A stretch of 23,745 nt of DNA from a virus (Duplodnaviria; Heunggongvirae; Uroviricota; Caudoviricetes). The position numbers and the translations under genes were made by a program. The stretch spans positions 1 to 23,745 of IMG/VR virus record IMGVR_UViG_3300027776_000001; one strand, given 5' to 3'. The notes beneath the pieces are model-generated. The model worked only from the letters and a program-made list of their open reading frames with translations, made no database searches and was not told the origin of the DNA. Below are positions 1 through 23,745 of this stretch, piece by piece (within the stretch, counting starts at the first letter, position 1; every line of letters begins with the position of its first letter).

Positions 1-2
1 CT

Positions 3-446
3 GGAAGCCTAGCTAGAAATAAAAACGGGTATAATTACTGGCTAGTTACGTTGTTTGGTATTAGGTTGAAGGCACATAGAGTAGTCTGGATGTTGCACAA
101 CAAGCAAACTTTAGACAGATTTACATATGTAGATCACAAAGATAAGGATACCGCTAATAACAGTGTAGAAAACCTTCGTGCAGTTTCTCCTAGAATAAAC
201 TCCCAAAATAGGAAAGTTCCAAGCACCAGCAAGACAGGTGTAATTGGAGTCTACTATAAGGAGAATAAGAGGCTATTTGCAGCTACATGGTACTTTGAAG
301 GAAGTCCTTGCGTAAAGTATTTCAGTGTTGCTAAGTTAGGTTACGATAAGGCATTTTCAGAGGCTTGCAAATTCAGGGAAGAAATGATCAGTAAACTGAA
401 TCAGGAAGGGCAGCACTACACAGACAACCACGGAGATATTATATGA
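3..446 (+). CDS. HNH homing endonuclease with C-terminal AP2-like DNA-binding domain (5'-truncated by window edge)
   Basis: Frame is open from nt 3 (GSLARNKNGYNYWLVTLFG...). It has the motifs HRVVW, VDHKDKDTANNSVENLR and SKTGVIGV, and an AP2-like tail KYFSVAKLGYDKAFSEACKFR. Its stop overlaps the polymerase ATG (ATGA). Confidence 0.88.
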   Translation, partial: GSLARNKNGYNYWLVTLFGIRLKAHRVVWMLHNKQTLDRFTYVDHKDKDTANNSVENLRAVSPRINSQNRKVPSTSKTGVIGVYYKENKRLFAATWYFEGSPCVKYFSVAKLGYDKAFSEACKFREEMISKLNQEGQHYTDNHGDII

Positions 447-2023
447 ATGGTTTTTACATCGACTTAGAATCAGATAATCTTTATCTTCAGTCTACTAAGA
501 TTTGGTACATGAAACTCACTAGCCTTGATGGCTCACGGTCAATGCAGATTTGGCCTTTTCGTGAAAACCCAGACGATGTAGCACAAAAACTCGATAAATG
601 GGTTGCTAGCTTTACGGATGGTTGTTTTGTTGTGGGGCACGGTATTTTAGGGTATGATACATGGATGCTGTGGAAGTTTTATGGTATTCAACCAAAGGTC
701 GGGAAGAAGGGTAAGGATTGGTTAGGTGATAAGCATGTACAATTTATTGATACTCTGGTACTTTCGCAGTATCTTCAGCCAGATGTTGGTGGACACTCTC
801 TCGAATATCTTTCAGAAGGTAACGAGGAAGAGAAGCTAAAGTATCGGGAGAAACTGGTAGAAGCTGGAGCAATGGCGGGCAATGAGCCTAAAGGCTATGA
901 GTTCTCCTTCTATCATGATCTGATGGTGGAGTACTGTGATCAGGACGTAGCAGCAGGTATTGGAGTCTTCCACGACCTGTGGGGGAAGGCTGAGGAAATG
1001 TACAAGAACAATTGGATTCACAAATCCTACAATCAAGTACAGAAGGACTTCTTCCTTTATGCTGCTCAGTCATTCACTGGTGTTAAGTTTGATCAACAGA
1101 AAGCTATTGCTCTGGCAGAATCGATTGAGAAGATGATGGAAGAGATTAAGGCTGAAGTTGATCCTATCTTGCCACCACGGAAGCTGAAGAAAGCTGAAGA
1201 GGCGTTTTACAAGATTCCAGCCAAACCATTTACCAAGAATGGTGAGCATTCTGCTAATATGCTGAAGTGGCTGGAGAAGCATAAAGCCACAGTGGAAGAA
1301 CGTACAATCTATGCTTATGGTCGTACATTCAACCTGATTGCTAATGAAGTGCTGGACATTAAGCTTCCGATGGAGATTGATGATAATGCTGAGCTGAAGG
1401 ATTACTTCTTAGAGTCTGGTTGGGTTCCTCACGATGACTTCTGGAACTTCAAGCGTGATGAAAGAGGTAAGCCAGCAAGGGATGATCGTGGTCAGATTAT
1501 CAAAACCACTCCGAAGATTCAACATGCTGGGCAGATTTGTCCTAACTTGCTGAAGCTTGAGGCTGATACGCCAAAGAAAGTTGTGAAGTATCTTTCATTG
1601 CGTAATCGTCTTAGTGTGATTCGTGGTTGGCTTGGTAATGAACGTTTGAAGTATGATGGTCGTTTGAGTGCGAATATCACAGGTTATACGCCTACTTTCC
1701 GCGTCAAACACTCTACAGTGGTGAATGTACCCAAGGCTGATCCTAAAGTCCTTTTGGGCAATGAAATGCGAGAGTTGTTCACTGTTGAAGAGGGGAATTT
1801 CTACATCGGTACAGATGCTGCTGCGTTGGAAAACAGAACGCTGGCGTCCTATACTATGAAGTACGATGGTGGTGAGTTTGCAGATCGTCTGCTTAAGGGT
1901 GATAGTCATAGCTTCAACGCTTTTGCTTTCTTCCCTGAAATCAAGACTAAGTTTGACATTAACGATCCAACGTTGAAGGATCAGACTGAGTTTAAGCCGT
2001 ATCGTAACAAGAGTAAGACGGGT
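443..2023 (+). CDS. polA: DNA polymerase, family A (T7 gp5-like), exon 1
   Basis: ExoI (IDLESD), ExoII (GHGILGYD), ExoIII (YCDQDV) and motif A (GTDAAALENR) are present. The exon ends mid-motif B (RNKSKTG), at GGT immediately before the intron's first triplet TAA (2024-2026). Confidence 0.95.
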
Positions 2024-2734
2024 TAACATAACAGCCCCATTAGATCGAGAGTTCTAATGAAAATTGTGTGAATTCAGGGGAACCCCTAACGTAAAGACGA
2101 GGGCAATCCTGAGCGAAGCTAGATACTCTACTAAACAAGAAGAGAGGTAAGATGTATAGTAGAGGAAGAAATAAAGGTCAGGAAGCCAAACCAATGACCG
2201 CTAAACCAGAGAAATATCCGCAAGGGTATTTTAATGATAAGCCGTGTAAGGAGTGTAGCGCTAAGTTTTCGCCACTAGCCCCGTCGCATCTTTATTGTAC
2301 AGATGCTTGTGCGAAGTTGGCCTTCACTCGAAAATACTTAAAGAAGCAGTACAAAATAACATATGAGTTTTACATGGAAATGTACAACAAGTATGGTGGA
2401 AAATGCCATATCTGTAAAAGTGTAGGTTTTAAGATTGACCCTAATCAAAAACTGAACTTAGCAGTGGATCATTGCCACGAGACAGGATTAGTCCGAGGAA
2501 TGCTTTGCCATAATTGCAACAGAGCACTAGGATTATTCCAAGACAACACTGAGTATTTACGAAACGCGGTAGAGTATCTAGAACGTGCAACGACTATCCT
2601 AAATGGAGTAGCCCCAAGTGGGGCGAAGCGCACAACATCCGAAGTGGATGATGATATAGTCTGAGCTTTATGGAAACATAAAGACGCAGGTAAAGCTGCT
2701 GGGAATGCTTAACGATCATTCTTGAACATATCTG
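2024..2734 (+). mobile_element. Group I self-splicing intron (IA2-like, with P7.1/P7.2) carrying a homing endonuclease in P6
   Basis: Pairings read from the sequence: P1 GGGU(2020-2023)/GCCC(2034-2037) with U.G at the 5' splice site; P2 CATTAGA/TCTAATG; P3 TTGTGTG(2064-2070)/CGCACAA(2629-2635); P4 TCAGG/CCTGA; P7 GACTA(2592-2596)/TAGTC(2657-2661). Also present are P7.1, P7.2 (GCCCC-AAGT-GGGGC), P8 (CATCC-GAAGT-GGATG), P9 with a GAAA loop, terminal G2734, and P10 ATAAC(2028-2032)/GTTAT(2736-2740). Splicing restores motif B in frame. Confidence 0.93.
2152..2664 (+). CDS. Intron-encoded homing endonuclease, endonuclease VII (His-Me finger) family
   Basis: It has CHIC...LAVDHCHETGLVRGMLCHNCNRALG and an N-terminal CxxC...C...C zinc motif. 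The RBS GAGAGG precedes ATG 2152, and the ORF lies within the intron. Confidence 0.9.
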   Translation: MYSRGRNKGQEAKPMTAKPEKYPQGYFNDKPCKECSAKFSPLAPSHLYCTDACAKLAFTRKYLKKQYKITYEFYMEMYNKYGGKCHICKSVGFKIDPNQKLNLAVDHCHETGLVRGMLCHNCNRALGLFQDNTEYLRNAVEYLERATTILNGVAPSGAKRTTSEVDDDIV

Positions 2735-3262
2735 AGTTATTTGCTGGCTTATGGTGGAGGTGTGGGTAAGCTTGCTTCGAGTCTTGGCCTGAACAAGGCT
2801 GCCGCTCAAGTGGCATACGACAACTATTGGACGGCTAACTATGGTCTTGGTCAATTCAAGGAGAAGATTGAGGCCTACTTCAACACGACAGGTAAGAAGA
2901 AGCACATTCCTGCTTGGGATGGGCGACTGCTGTCTATACGTGGTAAGAATGTTCTGGTAAACTGTGCTGGTCAGTCTCTTGGTGCGATCTGTATGAGCAT
3001 TGCTGCTTGTATGATGGATCAGGAGCTTGGTGAAATGTATCTTGACGAACTAGACCGTCCGTATTATGTTTACAAGGGTAAGATAGTGAAGCGCGTAAGT
3101 TTGTTCCACGATGAGTATTCTTGGGAAGTTGAAGAGGGTATTGAGGAAGAAATTCGTGTCTTGTCTGTCAACTGTATCATTCGTGCTGGCGAGTACCTGA
3201 AGCTTCCGATTCCTCTTGACGGGGAAGGAAAGATAGGGCATACTTGGAAAGATGTTCACTAA
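2735..3262 (+). CDS. polA: DNA polymerase, family A, exon 2
   Basis: Starts AGT TAT TTG CTG GCT TAT GGT (SYLLAYG), completing motif B. It contains NCAGQSLGA, motif C (FHDEY) and the C-terminal GKIGHTWKDVH. The spliced protein is 527+175 = 702 aa. Confidence 0.95.
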   Translation, partial: SYLLAYGGGVGKLASSLGLNKAAAQVAYDNYWTANYGLGQFKEKIEAYFNTTGKKKHIPAWDGRLLSIRGKNVLVNCAGQSLGAICMSIAACMMDQELGEMYLDELDRPYYVYKGKIVKRVSLFHDEYSWEVEEGIEEEIRVLSVNCIIRAGEYLKLPIPLDGEGKIGHTWKDVH

Positions 3263-3275
3263 CTAGGAAATTACC

Positions 3276-3671
3276 ATGAAGACTTTTGCAATTGCTCTCA
3301 CCCTGTTGTCCACTGCCGCTATGGCGCAACCATTCGCTACCAAGATTCAGGAAAGCACATGCGAAGTGATTGCTAAGAGTGATAGTGTTCTTGGTACAGC
3401 CGCTGGTGGCGTAGCTGGTGGTGTTGCAGGCCGAGTGATTAGCAAGGGTCTGTTTGGCCGTAAGGCTTCTGGCTGGGGTGCTTTGGCAGGTGCTGTTGGT
3501 GGTGCTATCATCGGCAATAACATGGCATCTAACAAAACCTATAGCTGCATTGTGGGGTATCGTGATGCAAAGTCGAAGCTTGTCTACTCCCAAGTGGTTG
3601 GCAAGGAGCGCCGTATTGGCGAGGCCATCACTGTATTCCAATCTGAGAATGGGCAAATTATTGTGCAATGA
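3276..3671 (+). CDS. Secreted/membrane glycine-zipper protein
   Basis: Signal-peptide-like N-terminus (MKTFAIALTLLSTAAMA) and GxxxG repeats (GTAAGGVAGGVAG; GALAGAVGGAIIG). Confidence 0.7.
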   Translation: MKTFAIALTLLSTAAMAQPFATKIQESTCEVIAKSDSVLGTAAGGVAGGVAGRVISKGLFGRKASGWGALAGAVGGAIIGNNMASNKTYSCIVGYRDAKSKLVYSQVVGKERRIGEAITVFQSENGQIIVQ

Positions 3672-4510
3672 AAGAACTGACTGAAAGAGATAAGGTACAA
3701 ATCCGCCTGCTAGATCAGGTGGATTACCATAGCCTTGGTAAGGAAGAGCAGAAGAGTATTCTGATGCAACTACTGTCCTATGGTTGTCCCCTGATCTATT
3801 TGCAAGAGAAGTGGGGAGTGACAGACAAATCCCTACGTTTCTTGATAAGGAAATTGAACGTAAAGAAAAAGATGCGTCCTACGTTGCACAGGTATGAATG
3901 GGACAGGGTATTGACTCAAGTTCCTGAAGTCGTGCGCTTCCAAAGACCATCAGTGAAGGCTGTTGCAAATCCGTTCTCACATGAAAATAGAGACGGGAAG
4001 AAGAGGCTCACTGCCACTGAAGTAATGTATATTGTTAAGCTTCTTGAGAGTGGTCACACGTATTCTGCCATAAGGGCAATCACTGGGTGTAGCACTGAGT
4101 CTATCCAACGCATTCGTAGTGGAAAGAATAAGTACTACCCAAGGCGAGTGCATGTGCATAAGAAGGTGAAGGTAAAAAATGTTGCAGAAGTGAAGGCAAT
4201 CCCCTTGACAAAAGCTCAATGGGAGAGTATAGTAAGCACAGTTGTTGAGGCCTTTCTTGCAGGTAAGGAACATACGCTGCTGGTATTCCCTAAAGGGACA
4301 TGCCCGCCCAATTGGTTCTGCAAGAAAGTTAGGGCGTTGTCTTCTTTTGACAGAACGAGTGATTGTGTTCGCAAAGGAGGAACAGCAGCGTATAAGACGA
4401 AATCTTTGTTGACGAAGTTTGAGGAAGTAGGTATAGTGAAGTTCTCAGTTTCGTATCTTGAAGAGGCAAAGAAAAAGCTTGACAAGATCGAGAAGATGTT
4501 GTATAATTGA
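3668..4510 (+). CDS. Hypothetical protein with two putative helix-turn-helix segments
   Basis: 280-aa basic ORF coupled to the upstream gene by an ATGA overlap. HTH-like segments are GCPLIYLQEKWGVTDKSLRFLI and GHTYSAIRAITGCSTESIQRIRSG. Confidence 0.55.
   Translation: MKELTERDKVQIRLLDQVDYHSLGKEEQKSILMQLLSYGCPLIYLQEKWGVTDKSLRFLIRKLNVKKKMRPTLHRYEWDRVLTQVPEVVRFQRPSVKAVANPFSHENRDGKKRLTATEVMYIVKLLESGHTYSAIRAITGCSTESIQRIRSGKNKYYPRRVHVHKKVKVKNVAEVKAIPLTKAQWESIVSTVVEAFLAGKEHTLLVFPKGTCPPNWFCKKVRALSSFDRTSDCVRKGGTAAYKTKSLLTKFEEVGIVKFSVSYLEEAKKKLDKIEKMLYN
4479..4507 (+). promoter_or_regulatory. Consensus sigma70 promoter for the tRNA cluster
   Basis: TTGACA(4479-4484)-17 nt-TATAAT(4502-4507), embedded in the 3' end of the upstream CDS and ending 17 nt before tRNA-Leu. 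Confidence 0.85.
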
Positions 4511-4524
4511 TTACTCTGAAATAT

Positions 4525-4613
4525 GGGCTGGTGGCGAAGCTGGTTGAAACGCATCGGACTTAAAATTCGACACATCAGAAACATCGTGGGTTCAACTCCC
4601 ACCCAGCCTACCA
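4525..4613 (+). tRNA. tRNA-Leu (UAA)
   Basis: Acceptor stem GGGCTGG/CCAGCCT, anticodon arm TCGGA-CT TAA AA-TTCGA, long variable region, T arm GTGGG-TTCAACT-CCCAC, encoded CCA. Confidence 0.92.
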
Positions 4614-4674
4614 TACTTTAGCAAGATGCAACCTGAGCACAGGTGCAAGGGGAGTTGTACTCTCCAAGAACAAT

Positions 4675-4750
4675 AGCCTCGTAGCTTAACGGATAGAGCA
4701 GGGAGCTTCTACCTCCCAAAGTGGGGATTCGATTTCCTCCGGGGCTGCCA
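4675..4750 (+). tRNA. tRNA-Arg (UCU)
   Basis: Acceptor stem AGCCTCG/CGGGGCT, anticodon arm GGGAG-CT TCT AC-CTCCC, T loop TTCGATT, encoded CCA, 76 nt. Confidence 0.92.
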
Positions 4751-4766
4751 ATTAGCAAGGAATGCA

Positions 4767-5249
4767 ATGATACTTGAACTAGAAGAACCATTCAGAAGCA
4801 AATGGAGGAAGGGTTATATCAGAACTTCTGCCATTGATGGGCGAAGAAGAGTGGATTTGTTCAATTCCAACACGGACAGAACAACTATAAGCTATAGCCG
4901 TTATTTGGTTTCCGTTAAATTAAAACGGATTCTTGAAGAGTTTGAGGAAGTTGACCACATAGACGGAGATAGCTTGAATGATGATTTGAGTAATCTTCAG
5001 GTTCTATCTAAACCTCAACACTTGGCTAAGACTACCCAAGAGGTCAGGGTAGGCAGGTTGTGTGTTGTGTTGCAGTGCCCGGAATGCTCAGTTCTCTTTA
5101 CAAGAGAGGTGCGCAATTTAAAAGGTAAGCTTAGTTTTTGCAGCAAAACTTGCTCAACTAGATTTCACAAGACTGCAAGTGAAGTTGAGTTCAATGAAGC
5201 AGTAGGACTACAGATAGAAGCGAAAAAGCACCGAACAAGATCAAAATAA
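4767..5249 (+). CDS. HNH homing endonuclease with C-terminal zinc-finger-like motif
   Basis: EVDHIDGDSLNDDLSNLQVL HNH motif, followed by CPEC...FCSKTC. Confidence 0.88.
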   Translation: MILELEEPFRSKWRKGYIRTSAIDGRRRVDLFNSNTDRTTISYSRYLVSVKLKRILEEFEEVDHIDGDSLNDDLSNLQVLSKPQHLAKTTQEVRVGRLCVVLQCPECSVLFTREVRNLKGKLSFCSKTCSTRFHKTASEVEFNEAVGLQIEAKKHRTRSK

Positions 5250-5252
5250 AGC

Positions 5253-5281
5253 TTGACACAGAGAAAAATCTGTGATAGTAT
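5253..5281 (+). promoter_or_regulatory. sigma70 promoter (extended -10) upstream of the Y RNA array and Ro60
   Basis: TTGACA(5253-5258)-17 nt-TAGTAT(5276-5281) with TGn at 5273-5275 and an A-rich upstream tract. It shares AAAGCTTGACA with the 4479 promoter. Confidence 0.8.
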
Positions 5282-5305
5282 TACGGAAAATGCAGTAAAG
5301 AAATT

Positions 5306-5371
5306 GGAATGTGTTGTGAAAAGGGTTACTTCTGGCATTGAAACTAACACCCTTCTCTTTGTTACCATTCC
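5306..5371 (+). ncRNA. Minimal Y-RNA-like unit 1 (class B)
   Basis: Closing stem GGAATG/CATTCC, internal loop TGTTGT...TTGTTAC, upper stem AAGGGT/ACCCTT and the shared GTTACTTC motif. It lies upstream of a Ro60 gene. Confidence 0.7.
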
Positions 5372-5379
5372 GCAAGTTA

Positions 5380-5519
5380 TGGACGTAGTGAATAGACAGT
5401 TACTTCACTTTTAATGACGAGGTCGTAGGTTCGAATCCTACCATGAATGATTCTTCGGAAAAGTTCGTGTAGCTTAGTTGGTAGAGCGCGATAATATCTG
5501 TCTAGTTTGTTCTCGTCCA
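5380..5519 (+). ncRNA. yrlA: YrlA-type Y RNA with circularly permuted tRNA-like domain (unit 2, class A)
   Basis: Closing stem TGGACG/CGTCCA, TAGTGA...TTGTTCT internal loop, stem TAGACAG/CTGTCTA and GTTACTTC. These enclose a T arm (GTAGG-TTCGAAT-CCTAC), an acceptor-like stem (CATGAA/TTCGTG) and a D arm (TAGCTTAGTTGGTAGAGC), in the order T, acceptor, D. Confidence 0.88.
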
Positions 5520-5526
5520 GTTATTC

Positions 5527-5598
5527 GGCAGTAGTGAAGCAGGCGGTTACTTCTTTCTTTTTGCGAAAACCAACGATCCGCCTCAGTTGTTCTCTGCC
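5527..5598 (+). ncRNA. Minimal Y-RNA-like unit 3 (class A)
   Basis: Closing stem GGCAG/CTGCC, TAGTGA...TTGTTCT internal loop as in unit 2, upper stem AGGCGG/CCGCCT, GTTACTTC motif. Confidence 0.72.
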
Positions 5599-5606
5599 TC
5601 TAATTT

Positions 5607-5674
5607 GTAGAGTGTTGTTTGTTAGGGTTACTTCTATTGGATGAAACTTACACCCTAACTCTTGTTACCTCTAC
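5607..5674 (+). ncRNA. Minimal Y-RNA-like unit 4 (class B)
   Basis: Closing stem GTAGAG/CTCTAC, TGTTGT...TTGTTAC internal loop, upper stem TTAGGGT/ACCCTAA, GTTACTTC. It shares AGGGTTACTTCT..GAAACTnACACCCT with unit 1. Confidence 0.72.
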
Positions 5675-5699
5675 TCCCCTCTCTTAAAAGGAGATATTC

Positions 5700-7073
5700 A
5701 TGTCATCACTGAATAAGCGCACCAAGCAAGTCCCTACCGAAGTTAACGAAGTAGGTACTCCAGTCTTCAAGATCAACGCCAAGCAAGAACTTCAGCGTCT
5801 CACTTTTGCCTATCTTCTGTTTGAAGATCAGTTCTACATTGATGGCAAGCGCAGTGCTGACAAATTGATCGAAGCTGTTGGCAAAGTATCTCCTCAGTTC
5901 GCACAACAAGTTGCCATAGAAGCACGTACTAAGTACAAGCTGCGCCATGTTCCTCTGCTTATCACTGCTGCTCTGATCAAGAACGGTACTGCCACTGTGG
6001 ACGGTATCGCTGAAGTTATTCAGCGTGCTGATGAAATGGGTGAGCTGTTGGCGATTTACAATCGTGACGGTAAGCGCCCTCTGGCTAACAAGCTGAAGAA
6101 AGGTATTGCCAAGGCTTTCCTGAAGTTCAATGAATTTCAGCTTGCCAAGAATGACAAGAATAGCGCAGCATACTCTATTCGTGATGTGATGTTCCTCACC
6201 CATCCGAAGCCAACTAATAAGGAACAAGCTGACTTGTTCAAGCGAATTGCTGATCAAGATATGTTTGTACCTGAGACTTGGGAAACTGAGTTGTCTGCTG
6301 GTGCTGATAAGAAGGTTACTTTTGAATACCTGATGGCTAACAATAAAATGGGTGCCTTGGCTTTCTTGCGTAACCTTCGCAATATGTCTCAAGCTGGTGT
6401 AGATCGTGCCTTGATTCGCACATACGGTAAGTCTGTCAACGTTGATAAGGTGTTGCCATACCAGTTTATTACTGCACAAAAGTATGCTCCAGAGTTTACG
6501 GACATGCTTGAGCAAATGATGTTCAAGGCTTTGGAAAATATCCCTAAGCTTCCGGGCCGCACTGTTCTTGTGGTTGATACTAGTGGCTCTATGGGTGCTA
6601 GCGTTTCCAGCAGGTCTGAGCTTACTCGTTTGCAAGCTGCTGCAGCAATTACTATCCTAGCACGAGAAATCTGTGAAGAGGTGGTCATATATGCAACGGC
6701 AGGCGATGACAGGTACCGGAAACATGCAACGATGTTGATTCCCTCTTACCGTGGTTTTGCTCTTGCTGATTTCATCACTGGTACGAAGGTTTCTATGCAA
6801 ATTGGTGGTGGTGGTATCTTCCTGCTTCAGTGCATGGATTATATTGCCAATGAAGAAAAGGATGATGTGGTTGATCGTGTGATTGTTTTCACTGATGAGC
6901 AAGACACTGGCGGACGAGGATTTGAGCCCCACAATGCCAAGCGTCTAGGTAAGACAAACTACATCTTGAATGTAGGTGCTTATCAGAATGGTGTTAACCA
7001 CAAGGATTGGACTACTGTAACTGGTTTCTCTGAAGCAACTCTGGCATATATTGCAGCTTTGGAAGGTAACTAA
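5700..7073 (+). CDS. rsr: Ro60/Rsr-like TROVE + vWA domain RNA-binding protein
   Basis: TROVE-type segments LRHVPLL, IQRADEMGELLAIY, IRDVMFLTHPKP, PETWETELS and ALAFLRNLRNM. vWA MIDAS VDTSGSM and VIVFTDEQ. RBS AGGAGA. Adjacent Y RNAs support the call. Confidence 0.93.
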   Translation: MSSLNKRTKQVPTEVNEVGTPVFKINAKQELQRLTFAYLLFEDQFYIDGKRSADKLIEAVGKVSPQFAQQVAIEARTKYKLRHVPLLITAALIKNGTATVDGIAEVIQRADEMGELLAIYNRDGKRPLANKLKKGIAKAFLKFNEFQLAKNDKNSAAYSIRDVMFLTHPKPTNKEQADLFKRIADQDMFVPETWETELSAGADKKVTFEYLMANNKMGALAFLRNLRNMSQAGVDRALIRTYGKSVNVDKVLPYQFITAQKYAPEFTDMLEQMMFKALENIPKLPGRTVLVVDTSGSMGASVSSRSELTRLQAAAAITILAREICEEVVIYATAGDDRYRKHATMLIPSYRGFALADFITGTKVSMQIGGGGIFLLQCMDYIANEEKDDVVDRVIVFTDEQDTGGRGFEPHNAKRLGKTNYILNVGAYQNGVNHKDWTTVTGFSEATLAYIAALEGN

Positions 7074-7087
7074 CAAAAGAATTTCAA

Positions 7088-7205
7088 TGGGGCGTATCAA
7101 GTCGCTCTTGAGCCTGAGAACAAGTAATTGAAAAGATACTACTGAGTAAAGTGTACAATTTGATTCAACAAGTCAATTCTTTCAAAGTAATCAGGTTAAG
7201 CCCCA
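7088..7205 (+). ncRNA. Candidate rod-shaped structured RNA between Ro60 and tRNA-Gly
   Basis: Nested complementary segments TGGGGC/GCCCCA, TTGAGCCTGA/TCAGGTTAA, TTGAAAAGA/TCTTTCAA and TTGAT/GTCAA. Alternative local pairings exist. Confidence 0.35.
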
Positions 7206-7212
7206 CCGTATT

Positions 7213-7286
7213 GCGGGACTGGTATAGTGACTGTGCCTTGGCCTTCCAAGCCAATGAGAAGGGTTTGATTCCCTTGTCCCGCTCCA
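7213..7286 (+). tRNA. tRNA-Gly (UCC)
   Basis: Acceptor stem GCGGGAC/GTCCCGC, anticodon arm TTGGC-CT TCC AA-GCCAA, T loop TTTGATT (non-canonical), encoded CCA. Confidence 0.9.
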
Positions 7287-7362
7287 AACACACAACCAGA
7301 GCAGACTGAAGACAACATGCGCCCTGCCGAGGACTGATATAAATGACGTTACAGCAGGCTTC

Positions 7363-7438
7363 TGGGGAGTAGCACAATTGGTAGTGCAGCAGATTTTGAT
7401 TCTGTTGGTTGCTGGTTCGAGTCCAGCCTCCCTTGCCA
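7363..7438 (+). tRNA. tRNA-Gln (UUG)
   Basis: D arm GCAC...GTGC, anticodon arm GCAGA-TT TTG AT-TCTGT, T arm GCTGG-TTCGAGT-CCAGC, U1:U72 mismatch, encoded CCA. Confidence 0.9.
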
Positions 7439-7567
7439 AATAAAAGTCATAGTAAGCTATTACAGTAGACTATGCTGACAGTCGGGAAAGCACCGACACA
7501 ACGAAAGAAGACATGATATCAATCAATGTCAAATGACTAAACAAGTGTTTTTAAATGGAGAAATCTC

Positions 7568-8224
7568 GTGGCAAGTGCTAAAAATAAAGTAGGTATGTTG
7601 GAAGGTGTTTTCGTGTATGCTAAGATCGCAGAAGCGGACAAGAAGTACCAAAGTGAAGATACTGAGTGGAGCATCCAAGTCCTTGTGGACAAGGCTACTG
7701 CCAAGCAGTGGAAGAAGGACTTCCCTAAGCAAGAAGCCAAGGTAATTGATATTGAAGACTTTGAGGCTAAATTCCGTATGGAAGTCCCTGAAGAATTCGA
7801 TGGTCAAGATGAAGTGTACGCAATTACCCTGCGCCGTGCTGAAGTGCATAATGGTGTAAAGACTGAAGAGAAGCATCGTCCTCGTGTCTTCCTTGTACCA
7901 GAAGGCAGTGACGAAAAGCTTGACATTACTGAGTCTCGTCTGATTGCTAACGGCAGTCGTGGTAAGGTGAGTTACTATATCTCCGACTCGAAGTATGGCC
8001 CAATTGCTCGCCTGAAGAATGTCCTGATGCAGGAAGAAGACTTCAAGGAGTATGTGTCTGCTGGTGGTGGAGCTGCTGGTAGTGAATTTGATGGTGCCCC
8101 TGCCAAAGTAACTAAGGAAGCTCCAAAGGAATCAGCTACGCAAGCTCGTGCTCAACGTGCTGCTAAGAAGCCAGCAAAGGCTGCTGAAGCCGAAAACGAT
8201 ACAGAATCAGACGATCCGTTCTAA
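7568..8224 (+). CDS. ssb: Single-stranded DNA-binding protein (T7 gp2.5-like)
   Basis: GTG start after GGAG. N-terminal GVFVYAKI...W.IQVLV, IANGSRGKV, flexible Ala/Lys linker and acidic C-terminal tail ENDTESDDPF. Located in a replication module. Confidence 0.75.
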   Translation: MASAKNKVGMLEGVFVYAKIAEADKKYQSEDTEWSIQVLVDKATAKQWKKDFPKQEAKVIDIEDFEAKFRMEVPEEFDGQDEVYAITLRRAEVHNGVKTEEKHRPRVFLVPEGSDEKLDITESRLIANGSRGKVSYYISDSKYGPIARLKNVLMQEEDFKEYVSAGGGAAGSEFDGAPAKVTKEAPKESATQARAQRAAKKPAKAAEAENDTESDDPF

Positions 8225-8231
8225 TCTGTCT

Positions 8232-8261
8232 AGCCCTGTCCCGAAAGGGGCGGGGCTTTTT
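8232..8261 (+). terminator. Rho-independent terminator
   Basis: AGCCCTGTCCC-GAAA-GGGGCGGGGCT hairpin followed by a T run, just after the ssb stop. Confidence 0.88.
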
Positions 8262-8283
8262 GTTCTTCAGAATAGGAGATTTT

Positions 8284-8850
8284 ATGGACATAAGAGATTA
8301 TGTTGAATATTCACCTGACAGTCCTTCTGGATTGCTATGGAAAGTTGATAGACACGGCGGCAAGGATGGCAGGATTCTCGCGGCCAAGAAAGGGAGTGTT
8401 GCAGGGTCTAAAGGACAGTTACACTGGGAAGTCGGTGTAGACAAGGAGAAGTATTTAGTGCATAGGGTGGTTTGGTTTTTGCTACACAAGGAATGGCCTG
8501 CATTGCCTATTGACCATATTGATGGAGATGGGTTTAACAACAATCACACAAATCTTCGTCTTGCCACACATAAACAAAACATGTGCAATAGATGGATGAA
8601 TAAAAATAATACCTCTGGAATCACTGGTGTTTCAGAATTGAAAACAAACCAAGAACACCGTTTCATTGCCAGATGGCATGATATGAATGGCAGCCCTAAG
8701 AGTAAATCATTTTCAGTTAAGAAGTACGGCTACGATGAAGCAAGAAAGCTTGCAGAGGATTTTCGTAAGTCAGTAATTTCAGAATTAATTGAGCAAGGAA
8801 TTTACTCTAAGAGACATGGGAGTAGAAGAAATGAAGCAACTGATCTTTGA
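8284..8850 (+). CDS. HNH homing endonuclease with AP2-like domain
   Basis: ATG 8284 after AGGAG. Motifs YSPDSPSGLLW, HRVVW, IDHIDGDGFNNNHTNLR, NTSGITGV and KSFSVKKYGYDEA. Confidence 0.9.
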   Translation: MDIRDYVEYSPDSPSGLLWKVDRHGGKDGRILAAKKGSVAGSKGQLHWEVGVDKEKYLVHRVVWFLLHKEWPALPIDHIDGDGFNNNHTNLRLATHKQNMCNRWMNKNNTSGITGVSELKTNQEHRFIARWHDMNGSPKSKSFSVKKYGYDEARKLAEDFRKSVISELIEQGIYSKRHGSRRNEATDL

Positions 8851-9817
8851 TTTTGACGCTTTAAAATATGCTGGTTCTGCAGTGGGCGAAAAAAGAAGCA
8901 TTGTTGTAAGGCACCCTTCAGGAATAGAGGAACAATTCAGTACCAGAACGATGTTTCACGGACATTGGAGAAATAAAGATGGAGGTTGGTTAGCTGAATA
9001 CAACAAAGATAAATCCTCCCCTCTCCTTCCTGACGAATTTTCAATCACAGACGTACAAACTCCCGGCCCAGTAGAGAATGTGCTCCACACTATCAAGAGC
9101 ATGATCTATAAGGCTTGTGCCAAAACAGACATTGACGAATACGTAGGGTACATTGGTAAAGGCGATAGCTTTAGAGTGGAAATGTCCACACTCCTGAAGT
9201 ACAAAGGTCAACGAGCAGCAATGCTAAGACCTTTACATATTGAAGCTGTGGAAGAGTACCTGATCAAGCACCATGATGGAATAGTGGTGAGAAATCTAGA
9301 AGCTGACGACAAGATTGTGATGGAATGTTATGATCGTTCAGACCGTACAGCCGCCATCTTAGAAAAAGACTTCTACGGAATTCCTAAACTTAATCTTTAC
9401 AACACAGACTCCTATGAAAGCCTGTACACTGGCAATGGGTATGGTAAGCTCTACCTTGACGCCAAAGGAAAAGTGAAAGGCTACGGAAGAGCATTCTTCT
9501 ACTTCCAAGTATTGTCTGGTGACACTAGTGATAACTACAAGGCTAATTGCTTCTCAGATGTGAAGTGGGCAGACAAGAAAGCGTTTGCTATGTTAGCTGG
9601 GTGTAAGAATGATTCCGAAGCCTTGCAAGCTCTTGTTAAAGCCTACAAGATTCTCTATCCAGAACCTAAGACAGTGGTAGGATGGCGTGGTGATGAAATC
9701 AATATTGATTGGTTCTATGTACTGAATGAGAACTTCCAGTTAGCTAGACTGCTTAGATGGGATGATGATAAGGTGGACTTGAAGAAGGTATTAGAAAAGT
9801 CAGGAGTAGAGGTATGA
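8831..9817 (+). CDS. 5'-3' exonuclease / RNase H (T7 gp6-like)
   Basis: LIFDFDALKY, NLEADD, ILEKDFYG, YKGQR, GDTSDNY acidic catalytic motifs. Start assigned at ATG 8831 (ATG 8816 is an alternative). Confidence 0.82.
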   Translation: MKQLIFDFDALKYAGSAVGEKRSIVVRHPSGIEEQFSTRTMFHGHWRNKDGGWLAEYNKDKSSPLLPDEFSITDVQTPGPVENVLHTIKSMIYKACAKTDIDEYVGYIGKGDSFRVEMSTLLKYKGQRAAMLRPLHIEAVEEYLIKHHDGIVVRNLEADDKIVMECYDRSDRTAAILEKDFYGIPKLNLYNTDSYESLYTGNGYGKLYLDAKGKVKGYGRAFFYFQVLSGDTSDNYKANCFSDVKWADKKAFAMLAGCKNDSEALQALVKAYKILYPEPKTVVGWRGDEINIDWFYVLNENFQLARLLRWDDDKVDLKKVLEKSGVEV

Positions 9818-10362
9818 CAAAATTCCCTGAATATTGGAAGCTTTACCCGGAAATTTGGCCTACAAAGGCCTCATTCTTTGTGTGGATGCGTGGAGCATTC
9901 AGACGAGCTTTATGGGAAAAATGGCCCGTAAAAATCCAACATAAAAACAGGATGTGTACGGTTCCTCCAAGAGGTAAAGAGACAAGAGCTAAGACAGGTA
10001 CATACTGTGCATTGTCTGGTAAATGGTACGGGAAGTCAGCATTAGAAGTAGACCACATTGAGGGGAATGCCTCTCTTCGAGACTTTGAAGATATTGTTCC
10101 ATTCATTCGTCACTTACTTGCACTTGACGAAGAATTGCAACTTGTAGGAAAAGAGGAACACAAGGCTAAGTCTTATGCAGAAAGACAAGGACTAACCTTC
10201 GAGGAAGCTGTAATCGAGAAAGAGGTAATCAAATTCAAGAAGACTTCTACAGAAGCTCAGAAGGAATACCTACGAACTTTAGGCTGTGGAGATATTATTC
10301 TCAGGAATGCCACAACTAGAGCAGATGCATTTAGAGAGTACTTAACGAAGGGAAGTGTATGA
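9814..10362 (+). CDS. HNH-like nuclease, probably a core replication/recombination gene
   Basis: YCALSGKW...LEVDHIEG motif. Coupled to both neighbours by ATGA overlaps, and lacks the AP2/NUMOD tails of the mobile HNH genes. Confidence 0.6.
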   Translation: MTKFPEYWKLYPEIWPTKASFFVWMRGAFRRALWEKWPVKIQHKNRMCTVPPRGKETRAKTGTYCALSGKWYGKSALEVDHIEGNASLRDFEDIVPFIRHLLALDEELQLVGKEEHKAKSYAERQGLTFEEAVIEKEVIKFKKTSTEAQKEYLRTLGCGDIILRNATTRADAFREYLTKGSV

Positions 10363-11267
10363 AAGAATGGAAAGTTGATGCAATAGCGCTGGCTAACGCT
10401 GGTATGAGTTGGAGAGAAATAGGCCGGACACTAGGGAAGAGTAAATCCACTGTATCAGACTTCTTGCGTTCTGTATTCGTGAATAGCGAATATGAAAAAC
10501 CTAAGCTGTCTAAAATTCTTCTGCTGGACATAGAAACATCGCCTACTCTTGGTGCTGTATGGGGATTGTGGAAACAAAACCTAGGCATTAATATGATTGA
10601 GCGAGATTGGTTCATCATGTCCTACTCTGCTAAATGGTATGGTGAGAATAAGATATTCTACAACGACTGTAGAAATACGCTTGAAGATGACAGTGATATG
10701 TGTAGTGAGCTTTGGGATTTGATCCATGAAGCAGATATCGTAGTGGCTCACAATATCAAGTTTGACATACCGAAGATTCGTGCTAGAATGGTGAAACATG
10801 GAATGTCACCTCCATCACCAGCCAAGCTCTATTGTACATTGGAAGTGGCAAAGAAGAATTTCCAATTCACTAGTAATAAGCTTGAGTATCTTGGTGAGTT
10901 CCTTGGAGTTGGCGAGAAGTCAGCGCATAAGCAATTTCCCGGCTTCTCTCTTTGGGCAGAATGTCTGAAGGGTAATGAGGAAGCATGGGAAGAAATGAAG
11001 TTGTACAATATTCAGGATGTACATGTGCTGGAAGGTGTGTATAATAAGCTGCGTGCTTGGGATGCTAACCATCCAAATATCGCTGTACTTTCTGACAATA
11101 ATGTGCTAAGCTGTCCAGTGTGTGGTAGTAGTGACTTAATTGAAGATGGATTCACTTACACAAATTCTGGTCAATACAAGCTGTACAATTGTAAGGAGTG
11201 TGGTTACTGGGCAAGAAGCCGGTACACGCTTAATTCCAACGAGAAGCGAAGGAGTCTATTGAAATGA
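10359..11267 (+). CDS. DnaQ/RNase H-like 3'-5' exonuclease with N-terminal HTH and C-terminal zinc ribbon
   Basis: LLLDIETSP, VAHNIKFD and YNIQDV (DEDDy-like). N-terminal GMSWREIGRTLGKSKSTVSD; C-terminal CPVC...CKEC. Confidence 0.78.
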   Translation: MKEWKVDAIALANAGMSWREIGRTLGKSKSTVSDFLRSVFVNSEYEKPKLSKILLLDIETSPTLGAVWGLWKQNLGINMIERDWFIMSYSAKWYGENKIFYNDCRNTLEDDSDMCSELWDLIHEADIVVAHNIKFDIPKIRARMVKHGMSPPSPAKLYCTLEVAKKNFQFTSNKLEYLGEFLGVGEKSAHKQFPGFSLWAECLKGNEEAWEEMKLYNIQDVHVLEGVYNKLRAWDANHPNIAVLSDNNVLSCPVCGSSDLIEDGFTYTNSGQYKLYNCKECGYWARSRYTLNSNEKRRSLLK

Positions 11268-11548
11268 ACCAAGGCTTGCAAGTTTTCCCTGTTCACCTTA
11301 AGAATGGTTTGAAGGTATTGTTCATGTCAAATGGTACGGTGGTGCTGGATGCCAAGGAAGTGGGGAAAGTGCAAGTCGAACATTTCAATGGATACACTGC
11401 GACCATCACACCAAAAGAACTAGCTGTTTACAATGATGCCGATAATAGTGAGGGTCTGGTGTACCCTTACTACAAGATGATAACACTTGATCGCTACATT
11501 AAAAAATGGCTGAAAAGCTACGACTTAGATTTTAGGAGATTTGAATGA
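11264..11548 (+). CDS. Hypothetical protein
   Basis: 94-aa ORF with ATGA overlaps on both sides. Confidence 0.65.
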   Translation: MNQGLQVFPVHLKNGLKVLFMSNGTVVLDAKEVGKVQVEHFNGYTATITPKELAVYNDADNSEGLVYPYYKMITLDRYIKKWLKSYDLDFRRFE

Positions 11549-12027
11549 GCCAAGTCAACATGAGTCAATTATTTGACGACACATTAGTATTTAACACATT
11601 GAGTGGGAATCTCGAAGGAAACAAAGAGAAGCTGATTGAACGTATCAGCGCACAGCTTACTTACATTTTTTCAGAGCTTACTGAAACCCTTGACGGGTAT
11701 GAGAGTACTGATCCAAAAGAACTGGCTGATGGTTGTGTGGATATTCTGGTTACTGCCATGGGCTTGGCTCAGATCATGCACGCTGCAGGGTTTGATATGG
11801 AAGAAGTGGGTAAGCGTATCGGAAAGAACAACCTGTCCAAGTTTCCAGTAGAAATCCCTGCAGTTGACCGTAAAGTGTATTCTGAAATGGGGTATACGGT
11901 AGAAGCTGCTGGTGGCAGTCGATTTGTCCTGAAGGATAAGACTGGTAAAGTACGTAAACCACTAGGCTACCAAGATGTAGACTTGGAAGGAACCTATGAC
12001 CCAAACTTCTTTGGAGACAAGCAATGA
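11545..12027 (+). CDS. MazG-like / all-alpha NTP pyrophosphohydrolase
   Basis: SELTETLD...KELADGCVDILVT, NNLSKF and GKVRKPLGY are typical of phage MazG/PRA-PH-like proteins. Confidence 0.72.
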   Translation: MSQVNMSQLFDDTLVFNTLSGNLEGNKEKLIERISAQLTYIFSELTETLDGYESTDPKELADGCVDILVTAMGLAQIMHAAGFDMEEVGKRIGKNNLSKFPVEIPAVDRKVYSEMGYTVEAAGGSRFVLKDKTGKVRKPLGYQDVDLEGTYDPNFFGDKQ

Positions 12028-12494
12028 AAGCAATTAGTTTTAGGGATGTAATCTTCGCACTGAAAAGTTTGGGTGTGGAGAACGTAAAAGAGCTTGACTT
12101 AGTCAGTCCTGAAAATGATAGCAAGATTGCACATATTCTTTTTGCTCTAGGTATTGATATACTCAAGCCTATTACAATCAGGGCATGTAACCATCGTGAT
12201 CTGAACAACAACACTGGTATTGGATACCGGTATGAAGGTGATATGAGGCTTGACGCAGAATGGCTAGGGGGTCGAGGAGCAGATGTGATGGATCGTATCT
12301 CTGCTACCAGTTATTATGACCTGTCCTTGACCACTACGCTGTGTGGCCTTGTAGGTACATCTTCCAATGTAACAAAGAATATGGGATACTCAGAAGACGA
12401 GGAATTCCCTGAAGAACTAATCTCAGAGACATATGAGCAGGATGTTATGTTGATTGAGAAATTAAACGGTATCGTAAAACAAGTTAGAGGTTAA
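12024..12494 (+). CDS. Hypothetical protein
   Basis: 156-aa ORF with an ATGA overlap and an acidic C-terminal half; no recognisable motif. Confidence 0.65.
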   Translation: MKAISFRDVIFALKSLGVENVKELDLVSPENDSKIAHILFALGIDILKPITIRACNHRDLNNNTGIGYRYEGDMRLDAEWLGGRGADVMDRISATSYYDLSLTTTLCGLVGTSSNVTKNMGYSEDEEFPEELISETYEQDVMLIEKLNGIVKQVRG

Positions 12495-12495
12495 A

Positions 12496-13485
12496 GTGGA
12501 ACTGGCGAAGATCAAACAAAAACAGGATGTGTACATTGTAGAATATCCAGAGTTTGCTAAACTGGCAGATGAACAAATAAAAATCTTCTGGCCTTGGAAT
12601 GAAATCAAAGTAGAGAAAGATAAGCAAGATTTGCTTGTTGGTATGTCTGAACCAGAAAAGCATGCTACGATTACAACACTAAAACTGTTCACTCAATATG
12701 AACTTTTTGTTGGCAATGAGCACTGGCTTGGCAGAATCTTGAAGACATTCCAGAGACCTGAGATTCAACGTATGGCTGCAGCTTTTGGGCATGTAGAGTT
12801 AAACAGTCATGCTCCGTTCTACAGCCGCATTAACGAAGAACTGGGATTAGCGACATACGAATTCTATACAAGCTATGTTAACGATCCGATCCTAGCCGAG
12901 CGTATGGCATTTGTAGAAAGCTTAGTAGACCATGAAGATGATTTGATCAGTCTGGCAGGGTTTAGTATGATTGAAGGTGCTGTCTTGTATTCCAGCTTTG
13001 CCTACTTGAAGCATTTCCAAGCCCAAGGTAAGAACAAGCTGATGAATCTTGTACGGGGCATTAATATGAGTGCTCGGGATGAAAACCTGCACGCAATTGG
13101 TGGAGCGTTGTTATTCAGGACTTTGAAAAATGAGTCTAACCTGACGATAGATGAAGAAGCAAAGTACGCTGCTGCTGTGCTAACTATTGCTGACACTATC
13201 CGAGAGCATGAACATCGTATCAATGAAATGCTATTTGAGAAGGGAAAAATTGAAGGGATTTCCCTAGTACAGATGAATCATTTTTCAGATAGTCGGATTA
13301 ACCTGTGCCTTGAGCATCTGGGCTATCACGCACAGTATAAGGTGACGTATAACCCAATTGCTGATTGGTTCTACAAAGGAATCAATGATTATCAGTTTAA
13401 TGACTTCTTCTCTGGAATTGGTAGAGAGTACCAACGAGACTGGGATGAGCATGGATTCAATGCGTGGGACAAGAAAGGAAAGTAA
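12496..13485 (+). CDS. nrdB: Ribonucleotide reductase class I beta subunit
   Basis: FWPWNEI, ELNSHAPFY, MIEGAVLY, RDENLH and DFFSG motifs. Confidence 0.93.
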   Translation: MELAKIKQKQDVYIVEYPEFAKLADEQIKIFWPWNEIKVEKDKQDLLVGMSEPEKHATITTLKLFTQYELFVGNEHWLGRILKTFQRPEIQRMAAAFGHVELNSHAPFYSRINEELGLATYEFYTSYVNDPILAERMAFVESLVDHEDDLISLAGFSMIEGAVLYSSFAYLKHFQAQGKNKLMNLVRGINMSARDENLHAIGGALLFRTLKNESNLTIDEEAKYAAAVLTIADTIREHEHRINEMLFEKGKIEGISLVQMNHFSDSRINLCLEHLGYHAQYKVTYNPIADWFYKGINDYQFNDFFSGIGREYQRDWDEHGFNAWDKKGK

Positions 13486-15197
13486 TGGACAGCCTGTATG
13501 AAAAGCTAAGCGAAGAGCGAAAGAAACTGCAAGAAGAAGGTAACATGCCTGAATGGTGGAGTACTGGTGGATGGCAACTCTATAAGAAGAAATACCTATA
13601 CCAAGCAGAGCATCCACGAGAGCAATTCCAACGTATTGCTAAGACACTAGCAAAACACATTGAGGGGAAGTATCCTGACTGGTGGCCTACTGGTTTAACA
13701 TGGGAGCAAGCGTTCTTTGACGAAATGTGGACTGGCAGGCTCTCCCCTTCTACACCTGTGCATTCAAACACTGGCACGAATCGTGGCATGTCTGTTAGCT
13801 GCTCTGGCAACTATATTGACAACTCGATCTACGGCATATATGATTGTCGCACTGAGGTTAGTGTACTAACTAAAGAGGGATTCGGTACAGCCACTTATCT
13901 TGGTTCTTTGAGTCCAAGAGGCACAGTATCTGTTCGTGGAGTGGAGTGTTCTGGTGTAGTCCCTATTGTCAAGGGCTTTGTGGAAGATATGCGATACACA
14001 GCACAAGGAACCTCTCGTCGTGGAGCTTGGGCTGGCTATATCGAAATTGAACATGGAGATTTCTGGGAGTTGATTGCTCTTCTCGAAGCCGAACCTGATG
14101 ATCTGAATATCGGCTGGATTGTTACCAAGGAATTTAAGGAAAACCTTGAAGCTGGTGATGAAGAGAGTCTTGCTAGGATGCGTCGAATCCTTAAGGTGAA
14201 GATGATCACTGGTAAGGGGTACTTCTTCTTCCCTGAGAAGGCAAATGCTAAGCGACCACAGATGTATAAGGACTTGGGTTTGTTTGTCACAGCGCCACAG
14301 CTTTGTAATGAAATCATGTTGCATAGTTCACCTGAATTGACTTATACTTGTGTACTTTCCAGTACAAACCTTATGCACTGGAAGACCATTAAGGACAATA
14401 AGTCGGTTTTCATTCAAACAGTACTCTTAGATTGTGTTGCTCAAGATTTCATTGAAAAGGCTACAGGTATTAAGGGTCTTGAGAAGGCTGTAAAGTTCAC
14501 TAAGCTTGGACGAGCATTAGGATTGGGTGTGACAGCATTCCATTCCTATCTGCAGAGTAACATGATTCCTTTCGAGTCATTGGAAGCTCACATGTGGAAT
14601 AACCAAGTGTTCAAGCATATCAGTGAGCAGTCTCTAGAGGCTTCTCAATGGATGGCGCAAGTGCTTGGAGAACCTGAGTGGTGCAAGGGATACGGAGTTC
14701 GTAACACTCATAGAATGGCTGTAGCTCCAACAAAGAGCACAAGCCTGTTGATGGGCGGTGTGTCTGAAGGCATCAATCCAGACCCTGCAATGACTTTTAC
14801 ACAACTGACAGCAGCAGGAGAAGTAGACCGGGCAAACCCTATACTTCTGAAGCTAATGAAAGATCGTGGTGTTTATGACAAGAAACACATGAAAGAGTTG
14901 ACAGAAGCTCAAGGCAGTGTGCAGAATGTATCTTGGCTGACTGAGGAAGAAAAACTTGTGTTCAAGACAGCCTTTGAGATTGATCAGATGGCAGTATTGA
15001 GACTAGCTGCTGGTCGGCAGAGATACATTGATCAGGGACAATCTCTGAACCTGTTCTTCTCAGCAGAAGAGGATGAAGAGTATATTTCTGAAGTTGTGAA
15101 AGAAGCATTTGACAACCCGGACATTCTTGGTCTATACTACTTCTATAGTAAGGCTGGTGTCACAGCAAGTAAGGGTGAATGTCTAGCGTGTCAATAA
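13485..15197 (+). CDS. nrdA: Ribonucleotide reductase class I alpha subunit (compact, no obvious ATP cone)
   Basis: LSPSTPV, VSCSG, PQLCNEI, CVLSS, RALGLG, VAPTKSTS, YIDQGQSLN, LYYFYS and C-terminal CLAC. ATG 13485 overlaps the nrdB stop (TAATG). Confidence 0.95.
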   Translation: MDSLYEKLSEERKKLQEEGNMPEWWSTGGWQLYKKKYLYQAEHPREQFQRIAKTLAKHIEGKYPDWWPTGLTWEQAFFDEMWTGRLSPSTPVHSNTGTNRGMSVSCSGNYIDNSIYGIYDCRTEVSVLTKEGFGTATYLGSLSPRGTVSVRGVECSGVVPIVKGFVEDMRYTAQGTSRRGAWAGYIEIEHGDFWELIALLEAEPDDLNIGWIVTKEFKENLEAGDEESLARMRRILKVKMITGKGYFFFPEKANAKRPQMYKDLGLFVTAPQLCNEIMLHSSPELTYTCVLSSTNLMHWKTIKDNKSVFIQTVLLDCVAQDFIEKATGIKGLEKAVKFTKLGRALGLGVTAFHSYLQSNMIPFESLEAHMWNNQVFKHISEQSLEASQWMAQVLGEPEWCKGYGVRNTHRMAVAPTKSTSLLMGGVSEGINPDPAMTFTQLTAAGEVDRANPILLKLMKDRGVYDKKHMKELTEAQGSVQNVSWLTEEEKLVFKTAFEIDQMAVLRLAAGRQRYIDQGQSLNLFFSAEEDEEYISEVVKEAFDNPDILGLYYFYSKAGVTASKGECLACQ

Positions 15198-15200
15198 CAT

Positions 15201-15218
15201 ATAGGGCTTCGGCCCTAT
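15201..15218 (+). other. C(UUCG)G tetraloop hairpin after nrdA
   Basis: ATAGGGC-TTCG-GCCCTAT with no U-tract. It is more likely an mRNA-stabilising or weak termination element than a classic terminator. Confidence 0.6.
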
Positions 15219-15232
15219 TGAAAGGAGAATGT

Positions 15233-15502
15233 ATGAAGACTTTTTGGAAAATTTTCTGGCCTTTTGTTGTATCTATTTCGGGCTTGCTTTATCTGCTGTA
15301 TGTTATTAAACTGGGCTTGAGCGTTATATACGGAGTGTCTATTAGCGCTCTGGGTATATTCATCACTATCTGGCTAGCTCAACTAATGTTTACAAATGCT
15401 TTGGCAAAGAAAGAGATTAAGCTGGAGGATGTAGTGAGTCACAGCTTCAGTGTTATTGTAGGTGCTGGCATCTGCCACCTAGCCATTATTTTCGGATTCT
15501 AA
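15233..15502 (+). CDS. Small membrane protein
   Basis: ATG 15233 after AGGAG; about three hydrophobic segments. Confidence 0.7.
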   Translation: MKTFWKIFWPFVVSISGLLYLLYVIKLGLSVIYGVSISALGIFITIWLAQLMFTNALAKKEIKLEDVVSHSFSVIVGAGICHLAIIFGF

Positions 15503-15512
15503 GGAGGATAAA

Positions 15513-15776
15513 ATGGAGCTTGTTCGTGTAGACTGTCCTGCCAAGCCGAAAAGTCATGACAGATTTTTTGGATTTGAAAATGAGGATAATCACATTGAGG
15601 GTGTGCTTTATCGTCAAAATAGCAGAGGGGAAATAGTCGAAATTGCCTGTTATGGTTCTTGTGACGATCCTGCGGAGTCGTATTCAGTATATGTTTCTTC
15701 TATTCCGCACCTGATACAGGCCTTGCTCGCAGCCCAAGAGTATATCCGTGCAGTGGAGAATAAAGATGCTTTCTAG
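15513..15776 (+). CDS. Hypothetical protein
   Basis: Strong RBS AAGGAGG, 87 aa. Confidence 0.72.
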   Translation: MELVRVDCPAKPKSHDRFFGFENEDNHIEGVLYRQNSRGEIVEIACYGSCDDPAESYSVYVSSIPHLIQALLAAQEYIRAVENKDAF

Positions 15777-16023
15777 AACTGATACTCAAGTAGCTACAGC
15801 ATTTCCTCAACGTAATGCTCTAGTCCAGTACCTCAAGCTGCTGGCAAATGATGATCGTATGAATAAGTTCGAGCCTTCATCTGTAACGAATCTTAACCGT
15901 GTAGAAGCTGTGGAATCAGCCTACGAAATTGGACGTATTCATGGTACTAATGAGGGATTGCAAGAACTGGCATTCCACATTCTGAATACGTTCTTTCCAA
16001 ATGAACTAACCAAAGGAGACTAG
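15766..16023 (+). CDS. Hypothetical protein
   Basis: ATG 15766 after GGAG, 85 aa. Confidence 0.65.
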   Translation: MLSRTDTQVATAFPQRNALVQYLKLLANDDRMNKFEPSSVTNLNRVEAVESAYEIGRIHGTNEGLQELAFHILNTFFPNELTKGD

Positions 16024-16026
16024 TAA

Positions 16027-16281
16027 GTGCTTAACCAAGAACAAGAGAAGAAGATAATTGTTTTCCGTCAACAATATGCAGAGTATGCTGCCCAGATTGC
16101 GGGAATCAAGGATGATCAGAAACAACTGTTTGAAGATTTGGTCGAAACCCTGAAGCTTGACAAGAAGATCGACAAGGAAAAGATTCGTGATATTAAGCGA
16201 GGCTTTAAGTTGTTTGTCAAGGCCAATGCTCCAGAAGAAGTTGCTAGTGTTGGTCGAGCTGCTGAAGTAGCTTATCTGTAA
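16027..16281 (+). CDS. Small helical protein, possibly T4 DsbA/GapR-like DNA-binding
   Basis: GTG start after AGGAG; helical pattern YAAQIAGIKDDQKQLFEDL...IKRGFKLF. The family resemblance is by eye only. Confidence 0.55.
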   Translation: MLNQEQEKKIIVFRQQYAEYAAQIAGIKDDQKQLFEDLVETLKLDKKIDKEKIRDIKRGFKLFVKANAPEEVASVGRAAEVAYL

Positions 16282-16300
16282 TTAATAGAAAGGATTAAAC

Positions 16301-16432
16301 ATGGCTAAACCAATTGCGTATGCAGCCCGTCTGCAGAAAGAACCCTTTACCATTACCCAAGAGCAAATGTCTGCTGCCAAGGAACGTTATACCAAGGCAA
16401 AGAAACTGGCTCGGCAAAAGAAGGAGAAGTAA
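16301..16432 (+). CDS. Small basic hypothetical protein (43 aa, absent from the ORF track)
   Basis: AAAGGA RBS then ATG. Translates as MAKPIAYAARLQKEPFTITQEQMSAAKERYTKAKKLARQKKEK and fills the gap between its neighbours. Confidence 0.65.
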   Translation: MAKPIAYAARLQKEPFTITQEQMSAAKERYTKAKKLARQKKEK

Positions 16433-16433
16433 A

Positions 16434-16616
16434 ATGTTTGGATTCCTAGAAAATGTAGCTAAAGCCGCTGTTGGTGTTGTTTCCCTCCCTGTCACTGTTG
16501 CTGCTGATGTAGTTACCATGGCTGGTGCAATGACCGATCAGGATAAGCCTTACACTGCCACAGCCGCTGAGAGTATTCTCAAGAACCTGCAAAAGGCAGT
16601 GGAAGTAGATGATTAA
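16434..16616 (+). CDS. Small hypothetical protein (60 aa)
   Basis: AAGGAG RBS then ATG 16434 (MFGFLENVAKAAVGVVSLPV...). The longer track ORF from 16314 overlaps the 43-aa gene and is probably an artefact. Confidence 0.72.
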   Translation: MFGFLENVAKAAVGVVSLPVTVAADVVTMAGAMTDQDKPYTATAAESILKNLQKAVEVDD

Positions 16617-16630
16617 CAGATCGTAGACAT

Positions 16631-16670
16631 AAAAATAGCCCGTCCTCGAAAGAGGTACGGGCTTTTATTT
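16631..16670. terminator. Bidirectional Rho-independent terminator between the convergent blocks
   Basis: AAAAAT-AGCCCGT-CCTC-GAAA-GAGG-T-ACGGGCT-TTTATTT, with an A-tract before and a T-tract after the hairpin. Confidence 0.88.
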
Positions 16671-16675
16671 TATAG

Positions 16676-16939
16676 TCATTTCTTTTTATCGTTATTCTTA
16701 GGCCAAGATTCTACAATAGTTCGCTTATCGGCAGCACACTTAGCCCATATGACATAAGCTTCTGCTAATTTCTGTTCCACTTCTCTTAGTGGAGTTCCCT
16801 TCTTTGGTGGTTTAGGAGGTAGAGGGCAATCAATTGTCAGACTGGCCTCTGGCTGTGGAAACTGCTGAGTTGTAGGCGCGTTCAAGGAGGCGCACCCCAC
16901 TGTCATCAACAGTACACAAGCTAGAATAAGGTGGCGCAT
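16676..16939 (-). CDS. o-spanin (Rz1-like lipoprotein)
   Basis: Signal peptide with lipobox TVGC, Pro-rich mature region with Cys residues; overlaps the i-spanin 3' end. Confidence 0.85.
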   Translation of the reverse strand: MRHLILACVLLMTVGCASLNAPTTQQFPQPEASLTIDCPLPPKPPKKGTPLREVEQKLAEAYVIWAKCAADKRTIVESWPKNNDKKK

Positions 16940-17231
16940 TCTTATGTTCCTTTACATATTCATCTAAACGGTCTTCAAGATTACGCTTAGACTTCTCGTT
17001 ATCAATAGCAGCTTGTCTTTGGGTATTCACCTGTTCAATCCAATAGGCTGTAGCAGCTTTCTCTTGAAGAAGAGAAGTCTTAGCAACTTCCAATCTTTCC
17101 TTATCCCACTTACCTTCTGCCACTGCCCATGTTATCTTCGCTGTTGTCCCAACGAGTATCGCTATTGCTACTGCGATCAGGATAATCTTCACTTGGTAAG
17201 TCCAAGTTGAAATTCCCGGAATTTTTAACAT
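16830..17231 (-). CDS. i-spanin (Rz-like)
   Basis: Single N-terminal TM, periplasmic coiled coil, C-terminal Cys (LCTVDDSGVRLL). Confidence 0.82.
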   Translation of the reverse strand: MLKIPGISTWTYQVKIILIAVAIAILVGTTAKITWAVAEGKWDKERLEVAKTSLLQEKAATAYWIEQVNTQRQAAIDNEKSKRNLEDRLDEYVKEHKNAPPYSSLCTVDDSGVRLLERAYNSAVSTARGQSDN

Positions 17232-17505
17232 CGTATTTCATTCCTATAAGTTTCTCGAACACCTTATGTCCGGTAAATATAGCTGCGTAAATCAACCACA
17301 GCATTTCTATAAAGCCATTATGGAATGTGAGCCAAGAAAACCAAAAAGCTAGGGAGGCATGACCAGCAGTAGCTGCCAATTTACTGCCAACTACTTGTCC
17401 AGTTCTTTCATCAAGAATAAGACCCTTCACTGAATACCAGATTTTAGGCCAAAACCCCTCTACAGGTTTTCTTAAGACATGAGCACGTTTTTTACTCTTA
17501 TCCAT
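17110..17505 (-). CDS. Putative holin (2 TM)
   Basis: Basic N-terminus, LDERTGQVVGSKL then two hydrophobic helices; lies between the endolysin and the spanins. Confidence 0.6.
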   Translation of the reverse strand: MDKSKKRAHVLRKPVEGFWPKIWYSVKGLILDERTGQVVGSKLAATAGHASLAFWFSWLTFHNGFIEMLWLIYAAIFTGHKVFEKLIGMKYDVKNSGNFNLDLPSEDYPDRSSNSDTRWDNSEDNMGSGRR

Positions 17506-18089
17506 TCCTCTTTCCTGCTTTCCAGACCGATGGTTCCACCATTGATCTTCTTAGTCACGCCAATAAGGTCGCCCTTGTCAGCTAGAACATTAAGACCATT
17601 AGTATTCCAGAACCAAGCAGCAGACAGACAGGCCATTTCAGGTGTTTTCAGAAGGTCTGGTGTAGACATAATCTGAGCATTGCCTATAGCTCTTGCAAAG
17701 GCTGCATAATTTGCCTTGCCTGTCAGTTGAATCAGGCCTCTTCCACGATACTTCCATCCATCACCTGTAGAGTCATTACCAAGTCTTCCTGAGTAAACAG
17801 TGTTGGCAATAAGCTCAGGCTTTCTATGTAGCTTCAAGGCATCCTTATTTGGCTTACCATCTACTCCCTTGAAACGCCTAGGCCATACTCTAGCTAGCCC
17901 ATCTGATGAGTAATTCAGATTTTCTTCCAGAGCTGTAAAGTTGCGACTCTCATGCATAAGCTGGGACAAGAACATAATCTGTCTTTCAACAGTATTGATG
18001 TTATATTGTACCATTGCTTTAACGAGGGGTTCGTACCATTGGTCTGATATCCCACCCACTAATTTCTGTAACTGATCCTTCGTAATCAT
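17472..18089 (-). CDS. Endolysin, glycoside hydrolase family 19
   Basis: FLSQLMHES...EENLNYS, YRGRGLIQLTGKANY, SAAWFW and TKKINGG. Confidence 0.93.
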   Translation of the reverse strand: MITKDQLQKLVGGISDQWYEPLVKAMVQYNINTVERQIMFLSQLMHESRNFTALEENLNYSSDGLARVWPRRFKGVDGKPNKDALKLHRKPELIANTVYSGRLGNDSTGDGWKYRGRGLIQLTGKANYAAFARAIGNAQIMSTPDLLKTPEMACLSAAWFWNTNGLNVLADKGDLIGVTKKINGGTIGLESRKEEWIRVKNVLMS

Positions 18090-18468
18090 CGTTATCTCCT
18101 ATATTTCCAGACGGAATTAGTGCAGAAATCATGTCCTCAGTTAGCCTTCCGTCTTTTGAGGCTGCGACAATTACTAGATTTCTCAGTGCTGCAACTTGTG
18201 CTTCCAAATTCATAATTCTGGCAGATAGTCTGGCCTCTTCTTTAACCAATAGTCGCCAATCCTCTTTCAGCTTGTTATTCTCTTCTCTTAGATGCTCGTT
18301 TTCTTTTTGGAGGTCTGTTAGCTGTTTACTAGCTACTCTATTAACATCATCGCCTGTCCGGTCTTTGACTACATTACGCAAAACAGAGGAAGCTAGTTTT
18401 ATTAGAGCAAGTAGAAACACGGAACCCCCAGCAGCATATGCCATAGTGGCCCCGCCAAGTTCTACCAT
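18019..18468 (-). CDS. Membrane-anchored coiled-coil protein (holin/antiholin candidate)
   Basis: N-terminal hydrophobic helix followed by a heptad-rich coiled coil (LQKENEHLREENNKLKE...); within the lysis cassette. Confidence 0.55.
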   Translation of the reverse strand: MVELGGATMAYAAGGSVFLLALIKLASSVLRNVVKDRTGDDVNRVASKQLTDLQKENEHLREENNKLKEDWRLLVKEEARLSARIMNLEAQVAALRNLVIVAASKDGRLTEDMISALIPSGNIGDNDDYEGSVTEISGWDIRPMVRTPR

Positions 18469-18860
18469 TTTAAGAATACCCCAATTAGATTAAATACGCT
18501 TAGAAGAAGAAACCCTACAAATCCAACTAGGAAAAAGGGCCACGAGAGATTACCCATGACCACTAACCCAACAAGAAATGCCCATATGAACGTAGCTGAC
18601 CCCGCAGCAACAACAGCTAACTGCGGAGAATTAGCATCCATAATGGCATGTGGAACCATAAGGAACACAAGGCACAGAAGTATCCTGTTGACTACTTCTG
18701 CACCACCAACTAAACTCAAACTCAAGCCACCTGTAGCAAAGTGAACCATTAATGCGCTAACACAACTGATTGTCACCATGACAAGGGCTTGGCTGTCTAC
18801 ACCTTTACAGAACTTAGCAAATACTGACAGCTTTTCTGTGGTTTCAAGGGGTATGTTCAT
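18462..18860 (-). CDS. Multi-pass membrane protein (about 4 TM; holin candidate)
   Basis: Four hydrophobic segments in 132 aa; upstream of the endolysin. Confidence 0.6.
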   Translation of the reverse strand: MNIPLETTEKLSVFAKFCKGVDSQALVMVTISCVSALMVHFATGGLSLSLVGGAEVVNRILLCLVFLMVPHAIMDANSPQLAVVAAGSATFIWAFLVGLVVMGNLSWPFFLVGFVGFLLLSVFNLIGVFLKW

Positions 18861-19308
18861 TAGTTAAGGTCTCCGTGGGCTGACACCTCCACAGAAGTAC
18901 TTCCATTAGCTTTCTAGGGCTAAATTCCTGTGGATTTGGCAACTTTGCACAGGCAGCCATCCATTCACTGCAGAAGTCGCCAACATCATTCCTAGTGGCG
19001 CGTCCTACTAACTGAGATTGGATTAAGTCAAGCCATCCGTAAGGCTGCTCTTGTGTCTCTTCAAAATAATCAATAACCCAAGAATCTGGGAGCCAAGGTA
19101 GTGGGAAGTAATCCCAATCTTCATCGTGAAAGTTATTCTTCTCTCTGCGGTTACGTTTAACTACTCCATGATCCTCAACCGTGGAGCTGTACCACATACC
19201 ATCAATGATAAATTCGCAATGGGAATAAATACTATCAGTTCGCCAACGTATTAGGGAATTAGCAATATTTCCCTTGCCTTTATACATTGCAAGTATAACC
19301 ATAGTCAC
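18844..19308 (-). CDS. Permuted papain-like (YaeF/YiiX-type NlpC/P60) enzyme
   Basis: YSHCEF (His) precedes DFCSEW (Cys), with a PYGWLDLI segment in between. Confidence 0.65.
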   Translation of the reverse strand: MTMVILAMYKGKGNIANSLIRWRTDSIYSHCEFIIDGMWYSSTVEDHGVVKRNRREKNNFHDEDWDYFPLPWLPDSWVIDYFEETQEQPYGWLDLIQSQLVGRATRNDVGDFCSEWMAACAKLPNPQEFSPRKLMEVLLWRCQPTETLTNEHTP

Positions 19309-19309
19309 C

Positions 19310-19900
19310 TCAAATTATTTCTTGTGGAGAGTAGAATCCTCTTCCACCATTAAGAGAACGTTCGTAATCAGATGGAATCTCTGGGAGGCCATAAGCTGCC
19401 CGAACGAATGCTGGTAGTTCAACGCTGCCAACAGGAGGGCCAATAATTTCTGTAGCCCTGCCAACAGCGATCAGTCCAAATAACTCAAATGCCAAAAGGT
19501 CTGTATAAAGATCAGCACGATCCGTTTGAACATAGTTAGCAGAATCTAGCTTCTTAGTAGACATACGAAGGCCAGCAGCACGGACATTGTCAGCGTGGTT
19601 TACGGCCTTTGCAGGGTCATGTAGAGAAGCTAGCTCAATTGCTACTGATTCTGCTGCTGTAAAACGGTTACGAAATGCTAGCTGTGTTACTACCTTACCA
19701 AATGTGGTTGGAACAGGAGGAGACACAACAGGAGGTGGATTCGTAAATGTACTTGTCTCAGGATCATAAGCAGCACCTACCTGAACAGCAGGGTCTGCTT
19801 CTGTTACATCAACCCAGAATGAAAGAGCGTCAGGGTATTCAGCCGCTGCTAATGCATCCACTATCAAGGCTGCAGAAGAAATCTTTGCTAGAATTGTCAT
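19310..19900 (-). CDS. Tail fibre assembly/accessory-like protein
   Basis: WVDVTEADPAVQVGAAYDPETSTFTNPP and TQLAFRNRFT; lies just downstream of the putative receptor-binding protein. Confidence 0.5.
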   Translation of the reverse strand: MTILAKISSAALIVDALAAAEYPDALSFWVDVTEADPAVQVGAAYDPETSTFTNPPPVVSPPVPTTFGKVVTQLAFRNRFTAAESVAIELASLHDPAKAVNHADNVRAAGLRMSTKKLDSANYVQTDRADLYTDLLAFELFGLIAVGRATEIIGPPVGSVELPAFVRAAYGLPEIPSDYERSLNGGRGFYSPQEII

Positions 19901-19901
19901 A

Positions 19902-21311
19902 TTAATCTCCTAGGTTAGAAATTGCAAAGTATGGTGACGTATTAGGCTCACCAGTACCTGAACCAGAAATCAATGATGCAACCCACATCCAAACTACCTT
20001 CTTAGCTTCTGTAGCAATAAACAAAGGGATAGCATTAGAATGGCGATTACTCAAGTCACTCTTTGTTCTGTCACCCATTGATACTGGGTTAGGTGCTCTC
20101 AGTACATAAGAGTCTACCATGCTGCTACCTGTCGCATCAGAGAACACTTCCACCAGATAGGTTGCTGGCGCGCCTGCTGTAACGTACTCACTGAAAGAAG
20201 TGGTAGAGCCAAACTGAATCTGGAATGGAGCCAAATCTAGCGAGCTAATTCTCATGTAAGTGATTGTACCAACACCAGTTCCATCACACTCATTGAAAGC
20301 TACAATTGAAGAGCTGAAAGTGCTTAGCGAAGCATATGGAGTACCAATGCCAGAGTTAACACGCAGCATATCACCAGCATTCAGCATCAGGAAGTCTAAT
20401 GCATGATAATCTGTCTGTACACCATACCAGTTAGAATACGGCAAAATACTGTAGGTATTTACTGAATTACCCCTATGTACCATTTCTGTGTAACGTGTCT
20501 GATTACGCAGACCTGTGATATATGCAGCGCCACCACCAGTACTTAGCGTCAAGGTGTTGTTAGTAGCAAAGATTTCGTAAGCATTTGTGGAAGGTTGACC
20601 ACCACCACCATACCCGCGACTAATATAGGTGAACCGCTGGTTGTCGAAGTAAGATTCTTGAACTGTAGCTGAGGTTACAGTATTATCACCAACAAGGGCA
20701 GTATAAGGAGTCACTACATTCCCGTTAGACAGAATCTGTGCAACTCTAAGTGCGCCGCCTGTGGGGATGTTAGCACTATCCCACCCGAAAGGTGTGGCAA
20801 CGACACATAGCTTCGTACTAGGATCAGCTTGACTGGTACGCAATGGCATGAAGGTAGCGTTATAACGACCTGCTGTAGCATTTACCAGTAGTAGCGCACC
20901 GGTTGTCCATGTTGCGGTTGTTGCGTCTAGGGAATAGGTGCGAACATCTATAGCCGTATCTCCAGCTTCAGTACTCCCTCCAGTCATAATAAATTTACCA
21001 GCAGACTTTAAATAGATCATTGACGGAAGCTTACCGTAATCAACACCGGGTAAATCAATACTCGTCACTCCGTAGCAAGCTAGGGATTGGTATGTCTTAG
21101 CAGTTAGGTTGGCACCTGCAGCGGCACCGATTGGACTAGTTTGCCAGATATTATCAGCAGTAGCTACACCTGAAGACAATGTAGCAGGACGAATAAAACC
21201 CTGCGCACGAAGTCTTGGATAAGTACCCTTTACACCGGGAGTGGTGGTAAGATTACCAGATGGAGGTAGGCCGACACCTACCCCTTGAGCGCCTAATGGA
21301 AGTGTTGGCAT
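19902..21311 (-). CDS. Putative receptor-binding / tail fibre protein
   Basis: 469 aa, rich in Thr/Ser/Gly/Tyr with a beta-strand pattern; position in the tail module. Confidence 0.55.
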   Translation of the reverse strand: MPTLPLGAQGVGVGLPPSGNLTTTPGVKGTYPRLRAQGFIRPATLSSGVATADNIWQTSPIGAAAGANLTAKTYQSLACYGVTSIDLPGVDYGKLPSMIYLKSAGKFIMTGGSTEAGDTAIDVRTYSLDATTATWTTGALLLVNATAGRYNATFMPLRTSQADPSTKLCVVATPFGWDSANIPTGGALRVAQILSNGNVVTPYTALVGDNTVTSATVQESYFDNQRFTYISRGYGGGGQPSTNAYEIFATNNTLTLSTGGGAAYITGLRNQTRYTEMVHRGNSVNTYSILPYSNWYGVQTDYHALDFLMLNAGDMLRVNSGIGTPYASLSTFSSSIVAFNECDGTGVGTITYMRISSLDLAPFQIQFGSTTSFSEYVTAGAPATYLVEVFSDATGSSMVDSYVLRAPNPVSMGDRTKSDLSNRHSNAIPLFIATEAKKVVWMWVASLISGSGTGEPNTSPYFAISNLGD

Positions 21312-21322
21312 ACTTTATCTCC

Positions 21323-21991
21323 TTAGTAAAGTGCAATACGAGTATCGATAGAAATGTAAGCTGGCAATGCTGATACAGCACTTTCCATGCCTAGGATATA
21401 AACATCATTCGGGCCAAGCCAGTATCCGTAACGGTCGATTGAAGAATCAACAGTAGCAGCAACCATCTGTACATCCTTGACACCAACAGTCACGCCTGAG
21501 CCTAGAGCCACTGCAATACGCGGGCGTGTAGAGATACGGAATACACGGAATCCAGCAGCAGGAGTTTCAGCGTTTGGCAAGCCAGTCGTGCCATTCAGAG
21601 TAAGAGTTCCTGACACGACAGAAGTGACGATACCAACTAGACCAGAGTTACCAGCATTAGTTGTACCGAAGCACATAATCAAATCACCCACCTGATATCC
21701 ATCAGTGATGAAGCTACCCAATGTCCGAGTGATAGTTGAGTTAGTTGTTGCAGTGATTGTTGGAGCGCCCATATCAGCAAACACAGTAGATTCAATACCA
21801 ACGTATGGAATTACGTTCTTGCTCACTGAGTCTGAGCTTGAAGCACACATGTCTAGGATGCGACAGCCACCGAGCTTATTTCCACTGGCTGGGGTTTTAT
21901 CCACTGCAATCTTAGCTTGTGTGCCATTGGTCACAGTGAATGTTGTAATACGGGTTACATAACTTTCTGGGTATGCGGCGTCTAATGCCAT
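21323..21991 (-). CDS. Virion structural (tail) protein
   Basis: 222 aa, beta-rich and Thr/Val/Gly-rich; RBS AAGGAG; in the tail module. Confidence 0.6.
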   Translation of the reverse strand: MALDAAYPESYVTRITTFTVTNGTQAKIAVDKTPASGNKLGGCRILDMCASSSDSVSKNVIPYVGIESTVFADMGAPTITATTNSTITRTLGSFITDGYQVGDLIMCFGTTNAGNSGLVGIVTSVVSGTLTLNGTTGLPNAETPAAGFRVFRISTRPRIAVALGSGVTVGVKDVQMVAATVDSSIDRYGYWLGPNDVYILGMESAVSALPAYISIDTRIALY

Positions 21992-22002
21992 AGTATTTCT
22001 CC

Positions 22003-22557
22003 TTAAATTGAAGCAAGAGCTAATCTGGCCTGACGCGCTGTTCTAGCACCGGCAACAGTTGTTGGGGCAGCAGCAACCACCGCCCAGTTATTATTTGAAC
22101 CTAGTCCTTGGAATTGAGCCACTTCAACAGTCATATTAATTCCAGAGAATGCAGTGATTGCTCCAAGCATCCACTTTGAAGCAGGATTGCTCAAGTCTGT
22201 TATACTTACCCACTGTCCCGGTACAAACAATTTCCCGTTTTCATTCAAGGTAAAAGACTTAGAGCCTGTCCCAAGAGTTAGGGAAGTAGATGATGTAGCT
22301 CGGCTACCGGGAGCATTCACAGCACTAGCAGCAGCAGCGGTAGCAGTTTCTGCAGCTTCTGTAGCAGTTTCTGCAGCAGCTATAGCAGCATCAGATGCTG
22401 GGCCAGATACAGTGTCAATGTAAGTTGCTAGAGCGTTTACTTGAGTAGTCCAAGTTGAGACAGCAGCAACCCAAGCGTCAGCACGAGCAATAAATGTTGA
22501 TGGGGAATCTACGCGCTGTGGCGCGGTTGGCAATGTGCCTACAATTGGTGCAGCCAT
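22003..22557 (-). CDS. Tail protein (fibre anchor-like)
   Basis: PTAPQRVDSPSTFIARADAWVAA N-terminus, Ala-rich coiled segment and ATSSTSLTLGTGSKSFT domain. Confidence 0.6.
   Translation of the reverse strand: MAAPIVGTLPTAPQRVDSPSTFIARADAWVAAVSTWTTQVNALATYIDTVSGPASDAAIAAAETATEAAETATAAAASAVNAPGSRATSSTSLTLGTGSKSFTLNENGKLFVPGQWVSITDLSNPASKWMLGAITAFSGINMTVEVAQFQGLGSNNNWAVVAAAPTTVAGARTARQARLALASI
22340..22377. repeat. Two-copy 17-nt direct repeat with 21-nt period (codes AAETAT repeats)
   Basis: GTAGCAGTTTCTGCAGC at 22340-22356 and 22361-22377. Confidence 0.7.
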
Positions 22558-23471
22558 TACGTTAATCCTTCAATTTCAATAGATACATCACTGAGAGTGT
22601 GGTAAGCAATGACGATATCAAAGTCCTTATAGAAGCCATACACTACAGTACACTTATATTGCTCCAATCCAATCCACAAGCATGGAGTAGTTCTCAATTC
22701 AGCCATTAAGTTCTGTAGTTCATCAATTTGAGTATTCTCCACAGCCATATCAAACGTTGCTCTCTTGGCAAAGTTTCGCTGAACCACGATGAAGTTACCA
22801 AACTGGTCAATTTCTTTACGGCTATAATCTTGAATACCTACCTTAGCGCCTACGTTAATGCCATTACCAACAAACTTAGTAGCACCTAGTAAGCAAGTCC
22901 CCACATCAGCAGAACCATCTACTGTATAAACAGTGATCTTCACTTTAGCAGAGCCGTATGAAGGGAGGTCTGTGAATAGGGCAGTATCAGTGTATCCAAT
23001 CGGAGTAAAGAAATACATCCACCAGTTATTAATACCTGATGTAGATAGCATTTCAATTTCTTTTGTGTACACTGTACCTTCAACTGGGTCAATCACTTCT
23101 ACCTTAACCTTAGAGGCTCTAGTAGTAAGAAGAGCTACGCAATTCACTGCATAACCCGGAGTAATTTCTACTACAATATCTGTAGTAGATGTTGTCTTAG
23201 TGCTATTGCTAGTATCAAACATTGCATAACGATTGGTTGGCCCTACATCAAGCCATTTAGTAGGCGTTGTTGCAGGGTCATTTCCAGTGTTACCTGCTTC
23301 CAGAGATTCATACACCCTGTGGGTAGAGACAAGGATTACCCTGTCTCCAAGGGCATAGGGAGTGCCTATGTTCCAGACTACCTCCCCTACACTCGCATCA
23401 GGCTCTGCAATTGTCGTACTGGTTAGCGTGGTGTTATCCACCAACACTGGTGGCACGATTTGTAGAGTCAT
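22557..23471 (-). CDS. Distal-tail-like protein with N-terminal carbohydrate-binding insertion
   Basis: WNIGTPYALGDRV...VYESL...W (CBM5/12-like), followed by GIQDYSRKEIDQFG and RATFDMAV. Directly follows the tape measure gene (TAATG overlap). Confidence 0.65.
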   Translation of the reverse strand: MTLQIVPPVLVDNTTLTSTTIAEPDASVGEVVWNIGTPYALGDRVILVSTHRVYESLEAGNTGNDPATTPTKWLDVGPTNRYAMFDTSNSTKTTSTTDIVVEITPGYAVNCVALLTTRASKVKVEVIDPVEGTVYTKEIEMLSTSGINNWWMYFFTPIGYTDTALFTDLPSYGSAKVKITVYTVDGSADVGTCLLGATKFVGNGINVGAKVGIQDYSRKEIDQFGNFIVVQRNFAKRATFDMAVENTQIDELQNLMAELRTTPCLWIGLEQYKCTVVYGFYKDFDIVIAYHTLSDVSIEIEGLT

Positions 23472-23745
23472 TATTCAGCCCTTATATCTGGTTGTCCGTC
23501 TCCATCCCAACGACGAAGAATCTTAGCGGTTTCTAGTGTGTTAACAGCGACTGCACGATTACCAGCAGCGATAGTTTCATTGGTTTCTGTAATCCGTGTT
23601 GCTACTTCATCCAATACCACAGCTACCTTTGTGTTTTGGTTCTCACCATTAGCAGCACCTGAAGTGGATGCCATTTCCTCTGCACGTTTCTGTTCCAACT
23701 TAGCCTGATCAACCTCAGCTTGCTTCAGTAGTAGAAGTCGTAGAG
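23471..23745 (-). CDS. Tape measure protein C-terminus (5'-truncated by window edge)
   Basis: Frame stays open to the window end (...LRLLLLKQAEVDQAKLEQK...). Helical, ends ILRRWDGDGQPDIRAE, and lies upstream of the Dit-like gene. Confidence 0.6.
   Translation of the reverse strand, partial: LRLLLLKQAEVDQAKLEQKRAEEMASTSGAANGENQNTKVAVVLDEVATRITETNETIAAGNRAVAVNTLETAKILRRWDGDGQPDIRAE

What the first reader, a model, noticed from the sequence alone, without database searches (positions are those of the whole stretch)
5253..7073. Phage Ro60 operon with a tandem array of four Y-RNA-like units under its own promoter
Seen: four self-closing stem units (5306-5371, 5380-5519, 5527-5598, 5607-5674) lie between a strong sigma70 promoter and a Ro60/TROVE gene. 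Each has a closing stem, an internal loop with a 3' UUGUU, an upper stem and an invariant GTTACTTC. Stem sequences differ between units while pairing is kept, which looks like covariation. Established: bacterial Rsr binds Y RNAs through the terminal stem, Y RNAs tether it to effectors such as PNPase, and rsr is often co-transcribed with yrl RNAs and rtcB. Inference: this phage makes a family of interchangeable Ro60 RNPs from one transcript, placed inside its tRNA cluster. That suggests RNA surveillance/repair or counter-defence. No rtcB is present in this window.
Basis: partly seen in the sequence, partly recalled or inferred. Interest (0 to 1): 0.88.

Follow-up and report, generated by a model that had tools for sequence, protein, structure and literature searches.

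The report
Phage Ro60 gene with Y-RNA array
An uncultured phage carries a gene for the ring-shaped RNA-binding protein Ro60, preceded by four small RNA genes that share one conserved docking "handle". Such arrays flank most related phage Ro60 genes, so this extends the known Ro60-Y RNA partnership and does not found a new kind.

Summary
Four self-closing units (5306-5371, 5380-5519, 5527-5598, 5607-5674) lie between a promoter-like site (5253-5281) and a true Ro60 gene (5700-7073), which has TROVE and vWA domains and a Ro60 fold. All four share a handle: closing stem, bulged U, two covarying base pairs, an internal loop (5' UG, 3' UGUU), an upper stem, then UUACUUC. Unit 2 aligns end to end with Rfam YrlA but scores below its threshold, and it carries a permuted tRNA-like body. 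Units 1, 3 and 4 are short hairpins.

A covariance model of the handle hits only these four sites in the 87.7-kb genome. In 76 further Ro60 loci (74 viral contigs, 2 bacterial MAGs) it finds 188 units, all on the Ro60 strand, in 70 loci, with 1-6 per locus. Covariation is strong: 91.5% of cells paired against 55.7% when shuffled.

This is best read as a divergent, array-forming branch of the known Ro60/Y RNA (YrlA/YrlB) system. Ro60 binding, processing and function are inferred, not shown, because no RNA data could be obtained. The genome has no RtcB and no Rnl2-type ligase. This scan has noted similar Ro60 handle-RNA arrays on other phage DNA. I found no paper describing the short units or the arrays.

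The parts
4525..4750 (+). Upstream tRNA genes: tRNA-Leu(taa) 4525-4613 and tRNA-Arg(tct) 4675-4750, behind a consensus promoter-like site at 4479-4507
   Evidence: ARAGORN, Rfam tRNA, promoter scan
4767..5249 (+). HNH endonuclease ORF (160 aa) lying between the tRNAs and the array. In relatives L002 and L020 the array follows a tRNA-Leu directly.
   Evidence: Pfam HNH_3, 25.5 bits; sequences of L002 and L020
5253..5281 (+). Sigma70-type promoter-like site, TTGACA-17 nt-TAGTAT with a TG extension, ending 25 nt before unit 1
   Evidence: Promoter scan, 10 of 12 matches. A promoter-like site sits 20-25 nt before the first unit in L003, L004, L006, L007, L008 and L013 as well.
5306..5371 (+). Unit 1, a short handle RNA (66 nt): GGAAUG | U | GU | UGUGAA | AAGGGU | UACUUC + mini-hairpin head | ACCCUU | CUCUUUGUU | AC | CAUUCC
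   Evidence: R2 61.1 bits, E 2.8e-12; fold; segment parse
5380..5519 (+). Unit 2, a YrlA-type handle RNA (140 nt). After UUACUUC come a hairpin with a CU-UUU-AA loop, a T arm (GUAGG-UUCGAAU-CCUAC), a closed 7-bp acceptor-like hairpin and a D arm (GCUU-AGUUGGUA-GAGC).
   Evidence: Rfam YrlA RF02553, model positions 1-114, 35.9 bits, E 3e-6 (same hit); R2 37 bits; alignment with relatives
5527..5598 (+). Unit 3, a short handle RNA (72 nt): GGCAG | U | AG | UGAAGC | AGGCGG | UUACUUC + hairpin UUUC-UUUUUGC-GAAA + ACCAACGAU | CCGCCU | CAGUUGUU | CU | CUGCC
   Evidence: R2 40.6 bits, E 3.3e-7; fold; alignment with the second downstream units of relatives
5607..5674 (+). Unit 4, a short handle RNA (68 nt) and paralogue of unit 1: GUAGAG | U | GU | UGUUU | GUUAGGGU | UACUUC + head | ACCCUAAC | UCUUGUU | AC | CUCUAC
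   Evidence: R2 82.3 bits; fold z-score -2.4. This unit was the seed of model R1.
5675..5699 (+). Ro60 leader with Shine-Dalgarno AGGAG (5689-5693). A weak hairpin (UCUCUU/AGGAGA) can cover it. No terminator lies between the array and the gene.
   Evidence: Sequence; fold of 5285-5700; terminator scan found none on + between 5674 and 7213
5700..7073 (+). Ro60 (TROVE + vWA) gene, 457 aa, with MIDAS DTSGS at residues 293-297. It is the only TROVE gene in the genome.
   Evidence: Pfam TROVE 47.8 bits and VWA_2; PHROG 850 full length; PDB 9KOP/9L5Y, E 3e-15 over residues 19-455; AF2 model plus Foldseek with the top 13 hits all Ro60, TM 0.61-0.72; single TROVE gene
7213..7438 (+). Downstream tRNA-Gly(tcc) 7213-7286 and tRNA-Gln(ttg) 7363-7438, possibly on the same transcript
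   Evidence: ARAGORN and Rfam; no terminator-like site between Ro60 and these tRNAs

Best explanation
The region is an operon for a phage Ro60 ribonucleoprotein set.

Proposed mechanism:
- The promoter-like site at 5253-5281 drives one transcript. It carries four Y-RNA-like units, then the Ro60 mRNA, and probably the two downstream tRNAs.
- Host RNases cut in the 7-8-nt A/U-rich spacers. The closing stems define the ends of four small RNAs of about 66, 140, 72 and 68 nt.
- Each RNA docks on the Ro60 ring through the shared handle: closing stem, bulged U, two covarying base pairs, a conserved asymmetric internal loop, an upper stem of fixed length, and UUACUUC. This handle is the counterpart of the Rsr-binding stem of bacterial YrlA.
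- The heads differ. Unit 2 displays a circularly permuted tRNA-like body. Units 1, 3 and 4 display only a small hairpin.
- The RNAs therefore act as alternative adaptors or gates. They connect Ro60 to different host partners, such as PNPase or tRNA-binding enzymes, and so reshape RNA (probably tRNA) turnover or blunt RNA-directed host defences during infection.

Shown here: the anatomy, the conservation, the covariation, the strand-specific linkage to Ro60, and the Ro60 fold.
Inferred: transcription from this promoter, processing, Ro60 binding, and the cellular role.
For: Ro60 identity:
- Pfam TROVE and VWA_2.
- Full-length match to the solved Thermus phage phiLo Ro60.
- A fold model whose 13 best PDB matches are all Ro60.

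Kinship with YrlA:
- Unit 2 matches Rfam YrlA over model positions 1-114.
- The handle has the same order of elements as the YrlA consensus.
- It contains the YUAY motif that Chen et al. describe as starting the V loop.

Specificity:
- Model R2 hits only the four units in the window.
- It hits nothing else in the 87.7-kb genome.

Conservation and linkage:
- There were 40 hits in the first 13 sources.
- There were 188 hits at E <= 0.01 in 76 further Ro60 loci.
- All 228 hits lie on the Ro60 strand. Of the 76 further loci, 70 hold at least one unit.
- The bare sequence signature occurs 200 times on the + strands and 4 times on the - strands.

Covariation:
- 91.5% of cells are paired against 55.7% in shuffles.
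- The covariation score is 0.898 against 0.214, reached by 0 of 500 shuffles. Slid controls give 0.10-0.17.
- All 16 pairs show changes on both sides.
- The 2 bp after the bulged U switch between GU:AC, AG:CU and GG:CC.

Conserved unpaired bases: U7 in 39 of 40, G11 in 39 of 39, UUACUUC in 37-40 of 40, and UU in 38-40 of 40.

Promoter position is conserved in 7 loci.

Precedent:
- M. smegmatis YrlA and YrlB lie upstream of rsr, come from one precursor and are bound by Rsr (PMC4201824).
- phiLo Yrl1 and Yrl2 lie upstream of phiRo60, bind it, and form ternary complexes with host PNPase (PMC12135203).
Against: - There are no RNA data.
- Ro60 binding is untested.
- Unit 2 scores 35.9 bits against a YrlA gathering score of 69. 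Units 1, 3 and 4 have no Rfam match.
- The published GNCGAAN0-1G Rsr-site motif is not present as such. Here the site reads ..CG-U-AGUG or ..UG-U-GUUG.
- Folding energies are not significantly below shuffled sequence.
- The covariation alignment was fitted to the model structure and R2 was trained on some of the same loci, which inflates pair counts somewhat.
- Some units in relatives lie 1.5-2 kb from Ro60 among tRNAs. Six of the 76 loci have none within 2.5 kb.
Confidence: 0.8

Rival explanations
1. The units are functional small RNAs, but Ro60 is not their docking partner. On this view they are tRNA-part mimics that act alone or with another protein, for example as decoys or substrates for tRNA-modifying or tRNA-cleaving enzymes. 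They merely share an operon with Ro60.
For: Many units carry tRNA parts. Examples are T arms, D arms and a hairpin whose 7-nt loop reads CU-NNN-AA in 32 units with many different triplets. In the window and its nearest relatives they lie inside tRNA clusters.
Against: The only element common to all units is the handle, not the tRNA-like head. The handle matches the Rsr-binding end of YrlA. Linkage to Ro60 holds in loci with no tRNA genes at all: L047 and L061 have 6 units each and 0 tRNAs. The upper stem keeps a fixed length between two conserved blocks, which fits one protein reading both.
Confidence: 0.1
2. The stem-loops are cis-acting leader elements of the Ro60 mRNA, not separate RNAs. 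They would serve autoregulation by Ro60, attenuation, or protection and processing of the mRNA.
For: The units lie between a promoter-like site and the Ro60 start with no terminator between. A weak hairpin can cover the Shine-Dalgarno sequence.
Against: Relatives carry the same units downstream of Ro60, behind other ORFs, or 1.5-2 kb away among tRNAs. Unit number varies from 1 to 6 or more. In L002 and L020 the array follows a tRNA directly, with no promoter of its own. A leader would not need four different heads.
Confidence: 0.06
3. The short units 1, 3 and 4 are decaying remnants of YrlA or tRNA genes with no function of their own. Only unit 2 would be a working Y RNA.
For: Mobile endonuclease genes remodel this region. 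An HNH ORF lies at 4767-5249. In L004 a YrlA-type unit is broken by a GIY-YIG gene, and in L006 its interior is deleted.
Against: Short units are the best-scoring and most widespread class. They keep compensatory stem changes and conserved head features (UGAAA, ACNAAC) across phages whose Ro60 proteins are only 38-64% identical. This indicates purifying selection.
Confidence: 0.04

Closest known systems
Bacterial and phage YrlA (Rfam RF02553; Chen et al. 2014, PMC4201824)
   Same: Encoded next to Ro60 on the same strand. The 5' and 3' ends pair into a stem with an internal loop that is the presumed Rsr site. The YUAY motif follows the upper stem. A tRNA-like body has a T arm, a closed acceptor-like stem and a D arm. 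Unit 2 aligns to the whole model.
   Different: Unit 2 scores half the gathering score. The GNCGAAN0-1G motif is replaced by stem-U-(GU/AG/GG)-UG. YUAY is extended to an almost invariant UUACUUC. The V-position hairpin has an anticodon-loop-like CU-NNN-AA loop. Units 1, 3 and 4 have no tRNA-like body at all.
Short second Y RNAs: S. Typhimurium YrlB, M. smegmatis YrlB, D. radiodurans Yrn2 (PMC4201824)
   Same: These are short hairpin RNAs encoded beside YrlA and Ro60. They share the Ro60-site motif with the longer RNA. In M. smegmatis both are cut from one precursor upstream of rsr. Their loops are small and pyrimidine-rich.
   Different: Published searches found YrlB homologues only in Salmonella serovars. 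Here the short units form one conserved family across many phage lineages and occur in arrays of up to 6 or more. No sequence comparison with YrlB was possible because I held no YrlB sequence.
Thermus phage phiLo phiRo60 with Yrl1 and Yrl2 (PMC12135203; PDB 9KOP, 9L5Y)
   Same: A phage Ro60 with Y-like RNAs directly upstream. It is the closest solved structure to this protein (E 3e-15, TM 0.72). Binding to Ro60 and ternary complexes with host PNPase were shown there.
   Different: phiLo has two RNAs defined by a CGAA motif. Here there are four with a different handle signature. The proteins are only about 21% identical. There is no biochemistry for the present units.
Metazoan Y RNAs (for example the four human Y RNAs) with Ro60
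   Same: Several small RNAs share a Ro60-binding terminal stem with a bulged nucleotide and differ in their loops. The modular handle-plus-head logic is the same.
   Different: There is no sequence similarity. The metazoan RNAs are separate pol III genes, not one operon. Their heads are not tRNA-like.
Bas63 gp130, a Ro60-like protein scored as a counter to the ppl defence system (bioRxiv 10.1101/2024.10.10.617714)
   Same: A phage Ro60-fold protein lies next to a tRNA gene block, and the authors suspected some of those 'tRNAs' are Y RNAs. It gives experimental support for a counter-defence role.
   Different: Only structural similarity to Ro60 was reported. tblastn with this window's Ro60 did not list Escherichia phages among its main groups. 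No RNA partner was shown.

Membership tests
Ro60 / Rsr protein family (TROVE + vWA ring) | TROVE (HEAT-repeat ring) domain | tested here: met
   Pfam PF05731, 47.8 bits against a cut-off of 23. PHROG 850 matches the full length. The helical repeat region is modelled at residues 27-278.
Ro60 / Rsr protein family (TROVE + vWA ring) | C-terminal vWA domain with a MIDAS motif | tested here: met
   VWA_2 matches residues 288-400, E 2e-4, 22.4 bits, below the cut-off of 27. DxSxS = DTSGS at residues 293-297 and a TDEQD motif are read from the translation.
Ro60 / Rsr protein family (TROVE + vWA ring) | Overall fold superposes on solved Ro60 structures | tested here: met
   Foldseek ranks 1-13 are all Ro60: phiLo TM 0.72, D. 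radiodurans Rsr 0.63, Xenopus 0.66, human 0.61. The next hit has TM 0.18. Model pLDDT is 75.
YrlA (Rfam RF02553; Chen et al. 2014) | Score at or above the Rfam gathering threshold (69 bits) | tested here: not met
   Unit 2 scores 35.9 bits, E 3e-6, though over the full model length 1-114. Units 1, 3 and 4 have no hit at E <= 10.
YrlA (Rfam RF02553; Chen et al. 2014) | Within 4 kb of Ro60, on the same strand | tested here: met
   All four units lie 26-394 nt upstream of the Ro60 start on the + strand.
YrlA (Rfam RF02553; Chen et al. 2014) | GNCGAAN0-1G motif near the 5' end (presumed Rsr site) | tested here: not met
   The units read GACG-U-AGUG (unit 2), GCAG-U-AGUG (unit 3), and AAUG-U-GUUG and AGAG-U-GUUG (units 1, 4). 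The placement is related but the published motif is absent.
YrlA (Rfam RF02553; Chen et al. 2014) | Conserved YUAY at the start of the V loop | tested here: met
   UUAC directly follows the upper stem in all four units and in 37-40 of 40 aligned units.
YrlA (Rfam RF02553; Chen et al. 2014) | tRNA-like domain: T arm, acceptor-like stem, D arm | tested here: met
   Met for unit 2 only: GUAGG-UUCGAAU-CCUAC, a 7-bp closed stem, and GCUU-AGUUGGUA-GAGC. It is absent from units 1, 3 and 4, whose heads extend only 12-14 nt past the aligned motif columns.
Y RNA in the functional sense (Ro60-bound ncRNA) | Physically bound by Ro60 and dependent on it for accumulation | not testable with these tools
   This needs RIP/CLIP, EMSA or a Ro60 deletion.
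Y RNA in the functional sense (Ro60-bound ncRNA) | Terminal stem formed by the 5' and 3' ends with a conserved bulged or internal-loop site, supported by covariation | tested here: met
   All 16 pairs show changes on both sides. 91.5% of cells are paired against 55.7% shuffled, and the slid controls collapse.

The most novel reading that the evidence does not exclude
The arrays would be a phage 'display rack'. One Ro60-docking handle carries interchangeable heads that copy parts of tRNAs. In many units the head is an anticodon-stem-loop look-alike with a fixed CU-NNN-AA frame and a triplet that changes even between otherwise near-identical orthologous units (UGU, GCU, UUU and CUU in four relatives). 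On this reading the Ro60 RNPs act as decoys, sponges or sensors for host tRNA-targeting defence nucleases or tRNA-modifying enzymes, and the variable triplets record an arms race. This would be a new kind of RNA-based counter-defence built on the Ro60/Y RNA chassis.
Probability: 0.15. Interest if true: 0.85.

Novelty: new variant of a known kind. Interest (0 to 1): 0.6.

Why it matters
Ro60 and Y RNAs are conserved from bacteria to humans and Ro60 is a major autoantigen, yet what bacterial and phage Ro60 RNPs do is still largely open.

- **Number of partners.** Phage Ro60 genes usually come with several partner RNAs, not one or two. I counted 1-6 within 2.5 kb in 70 of 76 loci.
- **A conserved handle.** These RNAs share one sharply conserved handle that current Rfam models miss or score below threshold.
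- **Graded heads.** The variable heads range from a bare hairpin to a full permuted tRNA.
- **What this enables.** The result gives a ready covariance model for annotating these RNAs in phage genomes. It also gives a defined set of invariant bases to mutate in binding studies. Cultured phages with the same handle are available for RNA-seq, CLIP and defence-system assays: Xanthomonas phage MET23-P3, crAss001 and CcrColossus.
- **Limit.** For this window alone, the result is a well-supported example of that class and not something without precedent.

Tried and rejected
- **MAFFT alignments of the short units** put gaps in the wrong places. RNAalifold on the five YrlA-type units drew a wrong closing stem. 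I therefore seeded a covariance model from one unit with a hand-written structure and rebuilt it from its own hits.
- **Megablast** of the locus against GenBank phages found nothing. Blastn matched only the tRNA-like part of unit 2 to the YrlA of Xanthomonas and Xylella phages.
- **Thermodynamic tests** gave no significant signal.
- **The motif-only '3' anchor = first GTT(AC|CT)' rule** failed for long units, because it catches the next unit's GTTAC.
- **RNA repair partners.** There is no RtcB and no Rnl2-type ligase in the genome. The Rnl1 search was uninformative because its control genomes were silent.
- **Literature.** The supplement tables of Chen et al. 2014 and the 2020 Annual Review on bacterial Ro60 are not held. 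I therefore could not check how many phage loci with several YrlA copies were already tabulated.
- **Protein-coding readings** of ORFs 5253-5414(+) and 5165-5368(-) were rejected. Conservation follows RNA pairing, not a reading frame.
- **Repeats, CRISPR-like arrays or homing sites** were rejected. Stem sequences differ between units while pairing is kept, and all 228 model hits lie on one strand.
Full report
**What is there**

The window is the first 23.7 kb of an 87.7-kb uncultured-virus record with direct terminal repeats.

The ORF at 5700-7073 (+) encodes a 457-aa protein with these features:
- A Pfam TROVE hit above the cut-off and a vWA domain.
- A full-length PHROG 'RNA-binding protein' match.
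- An intact MIDAS DTSGS motif.
- A full-length sequence match to the crystallised Ro60 of Thermus phage phiLo.
- An AlphaFold model (pLDDT 75) whose 13 best PDB matches are all Ro60 proteins of phage, bacterium, frog and human, with TM 0.61-0.72.

It is the only TROVE gene in the genome.

The site is TTGACA-17-TAGTAT with a TG extension, at 5253-5281. No terminator-like site separates the array from Ro60, or Ro60 from tRNA-Gly and tRNA-Gln downstream. tRNA-Leu and tRNA-Arg and an HNH endonuclease ORF lie upstream. The wider setting is the replication block: a family-A DNA polymerase split by a group I intron, an SSB-like protein, an exonuclease and ribonucleotide reductase.

**Anatomy of the units**

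Each unit reads, 5' to 3':
- a closing stem of 5-6 bp
- a bulged U
- two base pairs
- a 5' loop that starts UG
- an upper stem that mostly ends C-A/G-G
- UUACUUC
- a variable head
- the upper stem 3' strand
- a 3' loop that ends U-G-U-U
- the two base pairs
- the closing stem 3' strand

The two pairs after the bulge are GU:AC in units 1 and 4 and AG:CU in units 2 and 3. Units 1 and 4 are paralogues. Units 2 and 3 share UAGUGAA and UUGUUCU.

Unit 2 has a 98-nt head with four parts:
- a hairpin with a CU-UUU-AA loop
- a T arm
- a closed 7-bp acceptor-like hairpin
- a D arm

This is a circularly permuted tRNA shape, as described for YrlA. Rfam YrlA aligns to unit 2 over its whole length at 35.9 bits, E 3e-6, below the gathering score of 69.

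Units 1, 3 and 4 carry only a small hairpin that starts in the CUUC of the motif, followed by an ACNAAC-like linker. The Rfam alignment shows the handle is laid out like the Rsr-binding end of YrlA: stem, one extra base, one pair, loop with UG, upper stem, CUAC, and a 3' loop with CUUGU. The UUAC of the motif corresponds to the conserved YUAY that Chen et al. place at the start of the V loop.

**Is it more than chance?**

- GTTACTTC occurs five times on the + strand of the genome and never on the - strand, against about 1.5 expected per strand. Four copies lie in the array, each 13-14 nt after the 5' motif.
- With anchors chosen from sequence motifs alone, the closing stems pair in 20 of 20 cells. 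No other assignment of 3' to 5' flanks does better than 18.
- Folding energy by itself is not significant, so I relied on comparative evidence.

**Relatives**

Eight IMG/VR contigs with Ro60 at 48-53% identity carry the same units around their Ro60 genes.

I built a covariance model from unit 4 with a hand-written structure, rebuilt it from its 11 hits, and searched again.
- Model R2 found exactly the four units in the window and 36 more in relatives and GenBank phages.
- GenBank hits include Xanthomonas phage MET23-P3 (four R2 hits plus one Rfam YrlA hit in tandem before Ro60), crAss001, Microcystis phage Mvi-JY20 and Caulobacter phage CcrColossus.
- All hits are on the Ro60 strand.
- The rest of the window's genome has no hit.

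On the 40-unit alignment:
- 91.5% of cells pair, against 55.7% after shuffling.
- The covariation score is 0.898 against 0.214, reached by 0 of 500 shuffles.
- Sliding the partner by 1-3 columns drops the score to 0.10-0.17.
- All 16 pairs change on both sides.

This alignment is fitted to the model, so the figures lean towards the structure. The margin is nevertheless very large.

The unpaired bulged U, the loop G, UUACUUC and the 3' UU are almost invariant. A third form of the 2-bp step, GG:CC, appears in relatives.

**How general is it?**

I used an alignment of six Ro60 proteins to fetch 80 more viral loci and two bacterial MAG loci.

Over 76 loci not seen before (452 kb, both strands), R2 gave 188 hits at E <= 0.01:
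- Every hit is on the Ro60 strand.
- 70 loci hold at least one hit.
- By my tally of that table, 9 loci have one unit, 27 have two, 21 have three, 5 have four, 6 have five and 2 have six, within 2.5 kb of the gene.

The bare sequence signature occurs 200 times on the + strands and 4 times on the - strands.

Units lie upstream, downstream or on both sides of Ro60. The nearest relative (64% identity) has three upstream, directly behind a tRNA-Leu, and one downstream. tRNA clusters surround the locus in the window's near relatives. Two loci with six units have no tRNA gene, so the constant partner is Ro60, not tRNA genes.

A promoter-like site sits 20-25 nt before the first unit in seven loci.

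**Mechanism**

The best reading is an operon for a set of Ro60 RNPs. One transcript is cut in the short A/U-rich spacers into four small RNAs. These dock on Ro60 through the common handle and present different heads.

The precedents are direct:
- M. smegmatis YrlA and YrlB lie upstream of rsr, come from one precursor and are bound by Rsr (PMC4201824).
- Thermus phage phiLo Yrl1 and Yrl2 lie upstream of its Ro60, bind it, and form ternary complexes with host PNPase (PMC12135203).

A counter-defence role has one experimental hint. The Ro60-like gp130 of phage Bas63, which also lies next to tRNA genes, was scored as a counter to the ppl system (10.1101/2024.10.10.617714).

The genome has no RtcB and no Rnl2-type ligase. 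The Salmonella-type repair operon is therefore not the model here.

Processing, binding and function are inferences.

**Comparison and novelty**

Against the published criteria for YrlA:
- Unit 2 meets location, strand, YUAY and the tRNA-like domain.
- Unit 2 fails the Rfam threshold and the exact GNCGAAN0-1G motif.
- Units 1, 3 and 4 meet only location and YUAY, and they share unit 2's handle.

I therefore file the units as a divergent, phage-centred variant of the Ro60/Y RNA system and not as members of Rfam YrlA.

Already known:
- Phages encode Ro60 with nearby YrlA.
- Two Y RNAs can precede Ro60 on one precursor.

Not found in the papers I could search:
- A conserved family of short handle-only units.
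- The near-invariant UUACUUC.
- Arrays as the normal state of phage Ro60 loci.

Earlier notes of this scan report the same kind of Ro60 plus handle-RNA array on many other phage genomes. My survey agrees with them independently. Within this scan it is a recurrent class.

**A lead worth following**

In at least 32 units the hairpin after UUACUUC has a 7-nt loop with the frame CU-NNN-AA and many different middle triplets. Four otherwise near-identical orthologous units in related phages differ there: UGU, GCU, UUU and CUU. In the window, unit 2 has CU-UUU-AA. This suggests anticodon-loop mimicry with a fast-changing triplet. I did not test it statistically.

Noticed in passing
window 443-3262: The family-A DNA polymerase gene is split into 443-2026 and 2741-3262 by a group I intron (Rfam, 2014-2683). 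The intron carries an Endonuclease VII-type ORF (2152-2664).
   Followed up: partly
window 5400-5445; L003 2853-2985; L007 2851-2983; L002 2811-2950; alignment A8 (L004, L006, L008, L003 second downstream units): The hairpin right after UUACUUC often has an anticodon-loop-like 7-nt loop CU-NNN-AA. The triplet differs between orthologous, otherwise near-identical units. It reads UUU, UCU, GCU and UGU in the YrlA-type units, and UGU, GCU, UUU and CUU in four short units. Across all loci, 32 units show this frame with more than 20 different triplets.
   Followed up: partly
L004 2230-3014 (same in L005); L006 2255-2275: In two relatives the YrlA-type unit just before Ro60 is interrupted after its 5' handle by a GIY-YIG endonuclease gene (Pfam, 23.7 bits). 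In L006 the interior of that unit is cleanly deleted, leaving the closing-stem halves adjacent.
   Followed up: partly
window 4767-5249 and 8260-8850: There are two HNH endonuclease ORFs, the second with an AP2 domain. The first sits between the upstream tRNAs and the array promoter, where relatives L002 and L020 have the array directly behind tRNA-Leu.
   Followed up: partly
L003 6965-7296, L006 6120-6536, L008 6260-6658: Related phages carry a tmRNA gene a few kb downstream of Ro60 in the same tRNA block (Rfam permuted tmRNA, 102-116 bits).
   Followed up: no
L009 2272-2832: In one relative a pyrimidine-dimer DNA glycosylase-like ORF (Pfam Pyr_excise, 23.1 bits) lies between a run of upstream handle units (five by model R2, six by the 5' sequence signature) and Ro60.
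   Followed up: no
L019 2161-2429; L018 532-605: Two bacterial MAG contigs (Acidobacteriota, on a 5-Mb contig, and Desulfobacterales) have one or two handle units directly upstream of a Ro60 homologue at 42-44% identity. The handle family is therefore not confined to viral contigs. A prophage origin was not checked.
   Followed up: no
window 5682-5695: A weak hairpin (UCUCUU-AAA-AGGAGA) can sequester the Ro60 Shine-Dalgarno sequence.
   Followed up: no
L011 3684-3827 (crAss001): An unannotated 144-nt Rfam tRNA match (46.6 bits) lies 95 nt after a handle unit (3508-3589), in the 0.9-kb unannotated gap downstream of the crAss001 TROVE gene.
   Followed up: no

What the first reader, a model, noticed from the sequence alone, without database searches (positions are those of the whole stretch)
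5400..5445. YrlA carries a tRNA-Lys(UUU) anticodon-loop mimic
Seen: just after GTTACTTC, the sequence TCA-CTTTTAA-TGA-CG-AGGTC-GTAGGTTCGAATCCTAC places a 7-nt CU-UUU-AA loop before a variable loop and T arm. This is the order and near-sequence of a tRNA-Lys(UUU) 3' half. No true tRNA-Lys is present in this window. Established: tRNA-Lys(UUU) is the target of the anticodon nucleases PrrC and PARIS AriB. Inference: the Ro60-bound RNA could be a decoy or sensor for host anticodon nucleases, or recruit U34/A37 modification enzymes. It cannot be aminoacylated because the acceptor-like stem is closed by a loop.
Basis: partly seen in the sequence, partly recalled or inferred. Interest (0 to 1): 0.75.

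Follow-up and report, generated by a model that had tools for sequence, protein, structure and literature searches.

The report
Y RNA displaying a swappable anticodon
A phage small RNA beside an Ro60 gene is a whole tRNA written in rearranged order, with a true anticodon loop; in relatives from phages and bacteria the anticodon changes much faster than the rest of the RNA, as expected of bait for proteins that attack tRNA anticodons, though that function is untested.

Summary
The loop is real, but the lysine identity is not conserved. Window 5405-5490 holds all 72 tRNA positions in permuted order, opened between nt 28 and 29, where the presumed Ro60-binding helix joins. Put back in order, ARAGORN calls it tRNA-Lys(UUU). 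The anticodon stem has five pairs, not three: two come from bases after the D arm, and they covary.

I found 226 such RNAs in phages and bacteria, nearly all beside Ro60. They carry 42 anticodons; UUU is 17 of 226, and none of the 7 nearest relatives has it. Near-identical bodies often differ in anticodon (18/26 pairs; real tRNAs 0/53). Positions 32 and 37 follow tRNA rules; acceptor identity does not. So selection acts on displaying an authentic anticodon arm, not on decoding.

Two founding YrlAs (phage ET08; M. smegmatis, from a primer only) have the same arm, apparently the published 'V arm', although YrlA is said to lack the loop. Best reading: an Ro60-held decoy or inhibitor of anticodon-arm nucleases or toxins (about 0.5). 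A PrrC or AriB target is unsupported. This scan found similar anticodon displays before on other DNA.

The parts
5253..5281 (+). Sigma70-type promoter-like site (TTGACA-17-TAGTAT, extended -10) upstream of the four-handle array and Ro60
   Evidence: consensus match only
5380..5522 (+). YrlA-type Y RNA gene: handle plus complete permuted tRNA; ends approximate
   Evidence: RF02553 35.9 bits, E 1.3e-4; terminal helices 5380-5385/5514-5519 and 5393-5399/5498-5504
5380..5404 (+). 5' strand of the presumed Ro60-binding handle, with GTTACTT (contains the YUAY of YrlA)
   Evidence: motif conserved in 226 relatives; binding to Ro60 is inferred
5405..5419 (+). tRNA nt 29-43: lower anticodon stem UCA/UGA, loop CU-UUU-AA (anticodon 5410-5412), C42 and G43
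5420..5441 (+). Variable loop (nt 44-48) and T arm (nt 49-65)
5442..5469 (+). 7-bp acceptor stem (5442-5448 = nt 66-72; 5463-5469 = nt 1-7), closed by a 14-nt linker with a UUCG hairpin; no encoded CCA
5470..5490 (+). nt 8-28: D arm, G26, and C27/G28, which pair with G43/C42; the break lies between 5490 (nt 28) and 5405 (nt 29)
   Evidence: covariation 27-43 MI 0.91 and 28-42 MI 1.53, null maximum about 0.15; 36 of 36 rows paired
5491..5522 (+). Linker and 3' strand of the handle
   Evidence: complement of the handle 3-mer after the D arm in 101 of 124 relatives
5306..5370 (+). Sister handle RNA 1 with a short payload (GTTACTTC at 5325); ends approximate
5526..5600 (+). Sister handle RNA 3 (GTTACTTC at 5546); ends approximate
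5608..5674 (+). Sister handle RNA 4 (GTTACTTC at 5627); ends approximate
5700..7073 (+). Ro60/Rsr gene (TROVE + vWA, 457 aa)
   Evidence: PF05731 E 1.6e-12, VWA_2; phrog_850; PDB 9KOP, the Thermus phage Ro60, E 2.9e-15

Best explanation
The RNA is a YrlA-type Y RNA whose payload is a complete tRNA, circularly permuted at nt 28/29. Steps: (1) it is transcribed with three sister handle RNAs and Ro60 (inferred from the promoter-like site and gene order). (2) Ro60 clamps the paired ends and protects them (inferred from known Rsr-Y RNA complexes and from co-occurrence). (3) The payload folds as a full L-shaped tRNA with a 5-bp anticodon stem and a 7-nt loop (shown by covariation, not by probing). 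(4) It is not a decoding tRNA (shown indirectly: acceptor identity is uncoupled from the anticodon). (5) It binds, as decoy or competitive inhibitor, proteins that attack particular tRNAs through the anticodon arm (defence nucleases, tRNase toxins, anticodon-modifying toxins), and the anticodon switches as the attackers change (inferred). In this phage the bait is Lys(UUU); the target enzyme is unknown.
For: Structure: 224 of 226 un-permuted elements are called tRNA by ARAGORN, against 27 in native order. The break is fixed at 28/29. Selection on the loop: N37 follows N36 (G36-G37 24 of 27, U36-A37 78 of 80; MI 0.53, null maximum 0.13) and N32 follows the anticodon (p 0.003), while N69-N73 sit at null, unlike real tRNAs. 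Fast switching: 18 of 26 near-identical pairs (7 of 12 clusters) differ in anticodon, against 0 of 53 pairs of real tRNAs. The arms are not copies of the locus's own tRNA (6-13 of 17 identical). Arrays with 2-4 anticodons occur in 19 loci. NNU is enriched: 34 of 52 against 337 of 963, p 2e-5. Ro60 lies in 71 of 75 loci with wide flanks, nearly always on the same strand; RtcB is in 13 loci and WYL regulators in others. In print: YrlA was proposed as a competitive inhibitor of an anticodon nuclease (PMC7790460); an Ro60-like gene of phage Bas63 counters the Ppl defence (PMC11482910).
Against: No expression, binding or cleavage data were obtained. A cleavable decoy must outcompete a large tRNA pool. 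Many YrlAs lack the arm (Salmonella in print; L433), and 3 of the 7 nearest relatives have a degenerate arm or none, so it is dispensable. P2-OLD's CNG motif is not enriched (30 of 124 against 320 of 959) and is absent here. No RtcB or Rnl2-type ligase was found in this phage. Energy models do not favour the arm. The sets come from pattern searches and include related sequences.
Confidence: 0.5

Rival explanations
1. Sensor or gate: the loop is meant to be cut. Cleavage by an anticodon nuclease changes the Ro60 particle, freeing the cavity or recruiting PNPase or RtcB, and triggers RNA repair or decay.
For: Y RNAs gate and tether Rsr (PMC4201824). tRNA halves induce the rsr-yrlBA-rtcBA operon (PMC7790460). 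RtcB and WYL genes are neighbours. It predicts the same loop authenticity and switching.
Against: This phage has no ligase that I could detect. Bare anticodon hairpins on the same handle look more like bait than like a switch.
Confidence: 0.17
2. Adaptor or sponge for housekeeping anticodon readers (synthetases, t6A and m1G37 enzymes, T-box RNAs, ribosome), tethering them to Ro60 or PNPase or tuning translation.
For: Anticodons ending in U or G dominate (47 of 52), the classes that carry t6A37 and m1G37 (established knowledge). Salmonella YrlA is modified by TruB and DusA (PMC4201824).
Against: Housekeeping targets are stable and do not explain switching between near-identical bodies. Ser and Leu anticodons are common (42 elements), although those synthetases largely ignore the anticodon (own knowledge).
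Confidence: 0.13
3. Permuted tRNA gene: processed (RNase P, CCA addition, removal of the handle, ligation at 28/29) into a working tRNA-Lys that replaces the missing gene.
For: All 72 positions are present and the acceptor stem is 7 bp. The genome has no tRNA-Lys. M. smegmatis YrlA is cut by RNase P and gains CCA. 19 of 226 encode NCCA. Permuted tRNA genes exist in algae and archaea (10.1101/312249).
Against: Discriminator and acceptor pairs do not track the anticodon, so switching would misdecode. 42 Ser/Leu-anticodon mimics have short variable loops. Most acceptor loops are 2-8 nt. Mimics coexist with true tRNAs of the same anticodon.
Confidence: 0.07
4. Neutral relic of the dimeric-tRNA origin of YrlA; only the elbow matters, and the loop drifts.
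For: The dimeric-tRNA origin model. The arm is often lost. A tolerated loop would vary at the anticodon.
Against: Drift would not keep a 7-nt loop, U33, compensated stem pairs and coupled changes at 36/37 (for example UUU-AA and UUG-GA on one body, L017 and L103).
Confidence: 0.08

Closest known systems
YrlA Y RNAs (Rfam RF02553; Chen et al. 2014, PMC4201824; structure Wang et al. 2018, 10.1101/312249)
   Same: Order T arm, closed acceptor stem, D arm; paired ends; YUAY before the payload; next to Ro60 on the same strand. Founding member ET08 scores 37.4 bits, like this RNA's 35.9.
   Different: The papers say YrlA lacks the anticodon loop and name a hairpin upstream of the T arm 'V' (variable arm). 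Here, in ET08 (AU-UGA-AA) and in the M. smegmatis primer (CU-UCU-AA) the hairpin at that place is an in-register anticodon arm. The GNCGAAN0-1G motif is not met (4 of 226). The Rfam model has no such arm.
Circularly permuted tRNA genes of algae and archaea (as cited in 10.1101/312249)
   Same: Whole tRNA in permuted order with a closed acceptor loop
   Different: Those are processed into decoding tRNAs. Here the ends form a handle helix and acceptor identity is uncoupled from the anticodon.
Phage tRNAs that evade PARIS AriB or P2-OLD (PMC12409363, PMC12445682)
   Same: Same tRNA classes are prominent (Thr UGU, Asn GUU, Lys UUU). The break at 28/29 coincides with P2-OLD Site 1.
   Different: Those are working, resistant tRNAs. 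This one is a presumed protein-bound mimic, and it lacks OLD's CNG motif and AriB's C40.
Thermus phage phiLo Ro60 with Yrl1/Yrl2 (PMC12135203; PDB 9KOP)
   Same: Phage Ro60 with upstream partner RNAs
   Different: About 25% protein identity; CGAA motif; no tRNA or anticodon payload described.

Membership tests
YrlA (RF02553) | T arm 5' of the D arm, with an acceptor-like stem-loop between them | tested here: met
YrlA (RF02553) | tRNA tertiary-contact bases (U8-A14, G15-C48, G18/G19, T loop) | tested here: met
   G5477-C5424; 15-48 MI 0.84 in the family
YrlA (RF02553) | Within 4 kb of Ro60, same strand | tested here: met
   178 bp upstream; family 71 of 75 wide loci
YrlA (RF02553) | 5' and 3' ends pair into a long stem | tested here: met
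   (prediction and complementarity)
YrlA (RF02553) | GNCGAAN0-1G Ro-binding motif | tested here: not met
   window has AGUGAAUAG; 4 of 226 relatives match; so a variant handle, not the canonical one
YrlA (RF02553) | Rfam gathering score of 69 bits | tested here: not met
   35.9 bits; founding member ET08 also fails at 37.4, so this is weak as an exclusion
YrlA (RF02553) | No anticodon loop (as published for Salmonella) | tested here: not met
   loop present here, in ET08 and in the 85-bit canonical member L434
YrlA (RF02553) | Bound by Ro60/Rsr in vivo; D and pseudouridine modification | not testable with these tools
Functional tRNA-Lys (permuted gene) | All cloverleaf positions present | tested here: met
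   ARAGORN tRNA-Lys(ttt) after un-permuting
Functional tRNA-Lys (permuted gene) | Acceptor identity matches the anticodon | tested here: not met
   family MI at null for N69-N73; window G1-U72 wobble, G73, no CCA
Functional tRNA-Lys (permuted gene) | Processing, ligation and aminoacylation | not testable with these tools
   no reads; no ligase or CCA enzyme found in the genome (118 had no positive control)
AriB substrate | U36AAUC|A41 site | tested here: inconclusive
   UAAU is present, but nt 40 is G
P2-OLD substrate | Paired CNG at 28-30 and 40-42, A37 | tested here: not met
   A37 present; GUC/GAC in place of CNG; not enriched in the family

The most novel reading that the evidence does not exclude
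Ro60 particles of phages and bacteria carry a diversifying library of whole-tRNA decoys. Each RNA is a tRNA opened exactly at 28/29, the first cut site of OLD-type nucleases, and acts as a poorly cleavable inhibitor of anticodon-arm nucleases and toxins, with specificity reprogrammed by changing three bases. The YrlA 'V arm' is this anticodon arm.
Probability: 0.3. Interest if true: 0.9.

Novelty: new variant of a known kind. Interest (0 to 1): 0.72.

Why it matters
The role of YrlA's tRNA domain has been open since 2014. An authentic, fast-switching anticodon makes it directly testable: change three bases and look for a matched change in partner or protection. It also appears to correct the published anatomy, since the 'V arm' of founding YrlAs is in register as an anticodon arm. 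M. smegmatis YrlA, which gains CCA in vivo, would then be nearly a whole two-piece tRNA with a UCU anticodon. If the decoy reading holds, it is an RNA-based counter-defence, and the anticodon census points to which tRNAs are attacked.

Tried and rejected
Lys(UUU) conservation: rejected. Replacement of a missing tRNA: rejected as a family rule; 11 of 32 coexist with the cognate tRNA in partial loci. Copying of the arm from the locus's own tRNA: rejected. A break at 27/28 or 29/30: rejected. An OLD-specific CNG motif: not enriched. Single-sequence folding and RNAalifold do not recover the arm. Rows of alignment A1 were pre-selected for the hairpin, so only its cross-break helix is an independent test. 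The canonical GAATGC-handle pattern with a loop found 0 viral contigs. M. smegmatis YrlA was not found in a sample of 401 genomes, so it rests on the primer alone. Two reviews were not held, and the figures and supplements of Chen 2014 could not be seen, so an earlier remark on this loop cannot be excluded. No close cultured phage was found; the host is unknown. Scans constrain the loop, so frequencies rest plus the loci fetched through Ro60.

Full report
OBSERVATION. The sequence at 5400-5445 is as reported. It lies in a YrlA-like RNA (5380-5522; 35.9 bits, E 1.3e-4), 178 bp upstream of a TROVE + vWA gene (5700-7073). The source is a complete 87.7-kb phage genome with 12 tRNA genes and none for Lys. 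Four copies of the GTTACTTC handle lie between a promoter-like site and Ro60. Only the second has a tRNA payload.

ANATOMY. In tRNA numbering, 5405-5448 is nt 29-72, 5449-5462 is a linker that closes the acceptor stem, and 5463-5490 is nt 1-28. Joined in order, the 72 bases are called tRNA-Lys(ttt) by ARAGORN. Two more, 27-43 and 28-42, come from the bases after the D arm. The RNA is thus a whole tRNA opened at 28/29, with the handle helix branching from there.

FAMILY. BLASTN found the same layout with a GUU loop in Xanthomonas phages. Pattern scans of viral contigs and bacterial genomes, plus loci fetched through Ro60, gave 484 unique handle + T-arm elements. Of these, 256 have acceptor and D arms at a suitable spacing, and 226 have the anticodon arm (122 viral or metagenomic, 104 from bacterial genomes). 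Ro60 lies in 34 of 36 viral and 37 of 39 bacterial loci with wide flanks. RtcB occurs in 13 loci and WYL regulators in others.

IS IT CHANCE? In the set collected without a loop constraint, 44 of 72 elements have three pairs, U33 and purine 37; shuffles give a mean of 0.6 and a maximum of 5. On 124 dereplicated bodies, 27-43 is paired in 118 (MI 0.91) and 28-42 in 119 (MI 1.53), with null maxima near 0.15. The bases 5' of nt 29 do not covary with 42 or 43 (MI 0.05 and 0.02), which fixes the break. An independent MAFFT alignment gives 36 of 36 rows paired at both cross-break pairs, with 18 and 7 double changes. After un-permuting, 224 of 226 are called tRNA, against 27 in native order. Energy models miss the arm, so it rests on comparison and not on folding energy.

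WHAT IS CONSERVED. UUU is not. There are 42 anticodons and UUU is 17 of 226. The unbiased set is led by UGU 9, GUU 8, UGG 5 and GCU 5, with UUU at 3 of 52. The seven nearest Ro60 relatives examined (61-65% identity) carry UCU, GUU, a GUU-like loop, GCU, or degenerate or no arms. Bodies that differ at 2 or fewer of 50 positions have different anticodons in 18 of 26 pairs (7 of 12 clusters); real tRNAs do so in 0 of 53 pairs. The loop stays authentic: A37 after U36, G37 after G36, and N32 follows the anticodon. The discriminator and acceptor pairs carry no anticodon information, while real tRNAs show a strong signal (N73 MI 0.24 against 1.13; null about 0.2). NNU is enriched (p 2e-5), and NNA and NNC are depleted (p 8e-8); relatedness among sequences makes these p values too small. 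The arms are not copied from the locus's own tRNA, and 11 of 32 coexist with it.

MECHANISM. Shown by sequence: a full tRNA shape, an authentic loop, fast switching, no charging identity, and tight linkage to Ro60. Inferred: Ro60 binding, expression, and a partner that reads the anticodon arm and changes often. Defence nucleases and tRNA toxins fit best. The six tRNAs listed as probable AriB cleavage products (PMC12409363) make up 28 of 52 unbiased mimics against 183 of 963 real tRNAs; this comparison was made after seeing the data. The break coincides with P2-OLD Site 1, between nt 28 and 29 (PMC12445682), but OLD's CNG motif is not enriched, so this may be coincidence. I put decoy or inhibitor at 0.5, sensor at 0.17, housekeeping adaptor at 0.13, relic at 0.08 and processed tRNA at 0.07. 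For this copy nothing singles out PrrC or AriB, and nt 40 differs from AriB's best site.

COMPARISON WITH WHAT IS KNOWN. It works like YrlA and meets its structural and genomic features. It does not meet the GNCGAA motif or the Rfam cut-off; the founding member ET08 also misses the cut-off. Wang 2018 states that YrlA lacks the anticodon loop. Chen 2014 notes a fourth hairpin upstream of the T arm in many YrlAs and treats it as the variable arm. In ET08, one of their seven aligned RNAs, the hairpin at that place is CUC-AU-UGA-AA-GAG-AG, with CU after the D arm, the same architecture. Their M. smegmatis primer reads CA-CU-UCU-AA-UGGAA-UGGUC, in register. A canonical 85-bit YrlA also has a UCU arm, while a 92-bit one has none. 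I could not see their figures, so equating 'V' with this arm is a strong inference and not a direct reading. The idea of YrlA as a nuclease inhibitor is in print as speculation.

NOVELTY. New variant of a known kind, with an apparent re-reading of published anatomy. I found no paper describing the anticodon arm, the 28/29 break or the switching (open-access library only). This scan has noted the handle family and anticodon displays on other genomes. My results were obtained separately and do not depend on those notes.

VERDICT. Observation confirmed and extended; interpretation partly supported; interest 0.72.

Noticed in passing
window 5306-5370, 5526-5600, 5608-5674: Three more handle RNAs with short payloads (UUC/GAA hairpins with 7-8 nt loops). 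Relatives show a recurring AUUGG loop.
   Followed up: partly
L004:4484, L005:4486, L007:3776, L009:4486, L391:4035, L395:1687, L398:3804: The same handle carries a bare anticodon hairpin followed by ACCA (TAGA-CT-NNN-AA-TCTA-ACCA) with CUU, UGU, GCU, UUU, ACU or UCU: switching on a minimal scaffold.
   Followed up: partly
L110:2098(+), L176:8305(+), L042:3454(-): Another permutation: the handle stands in place of the acceptor stem, followed by D, anticodon and T arms.
   Followed up: no
L008:4596, L020:536(-); L043:1938, L065:9042: Handles carrying a T arm alone, or Ser-type arms with a long variable arm.
   Followed up: no
L440:2178-3900 (Rapidithrix thailandica): Chromosomal array of at least 8 handle RNAs, partly duplicated, with GUC, UCG, GUU and UAG anticodons.
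   Followed up: partly
L171, L113, L233, L095, L118, L109, L359: 19 of 226 mimics encode NCCA after nt 72; candidates for RNase P-processed two-piece forms.
   Followed up: partly
window 2014-2683: Group I intron (RF00028, 53 bits) with an endonuclease VII ORF (2152-2664), apparently interrupting a family A DNA polymerase gene.
   Followed up: no
window 4767-5249, 8260-8850, 9814-10362: Free-standing HNH endonuclease genes, one between tRNA-Arg and the Y RNA array.
   Followed up: no
L003:2721 and 2831, L007:4865, L008:6324: Acceptor-side loops often contain UGGU, the complement of tRNA ACCA ends; not tested against chance.
   Followed up: no
G000 whole genome: In long ORFs AAG outnumbers AAA 737 to 312, and the phage has no tRNA-Lys gene.
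   Followed up: no
L004, L007, L009: Permuted (two-piece) tmRNA of betaproteobacterial type in related Ro60 phage loci.
   Followed up: no
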